A stretch of 64,000 bases of DNA, from assembly GCA_963797555.1 (NCBI GenBank), contig CAWCPV010000008.1:32001-96000 (forward strand), in the 5' to 3' direction. This document shows positions 1-64,000 of the stretch, in pieces; within the stretch, counting starts at the first letter, position 1, and every line of letters begins with the position of its first letter. The translations under genes were made by a program, and so were the position numbers. The notes beneath the pieces were generated by a model that ran no database searches, was not told the origin of the DNA, and worked only from the letters and a program-made list of their open reading frames with translations. The stretch is from an uncultured Gammaproteobacteria bacterium. Its GTDB lineage: Bacteria > Pseudomonadota > Gammaproteobacteria > CAWCPV01.

Positions 1-186
1 TCCCCCGTCGCGGGCAGTCTCTCGGGCCGAGGCGAGACCGTGCTGCATGCCTGCAGGGCCAGCGCCACCAGGGCCAGCCAGGGCAGCCTACAGGCAGCCG
101 AAACCCTTGGAGCGAGGCTCGTCCGGCCCCGGTGCACGCACGGCCAACCAAGCTTCCCCGCCCGGGGAAGTCCGCGCCGGGTCCGC

Positions 187-1293
187 TCATAGACCCTGGC
201 CCCGATGCTCACGCTGGCCCCGGATGGCAGCGCCCAACTGCGTCACGGCCATGGCGTACAACGGGCTGTGATTGTAGCGAGTGATCACGTAGAAGTCGTG
301 GAAGCCGGCCCAGTATTCGGGCCCGTTTTCGTCCTCCAGCGTCACGACGGCAGCAGGAGTGTCCTCGGGGAGGTCGCCGTCCACGCGCGCACCCAACGCC
401 TTCAACGCCTTCAGGCTGTTGCGCGGGCCCGCGGCATCGGTCGGCAGCGGCTGGGCGGAGTCCGCCAGGGACAGGGGTGCGGCGATCGGACCCCCGCGCT
501 CCCAGCCGTGCTCTGCCAGGTAATGGGCCACACTGCCGATGGCATCCGCCGCGCTGGACCATGGGTCGCGCTTACCGTCGTTGTCGAAGTCCACGGCATA
601 GGCGCGGAAGCTGCTGGGCATGAACTGGCCCATGCCCATCGCGCCTGCATAGGAGCCCTTCAGGGTGGCGGGATCCAGACGTTCCTCCCGGGTAAGCAGC
701 AGGAACTGCTCCAGCTCGGAGCGGAAATAGCTGCCCCGGGGCGGGTAGTGGAAGGCGAGCGTGCTCAGCGCGTCCAGTACCGGGTAGCGCCCCGCGTTTT
801 GACCGTAGCGGGTCTCGACGCCGATGATAGCTACGACAATCTCCGGAGGAACGCCGTATATGGCCTGCGCCCGAGCGAGTGCGTCCGCGTGGGCGTTCCA
901 GAACTCGAGGCCGGCATCGATGCGCGGCGTATTGAGGAAGATCGGCCGGTACTGATACCAGGGCTTGGCCTCCGCCGGTTTGGCGATGGCCTGAAGAATG
1001 TCGTTACGGATCTCCGCGGATTCGAAGAGTCGAGTCAGCGCCTCTCGATCGAACCCGTTTCGGACCACCATGTCATCGATGAATACCTGGACCTGCGGGT
1101 CCAAGCCCCCGGGCTGGGCGGTTTGCGGGGATCGCCCCTGCGGCGGCGGAGTATCCGCGTCCACTGCCGCCAGCGTCCCCAGCCCCAGGACCAGTGCCAT
1201 GCTCCAGCGCAGCACGAACGCGGAGGCGAAGCTTGGTTCCCTGCTGAGCATCGCCCTGGTCTTCATCGTCGTCGTTGGTGCCGCGCGTTTCAC
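187..1293 (-). CDS. mltB: Lytic murein transglycosylase B
   Basis: SLT_2 motifs IIGVETRYG, GSYAGAMGMGQFMPSSF, ITRYNHS; probable GTG start overlapping rodA stop. Confidence 0.92.
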   Translation of the reverse strand: MKRAAPTTTMKTRAMLSREPSFASAFVLRWSMALVLGLGTLAAVDADTPPPQGRSPQTAQPGGLDPQVQVFIDDMVVRNGFDREALTRLFESAEIRNDILQAIAKPAEAKPWYQYRPIFLNTPRIDAGLEFWNAHADALARAQAIYGVPPEIVVAIIGVETRYGQNAGRYPVLDALSTLAFHYPPRGSYFRSELEQFLLLTREERLDPATLKGSYAGAMGMGQFMPSSFRAYAVDFDNDGKRDPWSSAADAIGSVAHYLAEHGWERGGPIAAPLSLADSAQPLPTDAAGPRNSLKALKALGARVDGDLPEDTPAAVVTLEDENGPEYWAGFHDFYVITRYNHSPLYAMAVTQLGAAIRGQREHRGQGL

Positions 1294-2420
1294 GGGGCCA
1301 GTCGGTTGCGGTGCGTGTGGACGGACATCAGCATACCGAATCCGGCAAACAAGGTCACCATGGAAGTGCCGCCGTAGCTCAACAGCGGCAGGGGCAGTCC
1401 GACCACGGGCAAGAGGCCCGTGACCATCCCGATGTTGACGAATACGTAGACGAAAAGAGTCAGTGCGATGCTGCCGGCCAGCATGCGCGAGAAGCTGTCC
1501 TGAGCCTGCGTGGCGACATACATCCCGCGTACCAGCAGGGCGACGTACAGGGCGATCACCAGCACTCCTCCCAACAGACCGAGCTCCTCGCCGAGCACGG
1601 CGAAGATGAAGTCGGTGGAGCGTTCGGGGACGAAGTCCAGGTGCGACTGCGTGCCGTTCAGCCAGCCCTTGCCATAGACGCCCCCGGAACCTATGGCGAT
1701 CTTGGACTGGATGATGTGGTAGCCGGCGCCCAAGGGGTCCCTTTCCGGGCTCAGGAAGATGAGCACGCGAAGCCTCTGATAGTCGTGCATCAGATACCAG
1801 AACACGGGGGCCAGGACGGCGAGCCCCAGCACCAGCGCCCCGATGAGCCGCCAGGACATTCCAGCCAGGAACACCACGAAGGCTCCGGCACACGCCACCA
1901 GCAAGGCTGTGCCCAGGTCCGGCTGCTTGGCGATCAGGACAGTGGGCAGCAGGATCAGAGCGCCTGCGACCAGCAGACGTTTCCCGCCGACGGGCAGTTG
2001 ACCGTCGCTGATGTAGGTTGCCACCATCAGAGGCACCGCGATCTTCATCATTTCCGAGGGCTGGAAGCGGATCAGGCCTAGATCCAGCCAGCGCTGGGCG
2101 CCTTTTCCGATCTCTCCGACCACGAGCACGGCACCTACCAGCAGCGTACCAGCGCCGTAGAACGCAGCCGCCCAGTGCTTCATCTGCTGCGGCGTCACCT
2201 GGGCCACCCCCGCCATGATGGCGCAGCCCGTGCCCAGGCGCAGCAACTGGCGGACGATGACCTGCGTGTCCTGTCCCGATGCCGAGTAGAGGACCGTCAG
2301 GCCGACACCGGACAGCACCGCGATACCGAGCAGCAGCGGCCAGTCGATGTGCCAGCGGAGCATGACACTGTCCCAGCTCGGGGCCCGTTCCATTGGCGGC
2401 TGTCGGTCAGCCCAGCGCAT
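1290..2420 (-). CDS. rodA: Rod shape-determining protein RodA
   Basis: SEDS motifs GAQRW, FQPSE, QPDLGTA, GYHIIQS, PERSTDFIF, SYGGTS; follows PBP2. Confidence 0.95.
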   Translation of the reverse strand: MRWADRQPPMERAPSWDSVMLRWHIDWPLLLGIAVLSGVGLTVLYSASGQDTQVIVRQLLRLGTGCAIMAGVAQVTPQQMKHWAAAFYGAGTLLVGAVLVVGEIGKGAQRWLDLGLIRFQPSEMMKIAVPLMVATYISDGQLPVGGKRLLVAGALILLPTVLIAKQPDLGTALLVACAGAFVVFLAGMSWRLIGALVLGLAVLAPVFWYLMHDYQRLRVLIFLSPERDPLGAGYHIIQSKIAIGSGGVYGKGWLNGTQSHLDFVPERSTDFIFAVLGEELGLLGGVLVIALYVALLVRGMYVATQAQDSFSRMLAGSIALTLFVYVFVNIGMVTGLLPVVGLPLPLLSYGGTSMVTLFAGFGMLMSVHTHRNRLAP

Positions 2421-4268
2421 CACCGACCGCCCTCCAGGTAGGCGTCGAGCACCTGCCGGGCAATGGGAGCCGCGGTGGCCCCGCCGCTGCCTCCATGCTC
2501 GGCGACGACCGCTACCGCGATGCGTGGGTCCTTCACGGGCGCGAACGCGATGAACAGCGCGTGATCGCGCAGCTCCAGAGGCACCTCGTCCTTGTGGTAC
2601 TTTTCGTCCGGCCTCAGTCCGAACACTTGTGAGGTGCCGGTCTTGCCGGCGATCAGATAGGGCGCGTCGTGGCCAATGCCGCGAGCAGTTCCCCGGCTGC
2701 TGTTGACCACCCGTGTCAGCGAGGCGATGACATCGTCCCAATAGCTGGTACGGGACATCGGGATGGTCCCCAGGACACGGGGTGATGCCAGATCCAGCGG
2801 CCCGCCGCGCTCATCCTGGGTCGCGTACAGCACGTGCGGCTGGAAGCGCAGGCCGTGATTCGCGACGCTGGCCATCGCAGCCGCTAACTGCAGGGGCGTC
2901 GCTTGCAGGTACCCCTGCCCGATGCCGGTAATCAGGGTCTCCCCCGGAAACCACGCCGCTCCCTTCGCCGCTCTCTTCCAGTCCCGTGTGGGCAGCAGAC
3001 CCGGCAGCTCGCCGCTCAGGTCTATGCCGGTCGTGCGCCCGAGCCCGAACTCGCCCAGAACCGCAGACAGCCGGTCGATGCCCAGCGCCAATGCCAGGTT
3101 GTAGAAGTAGAACGTCGCACGACTCGACCAGGGCTCGGTCCATGTCCACCCGGCCATGGCCCGTGCGCCTCCAGCAACGGTACTTGTGATCGTTTCCCTT
3201 CAAGCGGTACCAGCCGGGACAATACGTGGCGTCGGCCGGCGTGACGACTTGGTATTGAAGCCCCGCCAGGGCCACGAAGGGCTTGAGGGTGGAGCCTGGA
3301 GGGTACCGGCCGCGCAGCGCGCGGTTGAACAGGGGCTGATCGGGCGATCTCTGTAGGGCCGCATAGGCCGCAGGGTCGAGCCCGCCGACGAATAGGTTGG
3401 GATCATACCCCGGCTTGCTGACCAGAGCGAGCACCTCGCCGGTACGGGGATCGAGCGCCACGATGGCGCCGTTGTATTCGCCCAGCGCCTCCTGGGCGCG
3501 TGCTTCGATCTGCGCGTCGATGGTCAGATAGAGGTTCTTACCGGGGACCGAAGGCGTCTCATCCAAGACGCGCAGAGCCCGGCCTTGGGCGTTGATCTCC
3601 ACCTGCTGCACCCCGACGCTTCCGTGCAGCACATCCTCGTAGTACTTTTCCACACCGACCTTGCCGATGTAGTTGGTGTTCCGATAGTTGGACGCGTCGA
3701 CCTGCTGCAGCTCGTCCACATCGATGCGCCCCACGTAGCCAAGGACATGCGCGCCAAGAGGCCCCAGAGGATAATGACGGCGCAGTCGCGCTTCGATGTC
3801 TACCCCTGGAAACTGCTGCCGGTTGACGGCGAAACGGGCCACCTCCTCCTCGGACAGGTTGAACCGCAGGGGCACGCTTTCGAACCGAGGCGTCCGGGCC
3901 AGCATCCGGTAGAAGCGCTGGACGTCGTCGTCGCCGATGGCGATCAGGTGCCGCAAGCGTTCTACGGTTGCGGGGAGATTGTCCACCTGTTCCGCAACCA
4001 CCTCCAGTTGGAACGACGGCAGGTTCTCGGCGAGCAGCACCCCGTTGCGGTCGTAAATGAGACCCCGAGTGGGCGGTGATGCCACGAGCTTCACCCGGTT
4101 GTCCCGCGAGAGCGTGGTGAAGTGCTCGTGGGCGACCACTTGCAGGTACACCAGCCGAAGCACCAGCAGGCCGGTCATGAACAAGGCGCCCGCTAATGCC
4201 ACCATGGCCCGGTGGTTGATGAGTCGGCTCTCGCGCAGGTAATCCTTGAGGGCGCTATCCGGAAGCAT
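2420..4268 (-). CDS. mrdA: Penicillin-binding protein 2, split by a +1 frameshift near 3111 (likely sequence error)
   Basis: RGLIYDRNG, STLK, ESCDV|YFY, KTGT spread over two overlapping frames (ORFs 2811-4649 and 2420-3157). Confidence 0.92.
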
Positions 4269-4270
4269 GG

Positions 4271-4753
4271 TTAGCTCACACGGAACCGCCGCCGCAAGTC
4301 CCGCAAAATGATGAACAGCCAGGGCCAGAGCAGCATACTCGTGAGCGATGGCAGCCAGTAGCGCCAATGGGTGGGGGCCTGACCCAGGACACCCTTGATC
4401 CACAGGACCAGCAGCCGCTCCAATGCGACAAGCGCCAGGACGGCGAGCGCTTGCCGCCACAGCGGATAGACCCGAAGATGCCGGTAGCCCCTCAAGCACA
4501 TATATGCCACGACGGTGAACGCCAGGGCGTGCTGACCGAGCAGGCTGCCGTACAGGGAGTCTAGGAGCAGCCCCGCGATCCAGGCCAGCCCCATGCCCAC
4601 TCGATGGGGCAAGGCGATGCACCAGTACATGAGCACGAGGAGCACCCATTCCGGGCGGTAAGGCGCCGCCCAGTCGGGCAGGGGCAATATGCTGAGGGAC
4701 AACGCGACCAGGAGTGTGGACAGGATCACCCAGGCGCCACGCTGCGGCGTCAC
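4271..4753 (-). CDS. mreD: Rod shape-determining protein MreD
   Basis: Hydrophobic 160 aa, RPEWVLLVLMYW, GSLLGQHAL; operon position. Confidence 0.93.
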   Translation of the reverse strand: MTPQRGAWVILSTLLVALSLSILPLPDWAAPYRPEWVLLVLMYWCIALPHRVGMGLAWIAGLLLDSLYGSLLGQHALAFTVVAYMCLRGYRHLRVYPLWRQALAVLALVALERLLVLWIKGVLGQAPTHWRYWLPSLTSMLLWPWLFIILRDLRRRFRVS

Positions 4754-4818
4754 CGGCCCTCCGCAGTACAGCAGAAGGGGTCAGTCAGCACGTCCTTCTG
4801 CGGCGCGCAGCGATCTGG

Positions 4819-5709
4819 TCAGCCACCGCCATCGGAGCCGGCCACGGGTCGGGGTGGGTCCGTACGTCCGGTGTCGGGCTCCTGGGCGTTGGGCCACACC
4901 AGGAGCACCTCGCGGCTGCGATCCAGATGCGCGCTCGGGAGCACCTCGACCTTGGCGAAGGGCTGGCCCGGACTCGGTTTCACGGACAGCACGGTGCCCA
5001 CCGGGTATCCGGGGGGGAAACGGCCTCCCAGGCCCGAGGTGGTCAGCAGGTCGCCGGGGCGGAGGTCGGCGTTGTTGGGCAGGTGGAGGATTTCCAGGAG
5101 GTTGCCGGAGCCGGTGCCGACCGCGATCGTCCTCACGCCGTTGCGATTCACCTGCACCGGAATGGCGTGGTTGGGGTCGCTCACCAGCATGACCCGGCTC
5201 GAGAAGGGTCCCGTATGGACGACCTGCCCCATCACGCCGTCGGCATCCAGCACCGGCTGCCCGATGAACACGCCTTGGCGCGTCCCCTTGTCTATCACGA
5301 TTTGCTGGGAGTACGGCTCGGTGGCTACCGCGAGCAGCTCTGCAATCAGCATGCGCTCACCCACCCGGAACCGGAAGGAGGACTCTAACAGCTCCCTCAG
5401 GCGCATGTTCTCCGACTCCAGGGCGAGGTACTTCTGCAGGCGACCCTTGAGCAGCAGGTACTGGGCTTGGAGGCTGGCGTTCTCCTCCAGCAGCGTCTGC
5501 CGGGCGGCGAGGCTCTCGCTCAGCCACTCGCCCGCGTTAACGGGCAGGTTCACCAGCCACTGTATCGGGTACACCACGACCGACAGACCCGCGCGCACCA
5601 TCTCGAGCTGCGGCAGCCGATGATCGGCCCACATCAGGGCAACGCATGCGACGACGAACGCCACGAGGCGCGCCGTTATGAGCGGCCGGTGGGAAAAGAT
5701 CCGTTTGAT
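4819..5709 (-). CDS. mreC: Rod shape-determining protein MreC
   Basis: Coiled coil ENMRLRELL, TSGLGGRFPPGYPVG; start possibly ATC at 5709 after GGAGG. Confidence 0.93.
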   Translation of the reverse strand: MKRIFSHRPLITARLVAFVVACVALMWADHRLPQLEMVRAGLSVVVYPIQWLVNLPVNAGEWLSESLAARQTLLEENASLQAQYLLLKGRLQKYLALESENMRLRELLESSFRFRVGERMLIAELLAVATEPYSQQIVIDKGTRQGVFIGQPVLDADGVMGQVVHTGPFSSRVMLVSDPNHAIPVQVNRNGVRTIAVGTGSGNLLEILHLPNNADLRPGDLLTTSGLGGRFPPGYPVGTVLSVKPSPGQPFAKVEVLPSAHLDRSREVLLVWPNAQEPDTGRTDPPRPVAGSDGGG

Positions 5710-5729
5710 ACCGGTCCTCCCGGAAGAGG

Positions 5730-7201
<1,472 letters not shown>

Positions 7202-7202
7202 C

Positions 7203-8696
7203 ATGGAGGAGCGCACCGTCGCCAAGCTGTCGCAGGCGCTGGGCCGCCGGGCCGTCTCCAGCGAGGAGCTGACGCGGTTCTACCTGCAGCGCATCGAGCG
7301 CCTCAACCCTCTCTTGAACTGCTACGTCACGGTCTGCGCCGGCGAAGCGCTTGCGGCGGCGCGTGCAGCCGACCGCCGCATCGCGGCCGGGGAAGCCGGG
7401 CCGCTCACGGGCATCCCCATCGCCCATAAGGACATCTTCTGCACCCTCGGCGTGAAGACGAGCTGCGGCTCGCGCATGCTGGACACCTTCGTGGCCCCGT
7501 ACGACGCCCACGTGGTGAGCCAGCTTAAGGCGGCGGGGGCGGTGCTTCTCGGGAAGACCAACATGGACGAGTTTGCCATGGGCTCGTCCAACGAGACCAG
7601 CTACTACGGCCCGGTCAAGAATCCGTGGGACCTCGGTCGGGTGCCGGGCGGGTCGTCGGGCGGCAGCGCAACGGCGATCGCCGCTCAGCTCGCCCCGGCG
7701 GCAACCGGCACGGATACCGGCGGCTCCATCCGCCAGCCGGCGTCACTCTGCGGCATCACGGGCCTCAAGCCGACCTACGGCCGGGTCTCGCGTTACGGCA
7801 TGGTCGCCTTCGCTTCCAGCCTGGATCAGGGCGGTCCCATGGCGCGCACCGCCGAGGACTGCGCCCTGTTGCTCGGCGCCATGGCGGGGTTTGACGAGCG
7901 CGACTCTACCTGCGTGGACCGCCCAGTAGAGGATTACGCCGCTGCTCTCGGCCGGCCGGTCGAGGGCCTGCGTATCGGGCTGCCCCGTGAATATTTCGGG
8001 CCGGGCCTGGACGCCGAGGTGGCCCAGGTCATCGAGGCGGCGGTCGCGCAGTACGAGGGAATGGGAGCACGGGCCGAAGAGATCAGCCTGCCGAACACGG
8101 CGTTGGCCGTGCCGGCCTACTATGTGGTGGCCCCGGCCGAGGCCTCGTCGAACCTGGCGCGCTACGATGGGGTGCGCTACGGCTACCGCTGCGACGCGCC
8201 CCGCGACCTGGAGGATCTCTACAAGCGTTCCCGCGGAGAAGGCTTCGGTCCCGAGGTGACGCGGCGCATCCTGGTGGGGACCTATGCGCTGTCCGCGGGC
8301 TACTACGACGCGTATTACCTCAAGGCGCAGAAGCTGCGACGCCTGATCAGCGAGGACTTCCGCCGGGCCTTCGGGCAGGTGGACGTGATCATGGGGCCCA
8401 CTTCGCCCACCGTGGCATTCAGAATCGGGGAGAAGACCACGGACCCCGTGGCCATGTATCTCTCGGACGTCTATACGATTGCCGTGAATTTGGCCGGTCT
8501 GCCCGCCATCTCGCTGCCGGCGGGCTTCGCGAGCGGGCTGCCGGTCGGCCTACAGATCATCGGCGACTACTTCGAGGAGGCGCGTCTGCTCAATGCCGCC
8601 CACCAGTATCAGCAGGCGACCGACTGGCATCGGCGCCTGCCCGAGGGATCTGAAGGCGTGGGGGAAGGCGTGAAGGCCGCGAGGGGCGAATGGTGA
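7203..8696 (+). CDS. gatA: Asp/Glu-tRNA amidotransferase subunit A
   Basis: Amidase signature [31 protein letters not shown]. Confidence 0.97.
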
Positions 8697-10174
8697 CGTC
8701 GGAAGTGGCAGCGAGAGTCTCGGAAACGCTCCAGCGTTGGGAGCCGGTCATCGGCCTGGAAATACACGCCCAGCTCTCCACGGTGAGCAAGCTGTTCTCG
8801 GCGGCGCCGACGGCCTACGGTGCGCCCCCCAACACGCAGGCCTGCGGTATCGACTTGGGGTTGCCGGGGGTGCTGCCGGTCCTCAACCGGGAGGCCGTGC
8901 GCATGGCGGTGAAGTTCGGGCTCGCCATCGCCGGGGAGATCGCGTGCCGCTCCGTGTTCGCGCGCAAGAACTACTTCTATCCGGACCTCCCCAAGGGCTA
9001 CCAGATCAGCCAGTACGAGCTGCCGCTCGTCTTGCACGGCTATGTGGACATCGAGGGCGATGACGGGCGCACCAAGCGCATCGGTGTCACCCGGGTGCAC
9101 ATGGAGGAGGACGCCGGCAAGTCGGTGCACGACGTCTTCCACGGCCTCACGGGCATCGATCTGAACCGGGCCGGCACCCCGCTCATCGAGATCGTGTCCG
9201 AGCCGGATCTGAGGTCGGCCCGAGAGGCGGTGGCCTACATGAAAAAGGTGCACGCCCTGGTGCGCTACCTGGAGATCTGCGATGGCAACATGCAGGAGGG
9301 CTCGTTCCGGTGCGATGCCAACGTCTCCGTGCGGCGCAAGGGCGATCGGCACTTCGGGACGCGCACCGAGCTGAAGAATCTGAACTCCTTCCGGTTCGTG
9401 GAGCGTGCCATCAACTACGAGATCGAGCGGCAGATCGACGTGCTGGAGGGCGGTGGGAGCGTGGTGCAGGAGACGCGTCTCTACGATGCCGACAGGAACG
9501 AGACGCGGCCCATGCGCTCCAAGGAGGAAGCGCACGACTACCGCTACTTCCCCGAGCCCGATTTGCTGCCTCTGGTGCTCAGCGAAGCGGTCATCGAGGA
9601 GGCGCGAAACGAGCTGCCGGAGCTGCCGGACGCCAAGCGCGAGCGTTTCGAGACCGAGTACGCCCTGAGCGGCTACGATGCGGGTGTGCTGACGGCGACC
9701 CGTGACATGGCGGACTACTTCGAGGCGACGGTGCGGGGCTGCGCAGACGCCAAGCTCGCGGCCAACTGGGTGATGGGCGATCTCTCTGGGGCACTGAACA
9801 AGTCCGCTGTGGAGATCGCCGACAGCCCGGTGAGCCCGGCGCAGCTCGCGGGGCTGCTGGGTCGTATCCTGGACGGCACGATCTCGGGCAAGATCGCCAA
9901 GCAGGTATTCGAATCCATGTGGGCCGGTGAAGGGGACGCCGACGCCGTCATCGAGCGCGAGGGGTTGCGCCAGATCACCGACACGAGCGCCATCGACCGG
10001 GTCATCGAGCAGGTGATCGCCCAGTTCCCGACCCAGACGGCGCAGTACCGCGGCGGCCAGGAGAAGCTGCTGGGCTTCTTCGTGGGTCAGGTCATGAAGG
10101 CCACGGCCGGCAAGGCCAACCCCCAGCAGGTGAATGCCGTGCTCAAGGAAAAGCTGGCCGGCCCCAGGGGTTGA
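8690..10174 (+). CDS. gatB: Asp/Glu-tRNA amidotransferase subunit B
   Basis: [36 protein letters not shown]. Confidence 0.97.
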
Positions 10175-10289
10175 ACCGGCCACCCTTGTGCCGAGAACCG
10201 CTCCCCGCTCGGGGGGAACGGGGCAAACGCGCTCCGCGTCGGCGCAGTGAAGCCGCCGAGACCGTCCCGGACCCGCTCTGCCCGCCGGG

Positions 10290-11151
10290 GTGCGCATGGC
10301 ATCCCTAGCCGATCGCCTGAAGCTCTCCGCCCGCGCCCTGCTGGATCCGGGTTGGCTCGATCAGTGGCCGCGCCTCGTGAGACCGGCCCAGTTCCTGCTC
10401 GTCAGCCTGCTTGCCTACGAAGTCGCGAACCTCACCCTGCTCATCGTGGGCCCCCACTCTCTGGACGCGCCCTCCAAGGCGACCGTCCCGGTTCACTCTC
10501 GAAACGCCGGGCTGAGCGCCGAGGAGCTGCGTTATCTCCTGGCCCAGGACCCGTTCGCCGGTGCCGCGGGTGCGGGGAAGACCACGACGTTCTGCAGCTC
10601 CTGCGGGCAGGAGCCGGCTGCGGGTCGAGCTGATGGGCACCTCCGTGGGGGAAGAGCCGGACAGCTATGCCATTCTGTTGGTGCCCGAGCTGAAGCCGCA
10701 GGAGGAGGTCTATCGCCTCGGCGAGCAGCTCACGCCAGGCGTGTCCCTGCGGCGCATCGAACGCGACCGGGTGGTGCTGCTCGACCACGAACAGGAACAG
10801 ACGGTCATGCTCGAAGAGCGGGGCTCGGCGGCTCCGGGACAGGGGACGCCGGCGCGCACGCTTTCCAGGGCGCAGGTGAACGCCCAGAAGCAGGACCCCG
10901 CCCGATTCATCCGCAGCATCGAGCTGCAGCCGGCTGCCCAGGGGCTGCAGGTGACGCGTCTGCAGCAAGGCAGTCTTCTGCAGCGCGCCGGCCTCGCCCA
11001 GGGCGACGTGATCTTGGCGGTGAACGGGCAGCCCGTCAGATCGATGGGGGACTTGGCGGCTGTCTATGGAGGCATGGAAGAGGCCAGCGACATCGAGGTC
11101 CAGGTCCTGCGCGGCGGTGCGGCGATGACCCTGTCGGTGGCGATCCGCTGA
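10290..11151 (+). CDS. GspC/PilP-like type II secretion protein with C-terminal PDZ domain, frameshifted near 10590
   Basis: N-terminal TM, ELMGT..G..YAIL..VYRLGE..I..DRVVL, PDZ GLAQGDVILAVNG; two frames. Confidence 0.65.
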
Positions 11152-11212
11152 GAGCTTAGTGCCGGATAGGCCAGTTGCTATACTGAGCCTTGGCCACTCC
11201 AGGGAGGCAGCT

Positions 11213-11410
11213 ATGAGCAAAGTGGAGGCACTGGAAGAGGAGGTGCGCAAGCTCTCGACTGAGGATCTGGCCACATTTCGCCAATGGTTTCAGGCGTTCG
11301 ACGCCGAAGCGTGGGATCGCCAGATTGAGGCCGACGCGCTTGCAGGCAAGCTTGATGCGCTCGCGGGAGAGGCGTTGAGGGACTATCAGGCTGGGACCAC
11401 GTCGCTTTGA
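11213..11410 (+). CDS. Putative antitoxin (addiction module component)
   Basis: 65 aa acidic protein (WDRQIEAD...GKLD), GGGAGG RBS, overlaps ParE-like gene. Confidence 0.75.
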   Translation: MSKVEALEEEVRKLSTEDLATFRQWFQAFDAEAWDRQIEADALAGKLDALAGEALRDYQAGTTSL

Positions 11411-11657
11411 ATCATCACGCTTCGCCGGCCTTCTGGGTCTGTTATCGCGCCCTGCCGCCAGCGGTGCGCGAACGGGGTGACAAAAACTTCTCCCTGCTCA
11501 AGCAAGACCCCTACCTCGCTGCATTTTTAAGCGCATGGGCGTTATTTCTCGGTGCGCGTAGGTCGGCAGTACCGAGCCTTTGGGGCTTGAGGTGCCCGAT
11601 GGGGTGCTGTGATTCTGGATAGGGAGTCATGCGGATTACGATAAGCTCGTGGGGTAA
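11407..11657 (+). pseudogene. ParE/RelE-like toxin with several frameshifts
   Basis: HHASPAFW..Y..LP, SLHFK, SVRVG..YRA, FWIGSHADYDKL recoverable across frames. Confidence 0.75.
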
Positions 11658-11693
11658 CAATTGCTTGCCGCCGAAGGGGAGGCGGCGTTAATG
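11652..11693 (+). other. Short, degenerate attC-like site
   Basis: GGGTAAC overlapping the toxin stop ... GCCGCC/GGCGGC hairpin ... GTTAATG. Confidence 0.45.
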
Positions 11694-11994
11694 TTCCCGC
11701 CCGGGAGGCGTGACCGACGCGATTCGAGCGAAACTGGGGGGGGTGGAGCGGGGCGCTCTGTGAGCGGTTCTTCAATCCGGTCCTGGAGAAGCTCACCCTA
11801 CGTTCCGAGCAAGCCAGCGGTTAGCCTCGGTGGCTGCAGGTCCGGCTCGCCGCGGCCCCCTATCTCGCCGACCTCGAACCGCTCCGTGAGGGTGATGATT
11901 CGTTTGCCGCGGCGTGTGCCGGCCGAGGGCACCCCCGCGTCCTCGCGCGGTGCTGGGCGCCGTTCTGACGGGAGCACGCCCGGACGCGGCGCGT

Positions 11995-12365
11995 TGCCCT
12001 TGACACGCACCGTGTGTGCTGTGCAAGCTTGTCCCTACGGCGCTGGTCCGCCCCCTGGCGGTGATGCCTCGGTGGGGAGAGCCGAGGTCCGGGCAGTAGG
12101 TAGCAGAAGGTGGCGGAGAAGACCACCGGGAGGTGTCATGGGAGGCAACGCCACAATTCCGATCTGCCCATTAGGTCGGAACCCTCCGCGCCGCGGCAGG
12201 GATTACAAAGGCGCGGCGTCCGGCTCCGAGGTCTCCAGTGCGGGTCGGCCGCACCTTGTCCGCCTTTCCCCGGCGAGAAGTCTCTGCACCACGATCCGGC
12301 CTCGTAGGTTCACGGCATCTAAGGCCTTGTCTTGGCGCAGACTCACGGGCTTCCACGGCGTCCGA
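11995..12365 (+). repeat. ~370 bp promoter/leader module, copy 1
   Basis: Colinear with 13305-13662; TTGACA at 12000; GGAGGTGTC-ATG at 12138. Confidence 0.85.
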
Positions 12366-12413
12366 ACCGAGCACGGTCCGCGGGGTGGGCGTGCGGGATA
12401 GGCTGCATTAAGC

Positions 12414-12854
12414 ATGACCGATGTCCGTAGAGCTGATCCGGCTGCTCGACGACGAGCGGTTCTCTTTGTCGCCGTCGCAATAGTTGTCGGAACGCTTCTG
12501 ATTGTTGGCCTCGAGCGATATCGCGACCCACTCCGCGATTGGGTCCTCGCGGAACCAGCGACATCAGCGGAGCGAATCAGCTTGATACTTCTACTTGTCG
12601 CCGCGCTCTTGCTAGCGCCGCTACTTGGGTTCGCGGCCTATCTTTGGTCGCTCGGCGGAAGGATTCTCCGAGCGAAAGAGTTTCCACCGCCGGAGCTTCA
12701 CGTTATTCGCGATACTCAGGTCATCACCGGCGAAGCGGCGGTATCCCGGGGACGGCATCTCAGAATGCTGGCGGTTGGCTGTGGCGTTGCTAGCATTGCG
12801 TTAGGTTTTCTGCTCTGGCGCCTGGCGTCAATGTTTAACGACCATGCAGCCTAA
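12414..12854 (+). CDS. Hypothetical membrane protein (gene cassette)
   Basis: 146 aa, 3 TM segments; stop inside GCCTAAC. Confidence 0.8.
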   Translation: MTDVRRADPAARRRAVLFVAVAIVVGTLLIVGLERYRDPLRDWVLAEPATSAERISLILLLVAALLLAPLLGFAAYLWSLGGRILRAKEFPPPELHVIRDTQVITGEAAVSRGRHLRMLAVGCGVASIALGFLLWRLASMFNDHAA

Positions 12855-12945
12855 CCCCGTGCTAAACACGGCGCGCAGGGCGCGGGCCACGCCCGATCCC
12901 TGCGCGCTGGCGGACTCTCCATCTTGGAAGGGCTCTACGCTAGAG
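12849..12945 (+). other. attC-like site
   Basis: GCCTAAC ... CGCGCAGGG/CCCTGCGCG stem ... GCTCTAC-GCTAGAG (mutated R'). Confidence 0.6.
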
Positions 12946-12963
12946 GTCACCGCTTTGTTGACA

Positions 12964-13017
12964 ACTAGCGGGGCAGATCGTCCGCCGGCGGATGCTAACA
13001 AGCGAGAACTGACCCCA
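12964..13017 (+). mobile_element. Internally deleted RAYT-like 3' end remnant
   Basis: Shares ACTAGCGGGG and GATGCTAACAAGCGAGAACTGACCCC-type sequence with the reverse complement of 47476-47750. Confidence 0.6.
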
Positions 13018-13025
13018 ATGTCGCA

Positions 13026-13197
13026 CTACTTGGGTTCGCGGCCTATCTTTGGTCGCTCGGCGGAAGGATTCTCCGAGCGAAAGAGTTTCCACCGCCGGAG
13101 CTTCACGTTATTCGCGATACTCAGGTCATCACCGGCGAAGCGGCGGTATCCCGGGGACGGCATCTCAGAATGCTGACGGTTGGCTGTGGCGTTGCTA
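13026..13197 (+). repeat. 172 bp duplicate of 12621-12792
   Basis: One mismatch seen; flanked on both sides by TGACCCCAAYGTCGCA. Confidence 0.95.
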
Positions 13198-13304
13198 TGG
13201 GTGACCCCAACGTCGCAGGCCCCAACGTCGCACCGTGCACCAGGGGGGCATCGCATGCACGTCGGGTGGGCAGCGGTGTGGTCCGCCGTCTCCAACGCCG
13301 GCGC

Positions 13305-13662
13305 GGGCCTTGACAGACGCCGCGTGCGCTGTGCAATCTTGTCTCCACGGCGCCGGCTGGCCCCCTGGCGGTGAGCCTCGGTGGGGAGCGGGTCGAGGTA
13401 GTACGCAGTGCAGAAGGTGGCAGAGAAGACCATCGAGGAGGTGTCATGGGAGGCAAGACCGCAATTCGAAGCTGTCCGTCAGACCTGGGCGCTCCGCGCC
13501 GCGGCCGGGATTACGAAGGCGCGCCATCCGGCTCCGGGGTCTCCCGTACGAATAGACCGACCCTGTCCGCCTTTCCCCGGCGAGAAGGCTCTTCACCGCG
13601 ACCCAGCCTCGACCGTTCACGGTGTGTACGTCCTTGTTTTAGCGGAGACTCACGGGCGTCCG
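13305..13662 (+). repeat. ~370 bp promoter/leader module, copy 2
   Basis: TTGACA at 13310; GGAGGTGTC-ATG at 13446; followed by TATACTCGCTCTTAGGC. Confidence 0.85.
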
Positions 13663-13697
13663 TATACTCGCTCTTAGGCGTTCCGAAAGGCTTGGTT

Positions 13698-14323
13698 ATG
13701 AGTTTATTTGGATTTTTGAGCAGGAAGAAACGAGTCTCTGGCACCATTGCCTACTTCGGCTTAGAAGACTGGTGGTTCTCGGCATTCTCCGAGCATGAGC
13801 GCCGATACATCCAACAGAGGTTCCAGCCGTTAGGTTCCTCTGGCAACTCCGTAACTTCCGGTGACATTAGCTATACAAGCCAATCTGTTGGCAGCTTTCT
13901 TAGCGCCTTGGCCGGGTGGTTTGGCAAGAAGGAAGATAGGCCCATTGCATATAGGATTCTAGAGAAAGCTGAAGAACTGTCTAAGACCGAGAGTCAAATT
14001 CTTGATATTCATTTCCTATATGGAGAGCAACTTGCACTCTATTACAAGGACAGAGATAATCCGACGTTCTAGAAAAAGCTATTGAGGCATGCAAACGACA
14101 GATATCACTCGCTGACGCGGCAGCGAGTGCATTCCAAGCCGAGTATAAGGGCGATGCCTTGCCTAGTCACAAGGGGTATGAACAGTTGTCCATCATCTTG
14201 GAAAAGCAGATGAAGTTCGTCGAGACAATCGAGTTATGTACCCAAGCTGCGAAGCAAGGATGGGCTGGGGATTGGGAGAAAAGAATAGAACGTTGTAGCA
14301 AGAAGATAATGAAGAACGCATAA
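13698..14323 (+). CDS. Hypothetical protein (gene cassette), frameshift near 14070
   Basis: Low-GC ORF continuing as LEKAIEACKRQI...PSHKGYEQL...WEKRIERC in a second frame. Confidence 0.7.
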
Positions 14324-14759
14324 TGGTGAATCGTTAGGTCGTAAACTGCAGGATATTTTGCGAAGGACGACCTACTGATTCATCGCGGTGCTGAAATCAA
14401 TTCAAAGGAGACGAAAATGTCAAGAAACGAAGATGCGATGATGCACCTAAGCTGGGCAAGGCAGGCAGAAAAACGAGGAGATTTTTTAGCCGCCAGGATA
14501 GAGTATCTTAAATGTGTAGAGTCTTGGAAACAGGCTGGTGACAATGTGGAGTTAGAAAAAGCGACGAAGGAATATGAAGCGTTCGTAAGACGAGACCCCA
14601 TATTTGAGAAACTCATCTCCGTATTATTACCAATGATTCAGGCCGACCCGGGCGTTTTGCAATCCGACATCGCCAAACAAGCCGAGTCCATGGATTGGGC
14701 AGCGCTTTATAGTTACAACCGGCCGGTAGCAAGGGAAGATATCTATTACGCTCTTTAAT

Positions 14760-16285
14760 GGCTCTTTCCGGAATCGTGTGGGTAGCAATGGCTATGGCGT
14801 GGGGGCATCTGCCTGATCTCCGACACCAGCGGGTGTGTTGAACGGCGAGGCGGGCAGGTGGGCCAGGTTGCCGGCGATGAGGTAGGCGATGGTGATGAGC
14901 GAGTGCGTGGTGCGGTAGCCCCGGGCGCGAGCCTTGGCGGCCTGGATGAGGGAGTTGATGCCCTCGGCGCGGCCGTTGGTGAGGCCCGAGTGGAACGCAG
15001 CGAGCACGCCGTCCCAATGCTCTTTCAGGGTAGTGGCGAGGCGTTTCATGGGCTGCAGGCGGCTACGCCGTGCCCAGCTATACCAGCGCCCGAGGGCGCT
15101 CTCGGCCTGCTCGAGGGTGCTGGCCGTGGCGTAGATATCGCGCAGCGCCTCCTTGAGGCGCCAGGCACGGGCGGTCTGGAGGCGGCGCGGGAGAGCCAGT
15201 GGAAGTCGGTGAGCTGGTCCCAGGTCCAGTCGTGGGCGTCTTTGAGCCAGGTCCAACGGGTGCCTCTGAGGGCGGGCTCGGTCTTGATCTCCTGGCGGCG
15301 CACCGCATCGACCGCCTCGTTGGCGAGCTTGATCACATGGAAGGCATCGAAGCTCACCGTGGCCTGGGGCAGGTGCCTGGCCACCCCGGCGCGGTAGGCG
15401 CCGGACAGGTCGATGCACACCTGCTCGATGGCCTGCGGGTCGCCGCCGTGCGCCTTGAGGTCGGCGGCGAAGGCCGCCACGGTGCTCTGGTCGCGGCCCT
15501 CGCAGGCGAACAGCAGGCGTTTTCCCGTGAGGTCATGGAACAGGCTGATGTAGTGCTGTTCACGCCGGGCAGCGGTCTCGTCCAGACCGATGGCGCGCAC
15601 CTGGGAGTGGTCCTCCTGATCGCGGGCCCTGCCCACGTAGTGCTTGAGTACCGCCCACAGGCGCTCATCGCCCACGCCCAGGTGCCGAGCCACGGTCGCC
15701 ACCGGCATGGCCTGGCACAGCGTGACCACCAGCGCCTCCATCAGCGCCGTGAAGCCACTCTGTGCGCGCGCCCACGGCGCTTCGACCTGGGTCGTCTTGC
15801 CGCAGGCCTCGCAGCGCAATCGCGGCAGATGCGCGTGCAGGTACGCCCGTGACTTAAAGAAGCTCAGGTGCTGCCAACTGCGCTCCCGGGTGTCGTGCAC
15901 CGGCTGGCCTTGCGCTCCGCAGGCCGGGCAGGCAAAGCGGCTGCCCTTGGCAAACGCCACATCGAGGTCGATGCGCCCAGCCTCGGGGTCGAACCGCACG
16001 TCGGTGACCTCCCAAGGCACCGTCAGGCCCAGTGCCGTGGTAAACAGATGCGTGGGCTGCACGGTGCTCCCCCCTTGGATGACGGCCTGTGGATTTGTGG
16101 ACGAGTCCTGCGGAGCGGCCCGCGTCCCAAGGACCGTGTGGACAACCTCCCGGTTGCCCACACTCGCGGGCCTCTCGCCCACAACCCCACAAGCCCACAA
16201 GCCCAACCACAAGATGTTGTGATAAGCGACCAGTCAGGGCAAATGCTACTTCACCACCGCGACCCACACAATTTCCGAAAGAGCC
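14760..16285 (-). mobile_element. ISL3-family insertion sequence
   Basis: IRs GGCTCTTTCCGGAATCGTGTGGGT / ACCCACACAATTTCCGAAAGAGCC; 8 bp target duplication TCTTTAAT/TCTTTATT. Confidence 0.92.
14792..16062 (-). CDS. ISL3 transposase, frameshift near 15185
   Basis: Zn finger CPACG, IGLDET, FDAFHVI, TNGRAEGINS..KARARGYR. Confidence 0.9.
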
Positions 16286-16373
16286 TCTTTATTTCGCTGA
16301 CAAGTTCGGCAGAATCACAAGGACCAAGAAAGGGCGGTCTTATGAAGTACGAATCGCCGGTTAACTACCGACG

Positions 16374-16466
16374 GCCTAAGCCGGTGTTGGAGGCGGGCGC
16401 GGGGAGACGGCACCATGTTTCCTATTATGGCCGGGACCGAGCTGCTAAAACGGCTTAGCGTTAGGC
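16374..16466 (+). other. attC-like site
   Basis: GCCTAAGCCG ... CGGCTTAGC-GTTAGGC. Confidence 0.65.
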
Positions 16467-16488
16467 ATTCCGCGATGGTCGTGGAAAG

Positions 16489-17190
16489 ATGAAAACGCGG
16501 CTCAGAATTCCAAAGATAGTTGAGAAACGTGTATTCCAGGAGGTAGGATCTCGCTGCCCTTTCTGCTCAGAGACCGAGGTTGCCTCTCTGGAAATCCACC
16601 ACATTGATACTGATCCCGCAAATAACCGTTTCGAGAATCTCCTTCTCGTGTGCGCGACATGCCACTCAAAGATAACTGCCGGGATTATCTCTGAGGCAGA
16701 TGTCCAATGGACGAAACGTCATTTCAAAACGCCACTGCAGTCTATTCGCCGCAGCGCTGAGCCTTCCGTGGCGGTGTCAATCTCCCACTCCGAGTTCCGC
16801 GGCGATATAGCTCACACCATCAACAAGATCGCGGCGCCACGTCCTCTACGGATACGACATCCCGAAGGTTCGTTAGGTGCCGACTTGAAGAAAAGAGGTT
16901 ACATTGATTATTTGATTACTCAATACTTTTCGTTCCGAAAAGCTGGCGTTTCGTACGGGGACGTTCGAGCGTTTTCATATGCTGAACTTCATAGGACGAT
17001 TCAAAAGAGGTTCGGGTACAAGACGTTTTTCATGCCTGTAGAGCTATTTTCTTCCCTTGTGAAATTTCTACAACACCGTATTGACCAGACTATTCTCGGA
17101 AAACATCGCCGCAGTGAAGGACAAACAAATTACCACTCGTATGCGGAGCATGTTGAAAAGCATGAGCAAAAGAATGAGGGAGACGCGTAA
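16489..17190 (+). CDS. HNH endonuclease domain protein (gene cassette)
   Basis: CPFC, EIHHI, N..NLLLVCATCH; low GC; stop inside GCGTAAC. Confidence 0.85.
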   Translation: MKTRLRIPKIVEKRVFQEVGSRCPFCSETEVASLEIHHIDTDPANNRFENLLLVCATCHSKITAGIISEADVQWTKRHFKTPLQSIRRSAEPSVAVSISHSEFRGDIAHTINKIAAPRPLRIRHPEGSLGADLKKRGYIDYLITQYFSFRKAGVSYGDVRAFSYAELHRTIQKRFGYKTFFMPVELFSSLVKFLQHRIDQTILGKHRRSEGQTNYHSYAEHVEKHEQKNEGDA

Positions 17191-17270
17191 CCATCGCCGC
17201 GGCCGGCGAGCGGTTCTGAGAGTATCCGGAGGGTCACGGTTGGGCCGCGGTGGCTGAGGGGCAACGTTAT
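17185..17270 (+). other. attC-like site
   Basis: GCGTAAC ... CCGCGGCC/GGCCGCGG ... CAAC-GTTAT. Confidence 0.6.
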
Positions 17271-17408
17271 CGCGCTGGGCAAAGCTCGGCGCCTCTTGCA
17301 GGGTGAAAGTCCCTGTCGGGAAAGGGCTAGCCACCCACCCGTATCGAGTCTTGGGTCCATGGCGGAGCGGCCGATAGGCCGCGAACAAGATGGGCTAAGC
17401 GTAGACAG
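17270..17408 (+). mobile_element. 5' fragment (domain I) of a group II intron
   Basis: CGCGCTGGGCAAAGCTCGGCG, CAGGGTGAAAGTCCCTG, GCTAGCCACCCACCCGTATCGAG, AAGCGTAGACAG; no RT ORF or domain V. Confidence 0.7.
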
Positions 17409-17443
17409 TGGCAGTTAATGGGGTCGTTAATGGGGTCAGACTC

Positions 17444-18948
17444 TAATGGCACTTACTTAACCTTTTTCGGATGTCCGTTCTCGCGGATTTCTTCCCGTAC
17501 GAGCTGTCTTGGCTTGCAGAGCAGCGGAAACGGTTTGGGTCGGCGTTTGACCGCTCTTGGCTCGACGCGCCGGGGGCGTTTCCCGACCCGCTGCTCGGCG
17601 ATCATCACGAGTAAGGCAGACAGAGTGACGGGGTCCTGCGCCCCGCCACGTTGCTGCCACACTGTCCAGATCTGGACGGTATGCTTGAAGCTGAGCTGGC
17701 GCGGGGTCTGATCGGCCAGCCAGGCGGCCTGGGCCATCAGCAACCGGATCAGATTGTAGGCCAGCAGATGAACCCAGACCTCTTTGATCGCCATCTCCGG
17801 GGTCTTGCAGCTCAGCATCTCCATGCCGAGCGTGGTCTTGATGTGGCGTAAGTCCAGCTCCACGTGCCAGCGCCGGCGATACAGCGTCTTGAGGGCGGGC
17901 TTCGGAGTGTGCCTGGGGCAGCAGAGCGTGGTGACCAGGGTCTTGCGGCCGGTGTGTAGCTCGCGCACCTGCAGGCTCTCGGGGGCTTGCTCGTAGTCGG
18001 CCTGGCGCATCCAGTCGGGCTTCTTGGGCTTGTGCAGCACGATGAGGTGGTCGCGCTCGCCGAGCTTCTCGCCCACAGAGAAGTCGATGCTGCGTCGCCG
18101 TGCCCCGTACTGTTCGAATACTCCGTCCACGCCCCGTTGCACCAGCTCGGAGAGCAGGAAATAGGTCGCGTAGAAGGCATCCCCCAAGAGGATGTCACCG
18201 GGGCGCAGGGTATCGAGCTGGGAGCGCAGCAGAGTCTGTTCATCGCTTCCCTTGCCTTGGCACGGGCCCGTGGCCACATCGAGCAACCCGCCACTGCCCA
18301 GGCACAGCAAAGCGACCAGGCGGCACTGGGGAAAACCCAGGCCCGCCTTCTGGCTGGCCGGTTGCGGATAGGCCGCTTGATTCTCCGGTGTATCCGGCAG
18401 CACCACCGTCGCCCCATCGACCAGACGCACCGGGCGACCCTGCCAGTGCCACATCGCCGGGGCACCCTCGGTGATTAGCCGCCCGGTGTGGCGGCACAGC
18501 CGCGTGACCATCTGAAGCGGCAGGCGCTGTCGTGCCTTGCAGTACGCCCCGGTGTGGGTACTGCATCGCGGCAGGCCGCCCACCAGGCGCTTGACCGCAG
18601 CATCATTCACCGCTTGCTGGCAGGAGCGGTCCGCCGAGAGCGTCTGCGCAAGAAACATCGACAGCGTCTCGGTGGGTGCAAACAGCCGCTCACGGTGCTC
18701 CGGCAGCAGCGACTCGACTTGCTCGAACAAGCGCGGGCCGGTGAGCAGGTTGAAAAACGCGTAGGAATCCGTGTTGGCAGCCTGATGACGAACCCGTCGC
18801 TGTTGCTGAACGCAGGCGCAGTGGCTAGGATGCATGAGGGCTGGCTCCCTGGGTGATGGACGTTGTGTTTGGCGACTCAACAGCCTATCACCTACGCCAG
18901 CCCTTCTGCATGCAAATTCAGTCAGTTGCGCTTAAGTAAGTGCCATTC
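17444..18948 (-). mobile_element. IS4-family insertion sequence
   Basis: 16 bp IR AATGGCACTTACTTAA; 11 bp target duplication GGGTCAGACTC; empty site preserved near 19822. Confidence 0.93.
17453..18835 (-). CDS. IS4-family DDE transposase
   Basis: LVDG, LGDAFY, Y..RW.VE...R.IK (YREK). Confidence 0.92.
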   Translation of the reverse strand: MHPSHCACVQQQRRVRHQAANTDSYAFFNLLTGPRLFEQVESLLPEHRERLFAPTETLSMFLAQTLSADRSCQQAVNDAAVKRLVGGLPRCSTHTGAYCKARQRLPLQMVTRLCRHTGRLITEGAPAMWHWQGRPVRLVDGATVVLPDTPENQAAYPQPASQKAGLGFPQCRLVALLCLGSGGLLDVATGPCQGKGSDEQTLLRSQLDTLRPGDILLGDAFYATYFLLSELVQRGVDGVFEQYGARRRSIDFSVGEKLGERDHLIVLHKPKKPDWMRQADYEQAPESLQVRELHTGRKTLVTTLCCPRHTPKPALKTLYRRRWHVELDLRHIKTTLGMEMLSCKTPEMAIKEVWVHLLAYNLIRLLMAQAAWLADQTPRQLSFKHTVQIWTVWQQRGGAQDPVTLSALLVMIAEQRVGKRPRRVEPRAVKRRPKPFPLLCKPRQLVREEIRENGHPKKVK

Positions 18949-20360
18949 GGGTCAGACTCCATTGAGTGCGCGGTGAACTGCATTTCTCCGGCGAGCTGAC
19001 ACACTTGCCGAGCCACCAGGCTTTGCCCACCTGCTCACCGAGTTGCGCTCCCATGGACTGGTGGGCTACTCCAAGCCCCCGTTCGCCGCTCCCGAGCAGG
19101 TGCTGGCCCACAGGCTTCAGGCGGGCCTTGCTCATCAGCTCCTTCCCCAGGAGCCCAATCAGCTCCTCCAGGGTCTGAATCATCGCCAGACTGCTGTCCG
19201 CCGCCACCGCCTGAAGCTCATCGAAGAGCTTCTACGGCGACTGAAATCGAGCCGCTTGATCTTGTCGCCGCTCAGCCGTCGCCGTGTGCACGTGCGAGCA
19301 GATTCTGCCACATGGAGCGCGGATGGTGGCGAAGCCACGGTGCCTCTATTGAATCGATGCAGGGGTGGGTACTGGCGAGCAGCCCGCTGATGGCGCGCCT
19401 AGTCGCCTGGCACGCTGAACCGGGCGCAGGATCGGCTAGCGCGGAGTCGGTGCAGGCGACGTTGCTGTGGATACGGCTGTTGCTCCCCACGCCAAAAGCC
19501 ACCGGACCCTACGGTGTCATGGCGTACGACCACCGCCCCACGCGGCCATCGACCGCTGCCCGCAAGCCGGCTACGGCCCCCTGTAGTCCTCGCCCAATCT
19601 GCCGCTGCGGGCTACCTCTGCCATAGTGCAGTGCGGGGGAGACCACACAGACCGAGACCGGAGAAGGCGGTTTAGTCGCGAACGACATGAGACCACCCGG
19701 CACCAGCAGCGTGCCCGAAGCCAGTACGAACCATCCATGTGGGCGAGGCATGGGGAGGTCCGCCGGAGTCCTCAGGCCGTGGCATGCAGGAAGAGAGGCG
19801 TCAGAGAACCCAGTGGCAGTTAATGGGGTCAGACTCCATTGAGTGCGCGGTGAGCTGCACTTCTCCGGCGAGCTGACACACTTGCCGAGCCACCAGGCTT
19901 TGCCCACCTGCTCACCGAGCTGCGCTCCCATGGCTGGTCTACTCCTAGCCCCGTTGCCGCTCCCGAGCAGGTGTTGGCTTACCTCGGCGCTATGCCCACC
20001 GCGTCGCCATCAGCAATGAGCGGCTCCTCGATTCTCAGACGGCACCGACCGCTTGGCACGCCGCCGGGCGACCTTGCGCATTCCCGGCACCGACAGCAGG
20101 GGCTTCAAGGCAGGCTTCAGGCTCATCAGTTCCTTCCCCAGGAGCCCAATCAGCTCCTCCAGGGTCTGAATCACCGCCAGACCACTGTCCGCCGCCACCG
20201 CCTGAAGCTCATCGAAGAGCTTCTACGGCGACTGAGTCGAGCCGCTTGATCTTGTCGCCGCTCAGCCGTTGCCGGTGCGAGCAGAGTCTGCACATCGAGC
20301 ACGGGGGTGGTGGCGAAGCCACGGCGCCTACCATTGGATCTATGCAGGGGCGGGTACTGC
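18949..20360. repeat. Two diverged copies (18949-19380, 19822-20360) of a mosaic of IS91-like (+) and IS110-like (-) transposase fragments
   Basis: W.GYSKPPFAAPEQVLAYLG.YAHRVAISNERL (Y2 transposase); reverse strand LSGDKIKRL..IQTLEELI..LLSVPG (IS110-like). Confidence 0.75.
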
Positions 20361-20515
20361 TGCTCGCGGGCAGTATACCCGTGTGGCGGGCGGTGTGCGC
20401 GCTCGCTCGCCTTGGGATCTCCTGCGCGGGCACGGCCCCGATGTGGCTCCGCCTGCCTGCCAATCACTAGCCGGGTCTGGACCTGGGCCCGGGGCCAGCC
20501 CTCGGCCCAGGGGCC

Positions 20516-20860
20516 TCACTGGGCGCAGATGGCGATGGCCGTGGTTTGGCGTGCCATGGTGCCGGTGTTGTGCACCATGACATCCCAACCGTGATCGCTC
20601 AGGTTGCCATGGCCGTCGCTGGGCTCGGAGTGAAATACCTTGATGTCATCCGGCGTCTCAATGCTGAACCCGCCGCCGAGGACCTTCTTCCCGGCCGAGC
20701 AGTCCACATGCACCGTTTGGACGGCGCCGCCTGCCACAAGGACGCGGTTTTGCAGGGTCTCGTAACCGTTGATGCCGGCGCAGCCGCCGAGCATGCTGGT
20801 TCCTGCCAGGAAACCGACCAGGATCACAGGGCGAGTCGCAAACCGTTTGGATAGCTGCAT
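20516..20860 (-). CDS. Small putative lipoprotein
   Basis: GGAGG RBS, signal peptide with LGGC lipobox, C.AGKKVLGGG...AICA beta domain. Confidence 0.75.
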   Translation of the reverse strand: MQLSKRFATRPVILVGFLAGTSMLGGCAGINGYETLQNRVLVAGGAVQTVHVDCSAGKKVLGGGFSIETPDDIKVFHSEPSDGHGNLSDHGWDVMVHNTGTMARQTTAIAICAQ

Positions 20861-21254
20861 TTTCGACCTCCGTATGTGTCATGTCGTAGGACCTTCCACG
20901 CGGCCAGGTCATGCCCGCGAGCCGATACCCTAAAGGCAATCGCCGCTGCGGGCAATTCCACGGAAGTAATAGTGCGACAAACCTAGAAAAGGCGGTTTAG
21001 TCGCGAAGGACGTGAGATCTCCCTGGCACCAGCAGGTCAGGGGTTGATCTCCCTGGCGCGGGCATAGGCGCTCTGCGTGGCGGAGCGCGCCTGGATGACT
21101 TCGAACCAGCGCTTGAGTTTTGGGAAGTCGGCCAGGTGCTGGCGCTGCGCCCCGCCGGCACCAATGCCGCTCCACCGCGCGCTCGAACCAGAGGCCGGCC
21201 GCTTGAGTAGCAGGTGGACGTTGGCCAGCCTCGTGGAGACGATGCCGCCCTGCG

Positions 21255-21746
21255 GGGTACCGGCTTCATGCGTATCCGCCATCACGGGCTGCTCGCCAAC
21301 CGCTGCCGCGCCGAGCGCCTGGCACGCTGCCGGGCGCTGCTCGGCCAGCCGGCGCCTGAACGGCGCGAACCGGAGTCGGTGCAAGCAACCCTGCTGCGCC
21401 TCACCGGCATCGACATCCAGCGCGCCCCTATTGCCGGGGAGGGCGGCTGCAGCAGGTCGGGCTCGTGGCGCGGCTTACGGCTGCTGCCCCACTCCAAAGC
21501 CACCGAACCCCCACAGTTCTCATGGCGACGACCACTCCCACGGCCCCGTGTCGTCCTCGCCCACCCTTGACCCCTCGCGGCCACCTCTGCCATAGTACCA
21601 TGCGGGGGACACCAGACCGAGACCGGAGAAGCGGTCCATGCACCACGTAGCCACCCGACCAGCCCGACTCGGAGCGGCCCGAGCGCCGCACCGCCCGCAT
21701 ACAATCCCCATCGCTCCGCGGGCTCAATCCAGCGGTTCAGTTCAAC
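21255..21746 (+). mobile_element. 3' remnant and terminus of an IS91-like (Y2 HUH) element
   Basis: GFMRIRHHGLLANRCR...LTGIDI; terminus CAATCCCCAT...GCGGTTCAGTTCAAC; older copy at ~19390-19680. Confidence 0.75.
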
Positions 21747-21799
21747 ACATTTTTGTCCATCATGCTGCCGCACGACGGACAAAATTCTATTCGTTAGAG
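21740..21799 (+). other. attC site fused to the IS91-like terminus
   Basis: GTTCAAC-ACA-TTTTTGTCC ... GGACAAAA-TTCTATTC-GTTAGAG, then ATG at 21806. Confidence 0.7.
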
Positions 21800-21805
21800 G
21801 CCCCA

Positions 21806-22307
21806 ATGAAAAACCAGAAGCGCTGTCTCGACGTGCTGCGCGACGTCCTAGCCAGATTACCTGGCGAAGCTGCTGACGGAGGCTGAGAGAAGTCGTCGAC
21901 ATCTTGGACAAAGCGTCTCATGTCACAAATCCGCGAGGCTGGCTCAAGGCTGGGGTTTGAAGTACGCCCATGTGCTAGTGCTAAACGCGGTTCCGGTTGG
22001 CTCTATGACATGGTGTGGCTTGTCCGAAGAAACGATCAACTTCTGGCGTCTTTCCTTGTCCTTGAGTCCGAGTGGGAGCCCACACTCGGGAAGATTCTTG
22101 ATGACTTTGAAAAACTCTTGCTGGTGCGCGCCGTAGTTCGTGTGATGGTCTTCAACCATCGGAAAGCCTCTCAAGTGCTGGACACGTTCGTAGAGATGGA
22201 AAAACGTATCCGAGCTTACTCAATGGGCCAAACCAATGACTTATACTTTTTAGCCAGCCTTGGCCTGGGACACCGGCGCGTTCGAGTATCGTGAAGTTCG
22301 CCTCTAA
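21806..22307 (+). pseudogene. Frameshifted cassette gene, possible PD-(D/E)xK nuclease fold
   Basis: WLYDMVW...LVLESEW...DDFEKL; stop inside CTCTAAC. Confidence 0.6.
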
Positions 22308-22388
22308 CTCAGGCCGGTGCGGACGCGCCATCAGCGCCGTGCCACTACTCGCCACTGTGCGGGCCCGCCGCACAGCGAGACATTAGGG
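22302..22388 (+). other. attC-like site
   Basis: CTCTAAC ... GTGCGG/CCGCAC ... ATTAGGG. Confidence 0.6.
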
Positions 22389-22409
22389 GCAGAGGAGCGC
22401 GGCATTTCT

Positions 22410-22925
22410 GTGCGCTATCAAGGCCGAATCACAGACTGGAAGGATGATCGGGGCTTTGGCTTCATCACCCCAAATGGCGGAGGTGCGCGCGTCTTTGTGC
22501 ATATCAGCGCCTTCGGAAAAGGGCAGCAACGCCCCACCGGAGATGAACTGGTCACGTATGAGCTTGTGAATGACGATGAGAGGAACCTTCGTGCTCAGAA
22601 CGTCGCCTACCTCAGAGTGCGCCAAGCTCGTCCACGTGCAAGGCGGCGTCGGAACTCCATGCCGATAATTGCAGCGCTTGTTGTAGCAGTTGCCGGTATT
22701 TATGGTTGGCAGCATTTCTTTTCGTATGGCGTTGGAACTCTACCTCGCACCAAGTCCGCCCTTGAACTTGGGGGCACAACCAAATTTCAATGCCGCGGGA
22801 AGCGACACTGCTTCGAGATGACCTCGTGCGAGGAAGCGACTTTCTATCTTAGGAACTGCCCAGGCGTGGAGATTGACGGCGACGGCGATGGAATTCCCTG
22901 TGAATCTCAGTGGTGTGGCGGTTGA
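22410..22925 (+). CDS. Cold-shock domain + TM + Excalibur Ca-binding domain protein (gene cassette)
   Basis: WKDDRGFGFI, VFVHISAF; C..MTSCEEA...DGDGDGIPCE. Confidence 0.9.
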   Translation: MRYQGRITDWKDDRGFGFITPNGGGARVFVHISAFGKGQQRPTGDELVTYELVNDDERNLRAQNVAYLRVRQARPRARRRRNSMPIIAALVVAVAGIYGWQHFFSYGVGTLPRTKSALELGGTTKFQCRGKRHCFEMTSCEEATFYLRNCPGVEIDGDGDGIPCESQWCGG

Positions 22926-22994
22926 GCGTAACCCTTCCATCGAGCCTACAGCCACTGGCAAGCCGGTGCCTTGGGTTCATGTCAAGCGTTGGGC
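22926..22994 (+). other. attC site (best preserved)
   Basis: GCGTAAC-CCTTCCATCGAGC ... GTTCATGTCAAGC-GTTGGGC. Confidence 0.85.
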
Positions 22995-23030
22995 GTCAGA
23001 ATCAGCGGTCTCTCATAGCGTGAGGCTGAA

Positions 23031-23378
23031 ATGAGAAGAGCAGAACGAGCGCAGCAGCTTTGGAGCTTATTGGCCCTCGCGGCGACGAGTCGCCAGATCC
23101 TGACCTACGATATTGTTGCTAGGCTCACTGGCGCCTTGCGGCCTGGGATCGGCGATCTGCTTCGGCCCATTCAGCAGTACTGCACAGAGAACGACCTTCC
23201 TCCTCTTACTTCTCTCGTCGTAAGCGAACAGACCGGTCTTCCTGGCGAAGGGTTCATTGCCGCGGCGGACGTTCCAGCGACACAAGTAAAGGTTTTCCAG
23301 CATCCGTGGCTTGACGTTACCGCTCCGAGTGCAGAGCAGTTTGAATCGGTCTATGCGCGTGCACCCGATCGACGCTGA
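23031..23378 (+). CDS. Hypothetical protein (gene cassette)
   Basis: 115 aa, LTY..VA..., LPPLTSLVV...GLPGEGF. Confidence 0.8.
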   Translation: MRRAERAQQLWSLLALAATSRQILTYDIVARLTGALRPGIGDLLRPIQQYCTENDLPPLTSLVVSEQTGLPGEGFIAAADVPATQVKVFQHPWLDVTAPSAEQFESVYARAPDRR

Positions 23379-23379
23379 C

Positions 23380-23478
23380 GCCCAACCCGTTCAACCGGAG
23401 CACCCAACAGCGGCGCCGTTGGGTACCCGTCGCCCCACGCGCGTCGGCGCCCGCCCTGGGTGACGCGGGGCGTTCAAA
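23380..23478 (+). other. Degenerate attC-like site
   Basis: GCCCAAC-CCGTTCAACCGG ... GGC-GTTCAAA. Confidence 0.55.
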
Positions 23479-23523
23479 GAGCATTGAATTGCTCTTCTTG
23501 ACTCTTATTTCTTGGAGGTTGAA

Positions 23524-24660
23524 ATGCTGAGCCCTAATGCAGTTGTCTCCAACGTCATACGTTTCGAGCCGCCGCTCGATAGGGCGCCCGCCGAGCTGCT
23601 GCGTGCGGAACCGGGTCTGTTTGTGGAACTGCAGGACGGGCGTCGTGCACGCCTGGACCCCGCCGATCCTCACTCGGTCGGCTTCGTACAGATCTTGGAC
23701 GGGCTGAGCAAGCTGCGGCTGCCGGTCTACCTGGAGATCGACCCGGCGACCTCGGTAATCACCCGACTACTCATCCCGCACCTGAGCCGCGTCGTCGGCG
23801 TGCGTCCGATCGACGAGGGTGCGCTCGGGGTAGAGCTGGAGCTTTCGCAGGGGCGTCACGTACTGCGGCGTGGCCAGCCGGACTTCGAGGAGTTGGACAG
23901 ACTGCTGCGCGAGGCGGTGGCGAACCGCCGACCGGTTATCCTCACCGAGGACGACGAGCACAATATCATCGACGTTCGTTTTTTTGAGCCGGGCCCGGGT
24001 GTGCCGCTTCCGCCATTTCCGCCGGAGGTCCCGCCGCTCGAAGAGTGGCCGCCGCGCTGGATCAGGGATTTGCTGGAGCGGATATGGCGCTGGAAGTGGT
24101 GGCCCTGGTGGTGGTTCCGTTGCATATCGATGACAAGGGCACAGCAGGTCTTCGACGCGATGAAGGCCACCAGTTGCGATCCGCTCACGGTCCCGCCGCC
24201 GTGCATTCCCTTTCTCTATCCCGATGATGGTTGCTGGGCGCGAGCCCACGAGATGTGCCGACTGATGATCAACCTGGGGCTGTCACCGAACAAGGTCTGG
24301 ATTCGAGCGAGCCCAGGATACTGGCTGCATGTGAACACGAGGAACAACCCCGCATGCTACGTCGACTGGGGGTGGCACGTGGCGCCCACGTTGTGCGTGC
24401 GCGGGCCGGGTTTCTTTCGAACGCAAAGCATGGTGATCGATCCATCGCTGTTCACTACACCGGTGTCCAAGGCGACGTGGAAAGGTGTACAGGGGGACCC
24501 CAACGCAACGCTCACGGACAGTGACGCTTCTCAGTATTGGCCGAGCGGCGGGACCGATCCGACATATTCAGATACGAATATCCGCCTCGCCTACTATCGA
24601 CTGCAACTGCAGAACCGGGCAATACAGCACGGGCCGCCGCCCTATGCAGCCTGCCCGTAG
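23524..24660 (+). CDS. Protein-glutamine glutaminase family protein
   Basis: CIPFLYPDDGCWARAHEM, WGWHVAP, VIDPSLF (Cys-His-Asp); GGAGG RBS. Confidence 0.8.
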   Translation: MLSPNAVVSNVIRFEPPLDRAPAELLRAEPGLFVELQDGRRARLDPADPHSVGFVQILDGLSKLRLPVYLEIDPATSVITRLLIPHLSRVVGVRPIDEGALGVELELSQGRHVLRRGQPDFEELDRLLREAVANRRPVILTEDDEHNIIDVRFFEPGPGVPLPPFPPEVPPLEEWPPRWIRDLLERIWRWKWWPWWWFRCISMTRAQQVFDAMKATSCDPLTVPPPCIPFLYPDDGCWARAHEMCRLMINLGLSPNKVWIRASPGYWLHVNTRNNPACYVDWGWHVAPTLCVRGPGFFRTQSMVIDPSLFTTPVSKATWKGVQGDPNATLTDSDASQYWPSGGTDPTYSDTNIRLAYYRLQLQNRAIQHGPPPYAACP

Positions 24661-24703
24661 AGAAAGGGGCCAGGCGCGACTGCTAACGACGCCTCGACCA
24701 GCC

Positions 24704-25318
24704 CTAAGCGGGGAGCCTCTCCAGGAACTGTCGCAGCCCCGCCTTGGCCGCGCCGACCCAGGGTGCGCCGTGAGCGAACAGCAGGTGGTCGAAATCCCGC
24801 TCCAGGTGGCGAAAGAATACCGCTCGCAGACCGCGCTTGACCCCCTCAGGGTCTTCGCCCATCAACTGGTCGGGGACAAAACCCAAGGCCCCGCCTCGGC
24901 GTACGATGGCGTCTCCGATGGCCAGGATCCCGCCGTGCTCGGGGACGTACAGTGCGGTCTCCTCGGGGCAGAGCACGCCCACCTCGAGGGCTTCGACGCC
25001 CCCCGGCAGTTGCTGACCGTGCTCGAAAGGCTCCACCTGCTCCCCGCGCGTGAACTCGTGTAGTCCTGCACGGTGGCACCACACCCGCGCCCCGAAGGCT
25101 CTGGCGAATTGGCCGCTGTGCCGATAGTGGTGCCGGTTGGTGAGATAGATGTGGGCGGGCGTCTTGCCGCCCGTGAACCATTCAAGTCCCTCGTCGGGGA
25201 CTCGGGGGTCGATCAGGACCGCGGGGTCGGTGACGGCGACGAGGTAGGAATGTACGTCTTCCTTGATGCCTTCGTGGAACGTGCTCCAGTGGTATACGCC
25301 GGGCAAGATCTCGCGCAT
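24704..25318 (-). CDS. Metallo-beta-lactamase fold protein
   Basis: LIDP, LTNRHHYRH, IGDA, FAHG. Confidence 0.75.
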   Translation of the reverse strand: MREILPGVYHWSTFHEGIKEDVHSYLVAVTDPAVLIDPRVPDEGLEWFTGGKTPAHIYLTNRHHYRHSGQFARAFGARVWCHRAGLHEFTRGEQVEPFEHGQQLPGGVEALEVGVLCPEETALYVPEHGGILAIGDAIVRRGGALGFVPDQLMGEDPEGVKRGLRAVFFRHLERDFDHLLFAHGAPWVGAAKAGLRQFLERLPA

Positions 25319-25483
25319 CGGTCAGCTCCTGGGTGCATGGGTGCGGGTGCTCGTCGATTTACATTAGACCATGGGTGCCGTGCCAGTGCGGCGATAGAGG
25401 CCCCGCCTGCATATCTTCGAGAGTGGGGCGGGGACAGCGGCCCGTGGAGGCCGGGCACCGTGAGGCAGGCATGGACCCGTTAT

Positions 25484-25498
25484 TGACAATCACTCTCA
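25484..25498. promoter_or_regulatory. Fur box-like site upstream of bfd
   Basis: TGACAATCACTCTCA resembles the 7-1-7 TGATAATnATTATCA and overlaps TTGACA. Confidence 0.65.
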
Positions 25499-25545
25499 GT
25501 TACGCATACCCTTCAGGGTACCTGTCCTGAACTCGGTGCCATCTC

Positions 25546-25743
25546 ATGTACGTGTGTCTCTGTAACGGTGTGAGCGATCGTCAAATCCGCGAAGCCGTTC
25601 TGCAGGGTGCTCGCACGATGCGCGACCTGCGGCGCAATCTGGGGGTTGCCACTGCATGTGGGCGTTGCGGACCCTGTGCCCTCGAGGTTCTCAGGGGGGC
25701 ATGCGAAGACAGCCGGGACGCGCTTCGATTGCAGCCGGCGTGA
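25546..25743 (+). CDS. bfd: Bacterioferritin-associated ferredoxin
   Basis: MYVCLCNGV...CGRC. Confidence 0.93.
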   Translation: MYVCLCNGVSDRQIREAVLQGARTMRDLRRNLGVATACGRCGPCALEVLRGACEDSRDALRLQPA

Positions 25744-25794
25744 CACCCGGCGTAGAGTGGCGTCCTCATCGAGCCGCCAGATAGGGAGACGAGC

Positions 25795-26259
25795 GTGAAA
25801 GGGGATCCGACGGTCGTTCAGCACCTCAACAAAGTCTTGCGCAACGAGCTGACAGCCATAGCGCAGTATTTCCTGCACGCTCGCATGCTTAAGAATTGGG
25901 GTCTCCACAAGCTGGGCGAGCACGAGTACCACGAGTCAGTGGACGAGATGAAGCACGCGGATCGACTGATTGAACGCATCCTGTTCCTGGAGGGGCTGCC
26001 CAACCTCCAGGACCTGCAGAAGCTGCTCATCGGGGAGAACGTGCCGGAGATGCTGCGATGCGACCTGCGGCTCGAGAACGAGGCCATGCCTGACCTCAAG
26101 GACGGCATCGCCTATTGCGAGTCTTGCGGCGACTACGTCTCTCGGGAGCTATTGGAGGCGATCCTGGGGGGTGAGGAAGAGCACATCGACTGGCTCGAGA
26201 CGCAAATCGGTCTGATCGACAAGATGGGACTCCAGAATTACCTGCAGTCCCAGATCTGA
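25795..26259 (+). CDS. bfr: Bacterioferritin
   Basis: [28 protein letters not shown]. Confidence 0.96.
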
Positions 26260-26619
26260 ACCTTCCCCCTTCTGGGCTCCAGCCGTTCGAGCCTCTCTCG
26301 CCGTTCGCGGCGGCGCCGGGAGCCATGCGGGCTTCCCTTCGACCAGACTGGGGCCGCCCCCCACGCTGAAGTCTTGCGGCACCCTTCACGAAGCCCCACC
26401 CGCGTGAGAGAGACCTGAATGTCAGCGCCGGCGGCCCGAGGGAGGGACCGGCCCCGGTCGGGCATCCGAGAGCGGCCCTAGCGCACGCGGGCCGCCTCCG
26501 CGCACGTATACGCGGCGTTAATGTGCCTTCTCTCGGGGTCTGGTACAATGGCGCGCCATATGCCGCGCTGCCCGGTGGTGGCCGACTCGCTGCGCCCGCT
26601 GATCTGACCGACTCCCGCG

Positions 26620-27840
26620 ATGCCCGAGATCAGGAAGGTTGTACTCGCTTACTCTGGGGGACTCGACACCTCGGTGATTCTCGAGTGGCTGCGAGAGACC
26701 TACGGCTGTGAGGTGGTGACTTTCACTGCAGACATCGGGCAAGGCGAGGAGCTGGCCGCTGCCCGGGCGAAAGCGCAAGCGCTGGGCGTACGAGAGATTC
26801 ACGTCGAGGATCTGCGGGAGGAATTCGCTGGGGATTTCGTCTTCCCGATGTTCCGCGCCAACGCCGTGTATGAGGGCGAGTACCTGCTCGGGACCTCCAT
26901 TGCACGACCGCTGATCGCCAAGCGTCAGGCCGAGATTGCTCGGGACACGGCCGCTGACGCCGTCGCCCACGGGGCGACCGGCAAGGGAAATGACCAGGTG
27001 CGGTTCGAGCTGGGTTACTACGCTTTCCACCCTGGTATCCGCGTCATCGCCCCATGGCGGGAGTGGAATCTCACCTCCAGGGAGAGGCTGCTGGCTTATG
27101 CAGAAAGTCGCGGTATCCCGGTGGAGCGCAAGCCCGGGGGAGGTTCGCCGTACTCGACGGATGCCAACCTGCTGCACATCTCGTACGAGGGGGGTGTGCT
27201 CGAGGATCCCTGGGCCGAGCCGGAGGAGTCCATGTGGCGTTGGAGCGTGGCGCCGGAGAAGGCCCCCGACAGGCCGCGCTACGTGGAGCTGGCCTATGAG
27301 CGGGGCGATGTGGCGGCCGTCGACGGCAAGCGCATGTCCCCCGCGGGGGTGCTTCAGGCCCTCAATACCCTGGGCGCCGAAAACGGGGTCGGACGCCTCG
27401 ACCTCCTGGAGAACCGCTACGTCGGCATGAAGTCCCGCGGCTGCTATGAGACTCCGGGCGGTACGATCCTGCTGAAGGCGCATCGTGCCATAGAGTCGAT
27501 CACCCTGGACCGCGAGGTGGCGCACCTCAAGGACGATCTCATGCCGCGCTACGCCGCACTCATCTATAACGGGTACTGGTGGAGCCCGGAACGACGCATT
27601 CTGCAGGGCCTGATCGACGCTACCCAGGCTGTGGTGAACGGGTCCGTGCGCATCAAGCTGTACAAGGGCAACGTCATGGTGGTGGGACGGTCTTCCTCCA
27701 CGGACAGTCTGTTCGATCCCGCCCTGGCCACCTTCGAGGAGGACGCAGGGGCTTACCAGCAGCGCGACGCAGAAGGGTTTATCAAGCTCAATGCCTTGCG
27801 GCTGCGACTCGCGGCTCGGCGGTCCACGCTCGACGAGTAG
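26620..27840 (+). CDS. argG: Argininosuccinate synthase
   Basis: [34 protein letters not shown]. Confidence 0.97.
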
Positions 27841-27989
27841 GATTCTTGGAGCGCGCGGAGCAACTGTTGCGCCAGATGCTGGAAAGGCAGAGCCCCTCGG
27901 CAGCGGCGGGCCGCGCGCGGTCGCACGGGCGGGGGCGCTGAGAGCTTGTGGACAAGCCCGCTGCGTATCCCGATAGCGGCGTTGCGCGG

Positions 27990-28143
27990 TGGTCACGGCG
28001 TACCTCCCTGTACGCCACCCCTGCGGGGCGTCCCGCGGACGTGCCGAATGGTCGTCCTGCCATTCGGTCATGGCGTACTTCCCTGTACGCCACCCGTTTG
28101 GGACGTTCTGCGGACGTTCCGAATGGCTGTCCTGCCAGCCGGT
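27990..28143. repeat. Tandem 75 bp palindromic intergenic repeat (2 copies)
   Basis: GGCGTAC(C/T)TCCCTGTACGCC ... GAATGG..GTCCTGCCA in units starting 27990 and 28065. Confidence 0.85.
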
Positions 28144-28258
28144 CGCTCCTCGCCTATCTACATGGATATGTCTCGTCGCTGCGCCCCGCGCTCGGGCCGC
28201 CCCGGCAGGAAGGCTCAGCGGAAACGCCCGAGACGAAGGGGCAAGGTGGGCGCTGGCC

Positions 28259-28999
28259 ATGATCTGGACAGCCCGGCGGGCTCCGCTGGTCAAACGCCGC
28301 ATCGGTAAGGCGCGCGCGCTGCTGAGGAGGTCGGTCGTGAGGGTGCTGGCAACGGACAACCTGCGTTCTCCGCCGCTGGCGCCCACCGTAGAGGACCTGC
28401 TTCTCCCGACAAAACCCGTCTGGGGTCGAGGCCGCAGTCCCGTGCGGCGCTCTGGACGGGCACTGTTTGCCCGTGAGCTTTTCACCAACCCGCGGGCCGT
28501 TGGTGCCGCGTGCCCCAGCTCCCGTTGGCTCGCGAGCAGCATGGTGCGCTGGGTGCCAAGGCGGCTGGAGGGCAGAGTCGTCGAGCTGGGCGGCGGTACT
28601 GGGGTGGTCACCGCGGCGCTGCTGCGGCGCGGTGTCGCAGCCGAGCAGCTCGTGGTCCTGGAGCGTTCGCGAACGCTAGCCGCTCATCTGCGGCGCCGTT
28701 TCCCCCAACTCCAGGTGATCCGCGGCGACGCCGCCTTCCTCAGCGATCTGCTTCCGGCCGATGGTGTGAAGGTGTGCGCGGTGGTCTCGAGCCTCCCGCT
28801 GCGCTCCCTGCCGAGGGAGACCGTGCGCCAGATCATGCTGCAGCTCGAGTGCATCCTCGCCCCTGGCGCCCTGTTCATTCAATATACCTATGCGTTGCGC
28901 TCCGCGTGCAGTCAGTTCCCCGATCGTTTCCGCCAGACCGCCTCGAAGATAGTGTGGCGTAACTTGCCACCGGCGCGCGTGGACGTGTATCGCGTCTGA
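28259..28999 (+). CDS. PmtA-like phospholipid N-methyltransferase
   Basis: PRAVGAACPSS, VVELGGGTG, VSSLP, FIQYTY, NLPPA; start uncertain. Confidence 0.85.
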   Translation: MIWTARRAPLVKRRIGKARALLRRSVVRVLATDNLRSPPLAPTVEDLLLPTKPVWGRGRSPVRRSGRALFARELFTNPRAVGAACPSSRWLASSMVRWVPRRLEGRVVELGGGTGVVTAALLRRGVAAEQLVVLERSRTLAAHLRRRFPQLQVIRGDAAFLSDLLPADGVKVCAVVSSLPLRSLPRETVRQIMLQLECILAPGALFIQYTYALRSACSQFPDRFRQTASKIVWRNLPPARVDVYRV

Positions 29000-29004
29000 A
29001 CGCT

Positions 29005-30090
29005 ATGCGTCGAAAGGGGTATTTCAATCGGCGCTATTCGCCGCCCGGGGCGGAGCCCGGTACCCTGGTACCGCACCCCGCAGCGGCGACCGGGCCGCCG
29101 CGGCTCACGGTGATCGACTACGACGAGCACCAATTCGAGGAGCACGACTGCGAGTCCGTTGCGGAGGCCATGTACTATTTCAGTCGGCCCACGGTGACGT
29201 GGCTGCACGTCCACGGGGTGGCGGACGCTTCGCAGATGCGCCACATCGGACGGATCCTCGGTCTGCACAGCCTCGCCCTGGAGGACGTGCTCAATACCGG
29301 CCAGCGCCCCAAGGCGGAGCGCTACGAGGACGAGTACTTCGTGATACTGGGACTGCCCTGCTGGGAGGGCGGGCTGATGCTGGTGGAGCAGGTCAGCCTA
29401 TTCCTCGGCGAGAACTACGTTCTGAGCTTTCATCAGGGCCGTAACGACCCCTTCTCGCCGGTGCGCGAGCGGCTACGCAGCCATACCGGACGGTTCCGTG
29501 CCCGGGGCGGAGCCGACTATCTGTTCTATGCCCTGGTGGACACCATCGTGGACCAGGGCTTCCCCACCCTGGAGACCGTGGGCGATCAGGTCGAGGCCGT
29601 GGAGACCGAGCTGCTGGAGGCGCCTACCCAGTCGATTGTCGAGCGCATTCACGGGCTTAAGCGAGAGCTGCTGCTACTGCGGCGCTTCATGTGGCCGCAA
29701 CGGGAAGTGGTCAGTATCCTGACCCGCGACGAGCATCCGCTGATCAGCAACGACACGCGCCTGTTCCTGCGCGATTGCTACGACCACGCGGTGCAGGTGC
29801 TCGACATGCTCGAGACCTATCGCGAGATGGCGGCGAGCATGATGGATGTCTACCTGTCCAGCCTGAACTACCGCCTGAATGACGTCATGCGGCTGCTCAC
29901 CGTGATCGCCACGGTATTTATCCCGCTGACGTTCATCACCGGAATCTTCGGCATGAACTTCGATCGCAGCGTGAGCCCGTGGAACATGCCGGAGCTCGGC
30001 TGGCAATACGGGTATCCCGCGTTCTGGCTGCTGATTCTGGCGGTGGGCGGTGGCCTGCTGCTTTACTTCAAACGCAAGAACTGGCTATAG
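29005..30090 (+). CDS. corA: Magnesium/cobalt transporter CorA
   Basis: LALEDVLN..QRPK, GMNF, MPEL. Confidence 0.95.
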   Translation: MRRKGYFNRRYSPPGAEPGTLVPHPAAATGPPRLTVIDYDEHQFEEHDCESVAEAMYYFSRPTVTWLHVHGVADASQMRHIGRILGLHSLALEDVLNTGQRPKAERYEDEYFVILGLPCWEGGLMLVEQVSLFLGENYVLSFHQGRNDPFSPVRERLRSHTGRFRARGGADYLFYALVDTIVDQGFPTLETVGDQVEAVETELLEAPTQSIVERIHGLKRELLLLRRFMWPQREVVSILTRDEHPLISNDTRLFLRDCYDHAVQVLDMLETYREMAASMMDVYLSSLNYRLNDVMRLLTVIATVFIPLTFITGIFGMNFDRSVSPWNMPELGWQYGYPAFWLLILAVGGGLLLYFKRKNWL

Positions 30091-30101
30091 GGCTGTCGGG
30101 G

Positions 30102-31100
30102 TCAGCCGCCCGTCGCCGACATGAAGCGCACGACCTTGTGCGGTGCCTCTCGGAACTCGTGGCGTTCGGGCTTGAGCGCGATGGCGTCGCGTACCGCCGC
30201 CTCCAGTGCGGCCTCGTCGGCCCCGGCACGCAGCAAGGGCCGGAACTGGTAACGGTTTTCCTGGCCAAGACATAGGTACAGGGTACCGTCCACCGCCAAC
30301 CGAACGCGGTTGCACGTGGCGCAAAAGTGCTGCGAGATGGGGGTAATGAACCCGACGGAGAACGAGCGGTCGGGGGTCTGCAGATAGCGGGCCGGACCAC
30401 CGCCCGGCAGCACACCATCCACCAGACCGAAACGACTGCGCAGCCTCTCTTTGACCGCCTGCAACCCCAGGTGGCTGGCGGCTCTGCCCGTCTCCCCCAT
30501 GGGCATGGTCTCGATGAAGCGGAGCACGAACCGGTGCTCCATGCAGAACGCGAGCACATCGTCCACTTCGTCGTCGTTCACGCCTTGCTGGACGACCGTG
30601 TTGACCTTCACCAGGTTGAACCCGGCCGCTTTGGCCGCCATCAGTCCCTCCAGGATGGCGCCGAGGCAGTCCCGGCCGGTGATCGCGCGGATGCGCTCCG
30701 CCCGCAAGGAGTCCAGACTCACGTTCACCCGGGAGACGCCGGCCGCGCGGAGAGCGCAGGCATGACGGGCGAGCTGGGTGGCGTTCGTGCTGAGGGATAG
30801 ATCCTCTATCCCGCTCAGCGCCGCCAGGCGCGCCGCCAGATCAGTGAGATTGCGGCGCAGCAGAGGTTCACCGCCGGTTAGCCGGATGCGCCTTACACCG
30901 AGCCGCGCGAACGCTGCGACCAAGCGCTCGATCTCGCCGAAGGTCAGCCAATGGTCGGGCTCCTCGAATCCTTTGAACCCTTTCGGCAGACAGTAGGTAC
31001 AGCGGAGGTCGCAGCGGTCCGTGACGGAGAGTCGGAGATAGACGATGCGGCGACCGAACGGGTCGATGAGGCTATTCGCGATAGTGCTGCACTGCGTCAT
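30102..31100 (-). CDS. moaA: GTP 3',8-cyclase
   Basis: CDLRCTYC, FCATCNRVR, C-terminal GG. Confidence 0.96.
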   Translation of the reverse strand: MTQCSTIANSLIDPFGRRIVYLRLSVTDRCDLRCTYCLPKGFKGFEEPDHWLTFGEIERLVAAFARLGVRRIRLTGGEPLLRRNLTDLAARLAALSGIEDLSLSTNATQLARHACALRAAGVSRVNVSLDSLRAERIRAITGRDCLGAILEGLMAAKAAGFNLVKVNTVVQQGVNDDEVDDVLAFCMEHRFVLRFIETMPMGETGRAASHLGLQAVKERLRSRFGLVDGVLPGGGPARYLQTPDRSFSVGFITPISQHFCATCNRVRLAVDGTLYLCLGQENRYQFRPLLRAGADEAALEAAVRDAIALKPERHEFREAPHKVVRFMSATGG

Positions 31101-31207
31101 CGTCGTCGCTCCGCTCCGCCGGCGACCCTCTTGCGTAGATGTTTAGCACCCCGAACCCCTAAGCGCAAGAGTTCCGGCGCGTGCGTGAGTGCGAACAAAT
31201 CGCCGGC

Positions 31208-31817
31208 TCAGTGCGCCTCCAGCATCGGGCGCAGATAGGCCCACACATTGTCGAGGATGCGTGGCTGTCCCTCGGCCTTGGGGTGCAATCCATCTTCCTC
31301 TGTGAGGGCTGGGTTGCCTCCCACCCCTTCCAACAGGAAGGGAATCAACGGCACGCCAGCTTGGCGCGCTAGGCTAAAATACACCTCTTTGAACCTGTCT
31401 ATATAGCTGGGGCCATAGTTGGGCGGCAGGCGCATACCAGCGAGCAGAACGCGAGCTCCGCGACTTCGGGCGAGATCGATCATGGCGGCCAGGTTGTGTT
31501 CGATCTCGGCCGGAGCTAGTCCGCGCAACCCGTCGTTCGCTCCGAGGCTCGAGGATCACCACAGCGGGTCGGTACCGGTCCAAGGCGGCTGGCAGGCGCT
31601 CCAGTCCACTGCGGGTGGTATCACCGCTGATGCTGGCGTTTACGACCCGGTATGGGTAGCCGGACTGCTCGAGTCGCAGCTCGAGGAGTCGCGGCCATCC
31701 CTGGGCGGCTTCCATGCCGTAGGCAGCGCTCAGGCTGTCACCCAGCACCAGAATGAGAGGCTCACTCGCGTGAGCACTCGAGCCGCACAGTAACATCCAC
31801 AGGAGCACTCTGGACAT
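31208..31817 (-). CDS. tesA: Arylesterase/thioesterase I (GDSL), frameshift near 31546
   Basis: GDSLSA, NASISGDTT, E|LGANDG, DGLHP. Confidence 0.88.
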
Positions 31818-31833
31818 CGTTCTTGACCCCGGC

Positions 31834-32502
31834 ATGCCTATTCTCCGGGTCCGCGGACTGGGCAAGCAAGTGCCGGTGCGCGACGGGACCCTGGTTCTGC
31901 TCTGTGACGTGAACCTGGACGTGGCGGCGGGCGAGGCCCTCGCCGTCCTGGGCATATCCGGGTCAGGAAAATCCACGTTGCTGGGCTTGGTCGCAGGGCT
32001 GGACGTGCCCAGCGAAGGCTCCGTCTGGCTTGCCGGCGTGCGGCTGTTCGACTTGGTCGAGGACGAGCGGGCGCGACTGCGGGGGGAGATGATTGGGTTC
32101 GTCTTTCAATCCTTTCAGCTTCTTCCGGCCCTGACTGCGCTGGAGAACGTGATGCTCCCGCTGGAGCTGGCAGGCCATCGCGACGCGAGGGGCGTGGCAC
32201 GCGAGGTGCTGGAGCGCGTCGGGCTGGGTGGGCGGCTCCACCACTCTCCGCGCCAGCTTTCCGGCGGAGAGCAGCAGCGCGTCGCGATCGCACGGGCTTT
32301 CGCTCCCAACCCCAGACTGCTGCTGGCGGACGAGCCCACTGGCAACCTCGATGCGCGAACCGGCAGGCGCATCATCGATCTGCTGTTCGATCTCAATCGG
32401 GAACGAGGCACCACGCTCGTCATCGTGACCCATGACGCCGCTCTGGCGGAGCGCTGCGATCGCCAAGTTCGCCTGGAAGACGGGCGGCTGCTGCCGGCGT
32501 GA
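31834..32502 (+). CDS. YbbA-like ABC transporter ATP-binding protein
   Basis: GISGSGKS, LSGGEQQR, DEPTGNLD; divergent from tesA. Confidence 0.9.
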   Translation: MPILRVRGLGKQVPVRDGTLVLLCDVNLDVAAGEALAVLGISGSGKSTLLGLVAGLDVPSEGSVWLAGVRLFDLVEDERARLRGEMIGFVFQSFQLLPALTALENVMLPLELAGHRDARGVAREVLERVGLGGRLHHSPRQLSGGEQQRVAIARAFAPNPRLLLADEPTGNLDARTGRRIIDLLFDLNRERGTTLVIVTHDAALAERCDRQVRLEDGRLLPA

Positions 32503-32503
32503 G

Positions 32504-32929
32504 CTAGTGCAGAGGGCCCGCCGGGCGCTCCGGAGCCCGCGACCCGCGGCTGGGAGATGCATGGTGCAGTATGATGCGCCAGCCGGCCGGTGTCAGGCGG
32601 TAGACATTGGTAGCCACGATGGGCGGCCGCTTGTGCGGCTCGCCGCTCACGTGGATGTGCTCCTCCACGACACGGACGGCCAGGTGAGGCTCCTCAGACG
32701 CGGACACCAGGTTAACCTCGAATCGCAGTGTTGCCGTGCCTTGGAACATCTGCTCCCAGCTCCGGCGGACGGCGGCGATACCGCGCAACGCAGGCCCCAT
32801 AGGGTGGACGCAGAGGACATCGGGGTGCTCGGCCCAGACGCGCATCATGGCTTCGGTGTCCGCGGACTCGAAGGCGTGGTAGAAGGCCGCTTCGGCCGCC
32901 TCGGGATCGGAGAAGGTCTGCGCAGTCAT
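32504..32929 (-). CDS. SnoaL/NTF2-like protein
   Basis: AFYHAFE, CVHP, ATNVY, HHAS. Confidence 0.85.
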   Translation of the reverse strand: MTAQTFSDPEAAEAAFYHAFESADTEAMMRVWAEHPDVLCVHPMGPALRGIAAVRRSWEQMFQGTATLRFEVNLVSASEEPHLAVRVVEEHIHVSGEPHKRPPIVATNVYRLTPAGWRIILHHASPSRGSRAPERPAGPLH

Positions 32930-33092
32930 GGATCAGCGCCGCTAGTGACTGGGGTCAGCGGGGAATGGTCTTGGTCGGGGCGCCGTGAAATCTACACGAC
33001 GGCAGGGCGCCCGTTGAGTTCCGTGCCAGCGGCGGATGGCCACGGTGAGGTGCGGTGTTCGGCGCTCGGCGACGTTGCGTGGGTGCCCGCCT

Positions 33093-33713
33093 TCACCAGC
33101 ACACAGCGGTGTTGCCGAACAGTTGGCAGCGGCTGCCGGGGCCATACAGCATATTGCCGTAGCGCTGGTAAGGTGTCCCCAGACCCGGGAGCGTGCCGAA
33201 CGCGTGGTAAGCTGGGCCTTCTGGCCCTTCTATCATACTGCCCTGGTACCGATAGCCGTTTCCCGGTTCCGAAGGGGAGACGTACGACCGCCCGGTGCTG
33301 GGTGCGCGCGGTGCCGGGATCGCGCCGTGGGGTGTCCGCCAGGAAGGGGGTCTTGCGGCCGGGGTCCTCGGACCGGAGGCTGGCGGCCATGCCGACGGTG
33401 CCTCTGCACGATCCGGCCCGCGGCGCTGGCCGGGCCCTGCGACGTTCCCGGGGGTACCGGCGCTCGGAGCGTTCAACTCGGGGCTGCCAGGGCAGGGGGG
33501 CTGAGCACAGGGGTTTGGATAGCCATAGTAGGGCTGTTGCCGGCAAGGCCCATAGCGCAGCGGGCCCGGCGGCCAGTAGTCACGCTGCCCATACTGGGCA
33601 CCGGCCGGGATCACCGCGGCGAGCAGCAGGACCCCGAGAGGCAGCGCTGCGCTCCGTGCCCTTGTTCTCGGGCCGTTCGCGACGATCTCTTCACAAGCTC
33701 TGAGCGTTGACAT
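33093..33713 (-). CDS. Hypothetical Pro/Gly-rich secreted protein
   Basis: Hydrophobic signal-like stretch; YGN..YGPG-type repeats at the C-terminus. Confidence 0.5.
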   Translation of the reverse strand: MSTLRACEEIVANGPRTRARSAALPLGVLLLAAVIPAGAQYGQRDYWPPGPLRYGPCRQQPYYGYPNPCAQPPCPGSPELNAPSAGTPGNVAGPGQRRGPDRAEAPSAWPPASGPRTPAARPPSWRTPHGAIPAPRAPSTGRSYVSPSEPGNGYRYQGSMIEGPEGPAYHAFGTLPGLGTPYQRYGNMLYGPGSRCQLFGNTAVCW

Positions 33714-33764
33714 GGGATCTTGCCCGCCTAGCCATTGGGCCCACAATCATTCTAGACGAACCCG

Positions 33765-34670
33765 GTGATACATCGCATCACGCGACTGTTCCCGCTTTGG
33801 GCGTCGCTGTTCTGCGCGGCGGCTTGGTATCGACCCACCCCGTTTGCCGCGCTGCAGCCTGCGGTTCTGCCGCTGCTAGGGGTGGTGATGTTCGGCATGG
33901 GGATGACCCTGACCGTCGAGAGCTTTGCATTCCTTCGGCGCCGCCCGCTGCTGGTGGCGCTCGGGTGTGCACTACAGTTCAGCATCATGCCGGCGAGCGC
34001 TTGGCTGATCGCAAAGGGGCTGGCGATGCCTCCGGATCTGGCGGTCGGCATGGTGTTGGTCGGTAGCTGCCCAGGCGGTACGGCATCCAATGTCGTCTGC
34101 TACCTTGGCCGGGGCGATGTGGCACTGTCCATCACGCTGACGGCCGCGTCCACCCTTCTTGCCGTGGCGGCCACGCCGCTGCTGACTGCGTACTACGTGG
34201 GGCAAACCGTCCCGGTCCCCCGTCTGGCCATGCTGCTCGACATCGCGAAGGTAATCGTCCTGCCGGTGCTGCTGGGGATCTGGCTCAACACTTACTGGAG
34301 GGTGCTGCTGGAGCCGGTGAAGCGCTGGCTCCCGCTGGTGTCGGTGGCCGCCATCGTGCTCATCATCGCCATCATCGTGGCTCTGAATCATGCTCGCCTC
34401 GCGGGTCTCGGTCTCACCGTCGTGGTCGGGGTGGTGCTCCACAACGCGACTGGACTCGCTGGCGGCTACCTTGTTCCGTGGCTGCTGCGACTGGACGCGC
34501 GGACCTGCCGGACCCTCGCCATTGAGGTCGGCATGCAGAACTCGGGGCTGGCAGTGGCACTCGCCGGAAAATACTTCGCGCCGGCCGCAGCCTTGCCGGG
34601 AGCAGTATTCAGTATCTGGCACAACCTGAGCGGAATCGGGCTAGCCAGTCACTGGGCCAGAAGGGGATAG
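33765..34670 (+). CDS. Bile acid:sodium symporter family transporter
   Basis: MFGMG, PGGTASNV, IEVGMQNSGL. Confidence 0.92.
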   Translation: MIHRITRLFPLWASLFCAAAWYRPTPFAALQPAVLPLLGVVMFGMGMTLTVESFAFLRRRPLLVALGCALQFSIMPASAWLIAKGLAMPPDLAVGMVLVGSCPGGTASNVVCYLGRGDVALSITLTAASTLLAVAATPLLTAYYVGQTVPVPRLAMLLDIAKVIVLPVLLGIWLNTYWRVLLEPVKRWLPLVSVAAIVLIIAIIVALNHARLAGLGLTVVVGVVLHNATGLAGGYLVPWLLRLDARTCRTLAIEVGMQNSGLAVALAGKYFAPAAALPGAVFSIWHNLSGIGLASHWARRG

Positions 34671-34672
34671 CA

Positions 34673-35446
34673 GTGTTGCACGACAGCGGCGTCGCGATCC
34701 ACGTGGAGGACCTGTCCAAGCGTTATCAGGAGATGCTGGCCGTCGACGGTGTGAGCTTCGAAGTCGCCGCCGGCGCCACCTGCGCCCTTCTTGGCGGCAA
34801 CGGCGCCGGCAAGACTACCACCCTGGCCATGTTGCTGGGCCTGCTGCTTCCCACCGAAGGGCGCATTACCATCCTTGGCGAGGACATGCTGCGTCACCGT
34901 TATCGGGTGCTGCCTCGGATGAACTTCTCCTCGCCGTATGTGGACTTGCCGCAGCGCTTGACAGTGGCCCAGAACCTGACGGTGTACGCCCGTCTATACG
35001 GACTGCGGGACATCCGCGGGCGCCTGGCAAGGCTGGGCGAGGACTTGGACGTCGCACAGTTCATGAACCGTCCCTATGGCACGCTTTCCTCCGGGCAGAG
35101 GACCCGCGTGGCACTGGCCAAGTCTCTCCTCAATCAGCCGGAGGTGCTGCTCATGGACGAGCCCACAGCGTCCCTGGATCCCGATACTGCCGACCGGATG
35201 AGAGCCTACCTTCAGGCCTATCAGCGGACCTCGGGGGCCACAATTCTGCTCGCCTCCCACAACATGCTGGAAGTGGAACGCCTGTGTAGCGATGTCATCA
35301 TGCTGCGTGCGGGCCGCATCGTGGATCACGGGACCCCGAAGGTGCTGATCGCCAGGCATGGGCGCAAGACCTTGGAGGAAGTCTTCCTGGACATCGCACG
35401 GGAGCGAAGCTCGCGGGAGGCCGAGCTGCGGCGAGCGACTTCATGA
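34673..35446 (+). CDS. ABC transporter ATP-binding protein
   Basis: GGNGAGKTT, LSSGQ, MDEPTASLD. Confidence 0.92.
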   Translation: MLHDSGVAIHVEDLSKRYQEMLAVDGVSFEVAAGATCALLGGNGAGKTTTLAMLLGLLLPTEGRITILGEDMLRHRYRVLPRMNFSSPYVDLPQRLTVAQNLTVYARLYGLRDIRGRLARLGEDLDVAQFMNRPYGTLSSGQRTRVALAKSLLNQPEVLLMDEPTASLDPDTADRMRAYLQAYQRTSGATILLASHNMLEVERLCSDVIMLRAGRIVDHGTPKVLIARHGRKTLEEVFLDIARERSSREAELRRATS

Positions 35447-36243
35447 ACGCGTTCTCGCTGCGCCGCCTCGGGGCCATGGTGCTGCGCTATGTGTACCTGT
35501 TGAAGGGTTCCTGGCCGCGGGTGCTGGAGCTGGCGTATTGGCCCACCATGCAGATGATCCTATGGGGGTTCATTACGCTCTTCCTGCTTCAGCACAGCGC
35601 CTGGGTGGCACGGGCCTCGGGCGTGCTGCTCTCGGCGGTGCTGCTGTGGGACGTGCTGTTTCGCGGCCAGCTAGGGGTGTCCCTGTCCTTCTTCGAGGAG
35701 ATGTACTCGCGCAATCTCGGACAGCTATTCGTCAGTCCCCTGCGGCCTTACGAGTTGGTGGCCGCGACGTTGCTCATCAGCCTGATCCGCACGGTGATCG
35801 GTGTGGGGGCCGCCGCGCTGCTGGCCATCGCGTTCTACCACTACTCCATCTTCAGCATGGGGCTGCCCCTGCTCGCCTTCTTCTGCAACCTGCTGGTGAT
35901 GGGGTGGGCCATCGGACTGATGGTTTCGGCGCTGGTGCTGCGCTATGGCTTGGGCGCCGAGAGCTTGGCCTGGGTGGCGATCTTCGCCGTGCAGCCGGTC
36001 AGCGGCATCTACTACCCCATCGCCGTGCTGCCCGGCTGGCTGCAAGCGGTAGCCATGTGGCTCCCCTCCAGCCACGTCTTCGAGGGGATGCGGGCAGTGC
36101 TCATCGAGCACCGTTTCCCCGTCGGTCAACTGCTGACCGCTGCCCTTCTGAATGTCTTGTATCTGGCGTTGGGCGTAGTGGTCTTCTTGTATGCTTTTCA
36201 GGTCGCCCGCCGGCGCGGGCTGCTGTTACACGTGGGTGAGTGA
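35443..36243 (+). CDS. ABC-2 type permease
   Basis: Six TM segments, SGIYYP...LP.WLQ. Confidence 0.9.
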   Translation: MNAFSLRRLGAMVLRYVYLLKGSWPRVLELAYWPTMQMILWGFITLFLLQHSAWVARASGVLLSAVLLWDVLFRGQLGVSLSFFEEMYSRNLGQLFVSPLRPYELVAATLLISLIRTVIGVGAAALLAIAFYHYSIFSMGLPLLAFFCNLLVMGWAIGLMVSALVLRYGLGAESLAWVAIFAVQPVSGIYYPIAVLPGWLQAVAMWLPSSHVFEGMRAVLIEHRFPVGQLLTAALLNVLYLALGVVVFLYAFQVARRRGLLLHVGE

Positions 36244-36287
36244 GGACGAGCCGCGCGCGACCGAGCTGGCGGCCGTCCGCGCAGAGG

Positions 36288-37118
36288 CTATAGGCGATGG
36301 CCCGCGATGCTGAGCAGGAGCAGCATTGCACCCATCAGGACGGGCTGGTGAAGCATGTAGATCATCAGACTGTGGCGGCCTGTGGCGGCCAGCACGCTCG
36401 CCGCGGGGTGGGGGTAGCGCGCGGTGGCCCAGGCGGGTGGCGCGGACTTCCCGTACACGTGCTGTCCCACGAAGATCCCCAGCAAGACCACGCCGAGCCA
36501 CGGGACGACGGGTACGTAGTCCTCAGTGGGCGGTTTGTATGTCATCAGCCCGATCCAGCGCAGGGCCGGGTGATCGAACCATGCCAGTCGCACGGCGTGT
36601 CCGACTATCAGAAGGGTGGCTCCCACAGCCAGGTTCGCCGGACCGAGCCGCAAGAAGGGCAGAGCGAGAAAGCTCGCGATCGCGATGAAGTGCAGTACAC
36701 CGAAATAGATCCACCGCTGAGGAAACAGGAGATAACTGCCGGCACTCACCAGCGCTGCACACCCGCCGATGCGCACCAGCCGGGCGAGAAAGTTCCGCCA
36801 GCGCATCACCGGACTGCTCGCGAGGGACAGGCTGACCCCGACGACGCCGAGGAACAGGCTGAGGATGAGGATGCGGGACCCCCGCCAGAACGGCGACTGG
36901 TAGAAGTCGAAACGGGCGAGGCGGAAGTAGTTCAGGTCGTAGCAGAAGTGGTAGATGACCATGAGGACGACGGCACCGCCGCGCGCTATATCTACCAGCA
37001 CGCGGCGCGGCGTGGGCGGAGCCTGCGCCGGACCGGGAGGTACAGGCTGTGGCCGGGCCCGCGCAGCCGAGGGGGCGCGCCGAGACCTTTTGCCGCGAGT
37101 TTTGTGACGGCGGACCAA
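36288..37118 (-). CDS. DUF1624 / heparan-alpha-glucosaminide N-acetyltransferase-like membrane protein
   Basis: DIARG, YHFCYDL, FGVLH, DYVP..PW, GRHSLMIYMLHQP. Confidence 0.85.
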   Translation of the reverse strand: MVRRHKTRGKRSRRAPSAARARPQPVPPGPAQAPPTPRRVLVDIARGGAVVLMVIYHFCYDLNYFRLARFDFYQSPFWRGSRILILSLFLGVVGVSLSLASSPVMRWRNFLARLVRIGGCAALVSAGSYLLFPQRWIYFGVLHFIAIASFLALPFLRLGPANLAVGATLLIVGHAVRLAWFDHPALRWIGLMTYKPPTEDYVPVVPWLGVVLLGIFVGQHVYGKSAPPAWATARYPHPAASVLAATGRHSLMIYMLHQPVLMGAMLLLLSIAGHRL

Positions 37119-37165
37119 GCCGTGTTGCCTCCAGGGCCTTTGGGGCTAAAGCAGACTCAGCCCGA

Positions 37166-37870
37166 TTAGCGGAGCCTGGTGGGAAGCTCCGTGACTGACG
37201 CGCCGCACGCCAGCCGGTGCGCCCACCGCGTCGTCTGCGGAAGCCGGTAACGAGTCGTGCAGCGCATCACGACTGCGATGGCCCTTTCGAGACCGACCCG
37301 ATGGCCGATGGAGACATAGAGAGGCCGCGTGTGGAGCTGGGTACGCAACACCGCGCCGATCATCTCGCCGCAGTCCCACAGAGGCTCCCAGGCGCCGCAC
37401 GTATCCGCTACCTCGCCGTGCTCCCCGATGAGGCGGGTCTTCGCCACGCCGACGCTCGGAATATCGTTCAGCACCCCCAGATGGCAGGCCAGGCCGAACC
37501 GGCGCGGGTGTGCCAGCCCCTGTCCGTCGCAAAGCACGAGGTCGGGCATGACCGCGAGCGCCCCGAGCGCCTCCAGGACCGCCGGCAGCTCACGGAACGA
37601 GAGCAACCCCGGGACATAGGGAAACCGCGCCTCCACTTCGCACACGCTCCAGTCCACCAAATCGAGGCCGGGCAGACGCAGCACGGCCGCCGCGGCGCGG
37701 GCGCGAAACGAGGAGAAGGCCACGTCGATGCCGGCGACGAGCTTGACCTCGCCGAGCTGATCGGAGGTCACGACGTGAGCCCGCAGTCGTTCCTGGATAG
37801 ATAGAGCTTCGCGGGGATCGACGTTCCAGGCGTGGCTGTGGCGAAAGCGCTCAGCACGGCCGGGCCGCAT
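37166..37870 (-). CDS. nfi: Endonuclease V
   Basis: AGIDV, PYVPGLLSFRE, DGQGLAHPRRFGLACH. Confidence 0.95.
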   Translation of the reverse strand: MRPGRAERFRHSHAWNVDPREALSIQERLRAHVVTSDQLGEVKLVAGIDVAFSSFRARAAAAVLRLPGLDLVDWSVCEVEARFPYVPGLLSFRELPAVLEALGALAVMPDLVLCDGQGLAHPRRFGLACHLGVLNDIPSVGVAKTRLIGEHGEVADTCGAWEPLWDCGEMIGAVLRTQLHTRPLYVSIGHRVGLERAIAVVMRCTTRYRLPQTTRWAHRLACGASVTELPTRLR

Positions 37871-38046
37871 GGCGGGGCCAATCGGCGGGCGTCCCGCCGG
37901 CCCTTCTACGGCTCGAATCCTGAGGCCCACCTCGTGGGCACGCGGTGACCCCAAAAAGTCCACTTCGTGCTCGCCCCCCGGTGAATGGACGGACGGCGAA
38001 ACTTTGCCCCAATGCCGATGGAGGCCGGGAGGTTTTTCATAGACTG

Positions 38047-38391
38047 TCAGGGCTTCTTGGGGGCGCTGCCGGGCGGATATACGGGCAGCGGAAACGGGGT
38101 CACATTGTCACCGGTGGGGGTGCTGATTTTGTTGACGCCCTCTTTCTCCACCTCGTCGATGCGGATGACGGCGTGCATAGGCAGATACGTCTTGCGGACG
38201 CCAGCGAACTCCTCTTTTAGCCGCTCCTCCGACGGGTCGACTATCAGCTCGGAACGTTCCCCGAAGATCAGCTCTTCCATCTCGACGAAGCCAAACATTC
38301 CCCCGGTGCTTACACGCCGAGCGTGCACCTCGTACACTTTGCCCTGGTTGTAAAAGACGACCCGGTAGATGTCCTTACTCTTCATGTGCAC
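38047..38391 (-). CDS. DUF1820 family protein
   Basis: YRVVFYNQGKVYE, VDPSEERLK.EF, IRIDEV. Confidence 0.85.
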   Translation of the reverse strand: MHMKSKDIYRVVFYNQGKVYEVHARRVSTGGMFGFVEMEELIFGERSELIVDPSEERLKEEFAGVRKTYLPMHAVIRIDEVEKEGVNKISTPTGDNVTPFPLPVYPPGSAPKKP

Positions 38392-38508
38392 GCTCTCGAC
38401 AAGACCCGAGGGAGCCCTTCCGCTGCGTCATAGGCTCCGTCGCGGGGGCGGGAAACGCCGTCGGCGCGGCTGCTCGTGAAGCTACGCGGGGGTGCCGCGC
38501 AGCCCGCC

Positions 38509-39126
38509 TCAGGCTTCACGGCCCAGACGCGACTGCAGCGGGCTGCTGCGGGGGAAGTGTGCGAGCAGGAATTCGAGTTGATCCGCTAACACTCGCCGGC
38601 CTTGGAGGTAGATGTACTCGGCGTAAGTGGGTATGAACGGCACGGCGAGAAGAGCCATGCCGGCCTGCTCCGGGCTGCGCCCCGCCTTGTGGTGGTTGCA
38701 ACGCTTGCACGCTGTGACCACGTTGTTCCAGCAGTCTTGTCCGCCCTGGCTCAATGGGGTGACGTGATCGCGGGACAGTTCCGTGGCCGGGAGACGCAAG
38801 CCGCAGTACATGCACAGATGCGCGTCGCGCCGGAACAAGGCCCCATTGTTCATGGGCGGGACGTACTGCTCGCGGGCCTTGAGCCAGCCCTGATGGGCCC
38901 CGCACGTGGCAAGGATCGCGCTCACCGAGATGACGCTGCGGTTTCCCGTCTTTGCATTGAAGCCGCCGCGAATGTCGTACAGATGGGTTCCGCACGAGTA
39001 AGCCACCTGCCCCTGGTGATGGAGGCGCGCGGCGTTCTGGTAGCCGATCCACTCCAGCGGCATACCGGCGACGTCGGTGCGTAGGACTTGCTGGCTAAGG
39101 TCATACATGGCTAATTGCTCGTACAT
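38509..39126 (-). CDS. HNH endonuclease
   Basis: RDAHLCMYCG, DHVTP, NVVTACKRCN. Confidence 0.9.
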   Translation of the reverse strand: MYEQLAMYDLSQQVLRTDVAGMPLEWIGYQNAARLHHQGQVAYSCGTHLYDIRGGFNAKTGNRSVISVSAILATCGAHQGWLKAREQYVPPMNNGALFRRDAHLCMYCGLRLPATELSRDHVTPLSQGGQDCWNNVVTACKRCNHHKAGRSPEQAGMALLAVPFIPTYAEYIYLQGRRVLADQLEFLLAHFPRSSPLQSRLGREA

Positions 39127-39244
39127 TGAGCCCAGCCCGGCACGCTTACCGATGCCGCTGATGGGCGCCAACATCTTACCCGTAAATAGCTGCTTCAGCC
39201 AGGGGCCGGCTGGCGCGCCGGCAGGCCGGCAAGGGCTTGCACCG

Positions 39245-40597
39245 CTAGGAGGCTTGTCCGCTGAGGGGAACGACGGGCCGCCCGATAGCGTAATAAGTGA
39301 ATCCCTCGTCCCGAAGCACCCGTGGGTCGTAGAGATTGCGGCCGTCGAAGATCACCGGCTCCTTGAGCGCAGCCTTGATTCTTCCGAAGTCAGGGCTGCG
39401 AAACACATTCCATTCGGTGACGACCACGAGCGCGTTAGCCCCTTCGACTGCGCTCTCGGGGCTGTCGCAAAGCACTAGGTCGTTACGACCGTCGTAAAGA
39501 CGTTGTGCCTCGTGCATCGCCTCGGGATCGAATGCCCGGATGCGCGCGCCATGCTGCCAGAGCGCCTCCATCAGGGTGCGGCTCGGTGCTGCCCGCATGT
39601 CATCCGTATTCGGCTTGAACGCGAGTCCCCACAGGGCGAATGTGCGGCCCCTCAGGTCGGCGCTGAAGTGCTCGGCAATCTTTTCGAATAGGCGCTGCTT
39701 CTGGCGGTCGTTGACTGCATCGACGGCACGCAGCAGATTGGCGTCGTAATCCGCCATCGAAGCAGTGCGGATCAGCGCCCGAACGTCTTTGGGGAAACAC
39801 GAGCCTCCGTAGCCGCACCCAGGGTAGATGAAGTGATATCCGATACGTGGGTCGGAGCCGATGCCCACGCGCACCTGCTCGATGTCTGCGCCCAGACGTT
39901 CGGCGAGGTTGGCCAGCTCGTTCATGAAGCTGATTTTGGTCGCAAGCATGGCATTGGCGGCGTACTTGGTCAGCTCCGCCGAGCGCACGTCCATATCGAT
40001 GAGGCGGTCGTGGTTGCGGTTGAAGGGAGCATAGAGCGCTCGCAGTAACTCTGTGGTTCGCGCATTATCGGTCCCCACTACGATGCGGTCAGGCTTCATG
40101 AAATCCTCTATGGCGTTCCCTTCCTTCAGGAACTCCGGATTGGACACCACGTCGAACGGGGCCTGCAGCTCCCGTTCATCGAGGACGTCCTGGATGACTC
40201 GGCGCACCAAATCAGCCGTTCCCACGGGGACCGTGGACTTGTTCACGACCACCCGGTACGCGGTGTCCATATGGCGGCCGATGGCGCGGGCCACGGCGAC
40301 TACGTGCTGCAGATCGGCGGAGCCGTCTTCGTCCGGTGGGGTCCCGACCGCGATGAACTGGAACAGCCCGTGGGCCACGCCGGACGCCGCGTCCGTGGTG
40401 AAGCCCAGGCGACCGGCCTCTCGATTGTGGCGGACCAGTTCCTCGAGCCCCGGCTCGTGGATCGGAATCCTGCCTCGGTTGAGACCTTCGATCTTGCGGG
40501 CGTCCACATCGACGCACGTCACGTGGTTGCCCATCTCTGCCAGGCAAGCGCCGGTGACGAGCCCAACGTAACCAGTGCCGAAGATGGTCACCTTCAT
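39245..40597 (-). CDS. ugd: UDP-glucose 6-dehydrogenase
   Basis: [29 protein letters not shown]. Confidence 0.95.
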
Positions 40598-40714
40598 TTT
40601 CTGTCGCGTCTCCCAGTGTGAGCTGGCGTGCTCCCTCTGCCAGCGGCGGATTATACACCGGGGCTGGGTCGGCGCCGCGCAGGCACAGCCGGCGCCATGG
40701 AGTATGATAGCTAT

Positions 40715-41061
40715 GGGAGTCGGCCGGGCAGCCGCTGCACCGGTTTCGGTACAGAGGAAAGTCCGGGCTCCGCAGGGCAGGGTGCCAGGTAACACCTGGG
40801 GGGCGCGAGCCCACGGAAAGTGCCACAGAAACGACACCGCCTAAGCGCCATCGGCGCCGGTAAGGGTGAAATGGTGCGGTAAGAGCGCACCGCATCGGTG
40901 GCAACACCGGTGGCAGGGCAAACCCCACCCGGAGCAAGACCAAATAGGGGGACTATAGCGTGGCCCGCGCTGTCCCCGGGTAGGTCGCTAGAGGTGCGCG
41001 GCGACGCGCATCCCAGAGGGATGGCTGTCCACGACAGAACCCGGCTTACAGGCCGACTCCC
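40715..41061 (+). ncRNA. rnpB: RNase P RNA (type A)
   Basis: GAGGAAAGTCCGGGCTCC ... ACAGAACCCGGCTTA; P1 ends GGGAGTCGGCC/GGCCGACTCCC; TATGAT -10 at 40703. Confidence 0.97.
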
Positions 41062-41355
41062 GCCTCTCTCGGCGCCTTCCCTTGACCGAAGCTTGAGCGT
41101 ACCGTTCCGGCGACATCCGTGCGTCGGGGCGTGGGAGGAGGTCTCAATACTCAACGAGCTAGCGGAGCGGGCTTGCAAGCGGAGCAGTCCTTGATACGTA
41201 GACTTGTCGGCGGCATGTCGCGTGCCATACGTCGCCGCGAGCCATTGTGAAGCTCATCAGGTGGCGCGTTAAACGAACCAGTCGCTGCCCCGCCTTACAC
41301 GCCACCCCCACGATTCTTCCATTTCGCCGCAAAGGTAACGCCCGTCTACAAGGAG

Positions 41356-42291
41356 TCATGGCACGGCGCCAGAATGTTTGGCAAAACGTGTGGGCGTAAA
41401 GACATGTCCGGAATCTGCCTGCCAATGGCGCCCGTCAGACGCCGTCAAGACCCCAGTGCAGGCTGCAGGCAGCTTGGGGAGGGCGGGAGGTCCACGTTGC
41501 GCAACTTGTCTTGCCATCTCCCTGGCCTCGTCCGAAAACCACCAGTCCAGGCTCCCATCGCAGCCATCGCCCTTAGGCACGGGCTCCTGCGCCACGCAAA
41601 GTTTATCGCCACGGGGGCAACGCAGCCGCACATGGAAATGGTCATCATGTCCCCACCAGGGGCGGAGCTTGTGCAGCCATGCCTTGTCCCCGAGCCCATC
41701 CCGCTTTGCGTCGTCGCACAGCTCCTTCTTGATCAACGGGTGCACGAAGATGCGGTCCACCTCACTGCTTGCGGCGGCCAAGCGTAGCATCTCGATCTGG
41801 GTGGGTGTCCAGACCTGCCGATTGAGGCTCTGGCCGCCGGGCGCTAGCATGCTGGGCGCAGACCAGCGCTCGCGTTCGTCTTGACTCAGCGTGCCATGAT
41901 TCGCGTCAGGCGGAAGCCAAAACCAAATATCCACGTCCAGCCCGGTTTGGTGGCTGCGGTGCATGGAGGGCGAGGGCCCGCCCCTCGCCTGCGCAAGATC
42001 GCCAACGAGCATGGCGACACCATAACGCGCGGTGAGTTCCTGACCCAAACGGCGCACGAAGCGCACCAGTGTGGGGTGACCGTAGAAGCGTCTGCGGCTG
42101 AGCTTCATCAGGTGGTAGCCTTGACCATCGGCAGGCAGCGTCCGCCCGCCCTGCAAGCAGCCCGCGGTATCCTTGCCGATGGCTTCGGACCCACCCGCGC
42201 TGGGTGTTGCGACTTGCGCCCAGGGATCGGTAGCACTCAGGGCGGTTGAACACACGAGCAGCATTATCAGCACTGGCCACGTGCAGGACAT
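41356..42291 (-). CDS. mepA: Penicillin-insensitive murein endopeptidase
   Basis: AGCL, YGHP, HRSHQTGLDVDIW, RPWWGHDDHFHVRL. Confidence 0.92.
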   Translation of the reverse strand: MSCTWPVLIMLLVCSTALSATDPWAQVATPSAGGSEAIGKDTAGCLQGGRTLPADGQGYHLMKLSRRRFYGHPTLVRFVRRLGQELTARYGVAMLVGDLAQARGGPSPSMHRSHQTGLDVDIWFWLPPDANHGTLSQDERERWSAPSMLAPGGQSLNRQVWTPTQIEMLRLAAASSEVDRIFVHPLIKKELCDDAKRDGLGDKAWLHKLRPWWGHDDHFHVRLRCPRGDKLCVAQEPVPKGDGCDGSLDWWFSDEAREMARQVAQRGPPALPKLPAACTGVLTASDGRHWQADSGHVFTPTRFAKHSGAVP

Positions 42292-42583
42292 CCCGCCCGA
42301 GGCTCTTCCGCCGTGAGCCAGATCCCGATCCATCTCGGCGTGACGACTCGCGCTTTCCAACGCCATCTCCCCACTGATGTCTCCCCCCAACGCGGGGGAA
42401 GTCATGGTGCTTGCTACGACGAAGCCAGGAAGCCAGATGATCTGGGCCGTTGTCAAGCAGGGCTACAACCTCGCACTCGACGCGCTCGACACGCGGTTAT
42501 GTACTCAAGGTGGACGCAGCCTACGGGGGGGGCAGGCGTTCCCCCGGCGGAGAGCCGGAGTTCCCGTACCGGTGCGCCCCGCC

Positions 42584-44398
42584 TCACCGGGCAGCGCCGT
42601 CAGCATCTTTGTGGGCGGGGAGCCGGAGATGAAACGTCGTCCCGCCCCCGGGCTCGGTGGTTGCCCAGAGCTGCCCACCATCATGGGCCTCGATGATGGA
42701 TCGGCTGATGGAAAGGCCCATCCCCATGCCGCCCGGCTTTGTGGTGAAGAACTCCTCGAATAGGTGTCTCTGAGCCTCCGGGGAGAGGCCGGGGCCCGTA
42801 TCGGCGATGGATATCTCGATGGTTTCGTGATCCCTTGCCGTGGTCCGGAAAGTGAGTCGCCGTTCGGGACCCTGCATGGCCTCGATGGCGTTGCGCGCCA
42901 GATTCAGGATGACCTGCTCGATCTGAATTGGATCCGCCATCGCGGGGGGAAGCTTCCCACCCAGCAGGAGCTTGACCGTGACGTGGTTGCGGCGCGCCTC
43001 CGGGGCGACGAGCTCCGCTGCGTTGCGCACCAGGTCGTCAACGTCGGTCAGTTGTCGCTGCGGCGTCTCTTTGCGCAAGAAGGTTCTCGTGTGCCGGATG
43101 ATGTCGCCCGCGCGCTTGGCCTGGGCAGCCACCTTCTGAAGGATGTCGAGTAGTTCCTCACGCTTTTCCGTGCCAGCTTGCAGCATCTGCACGCAGCCCT
43201 GAGTGTAGACGGCGATGGCAGCGAGCGGCTGATTCAGCTCGTGGGCGATTGCGCTCGCCATCTGGCCCATCGTGCTCAAGCGGGCGACATGGGCCAGTGC
43301 TGCCTGATGCAGCCGCGCCTTCTCTTCCGCGCGCACCTGCTCTGTGATGTCCATGGCGATGCCGATGATGGCCGGCGCCCGGTCGTCGGCGCCGGCGAGC
43401 CGCACCTTGATAATCTGCACTTCATGGGCCTCGCCATCGGCGAAGGTGATCGTCTCGCGGAGCCGATACGGCCTGTCGCTATGCAGACACTCCTCGTCCA
43501 ACGTCTGCCAGGGCGACATGCTCCCGAGGGGGCCGCGCTGCTCGCCGCTCTTGACCATCCAGGATTCCGGCAGGCCCAGCCACTCGCAGACAGTGGTATT
43601 GGCGAATCGCAAGGCGCCGTCGGCCCCGATCATCCAGATGCCCACCGGGACGTTATCCAACAGGGTTCGGAGGGTAGCTCGCTCGCGAACCAGCTCTTCC
43701 TGGACGCGCTTGCGTTCGGCTACCTCCGCGGCCAGCTCCCGGTTGATAGATTCCTGCTGCTCCTTGGCCCGCCCGACATCGGCCAGCAGGTCCAGGTTGG
43801 CGAAGCGCAGCTCCAACGACTCGCAAACCGTCAGGTAGAGCCGACGCGATATCGCCAGCATTAACGCCACGAACAGCAACAGTAACAGCCCCATGGCCGT
43901 GTACACGGGAGTGGTATGAGTCATGATCCGGGCGATATAGGGCAGTAGGGCCGGGAGCAGAAAGGCAGGATAGGCGCCTGGGTAGGGGGAGAGCGTGGAC
44001 ATGCCGCCCGCGGACATGCCGGCGAGGAGGAATGCGAGGAACACCTGATGCACGTTGCTGTGCTCGGCAAAGAACAGCCACCCGGCCACCCCCCAGGTGG
44101 CCCCAGAAAGACCGGCACCGATGACGAACCAGGCCCCCCATCGGGACGCCTGCGCCGGCGCGGGATCTGCGCGCCAGTACGCGCGGACCAGCAGATAGCG
44201 CGCCAGCGTAAGGAGCAGTGTGACGACGAGCCAGGCCGACAGAAGAGGGCGCGGCTGCTCCGTCCATAGCACCGCGGTCAGGATCGCCGAATTGACGGCG
44301 ATAGCGGGCAAGGCGAACGGCGCCTGGCGGTAAAGGAGACGGACCTGCTCGGCGCGGCGCCGCGGCTCGTGGTTCAGTGCCGCCGCGCGAGGCGTCAT
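42584..44398 (-). CDS. Membrane-bound PAS sensor histidine kinase
   Basis: TM bundle, PAS, AHELNQPL, NAIEA, DTGPG, GMGMGL. Confidence 0.9.
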   Translation of the reverse strand: MTPRAAALNHEPRRRAEQVRLLYRQAPFALPAIAVNSAILTAVLWTEQPRPLLSAWLVVTLLLTLARYLLVRAYWRADPAPAQASRWGAWFVIGAGLSGATWGVAGWLFFAEHSNVHQVFLAFLLAGMSAGGMSTLSPYPGAYPAFLLPALLPYIARIMTHTTPVYTAMGLLLLLFVALMLAISRRLYLTVCESLELRFANLDLLADVGRAKEQQESINRELAAEVAERKRVQEELVRERATLRTLLDNVPVGIWMIGADGALRFANTTVCEWLGLPESWMVKSGEQRGPLGSMSPWQTLDEECLHSDRPYRLRETITFADGEAHEVQIIKVRLAGADDRAPAIIGIAMDITEQVRAEEKARLHQAALAHVARLSTMGQMASAIAHELNQPLAAIAVYTQGCVQMLQAGTEKREELLDILQKVAAQAKRAGDIIRHTRTFLRKETPQRQLTDVDDLVRNAAELVAPEARRNHVTVKLLLGGKLPPAMADPIQIEQVILNLARNAIEAMQGPERRLTFRTTARDHETIEISIADTGPGLSPEAQRHLFEEFFTTKPGGMGMGLSISRSIIEAHDGGQLWATTEPGGGTTFHLRLPAHKDADGAAR

Positions 44399-44717
44399 GG
44401 GAGGAGGGTCGGCGCGTCCACGGACGGGAGAGACCATCAGCCGCGCCGTGCGTCGGTCGCGCGCGTACTGGGGCCGTGCACTGGAACGTGAGCCCAGCGT
44501 GGGCGGGGGGCTAACAGAAACCGATACGCCGGACGAAACGCCAGGGCCCCCCGCCAAAGCAGCGGCACGACCGCGACGCGCCGCGGCCGGCCAACCCCTT
44601 GTAGGAATCGGCCCTCCGCATCTGCTACTAGCCGCGCCATGTGATGATCTTACCTGGGGAGCCCTCCCGGCGTCCGCACCCGCGTTCCCGCGAGCTGCCG
44701 AGGCTCTGCCTCAGGAG

Positions 44718-44799
44718 GGCTGACCCAAACTGACGGGCAGCGGCGGCCCGGAACGGTCGGCGGCTGGCCCGCCGAGGCCACAAAACGCCTTGGTTAGAG
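44718..44799 (-). other. Degenerate attC-like site
   Basis: CTCTAAC overlapping the oxidoreductase stop ... GTCAGCC. Confidence 0.45.
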
Positions 44800-45978
44800 C
44801 CTGTAGTCGGGAAGATCGATGTCGTCGCGCAGGTCGCGGCCGATGAAGAAATCTGCAATGAACGGGACCCGCAACAGCCGGGTCACGAGGTTGCGGAAAG
44901 CGATACCGAAGGCGCTCTTCGGGGCGAAGGAGGAAGCGAATTTCGCCGCCGACTCTTGCTTGCGCTTCAGGAACGGCATCATCCGCTCCTGATAGCGAGC
45001 GAAGGCCGCGACGTGATCGCCCCGACAATCGTGAAGCTCGCCCGCAAGCACGTAAGCCTCGGCCATGGCAAGCCCCGTCCCTTCGCCGGCGAGGAGGGAG
45101 ACGCAGGCCGCGGCGTCGCCGATCAGCGCCGTGCGGCCTCTCGTCCAGCGATCCATGCGAATCTGGCTGACGCGGTCGAAATAGATGCCGCTGGCCTGCT
45201 CCATCGCCGCGAGAATCCGCGGGCATTCCCAGCCGACATCGGCGAAGACGCTTGCGAGCACCGACTTGCGTTCTCGATCGTTCGAAGGACTCCCGGTGGT
45301 CAAGTACTCGTCGCGAAAGATGAACAGAAAGAGCGTCTTGTCCTCGCGCAAGGAGAACCGTGAAATCTGCCGCCCCGGGACGCTGTGGCTGACATAGACG
45401 AGCTCGTCGCGCGGCCGGTAGCCGTCGACCTCGAAGGCCGCGACATGGTAGCCGAGCGAGACTTCGAACCTCTCTTCAGGCCCGAAGGCAAGCTGGCGGA
45501 CGCGCGAATGCAGCCCGTCGGCGCCGATGAGCAGATCGACTTCGCGCGGGGCGGCATGCTCGAAGCTGACGCGCACGCAGTCACCCGCATCCTCGATCCC
45601 CGCGACGGAGTCGCCGAAGACCGTCTCGACTTTTCCCTCTATCGCCCGGTAGATCGTAGCCGCAAGGTCGGAGCGCCGCAGGCTCGTGAACCGGCCGTGG
45701 GTCATGCGCCCGAAGACGTCGACCGAGAAACCGCCGTTCCTGCGGCCGTGCCGGTCCACGAACCGCACCTCCCTCGCCTGATAGCCCAGCTCCCTGATGC
45801 GCGGGATCAGGCCCATCTTCTCGGCGATGTCGTAGCCGACTCCCCAGAAGTCGATGACATAGCCGCCGCTGCGAAGCTGTGGCGACTCCTCGACGAGCAG
45901 CACCTCGTGACCGGATTCTCGCAGCCAGTATGCGAGCGTCACACCGGCGATGCCGGCCCCGTTGATGGCAATCCTCAT
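44794..45978 (-). CDS. FAD-dependent monooxygenase/oxidoreductase
   Basis: GAGIAG, GADGLHSRVR, LIGDAA...GEG. Confidence 0.9.
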   Translation of the reverse strand: MRIAINGAGIAGVTLAYWLRESGHEVLLVEESPQLRSGGYVIDFWGVGYDIAEKMGLIPRIRELGYQAREVRFVDRHGRRNGGFSVDVFGRMTHGRFTSLRRSDLAATIYRAIEGKVETVFGDSVAGIEDAGDCVRVSFEHAAPREVDLLIGADGLHSRVRQLAFGPEERFEVSLGYHVAAFEVDGYRPRDELVYVSHSVPGRQISRFSLREDKTLFLFIFRDEYLTTGSPSNDRERKSVLASVFADVGWECPRILAAMEQASGIYFDRVSQIRMDRWTRGRTALIGDAAACVSLLAGEGTGLAMAEAYVLAGELHDCRGDHVAAFARYQERMMPFLKRKQESAAKFASSFAPKSAFGIAFRNLVTRLLRVPFIADFFIGRDLRDDIDLPDYRL

Positions 45979-46065
45979 GGAAGTCTCCTGCGGGCCGACC
46001 GCCAAATTTCACCTGTGGCCCTATTGGACCGGCAAAGCCGCACCGGGAGTGGCCATGCGACGGAG

Positions 46066-46650
46066 TCAAGCAACTAGATGGACATAGTAGAAATCGCCAT
46101 TAAGGCGTAGCAGGGACGACTCAGGTGACAAGTGTCGTGTAGCTTCCTTGGGGGCCAGTACCGTGTCGGGAGGTGTGGCCGATTTTCTAGCGTAGTAATG
46201 GTATATGAAGATCAGCAAGGCGCCCAGCGCGTTCAGCGAGTTCTTCAAAGTCGCTTGATGGAAGTTTGTATCGCGTTCGTGCTTCACGTCGTTATAGCTG
46301 CACCACCAATCCGGATTGTGCGCAGTCCAGTTGGCCCACGGTTTGAAGGTCAGGCCGTAACGTAGGACAACAACTTCAGTGTCCGGCAGATCCGGAATCG
46401 CGGGAACTAGGACTGCTTTGTAATCGTTGATGTTTGCTCTTGGCGCGACGGGTGATACGCGCTGGCAGAGGAGCTTGGCTACAACGTCAACCTCTGACGC
46501 AGAGGAAAACAAGAGGTGTGCGAGTTCGATTGAATACACCGAAAAGTTTGGCTCCGCAAACTCGACGTAGCGAGACATCGCGTCCATGTCTCTCTCCAGC
46601 GCCAGAAAGTAGTTCCAGTGAAGCTTCGCAGGGGTTCTTTGGATTGTCAC
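46066..46650 (-). CDS. Hypothetical protein (cassette-like)
   Basis: Lower GC; YFLALE.D...YS.ELA, WW.SYNDVKHER. Confidence 0.75.
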   Translation of the reverse strand: MTIQRTPAKLHWNYFLALERDMDAMSRYVEFAEPNFSVYSIELAHLLFSSASEVDVVAKLLCQRVSPVAPRANINDYKAVLVPAIPDLPDTEVVVLRYGLTFKPWANWTAHNPDWWCSYNDVKHERDTNFHQATLKNSLNALGALLIFIYHYYARKSATPPDTVLAPKEATRHLSPESSLLRLNGDFYYVHLVA

Positions 46651-46881
46651 TAGACGCCCCCTATTCGTGTTGGATGTGTGCTCCCTAAAGCTGTGATATC
46701 GCTTTTGCTTTCGCGCCTTACGTATTCTCCAAAACGCTGTCGTGTTGATTATTGGCACGGCGGCAGCTCGCTGACATCGGCTCTTTGCCGCATGCGCCGG
46801 TAGACTGCCGCATATTCCACCTTGGCGCCGCGCCCCGCGCAGGGTATCGGTGAGCAGTTCCCGGCGCTGCCTCGCCGCGCG

Positions 46882-47094
46882 TTACGCATACATGAGGCGA
46901 CGGCCCTTTGGCGCAGGTATCGGGTCACCGAACTCTCTGGCCGTGTCTAACCCAAAGCTGAATGGCCTCCTTAACGTTAGCCAGAGCCTCTTCTTGCGTG
47001 GCACCGTGGGCCAGGCATCCCGGCAATTCCGGGACCTCGGCAAAGAACGGTTGGTCTTCTTCACTCAATAAATAATCGTCTCGTACTTGTGCAT
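46882..47094 (-). pseudogene. HicB antitoxin (frameshifted), preceded by a HicA C-terminal remnant
   Basis: KYETIIY..EED..AEVPELPGC.AHG..DTAREFGDPIPAPKG; upstream PYQVRQVR...KY. Confidence 0.8.
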
Positions 47095-47189
47095 CAGGGA
47101 TCACCTGCCAAATGGTACTTCAGAATAGCGCCCCGGACTTGACGAACTTGGTAAGGCTTCGCCACAGATGATGGCTTCGGCGTATGCGT

Positions 47190-47420
47190 GGCTCAGCCAT
47201 CGTGGCAGTCGGGCGGCCCGATACTCGCGCCGCGCCTCGACAATCGCCTCATCGCACGCTTCCCTCGCCACGACGCCCGGCCGCTTGAATCCCAGCTCCT
47301 GCGCGAGAGCGGCGGCGCGTTCGCTTACCACGACGAGTCGGGTGGCCCGCAGCCATTGCTGGCCGAGCTTTCCGACATGTCGAACAGGTTGCGCAGTCCC
47401 TCGTTGCTGGTCACGACGAC
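47190..47420 (-). repeat. Diverged duplicate of the hemD 3' end and downstream flank
   Basis: [31 protein letters not shown] matches 51535-51762. Confidence 0.92.
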
Positions 47421-47423
47421 CAT

Positions 47424-47484
47424 TGACGTTGCTGGGGTCAGTGACGTTGCTGTGACGTTGCTGGAGTGACGTTGCTGGGGTCAG
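47424..47484. repeat. TGACGTTGCTG x4 micro-repeat with two GGGGTCAG motifs
   Basis: Copies at 47424, 47442, 47453, 47467. Confidence 0.9.
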
Positions 47485-47750
47485 TTCCCGCTTGCTAGCA
47501 TTCGCCTGCGGACGGTCCGCCCGACGGTAGCCGGGTGGACGTCGAAGTGCTGGGCGATCTCTCGATAGCTGTAGGCTTCGGTGGAATGGGCGGCGATCAT
47601 CCCCTTCATCCGGCGCTCTGGACGTTGCCGCGGTGGACACCAACGAGGCGGGTGGGGCACGCCTTTGGACACGGGGAATGCTCAGCTCATCGCCCTGAAC
47701 CAGCGCCTTGGCCTGCATGCGCTCGACAAGCCGCTCATCCCCGCTAGTTA
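47476..47750 (-). mobile_element. 3' remnant of RAYT-like (Y1 HUH) transposase with HTH
   Basis: GDERLVERMQ..ELSIPRVQRR; YSYREIAQHFDVHPATVGR; ends GAACTGACCCC; partial copies at 48355-48430 and 50198-50311. Confidence 0.65.
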
Positions 47751-47770
47751 GCCGCTTCACAGGTAGCTCA

Positions 47771-48081
47771 CTACAGCCCTGGCCCGGAGCCGCGACTGGT
47801 GTGCCACAATGCGAGGATCTCCACCCTATCAGGCGATCCCCTTGACCGGTAATGGAGGTAGTGGTGAACACGGCTGAGATGGATACGTCGCACGCCCGAT
47901 AGCTTAACATTCTTGGCCTTGGCCCCAATTTGCGGCTGGGTAGAGATAAGCTCAAAGGCGCGCTCGATGTCCTCACGGAACACACCGGCGCCTTCGGACG
48001 ATTCGCCTCCCACCATGCAGAGGCTTCCGCCATCTGAGCCGCCGCAGTGCGGACGACGCGGAGGGGAAGCTTCCGGCTCAA
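47771..48081 (-). pseudogene. RelE/ParE-family toxin (frameshifted)
   Basis: AQMAEASAWW..NRPKAP..F..., GVRRIHL.RVHHYLHYR, ILALWHTSR. Confidence 0.8.
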
Positions 48082-48299
48082 GCGTGGTCTCGTAACTCGT
48101 TCAGCAATTGCTCGCCAGTAATGTCTTCGCCGCGGTCAGCTTCAGCCATCGCCGCAAGCAGTGCTGCCTCGGCTTCTGAATCGAGCACAAACGTCTCATC
48201 CCGCTCCGGTGCCAGCACGGTGACGGTGGCGCCCTCTTCCAGAGGCTCACCCTCAGTGACTATCTTGCCAGCGATCACTTTGCCTGTAGTGACTTTCAT
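48078..48299 (-). CDS. Putative antitoxin
   Basis: 73 aa acidic protein overlapping the toxin start. Confidence 0.75.
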   Translation of the reverse strand: MKVTTGKVIAGKIVTEGEPLEEGATVTVLAPERDETFVLDSEAEAALLAAMAEADRGEDITGEQLLNELRDHA

Positions 48300-48536
48300 A
48301 TCTGTATCCTAATGCACCGAGAGACCGGAATCCAGCGGCGGCCTAATAAGTGGGCTGGGGTCAGTTCCCGCTCGCTAGCATTCGCCCGGGACGATTCGTC
48401 CGACGGTCGCCATCCAGGAGATCTTCCGCCGATACGGCCCCGCCTATCGGGAGCGCTTCGGCCAGGCGATGTCCGCCGAGCACCAAAAGGTTATCGAGGA
48501 TTGAAACGACCTTTCAGGTCGCCTTGTCCTTACTCG

Positions 48537-48857
48537 TTAGGTACTAACCCGGACAAGCTGGCCCGGAGCGATGCGAGAGAGCACCTGCAGAAGCTCCGGA
48601 ACCAAGGGGAGCAGGGTTTCGATGCGGTTGTTCATTGCGATGAGCACCACTACAGGGATGAGCAGGCGAGCGGGATTCTGCTGATATTCAAGGTTCTGAT
48701 CTCCAGTGACCAGCACATCAAACTGTCCACTGGCTCGGCGAAGAAGTTCGCCGTTCTTCAGGCCGGCCCAACCCATCTGCGGCACCGTGCGCACTTCATG
48801 GCCCGTAAGCGCGTGACCCAACTTGCGGGGCAGCGACTCATCAAGCAGGATGCGCAT
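48537..48857 (-). CDS. DUF5615 PIN-like toxin
   Basis: MRILLDESLP, GWAGLKNGELL, TGDQNL.YQQN; stop inside ACCTAAC. Confidence 0.88.
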   Translation of the reverse strand: MRILLDESLPRKLGHALTGHEVRTVPQMGWAGLKNGELLRRASGQFDVLVTGDQNLEYQQNPARLLIPVVVLIAMNNRIETLLPLVPELLQVLSRIAPGQLVRVST

Positions 48858-49065
48858 CCGCGTTCAAAGCTTCGCGCGCCAGTTCAAGGGCCGTAATGGC
48901 CTGCTCGCGGCTCACCGAAGGGAACTCGTCTAAGAACACTTCAAGGCTGTCGCCAGCCTCCAGATAGTCGAATAGGATCTTGACAGGGACACGCGTACCG
49001 ACGAATACAGGCGTGCCGCCGAGGATTTCCGGGTCGCGGTGCACGACCAATTCCCGATCAAGCAT
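48841..49065 (-). CDS. DUF433 antitoxin
   Basis: DPEILGGTPVFVGTRVPV...FLDEFP. Confidence 0.92.
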   Translation of the reverse strand: MLDRELVVHRDPEILGGTPVFVGTRVPVKILFDYLEAGDSLEVFLDEFPSVSREQAITALELAREALNADAHPA

Positions 49066-49222
49066 GGTGAGCTCCGTGGTTTAGCCCTTCAATGGTACTG
49101 CAATGCTTCGGCGGGCACCTAGCGCGGAGGTGTGCCGCGCCGGCCACGGAAACAACAGAAAACATTAGAAAACAGGGTGCGCTGGTACCCGGCGTCGGCA
49201 TGAACGATGCGTTGCGCATCGC

Positions 49223-50026
49223 CTACTTCGGGACCGTTGCTCGAACTGCCCAAGCCCGGGCGACTAAGGACACCGAACCGTCCGCTTGCACTGGAACGCG
49301 CTGTCGTATGCGCTCGCGCAGGCGCGCTCGCGCTGCCTCATCGAGGGCCATGGCATACGCCGGAGCGGGCCCCTGCCCGCCCAGGAACGGGCGCCAGTAG
49401 TCTTCGAAGCTCGCGAAGGGCGTCGCTATGTCGACCGCAGTCACCTCGACCCTATGCAGTCCAGAGCTGTCGAAGAGCTCGGTGAGCACCTCCGGACGAC
49501 TTACGGGAAACCGAACTCCTTCGTCCACCCTCGACGCCTCCGGGTCGAGTTCAACCGCCGCATCCCAGAACAGGCGCATGAGATCCATCTTCCCTGCATA
49601 ATCCCATACGTAGGCCCCGATTGTGCCGCCGTTGGCCGTCACTCGCGACATCTCGACAAGTGCCGCGCGTTCATCCGGGACGAAGTTCAAGACCAGTCCC
49701 GAAACCGTCACGTCGACAGACGAACTGTCCAGCGGGATTGCCGCCACAGTGCCTCGATGGAGCACCACTTGGCCTGCAAGGTGCTCTTTAGCCTTGTCGA
49801 GAAAACCCTCCGAAGGCTCGACGCCGACCACCGAGGCAGGCGAACAGTGGTCCACAATGGCTGCGCATAGCGCTCCCGTACCACATCCGACATCCAGCCA
49901 GCGCCGGCCGGCAGGAATGCTTAACCATGAGAGAAACCGAGGCGCGACCTGACGGCTCCACCGGCCCATCTACTGCTCGTAAGGGTCCCCACGTTCCCAG
50001 GTGTCCGACACGTGACTCTGTGCCAT
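49223..50026 (-). CDS. Class I SAM methyltransferase; in-frame TAG at 49970-49972
   Basis: YEQ*MGRWS, WLDVGCGTG, YVWDYAG; GTTGGGC upstream. Confidence 0.85.
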
Positions 50027-50073
50027 GATTCTCTCTACCTGTGATTCGACGCCCAACAGGAAATGGGCGGAAG

Positions 50074-50187
50074 ATCCGCCGCCTCATCACACGGCGAGGT
50101 GAAGGCGTGCCGCCGCTTTTTGAATGAAATCATGCGCGTGAGCGAGCGTGTCAAAGGTTGCTGCGGTGCTGGGCTGCAGTAGCCCGA
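50074..50187 (-). repeat. ~115 bp promoter-bearing repeat (second copy 51391-51504)
   Basis: Minus-strand TTGACA at 50149-50154 and 51466-51471 followed by CATGAT. Confidence 0.85.
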
Positions 50188-50310
50188 GAGAGCGGCGCTG
50201 GGGTCAGTTACCGCTTGCTAGCATTCGCCTGCGCCTGCGGAGGGTCCGCCCGACGGTAGCCGGGTGGACGTCGAAGTGCTGGGCGATCTCTCGATAGCTG
50301 TAGGCTTCGG

Positions 50311-50577
50311 TTCCGGCTCAAACGCGGTCTCGTAACTCGCTCAGCAATTGCTCGCCAGTAATGACTTCGCCGCGGTCAGCTTCAGCCATCGCCGCAAGCA
50401 GTGCTGCCTCGGCTTCTGAATCGAGCACAAACGTCTCATCCCGCTCCGGTGCCAGCACGGTGACGGTGGCGCCCTCTTCCAGAGGCTCACCCTCAGTGAC
50501 TATCTTGCCAGCGTCACTTTGCCTGTAGTGACTTTCATATCTGTATCCTACTGTACCGAGAGACCGGAATCCAGCGT
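50311..50577 (-). pseudogene. Near-identical second copy of the 48078 antitoxin (1 bp deletion)
   Basis: Matches 48071-48337. Confidence 0.9.
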
Positions 50578-50594
50578 CGGCTGGAGTGCTTCGT

Positions 50595-50908
50595 GTACGC
50601 CCGACATGGGCATGGACTGATGGGGTGAGAGTCCCCTGTACGAGTACCTGGGAGGTTCACCTTGTGGACCCAAGCAACCACTAGCCGACGGCAAGGGCGG
50701 CCTCGCGAGGGGCTGTGCGGAGGAAGCCCGACCGGGATGACCAACGACCGGCTGCAACGCCAGGGCTTGATATCGGTACGCGCTTTGTGGCTCCGCGCCC
50801 ATGGCTATCCCTGAGGTCCTCGTGTGCTCCGCTTTTGTGAACCGCCCGGTGCGGACCTGCATGCCGTGGTGGTGTGGGGGCTGGGGGCTAAACATCCCCG
50901 TACCCGAT
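50595..50908 (+). mobile_element. ORF-less, internally deleted group IIC-attC intron
   Basis: 5' GTACGCCCGACATGGGC...GGGGTGAGAGTCCCC; domain V GAACCGCCCGGTGCGGACCTGCATGCCG; ends ACCCGAT; removal restores GCATAAC. Confidence 0.88.
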
Positions 50909-51120
50909 TATGCATACATTAGCCGACCTCGGGGTTCTGGAACCGGGCGACCCAGCTCACGAGCAGTTTCGATCCATTGCTCAATCACATGTTGCGCATT
51001 GGCCACCGCTTGCTCGTAGGTCTCCCCGTCCGCCATACATCCGGATAGTTCTGGAACCTCGACCAAGAAGGACTGGTCCTCTTCGCTCCAGTAGACGACT
51101 AACTCATATTTAATCAACAC
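50908..51120 (-). CDS. hicB: HicB antitoxin
   Basis: YWSEED..VEVPELSGCMADG..WIETARELGRPVPEP. Confidence 0.9.
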   Translation of the reverse strand: MLIKYELVVYWSEEDQSFLVEVPELSGCMADGETYEQAVANAQHVIEQWIETARELGRPVPEPRGRLMYA

Positions 51121-51370
51121 CGCTTTCTCCCAATCGGTACTTCACGAGTATGGTCCTGACTTGTTTGATCTGGTACGCCTTCGCCTTACGGCCTTTAGGC
51201 TGCAAATTGATGATCTCATCGACGCCATCCCGGGTGAAAATGTGATGGCCACCCTTCACCCGTTCGTCAAAGCCAAGGCGGATCAGCAACTGGCACAGCG
51301 CAGAGAACTCTATGTTTCCGTCGGCGCTTCCGGTCAGAATTTTTTCCCTGAGCTTTGAGTACTTTCCCAT
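51110..51370 (-). CDS. hicA: HicA toxin
   Basis: LGFDERVKGGHHIF, INLQP, AKAYQIKQVR. Confidence 0.88.
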   Translation of the reverse strand: MGKYSKLREKILTGSADGNIEFSALCQLLIRLGFDERVKGGHHIFTRDGVDEIINLQPKGRKAKAYQIKQVRTILVKYRLGESGVD

Positions 51371-51562
51371 TCAGCAATGCCTATTCGCTACATCCGGCGC
51401 CTTCTGATGCAGGCGGCGAGGTGTAAGCGTGCTTTTTGAATGAGATCATGCGCGTGGGCGAGCGGTGTCAAAGTTGCTGCGGTGCTAGGCTGCAGTAGCC
51501 CGAGGGGAGGAGCGATTCGGCGGCGACACGGCGGCTCAGCGATCATGGCAGTCGTCGGCCCG

Positions 51563-52321
51563 TCATTCGCGTAGCGCCTCGACAATCGCCTCATCGCTCG
51601 CCTCCCGCGTCACGACGGCCGGCCGCTTGAAGCCCAGGTCCTGCGCGAGAGCGGCGGCGCGCTCGCTCACCACGACGAGCCGGGTGTTTCGCAGCCATTG
51701 CTGGCCGAGTTTTCCCACCATGTCGAACAGATTGCGCAGGCCCTCGTTGCTGGTCACGACGACGGACTGGATCTCGCCCCGCGCCCAGTGGCGCAGCAGC
51801 TCGCCCACGTCGGCCTTCGGCTGCACGCGCCGGTAGACTTCGGCGTACTCGACGACGGCGCCGCGCTCCGCGAGGGTATCGGCGAGGAGCTCCCGGCCCC
51901 CCTCGCCGCGGAAGATGACGATATGTTTGCCGGCCACTTCCTGCATGGCGGGCAGCTCCAGCAGGGCCTCGCTGTTGAAGCGGCCCGCGGGACAGAGATC
52001 GGCCTCGAGTCCCATGCGTTCCAGCTCGCGGGCGGAGCCTTTGCCGACGGTGGCGAGCTTCAGGTGCGGCGGCAGGCGGCGGCGCGCCAGGATGCCGTTC
52101 AGCGCCCTGGCTACGGCGTTCGGGCTGATGAAGACGGCGATGTCGAAGTCGTCGAGGCGGTCGACGAGGGCGTGGAAGGGCGACAAATCCTCCGGGTCGA
52201 CGATCTCCAGGACCGCGAAGCAGATGGGCCGCCCGCCTTCTGCGCGGATAAGGGCGCAGAGGTGCTCCGCCTGGTGGGCGGGGCGGGTGACCAGCACCCC
52301 GACCTTATCCAGAGCCCCCAT
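51563..52321 (-). CDS. hemD: Uroporphyrinogen-III synthase
   Basis: VLVTRP, FISPNAV, SEALL, RGEGGRE, VYRR. Confidence 0.94.
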
Positions 52322-53246
52322 GCGCTTCGTAGAGGGCCTGCAGGATCTCCCCGGCGCCCATAGCGAGCAGCTCCTCGGCCACATGCGCTCCCAACGCTGC
52401 GGCCTGCTCCGGACTTTCCCCCGCCTGCGCGCAGAGAACCCGCCGGCCATCGGGGGAGCCCACCATGGCGCGCAGCCGCAGCCGGCCTTCGATCACCTCG
52501 GCGTAGGCCGCCACGGGGACCTGGCAGCCACCGTGCAGCCGCGTATTGAGCGCACGCTCGGCGGCCACGCAGGTATGGGTGAGGGGGTCGTCCAACGGGG
52601 CGATCAGTGCCTGGGTGGACGCGTCGTCGGCTCGGCACTCGATTCCGATGGCGCCCTGGCCGATGGCCGGGATGCTGACCTCGGTGCTGAGAAAGTCGGT
52701 GATTCGCTGCTCCAGCCCCAACCGCTTCAGGCCCGCGCAGGCCAGGATGAGGGCGTCGAACTCCCCGGCGTCGAGCTTGGCGAGCCGCGTGTTCACGTTG
52801 CCTCGCAGGGTCGAGATTAGCAATGCGGGGAAGCGGGCCCGGATCTGGCACTCGCGCCGCAGGCTGGAGGTCCCGATGCGCGCTCCCGCCGGGAGGGCGT
52901 CCAGGCTGGGGTAACGGTTGGAGACGAAAGCGTCGCGCGGGTCCGCACGCGTCAGGATGACGGGGAGCGCCAAGCCCTCCGGCAGCTCCACCGGCACGTC
53001 CTTCATGGAGTGGACCGCGATGTCCGCGCGGCCCTCGAGCATGCCCTGCTCCAGCTCCTTGACGAACAGCCCTTTCCCGCCCACTTTGGCCAGTGGGGCG
53101 TCGAGCAGCTTGTCGCCCTGGGTCGTCATGACGACCAGCTCGACTTCGAGGCCGGGGTGCAGGTCGATGAGCCGAGCGCGCACATGCTCGGCCTGCCACA
53201 GGGCGAGCGGACTCTTGCGGGTGGCAATGCGCACGAGACTGGACAC
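52305..53246 (-). CDS. hemC: Hydroxymethylbilane synthase
   Basis: [38 protein letters not shown]. Confidence 0.97.
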
Positions 53247-53394
53247 GAAGCCTATGCTATAGGGCACACGTTCGCTAGGCAAACGTTGGGGCGGCGAATG
53301 CCGCACATGACCGGTTACCGGGAGTTTCCATGATCCGGAGTTTTGTCGGACAATGCCGGTCTCGTCCCGAGGCACCATTCGAGGGGGAACGGCC

Positions 53395-53889
53395 GTGTTG
53401 TCTCGCTGCGTGCTGGGATTGTGCGCACTGGCGATGTCCGCCTTGCCTGGCCCGGGGGAGGCGGCAGGAAGCGGCGAGGTATATGTGCCGCTCGCCCAGG
53501 ACCTCTCCACCGACGGCCGGGTCGCGGGGGAGCGCGGCCTGCCCATCCTGCTGCTCATGGCGGCGGAGTACTGCACGTACTGCAAGTACGTCGAGCAGAA
53601 CTTCCTGAAGCCCATGATCAGCAGCGGGGACCACAAGGACAAGGTGCTCATTCGGGTCTTCTACATCGATGGCCACCAGCCCATCCGGGATTTCGACGGC
53701 AGCTCCGTGACACCCGAAGCGCTCGCCGCACGGTATCGGGTCCAGCTCACGCCCACCGTGCTGTTTCTAGGGCCGGGCGGCCAGGAGTTGGCGGAGCGTC
53801 TGGTCGGGATAAGCAGCAAAGACTTCTACGGCGTTTACCTCGAACAGGGCATCGACGGTGCGCTCGCAAAGCTGCGCGGCGTCAGCTAG
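53395..53889 (+). CDS. SoxW-like exported thioredoxin
   Basis: Signal-like N-terminus, CTYC, TPT; start uncertain. Confidence 0.8.
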
Positions 53890-54632
53890 GCGAGCGTCTT
53901 GCCCAGTGCCCTCAGGCGCTTGCGCACCGTTGGCAGATGCCGCCGGCTGACCGGGACGCCTTCTTCGATCTCCGACACATGGACCTCGTATCCTTCCGCC
54001 CCCTTGCTGAGTGCGCGTACATGCGGCAAGGACACCAGCGCGTTGCGGTGGATGCGCAGGAAGCTCTCCGCGAACTCGCGCTCGATGCCCTTGAGGGGTT
54101 CGTCCAGCAACAGCTCGCCCCCGGGGTAACGCGCCGTCACGTACTTGCAGTCGGCCCGGAAGTAGCGGATCTCGCTTACCGGCACCACCTGGACGCCGCC
54201 ATGCCGGTAGGCGCTGATGTGGGTGCGCAGGCCCGATTGTCGGAGCGCAGCGTTGAGCGAGGACAGGTCGGGTAGGCCGAGGCGCCGCGCCCGCGCGAGG
54301 GCCCGCTCCAGCCGCACTTGCTGCACCGGCTTCAGGAGATAGTCCACCGCCTGGGCGTTGAATGCCTCCAGCGCGTAGTCGCTGTATGCCGTGGTAAAGA
54401 TGACCGCGGGCGGCGTCGGGGACGCCGCGAGGTGCCGCGCCGCCTCGAGCCCATCCATGCCGGGCATGCGGATGTCCAGCAGCACCACGGCGGCCTTGAG
54501 GTCGTGGGCCTGCAGCAGCGCATCGCGCCCGTTGTCGGCTTCGCCTACCACCTGCACGTCGGGGACCGCCTGCAGGATCTGGCGCAGGCGCTGCCGGGCC
54601 CACGGCTCGTCATCCACGATCAACAGGCGCAT
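53886..54632 (-). CDS. algR: LytTR response regulator
   Basis: DDEP, DIRMP, KYVT, RIHRNALV, VSRRH; argH-algZ-algR-hemC synteny. Confidence 0.88.
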   Translation of the reverse strand: MRLLIVDDEPWARQRLRQILQAVPDVQVVGEADNGRDALLQAHDLKAAVVLLDIRMPGMDGLEAARHLAASPTPPAVIFTTAYSDYALEAFNAQAVDYLLKPVQQVRLERALARARRLGLPDLSSLNAALRQSGLRTHISAYRHGGVQVVPVSEIRYFRADCKYVTARYPGGELLLDEPLKGIEREFAESFLRIHRNALVSLPHVRALSKGAEGYEVHVSEIEEGVPVSRRHLPTVRKRLRALGKTLA

Positions 54633-55728
54633 CGGTCACGTAGGGAAACCACAAGTGCACCCGGTACTCCTTATCGCCGGGCTCCACGGCCAGGCCGCCG
54701 CGGCCCTCGAAGTGGGCGGCCAGACGCTGGTCGACGTTGTCCTGCGCCATGCGAAAGCCCCGGCGCGGTGCGGAGGGCTGTTGCACGGGCAGGGGGTTGC
54801 GGATGTCGAAGTGGATGAGTCCCCGCTCCAGGCGCCCGGCGACGTCCAGCAGGCCGCCGCCCGGCAGAGGCTCAATGCCATGGTAGACGGCGTTTTCCAC
54901 GAGAGGCTGGATGACCAGCCAGGGTACGAGCGCATCCGCAGGGACCTGGTCGACTCGCCACGCCACTTTGAGGCGCGGTCCGAGGCGTAGCTCCTCCAGA
55001 TGGAGGTAGCGCCGAGCGACCGCCAGCTCCTCCTCCAGGGGGATCAGCCGGTTCTCCGCCAGGCTGGCCCGGAACACCTCGGCGAGGTCGTCCACTGCGC
55101 GCTCGGCCAACTCCGGCCGCGTGGGGATGAGACCTGCGATGGTGTTCAGGCTGTTGAACAGGAAGTGAGGGCGGATGCGTGCGTGCAGCGCCTGGATGCG
55201 GGCGCCGGCTTCCGCCTGGACCTGGTGCCGCCATTGGTGTTGGACGTAGAAATAACGCATCGCTACGCCGCCGATGATGGCACTGATCACCAGGTTGCGC
55301 AGGGCGAATTCATGCCGGGGGCCGGCCGGGACGTGCAGTTGCAGACCGGCATACTGGTCCACCCAGCAGGCCGCTTCGCTGATGACCAGCGTCAGGCCGA
55401 GGAGCACCAGGAGGCTCAAGATGGCTGCCCAGGCATCGCCGACCCCGCCCAGGTGCGGTCTCAACAGGCACAGAACGCCGATGGTGGAGAGCGCGATCCA
55501 CTGGATGAAGAGGGACGCGAGGGCGAGCTGCTCCCACCCCGCAGCGCCGGACGCCCGCGGGGCGAGCGTCAGGACGATGGCCAGCAGCTCACCCGTCACC
55601 ACCACCGAGAGCACGCGGGGTGCGGTGCACAGGTCCGGCAGGAAGGGCTCTTCGCCGGCGTTGGCCTGGGGGCCTCGGTACGGCACAGGCGTATCACCCT
55701 GACGGCTGAGGATCCGGGCGCGTGTCAT
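54610..55728 (-). CDS. algZ: AlgZ/FimS-type sensor kinase
   Basis: [30 protein letters not shown]. Confidence 0.85.
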
Positions 55729-55807
55729 GTTGCCTCCCTGGGGCGCGCCGCTTTTATCGAGGGCTGGATGCTCCCTTATACTAGCAGAGCGCGTGCGAGG
55801 TGCTGAG

Positions 55808-57205
55808 ATGAGCGAGCAAGAGCCGGTGAGAAAGCCCTGGGGTGGTCGCTTCGCGGAGACCACCGACGCGTTCGTGGAGCGCTTTACGGCGTCCGTGGCG
55901 TTCGACCGGCGCCTATACCGGCACGACATCACGGGCTCCATCGCCCATGCCCGCATGCTGGCGAAGGTCGGCGTGCTGAGCGCGGCGGAATGCGAAGCGA
56001 TTGTGCGCGGGCTGGAGCGCGTGCGGGCCGGCATCGAGAGTGGTGAATTCGACTGGTCGGTGGCCCTGGAGGACGTCCACATGAACGTGGAGGCGAGACT
56101 CACCGAGGCCATCGGGGAAGCCGGCAAGAAGCTTCACACCGGGCGCTCGCGCAACGACCAGGTGGCGACCGACCTGCGCCTGTATCTGCGGGACGAGATC
56201 GATTTCATCGTCTCGGAGCTGATGCGCGTGCAGTGCGGGCTGCTCGTGCTGGCGGAGCAGGAGGCGGACACCGTCATGCCCGGCTTCACGCACCTGCAGA
56301 TCGCCCAGCCCGTCACTTTCGGCCACCACCTGCTGGCCTGGTTCGAGATGCTGCAGAGGGACCGCGAACGGCTCCGGGAGTGCCGTCGCCGGGTGAACGT
56401 GCTCCCCTTGGGTGCGGCGGCCCTTGCGGGCACGTCTTTCCCCATCGACCGTCACTACACCGCCGAGCTGCTCGGCTTCGAGGGGGTGGCGGAGAACTCC
56501 CTGGACGCCGTGAGCGACCGTGACTTCGCCGTGGAGTTCTGCGCCGCGGCCGCGCTCATCATGGCGCACCTCTCGCGCTTCTCCGAGGAGCTGATCCTGT
56601 GGTCCAGCAGCCAGTTCGATTTCGTGGAGTTGCCCGACCGTTTCTGCACGGGGTCCTCCATCATGCCTCAGAAGAAGAACCCCGACGTGCCGGAGCTGGT
56701 CCGCGGCAAGACCGGACGGGTGAACGGCCACCTGATCGCCCTGCTGACTCTCATGAAGGCGCAGCCCTTGGCCTACAACAAGGACAACCAAGAGGACAAA
56801 GAGCCGGTATTCGATGCCGTGGACACCGTGAAGGGCGCCCTGCGAGCCTACGCGGACATGATCCCGGCGCTCGAGGTGAAGCGCGAGAATATGCTGAGGG
56901 CTGCGCGGGGGGGATTCTCCACGGCCACGGATCTCGCCGACTATTTGGTGCGCAAGGGCCTCGCGTTCCGCGATGCCCACGAGGTCGTGGGGAAGGCCGT
57001 GCGTTACTGCGTCGAGTCCGGGAAAGGCGAACTGGCGGAGCTGACGCTCGATGAACTGCGTGAATTCGCTGCGGTCATCGGGCAGGATGTCTTCCAGGTG
57101 ATCACGGTGCAGGGTTCCATCGCCGCCCGCGACCACTTTGGCGGAACCGCGCCGGCCCAGGTGCGCGCGGCCGTCGAGCGCGCCCGGCAGAGGCTCGCGG
57201 GATGA
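55808..57205 (+). CDS. argH: Argininosuccinate lyase
   Basis: [26 protein letters not shown]. Confidence 0.97.
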
Positions 57206-57585
57206 CGCCCGCGGACAGCCTGGAGGCCCTTCGCCAGCGCCTGGCCGGGTTCGCGGCCGAGCGCGACTGGGACCAGTTCCACTCGCCCAAGAACCTGTCC
57301 ATGGCCCTCATCGCCGAGGCCGCGGAGCTGGTCGAGCACTTCCAGTGGCTCACCGAGGCCCAGAGCCAGGCGTTGCCGCCCGACAAGCTGGAAGAGGTGG
57401 CCCACGAGCTGGCCGACATTCTCATCTACCTGGTGCGCATGGCCGACAAGCTCGACGTGGACCTGGTCCAGGCGGTCTACGCCAAGATCCGCATCAACGA
57501 GCAGCGCTATCCGGCCGAGCGGGTGAGGGGCGACGCGCGCCGGGCATCGGAGTATGACCAGACGGCGGAGGATGGCGAAGGCTGA
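57202..57585 (+). CDS. MazG-like nucleotide pyrophosphohydrolase
   Basis: [21 protein letters not shown]. Confidence 0.92.
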
Positions 57586-59215
57586 GAGCCTGTGAATTTA
57601 TCGAATCTCGGCGGTTCGGGTGAGGAAAAAATCGCCGCTCATAGGGAAGATGCCGAAGAATATTAGCAGAGCGTGATATAGCTCTCGTTGGGTATAGGCA
57701 AACTGGACTGGGGTCACGCCCGAGCGATGCGAGGGGTCCTTCGAGGCGCCCGCCAGGCGGCGTCAAACCCTTTGTCTTAAGGGCTAGGCGGTGCGGTATT
57801 GGGGTTGGCTGGCTTTCCGCAGGCGCAGGAAGGCTGCGCGTATTAGGTTGTGGGCAAGCGCGTACCACAGCAACACGCTTTTCACCTTCTGCAGCCCACG
57901 CACGGTGAATTGGCGCAGTCCCCGGTTTCTCGCGATGGCATTGACGCATTCGGCGGTAGAGGCCCGCTGCTTGTAGATCTCTTTGGCCTGTTCGGTGCCC
58001 ATGCGTTCTCGCCACGCGGCCACCGCTGGACTATCCTCGGGCAGCGGGGCATGGGGGTCGCGGTTGGGGTCTTTGGGCTTTTGTACCGGGGCGTAGACCG
58101 TGGTGCCGGCGGCGGTGGCCGCTTCGATGGCCTGCTTGTTGGCAAAGCCCCCATCGACCAGGGTCTCCTCAGGCAGCGCTTGATAACGCTCGACAAGCTG
58201 CTCCAGCATCGGCACCAGTTCGCCCTGGTCGCTGCCTTCATTGCCGAGGTCGACCCCCACCACAATCTGGGTTCCGGTGTCGGCGCAAAACTGGCCGTTG
58301 AAGGCGGGTCGAAACCCGCCATCGGCCATCTTCATCACCCGCGCCTCGGGGTCGGTGGTGGAGACCCGCGCCTTGGCCTTCTCCGCGGCCTTCTTCTTGG
58401 CCTCGACCTGAGGCAGATGCTCCAGGGCCTGGCGCACCCGCTGCTCGCGCTCGTGAGCGGCCCGCAGCCGGGCGGCCCGCTCACGCTGGGCGCTCGCTGC
58501 CGGGGCGTCTTGCAGCTCTTGGCGCAACGTCTCGACCTGCGCACGAGCCTCTTCGAGACAGCTCTCCAGGCTTGGTTGGCGACGGAACGAGGCCGCCCCG
58601 GCCGAGGCGCGGATGCGCACGCCATCTTGCGCCACCCGCTTCATGCTGACCAGCCCCTCCGACAGGAGGGTGGCCACCCCCACGGTGAGCTGATGGTCGA
58701 GAAACGCCCCATGGGCCACCCGAAAGTCCGCCAAGGTGTGGTAGTTGACCGATACACCACCGCACAGCCAGCGGTAGGCATCATGCTGCTGGCACAGCCG
58801 CTCCAGCATCCGCGCACTGCCTACCCCCTCCAAGGTGGCATACAGCCACAGCGCTATCAGGATGGCCGGGTCAATCGGCGGGCGTCCCGCCCCGCCCTCC
58901 ACGGCCCGGATCCCCTGGTACAGGGGCGAGAGATCGATCCCCTCCACGAAGGCCCAGACCGTGCGCACCGGATGGTCCTCGGCTACCAGCGCCTCCAGAT
59001 CACAGGCCCGCAGCTCGACTTGGGCACGGTTGGGCCGCTGGTAACGCGGCGGCGCACCCTGCACCACCCGCCCCTTGCACGCTTCTCCGCTCGGGAGCGG
59101 TGCCTGCTCTTCGTCAAAGAGTGGGATGTCCACTTCGCTCTGCCCCCTGGGTGGACAAATAAATGGCGAAACTTTACACCATCACGAGGGCTTCGGGGAT
59201 TTTTTCACAGGCTCT
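57585..59215 (-). mobile_element. IS1182-family insertion sequence
   Basis: IR AGAGCCTGTGAA / TTCACAGGCTCT; CTGAG present at both junctions. Confidence 0.88.
57784..59133 (-). CDS. IS1182-family transposase
   Basis: GRPPIDP, YHTLADFR, QDG, STTDPEAR, LVDGGF, YKQRAST.E. Confidence 0.9.
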   Translation of the reverse strand: MDIPLFDEEQAPLPSGEACKGRVVQGAPPRYQRPNRAQVELRACDLEALVAEDHPVRTVWAFVEGIDLSPLYQGIRAVEGGAGRPPIDPAILIALWLYATLEGVGSARMLERLCQQHDAYRWLCGGVSVNYHTLADFRVAHGAFLDHQLTVGVATLLSEGLVSMKRVAQDGVRIRASAGAASFRRQPSLESCLEEARAQVETLRQELQDAPAASAQRERAARLRAAHEREQRVRQALEHLPQVEAKKKAAEKAKARVSTTDPEARVMKMADGGFRPAFNGQFCADTGTQIVVGVDLGNEGSDQGELVPMLEQLVERYQALPEETLVDGGFANKQAIEAATAAGTTVYAPVQKPKDPNRDPHAPLPEDSPAVAAWRERMGTEQAKEIYKQRASTAECVNAIARNRGLRQFTVRGLQKVKSVLLWYALAHNLIRAAFLRLRKASQPQYRTA

Positions 59216-59408
59216 GAGAGGATGTGGAAAAGAACAATCTGGGAGCGGTGCGACTCCCTGTGGGATGAGAAAGGCTGGGATCGCGTACACTACGCTCGGG
59301 CTGGAGGGGAGTGGCCGTTGGCTTTCTTGGTGGTACGACTCCGAGAAAAGACATGGTCCAGGGACTGCTGCGGACTTAGAGTGATGACGCCTCCCTGCCA
59401 GGCGGGAG

Positions 59409-60962
59409 TTGCTACGGGCGCAGACTCACCGAGAGCTTAACAAGGCCCGGCACGCGCCGGAAGCCCGGAGCAACTGGGCGAAGGTCTTGGAAAGCCTGTT
59501 CGCGGGCTCACTCGCCGTGCGCTTCCAACTACGGCTCGTGGAGGTCCATATCGGCGTCGACCTGTCGTCCCTCGCACCGGAACGCACTGTCCAGGCCGCC
59601 GATGGCGACGAACTGGTCCCGATCACCATGACCCAGCTCAACGAGCAGAACATCGAGGCCCTGCGGCCGGCAAACAGCCCCCATAAGCCGGAAATCCCGA
59701 GTCTCGCTTCGCCCGCGTCGGAGGCCGCAGGTGGGTCGCTGCCGCCTGCGGGATTGGGCACCGGGGCCGTCCAGCCCGAGCCCACACCAGCCAAGGAACG
59801 CGTTGCCTCGGAGACGGCCAGTCCTGTCCAAGCGCCACCCGTGGAAACGGTCACGCTCCCGCGGACAAGAGTCTACCTCGGAGATGCCACCGGCGCTTAC
59901 GGCCGTGCACGGGAAATATGGCTAGAACCGGAGCTTCCGGATCGGCCCCTGCCTAATCCGCACATCTGCGTGACAGGCGAGACTGGGAGCGGCAAGACAC
60001 AGGCGGCCAAGGCCATCCTCCACGAACTGCTCGGTGCCGGTCTCCCAGCCCTGGTGCTGGATTTCAAGGACGATTACTCGGACCGGGAGTATGTCGAGGC
60101 CGAGGGGTTTGCCCTGTACGACGCCGCCTATGGCGGGATGCCCTTCAACCCCATGACGCCGCCCACGGACCCCAGGACCGGGCGCTGCTCACCTATCACC
60201 CACATTCACCAACTCGGCGGTATCCTCAAACGGGTCTACCGGCTGGGAGACCAGCAGGCATTCCACCTTCGGGAGGGCATGAAGGCGGTCTACGCGGCGG
60301 AAGGTATCGACCTCCAGGCCCTGTCCCCGGGCGAAAGACATGCCTTCCCACCGTTCGAGCGGGTGCGCGATATCCTAATTCAGGAAGGCCAAGATGCCCT
60401 CCTAGGGCGGTTGTCACCCATCTTCGACCTGCGACTCTTCGCAAGCGTCGAGGACGAGACCGCGCTTCACAGGCTGCTCGACTCGGCGGCGGTGATCCGG
60501 GTCAGCCAGTTGCCGGGGGACGAGATCAAGAATGCGGTGGCCGAGTTCCTGCTGATGGCGCTATACAACCACATAATTCGCCAGTCTCAGCCGCGCGCCC
60601 TTCGCCGTCTGCTGGTCCTGGACGAGGCCTGGCGGCTGGTGCAGTCGCCTTACCTGGAGCCCCTGATGCGGGAGGGAAGGGCGTTCGGTCTCGGAGTGAT
60701 AGTGGCGACCCAGTTTCCCAAAGACCTGCCTGAGGTCGTCGCGGGCTCCGCCGCCACCAAGCTGTTCTTCAGCCAGACGCAGTCCGACCAGATCCGTGAC
60801 GTACAGCGTAGCCTGACGGGGAAGACAAGTGGGCCCGAGGCCGAGCAGGTGGCGGCGGTCGTGCGTAGCCTGCCGCCGCTCACATGCCTTTTGCAGAATG
60901 CCCACTACAGTCCGTACGCGCGAGTGGCTGTGCGGGCGTACTATGAACGTGTGCAGCAGTGA
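59409..60962 (+). CDS. HerA/FtsK-like ATPase (DndH/DptH-like C-terminal region), 5' end uncertain or truncated
   Basis: PHICVTGETGSGKT, LDFKDDY, LVLDEAW, REGRAFG, ATQ. Confidence 0.8.
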   Translation: MLRAQTHRELNKARHAPEARSNWAKVLESLFAGSLAVRFQLRLVEVHIGVDLSSLAPERTVQAADGDELVPITMTQLNEQNIEALRPANSPHKPEIPSLASPASEAAGGSLPPAGLGTGAVQPEPTPAKERVASETASPVQAPPVETVTLPRTRVYLGDATGAYGRAREIWLEPELPDRPLPNPHICVTGETGSGKTQAAKAILHELLGAGLPALVLDFKDDYSDREYVEAEGFALYDAAYGGMPFNPMTPPTDPRTGRCSPITHIHQLGGILKRVYRLGDQQAFHLREGMKAVYAAEGIDLQALSPGERHAFPPFERVRDILIQEGQDALLGRLSPIFDLRLFASVEDETALHRLLDSAAVIRVSQLPGDEIKNAVAEFLLMALYNHIIRQSQPRALRRLLVLDEAWRLVQSPYLEPLMREGRAFGLGVIVATQFPKDLPEVVAGSAATKLFFSQTQSDQIRDVQRSLTGKTSGPEAEQVAAVVRSLPPLTCLLQNAHYSPYARVAVRAYYERVQQ

Positions 60963-61393
60963 GCGCTGCCCGACCCGCATCACGGAAGGCTGGCCCCATC
61001 TTCTCAGTAGTTAGCCCGTAGTTTAGCTTTCAAGAAGGGGGCGCGCGCTGGAGAGGCCGAGGCGAGAAGCCGGAAAGGCGCGATAGACAGGGCTGGCGCG
61101 GCGCGTCAGCCAGTTCGTCGCATTCCGGTACGTCGAGGGCGACTATCCGAGGCATCGCATCCCCGAGCCCAGGACCCTGGTGACCTGGCTCAGGCACTTC
61201 ACCCCCTTCGGCCCGACCGAGGAGTGCATGGCCGTGTTCGAGAGGGGGCTGGCCGCCCGTCTCGGCGGCCTCGGCGAGGAGGGCCGCCGGGACGCCGCGG
61301 ACTATTATTCGCAATGCAGGCGGTGGCTGTGGAGGTCCTGCACGGCGGAGTAAGCTGAGGGCGAAGAACAGGAACCCGAGTAAAGGAGGCACC

Positions 61394-61621
61394 ATGTTGC
61401 AGGCGATTAAACGTCAGGTGATTGTCCAGCCGGGCGGGCGTATCGAGCTGACCGTCACCGAGCTCGAGGCGGGTACATCGGCGGAGGTGGTGATTATCGT
61501 CCCGGCCGCAGAGACACAACCGCGTCGGCTGATCAGCTTTCTGGGCAAGGGGCGAGGGGCCTTCGCCACTCCTGGCGAGGCCGACGCCTTCCTGCGCGCG
61601 GAGCGGGAGGGATGGCAATAG
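61394..61621 (+). CDS. Putative VapB-type antitoxin
   Basis: AAGGAGG RBS; 75 aa ending D.FLR.ER..W; overlaps PIN gene. Confidence 0.8.
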   Translation: MLQAIKRQVIVQPGGRIELTVTELEAGTSAEVVIIVPAAETQPRRLISFLGKGRGAFATPGEADAFLRAEREGWQ

Positions 61622-62054
61622 TACAGACCCTCCCCGGCCCCCGCGTGTACCTGGACACCAACGTGTTCATCTACTTGCTGGAGGGCTATCCGGGCTATGC
61701 CGCGGTCCTGGCCGAGCTTTTCCAGCGTGTCGATGATGGGACCCTGCAGGCGGTGACCAGGAACTCACCCTGGCGGAGGCCCTGATCAAGCCTTTGACGG
61801 ACACCTTGGAGCGGGCCTACTGCGAGCTGATCCAGTCCACCGATGGACTGAGGGTCGAGCCGGTGACCCGTGACATCCTGATCGAAGCGGCCAGATTGCG
61901 GGCGGCACACGGTGGGGCGAGGCTCCCGGACGCGATCCACGCAGCGACGGCGCTCGACGCTCAGTGCCAGAGCTTCGTCACCAACGACTCGGGCCTGAAG
62001 GTCCTGCCCGATCTCAACGTCGTGCTCCTCTCCGAGTTTGCCGTGCTCCGTTGA
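61612..62054 (+). CDS. vapC: VapC PIN toxin, frameshift near 61759
   Basis: YLDTNVFIY, ELTLAE, LPDAIHAATA, FVTND. Confidence 0.85.
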
Positions 62055-62287
62055 CGCATGGAGCATGGCTCAGTGGAAGCTCAACGCATACCCCGACTGC
62101 AACCCGCTCCGGGCTGCAGCGATGCGGAGCCCCATGGATTGGAAAGGACAACTTCGTCCGTCTTGGGACCCTGGACAGGCTCTTCCTAGCCCATACGCGG
62201 CCGAATTCGGGGATGGACCCGAACCGCCCGAATCGCCAAGCCACCCCCGATGCGTATGGCTCTCAGGCACGACGGCCCTTCCAACGC

Positions 62288-64000
62288 CTACCGCAGGCGC
62301 TCGCTATCGGTGCGGGCCAGGGCTGCCTCCAGGTCCTCGATGCGCGTGACCGGCGCGTCACAGGTTTGGCCGGTGCAGACGTAGGCGACTGCCGCCCCTA
62401 GCGGGCGGCGTTCGGCGAGCGAGCCTGGCAGTCCTTCCTCATGCGCCGGGATGGCGAGGCACAGCCGGTGGGGCGTATAACCCCGATGGCAGCGCTCGGC
62501 CCAGGGTGCGAGGGACTCCGGGTTTCCACGCAGCACCACGGTCTGAGGCGGGTACAGGTGCTCCTCCAGCGCGAGGAGCAGGGCGTTGTGGGCGTGGGGA
62601 GCCCGGATCAGGGTGTCCCAGCCCCCTTTCAGGGTGCGCTCCGCCGCCTCCAGGTAGCGAGGCTCGCCCAGCAGGTGCCCCAGGCGGGCCAGGGCAAAAG
62701 CGGCCACGCCGTTGCCGGCGGGTGTGGCGTCGTCCGCGAGGGGCTTGGGGCGCTGGATGAGATCTTCGTGATCGTCGGCGGTGAAGTAGAAGCCGCCGTG
62801 GTCGCGGTCCTCGAAGTGGCCGAGCAGCGTGTCTGCAAGCTGCACGGCGAAGTCCAGGTCGGCCGACCGGAAGCGTGCCTGGGCGAACTCCAGCAGCGCG
62901 TCGACGAGAAAGGCATAATCGTCCACGTAGGCCGGCAGATGCGCCACGCCGTCCTTGTACGTGGCGAGCAGGCGCCCATCCCGCCAGAGCCGCGCATGGA
63001 TGAAGTCCAGTGCATGCTCGGCCGAGTCCAGCAGATCGCTGCGCTGCAAGTGCCGCCCCGCGACGCTCATGCCCTTTATCATCAGGGCGTTCCACGAGGT
63101 AAGCACCTTATCGTCGCAGCCGGGCCGGACGCGCCCGTCGCGGGCGGCGAGCAGCTTGCGCCGGGCGCGGTCCAGGACCTCGGCGACCTCAGCTTCCGTG
63201 AGGCCGGTCGTCTGCGCGATCTGGCCCTCGGTACGCGCCACGTGCAGATGCCAGTGCCCCTCGAAGTTGGGCGGACGGTCCAGTCCGAAATGTTGCGCGG
63301 CTAGCCGGTATTCCTCCTCGTCCAGCAGCGACTGCACTTCCTCGCGGGTCCACACGTAGAACTTGCCTTCCTCGCCCTCCGAGTCGGCGTCCAGTGCGCA
63401 GTAGTAGCCGCCCTCGGGGGACTGCATCTCGCGCATCACCCAGGCGGCCGTGTCCTCGCAGATCTTGCGGAAGAGGGGGTCCCGCGTGACCTTCCAGGCG
63501 TCGGCATACAACGCAAGGAGCTGGCCATTGTCATAGAGCATCTTCTCGAAATGGGGGATCATCCAGCGCTCGTCCACGGAGTAGCGGCAGAAGCCGCCTC
63601 CGAGCTGGTCGTAGATCCCACCCCGGCCCATGCGGGCGAGGGTGTATCGAGCCATCTCCAGCGCCCGATGGTCGGCTGCTTCGGTGCTCGCGTAGTGCCG
63701 AAGCAGACGTTCCAGGCTGCCGGGGTGCGGGAACTTGGGCGCCGGGCTGAAGCCACCATACTGCCGGTCGTAGCTGCTCTCCAGCTCCTGCCTCGCTTGG
63801 TCCAGGGGGGAGGGGTCCAACACCGCCTGGTCCGGATCGGATTGGGGGACGGTACGCTGCAGGAAGTCGACCACCGAGCGATTCTGGCTCTCTACGTCTT
63901 CACGGCGCTCGCGGTAGAAGCCGGCCACTCGCTGCAGCAGGTCCTTGAATGCGGGCAGCCCGTGGCGGGGCTCGCGGGGAAAGTAGGTGCCGCCGAAAAA
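62288..64000 (-). CDS. YyaL/SSP411-like thioredoxin-domain protein (5' end beyond window)
   Basis: APKFP, GGGFCRYSVD, PHFEKMLYDN, DDKVLTSWN. Confidence 0.92.
   Translation of the reverse strand, partial: FFGGTYFPREPRHGLPAFKDLLQRVAGFYRERREDVESQNRSVVDFLQRTVPQSDPDQAVLDPSPLDQARQELESSYDRQYGGFSPAPKFPHPGSLERLLRHYASTEAADHRALEMARYTLARMGRGGIYDQLGGGFCRYSVDERWMIPHFEKMLYDNGQLLALYADAWKVTRDPLFRKICEDTAAWVMREMQSPEGGYYCALDADSEGEEGKFYVWTREEVQSLLDEEEYRLAAQHFGLDRPPNFEGHWHLHVARTEGQIAQTTGLTEAEVAEVLDRARRKLLAARDGRVRPGCDDKVLTSWNALMIKGMSVAGRHLQRSDLLDSAEHALDFIHARLWRDGRLLATYKDGVAHLPAYVDDYAFLVDALLEFAQARFRSADLDFAVQLADTLLGHFEDRDHGGFYFTADDHEDLIQRPKPLADDATPAGNGVAAFALARLGHLLGEPRYLEAAERTLKGGWDTLIRAPHAHNALLLALEEHLYPPQTVVLRGNPESLAPWAERCHRGYTPHRLCLAIPAHEEGLPGSLAERRPLGAAVAYVCTGQTCDAPVTRIEDLEAALARTDSERLR

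Follow-up and report, generated by a model that had tools for sequence, protein, structure and literature searches.

The DNA added at 13026-13232 of the window (the whole stretch of 64,000 nt that was analysed) is explained, with moderate confidence, by a duplication anchored at the terminus of a mobile element, which we infer to proceed through HUH nicking, re-synthesis and strand transfer at the solo right end of a TIRtron. The best explanation of the sequences compared is that the right-end terminus is a hot spot for the tandem addition of DNA ending at this terminus, in units ranging from 11-30 nt to 108, ~200 and 435 nt. At the locus, the added block of 192 nt consists of a 172-nt piece of the neighbouring gene ORF146, the filler TGGG and the element tip with 9 nt, and is followed by a 15-nt unit. 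This block looks like a further such addition, one that extends 405 nt inward and passes over 217 nt on the way. The locus is laid out as follows, offsets being counted from the T of TGACCC.

11991-12354, + strand: leader-like element A, copy 1, before ORF146; ~80% identical to 13301-13661
12414-12854, + strand: ORF146, a 146-aa open frame for a small predicted membrane protein; gene of origin for the copied piece
12621-12792, + strand: source segment, codons 70-126 of ORF146; reference copy of repeat family D1
12966-13012, + strand: 3' remnant of the gene for a TIRYT (RAYT-like Y1 transposase), final 13 codons and TGA stop (12971-13012)
12994-13016, + strand: right terminal inverted repeat, whose reverse complement begins GGGGTCAGTTCTC; fits the TIRYT motif GGGGWSAS
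13010-13025, + strand: terminal unit 1, TGACCCCAATGTCGCA; repeat tip and 9 outer bases, ending at +16
13026-13197, + strand: copy of 12621-12792; first base directly after the element terminus 13025|13026
13198-13201, + strand: TGGG filler between the copy and terminal unit 2
13202-13217, + strand: terminal unit 2, TGACCCCAACGTCGCA; 15/16 bases as in unit 1; repeat family D5
13218-13232, + strand: terminal unit 3, GGCCCCAACGTCGCA; one base short on the 5' side, 14/15 bases as in unit 2
13301-13661, + strand: leader-like element A, copy 2, 68 nt past the last terminal unit

The segments 12621-12792 and 13026-13197 form a direct repeat with 171 of 172 bases the same (BLAST identity of 99.4% over 172 nt), the sole mismatch being G12771 in the source and A13176 in the copy. 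A 172-nt repeat at 99% identity is beyond chance; judged from the bases themselves, the duplication is real, and this local event is fairly recent. The initial annotation had described a near-perfect 172-nt copy of 12621-12792 between copies of an end motif that was itself duplicated. Both descriptions were confirmed, with the motifs at 13010-13025, 13202-13217 and 13218-13232, unit 2 being near-identical to unit 1 and unit 3 to unit 2. The motif TGACCCC, between two copies of which the insertion had been placed, does belong to the element end as the tip of the inverted repeat, but the joint sits 9 nt further out, at 13025|13026. The 172-nt copy thus begins right after +16 of unit 1, i.e. exactly at the terminus. 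The 192-nt block again finishes at the element terminus; it spans 405 nt inward, from which 12793-13009 (217 nt) are absent.

The 13-nt core of the end motif, CCCCAAYGTCGCA, occurs three times in the 5.35-Mb genome, always at the 13010-13232 locus, and is therefore not a genome-wide repeat. No source of the TGGG filler was found nearby; it differs both from GCAT after the source and from GAAC before the tip, and its context, TGGGTGACCCC, has just one further genomic occurrence, in an unrelated place. Microhomology was found neither at the two long joints of the locus nor at the joint of the related locus L014.

The gene of origin has no Pfam match above the curated cut-off. Of 401 genomes of the class, 10 have a homologue, this genome (G000) counted, and no right-end remnants were recognised beside these homologues. 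Third codon positions account for most of the differences between ORF146 and metagenome contigs about 95% alike (11 of the 21 within the ORF). The 172-nt copy itself is probably without function. The search of sequencing runs returned soil and marsh metagenome contigs only, with at most 0.13 of the sampled words from the locus, and none of these contigs, when placed on 11900-13900, lies over 13039-13239. In one relative, a contig is continuous over 12465-12985 at ~95% identity and diverges after that; the segment may be single-copy in this contig, bearing in mind that contigs show presence and not absence. A DNA search of 41 genomes gave G000, one 37-nt match of chance size and nothing else, and scans of genome contigs and of metagenome contigs for the exact right-end pattern gave 0 matches in each. 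A 14-nt inverted repeat, 12395-12408 / 12844-12857 (GGGATAGGCTGCAT / ATGCAGCCTAACCC), almost exactly encloses ORF146.

TIRtrons have been described as RAYT-like Y1 genes (TIRYTs) bracketed by GGGGWSAS inverted repeats (Di Nocera, De Gregorio and Rocco 2013, PMC3733652). They correspond to subclass 2.1 of TnpA-REP, with an HTH or DnaA_C tail and no REPs, in the accessible text of Quentin et al. (2018, PMC6006769). The element family of the locus shares with them the RAYT-like HUH/Y1 protein, its C-terminal HTH being seen in longer copies, and the GGGGWSAS repeats, represented here by GGGGTCAG, which is the reverse complement of 13009-13016. In the frame of a RAYT-like protein tail, the stretch 12966-13017 gives ...GQIVRRRMLTSEN-stop; it has six further genomic copies at 79-89%, the 47-nt end amounting to 7 copies in total. 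Longer genomic copies translate as ...YSYREIAQHF.VHPATVGR.VRRRMLASxN-stop, a helix-turn-helix tail matching the C-terminus of the protein P0001. In a 63-aa sister remnant (47481-47672), HTH_38 and HTH_23 score at the cut-off; the 13 codons at the locus are only the tail behind the HTH. The database search with the 63-aa remnant gave one longer protein, P0001 (281 aa), having PF01797, an HTH and the same tail and labelled by its source as a REP-associated tyrosine transposase.

Identification of the site as the outer end of an HUH/Y1 element, as the initial annotation had proposed, and more precisely as a TIRtron/TIRYT right end, is supported: the tail matches P0001 (PF01797 + HTH), and the tip fits GGGGWSAS. 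The wording "RAYT-like 3' end" was right as to the tail and has to be narrowed otherwise, this being the 13-codon right end of a TIRtron/TIRYT and not of a REP-associated RAYT. A REP-associated RAYT/REPtron was considered separately and rejected for its low copy number (the 16-nt motif is present three times, always here, and the 47-nt end in 7 copies).

No transposase gene is left at the locus. No GGGTCA, expected of a left end, occurs within 10084-17231, and there is no second TGACCC within 11126-13010. Since the last 13 codons alone survive and the transposase gene is absent, the locus is a solo end and not a TIRtron; published TIRtrons differ in this respect from the 47-nt gene remnant with a right repeat that is present here. 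Solo and clustered copies of TIRtron repeats are known in some genomes (PMC3733652, PMC6006769, accessible text). Two intact TIRYT genes are present in this genome away from the locus, C17:141932 and C17:145790; the left end of the first (C17:141932-142879) carries the identical 13-nt tip.

Related loci were retrieved on the basis of P0001 (32 from metagenomes and 17 from genomes, 49 altogether), including isolates of Imhoffiella, Thiocystis and Thiorhodococcus. In full-length relatives, the gene stands between inverted repeats, the tip is inverted at both ends, and the flanks are stuttered. The left repeat reads GGGGTCAG(G/T)TCT... and lies ~35-50 nt before the ATG (~115 nt in L049); the right repeat reads ...A(A/C)CTGACCC(C) and lies at the stop codon or just past it. 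Comparison of six full-length loci by eye revealed no target-site duplications or flanking direct repeats.

The tip is followed by a short lineage-specific stretch, and tip and stretch are often tandemly repeated with ragged inner ends. This anchoring was measured with the stricter tip CTGACCC, which gave 48 unique ends, a second tip copy being sought within 500 nt. It was present in 17 of the 48, and in 17/17 of these the exact duplicated run stops +12 to +19 from the T of TGACCC; the inner limit of the runs varies from 0 to -59. When mismatches are allowed, the units reach 108 nt (L013/L014), ~200 nt (left end of L049, with the gene start included) and 435 nt (C7:296515-297301). Three pairs of right ends represent near-identical elements with differing flanks.

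L010 / L026: 100% over 722 nt, identity stops at +16
L018 / L036: 99.2% over 888 nt, identity stops at +13
L016 / L030: 99.4% over 628 nt, identity stops at +14

Duplicated runs and the identity of near-identical elements stop at the same point, which is therefore the element terminus. The right end thus extends 7-10 nt past the conserved tip. In the left-end pair L015/L045 (97.3% over 874 nt), identity begins only at the tip itself; judging from this one pair, the two ends would be asymmetric, with the 7-10 extra bases on the right only. Inspection of the joints by eye gave no consistent pattern of a conserved base, the C|T step of TnpA-REP included. The same window contains a second gapped copy ending at a right-end terminus: 50581-50197 corresponds to 48342-47474 with a 488-nt gap, 50581-50311 matching 48342-48071 (97.1%) and 50311-50197 matching 47582-47474 (93%). 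The 435-nt unit of C7:296515-297301 is a tandem duplication at 97.7%, each copy having a TIRtron left end, the first transposase codons and a flank stutter of its own.

The frequency of the stutter was estimated in two ways. Within the 49 loci, 66 tip matches in 39 loci were reduced to 58 unique ends by removing identical contexts. An exact junction repeat of at least 10 nt within 110 nt was found at 20 of the 58 ends versus 45 of 3000 positions drawn at random from these loci; 38 of the 58 ends show no stutter. This genome has 3088 TGACCC sites, of which 90 with intermediate upstream scores were excluded from both classes. A flank repeat of at least 9 nt was found at 7 of 31 TGACCC sites with a repeat-like upstream sequence versus 86 of 2967 other TGACCC sites; two of the 7 positive sites are sister copies and two lie in one array, leaving ~5 independent loci. 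The Fisher p values of 1.5e-20 for the related loci and 3e-5 for this genome are overstated, the related sequences being non-independent. The locus at 13010-13232 itself counts as zero in the genome-wide short-range test because its repeat is 192 nt off. The enrichment of local duplications at this motif, which the initial annotation had put forward for testing, thus holds for element tips in both comparisons and not for TGACCC elsewhere. The isolate genomes L041 and L043 also show stutters, which are consequently not artefacts of metagenome binning. A second repeat subfamily of the genome (...GTGTCTGACCCCATT...) stutters likewise, with up to 5 units (C4:327549-327663), and repeats of the GTGTCTGACCCCATT type border other RAYT-like genes of the genome.

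With the outer limit fixed and the inner one variable, the pattern indicates a site-specific event at the terminus. According to the explanation favoured here, a TIRYT acting in trans would nick single-stranded DNA at the terminus and keep the 5' side as a phosphotyrosine. The released 3'-OH could then be extended or exchanged, and strand transfer would close the product with the gain of one unit. The point where the enzyme cuts and rejoins is probably the stutter spot of the family, to judge by sequence comparison. A related model of nicking, extension and strand transfer, with no long-range template switch, has been published for RAYT/BIME amplification: after a nick, the 3'-OH is extended, and a second cut and strand transfer add a tandem unit (PMC3333891, accessible text). 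In vitro, E. coli TnpA-REP cuts only ssDNA, forms a 5'-phosphotyrosine, chooses its sites loosely and carries out strand transfer (Ton-Hoang et al. 2012, PMC3333891). The present likeness to TnpA-REP, a Y1 enzyme cutting ssDNA beside its recognition sequence, is drawn by analogy from sequence. TnpA-REP differs in recognising REP hairpins and needing a C|T step, whereas the locus has an inverted repeat with no evident hairpin and units that include DNA of a neighbouring gene.

A simple re-copying of the terminus disagrees with the non-contiguous unit, from which 12793-13009 are absent and to which TGGG is added, and with joints having neither microhomology nor a conserved base. The lack of microhomology at both long joints does not favour plain template switching as the route of the templated insertion that the initial annotation had suggested; its other part, that nearby DNA was copied, stands.

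Generic replication slippage or unequal sister-strand recombination would need no transposase: a 405-nt tandem duplication (12621-13025) would be followed by an internal deletion, and slippage would account for the motif repeats. We give this account some weight and hold it unlikely. Duplication followed by deletion does yield the observed order of the parts, in a region pieced together from duplicated segments, IS elements and toxin-antitoxin modules, and such repeats occur at ~1.5-3% of control positions too. It leaves unexplained, however, the exact coincidence of joint and terminus, the outer limit, which stays at +12 to +19 in all 17 of the independent-looking ends although their inner limits vary, and the enrichment at element tips by a factor of 10 to 20; moreover, microhomology is absent from either long joint. 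An assembly artefact, the second copy being absent from the organism, is very unlikely. It would agree with the failure to find a sequencing run with the locus (0.13 of the sampled words at best), but the copies differ by one substitution and the flanking units by T/C, assemblers do not typically produce a partial copy with a gap and a filler, and end duplications of the same type are present in independent assemblies, including those of isolates. Practically no weight is given to a pair templated by a retroelement, i.e. the template and variable repeats of a diversity-generating retroelement. The single difference, A in the intergenic copy versus G in the gene copy, is what such a system would leave; yet there is one difference per 172 nt, the repeat stops short of the 3' end of ORF146, and no reverse transcriptase is encoded nearby, the ORF at 17453-18880 being a DDE transposase and the only retroelement signal of the window a group II intron fragment (17306-17443).

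Two further readings extend the action of the enzyme to larger units. In one-ended HUH capture, which is tentative and improbable, the right-end terminus would be a reusable joining site made by the enzyme, and the stutters, the gene piece and kb-size units would come from one process. Capture would assemble kb-size units of a promoter-leader, toxin-antitoxin or cargo genes and a right-end remnant into integron-like arrays with no integron integrase; the cassette boundaries here are TIRYT right-end remnants and not attC as in an integron. Right-end remnants (47 to ~290 nt) stand behind toxin-antitoxin or cargo genes at 7 places in the genome and also in L014, and promoter-like leaders begin just past right-end termini. 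This pattern would fit the capture of whole cassettes; decayed nested insertions would look similar. One-ended "peel and paste", which we regard as quite improbable, supposes two cuts in ssDNA, one at a loosely defined upstream site and one at the right-end terminus, after which the released piece is circularised and inserted at a resident right-end terminus mimicking the target. It would cover the 172-nt piece and, with the same low probability, the kb-size cassettes between right-end remnants. Every unit does end in a tip with outer bases, the remnants behind cargo genes and the leaders behind termini are arranged as this process would leave them, and for TnpA-REP low cleavage specificity and an excision-integration model have been published (PMC3333891, accessible text). 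On the other hand, the 172-nt piece has no terminal motif at its own end, so that two events or a filler step would be needed, circle junctions and empty sites were not seen, and the arrays are equally explicable as decayed nested insertions. Duplication anchored at the terminus remains the preferred explanation of the locus.

IS200/IS605 elements lack terminal inverted repeats and carry hairpins in subterminal positions. The ends at the present loci are inverted repeats (hairpins were judged by inspection) and hence do not agree with this family, with which they share the Y1 HUH enzyme and, in the six full-length loci compared, the absence of flanking direct repeats. Tandem end copies are not known as a feature of IS200/IS605. 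The members IS608 and ISDra2 move by "peel and paste" with a Y1 HUH enzyme, which cleaves at a distance from the recognised end structure and produces no target duplication (PMC3333891, PMC5027513, accessible text). In IS91/ISCR and Helitrons, also HUH elements, one end is fixed and the other variable, and adjacent DNA or gene fragments are captured (PMC13181058, PMC4778049, accessible text); their enzymes have two tyrosines or a fused helicase, whereas the enzyme considered here has a single tyrosine and no helicase.

In the literature searched, the term TIRYT was found in PMC3733652 and PMC6006769 only, and no report of TIRYT enzyme activity was found. The TIRtron descriptions in the accessible text of these two papers contain no anchored stutter, no outer segment of 7-10 nt and no copy of a neighbouring gene; the words "duplication" and "target site" have 0 occurrences in that of PMC3733652, and "tandem" has 0 in that of PMC6006769. 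The element class is known. Three features are not found in the accessible main text of the literature searched: duplications anchored at the ends, the additional bases outside the right-end tip, and the capture of a piece from a gene next to the element.

TIRYTs form a large subclass of RAYT-like HUH enzymes. The fixed outer limit predicts that a TIRYT cuts the CTGACCC strand 12-19 nt (median 15) to the 3' side of the T of this motif; the right-end strand with the predicted cut reads ...GAGAACTGACCCC. This prediction would turn TIRYT function into a simple question of oligonucleotide cleavage and strand transfer. Should this joint also capture parts of genes and entire cassettes, bacterial islands would have a new way of shuffling genes.

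Leader-like element A (~360-400 nt) forms a family of ~9 copies: besides the two at the locus, there is one at C7:292874-293177 and ~6 more diverged ones (C4, C7, C9, C16). Its features are a TTGACA box, palindromes of the CGGACAATGTCCG type and a conserved GGTGGCGGA..AGACCACC hairpin with GGAGG..ATG behind it. Element A precedes small cargo genes and in one case lies 15 nt behind a TIRtron tip. The search of 11000-15000, including the element A copies, against Rfam gave no match, and RNAalifold with 9 copies of the element gave only a weak consensus (-18 kcal/mol).

An island of the window lies behind hemD (51563-52450). On its minus strand at 47100-52450, a TIRYT right-end remnant stands after each of the HicAB, methyltransferase, DUF433/PIN-like and antitoxin/ParE modules, with tips near 50209, 48366 and 47486. 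Beyond the remnants, a stutter of four units precedes a 232-nt copy of the 3' part of hemD (51763-51533 vs 47420-47190, 88.4%); a further piece of hemD is copied out of order (51910-51793 vs 46879-46760, 78%). A truncated RelE/ParE-like ORF and a small antitoxin-like ORF overlap at 11159-11622, directly behind a T2SS gspC-like gene; neither ORF has a Pfam match. Three direct copies of the second GGGGTCAG-headed repeat, of the type ...GTGTCTGACCCCATT..., occur within 17231-19830 (17433, 18949 and 19826). They surround the gene of the IS4-like DDE transposase (17453-18880, minus strand), with the group II intron fragment at 17306-17443 alongside. In the unrelated loci L035 (~2078) and L044 (~3400), the tip is cut after TGACC and followed by the same foreign sequence (GTATGCCGTAA...), which looks like another mobile element targeting TIRtron tips.
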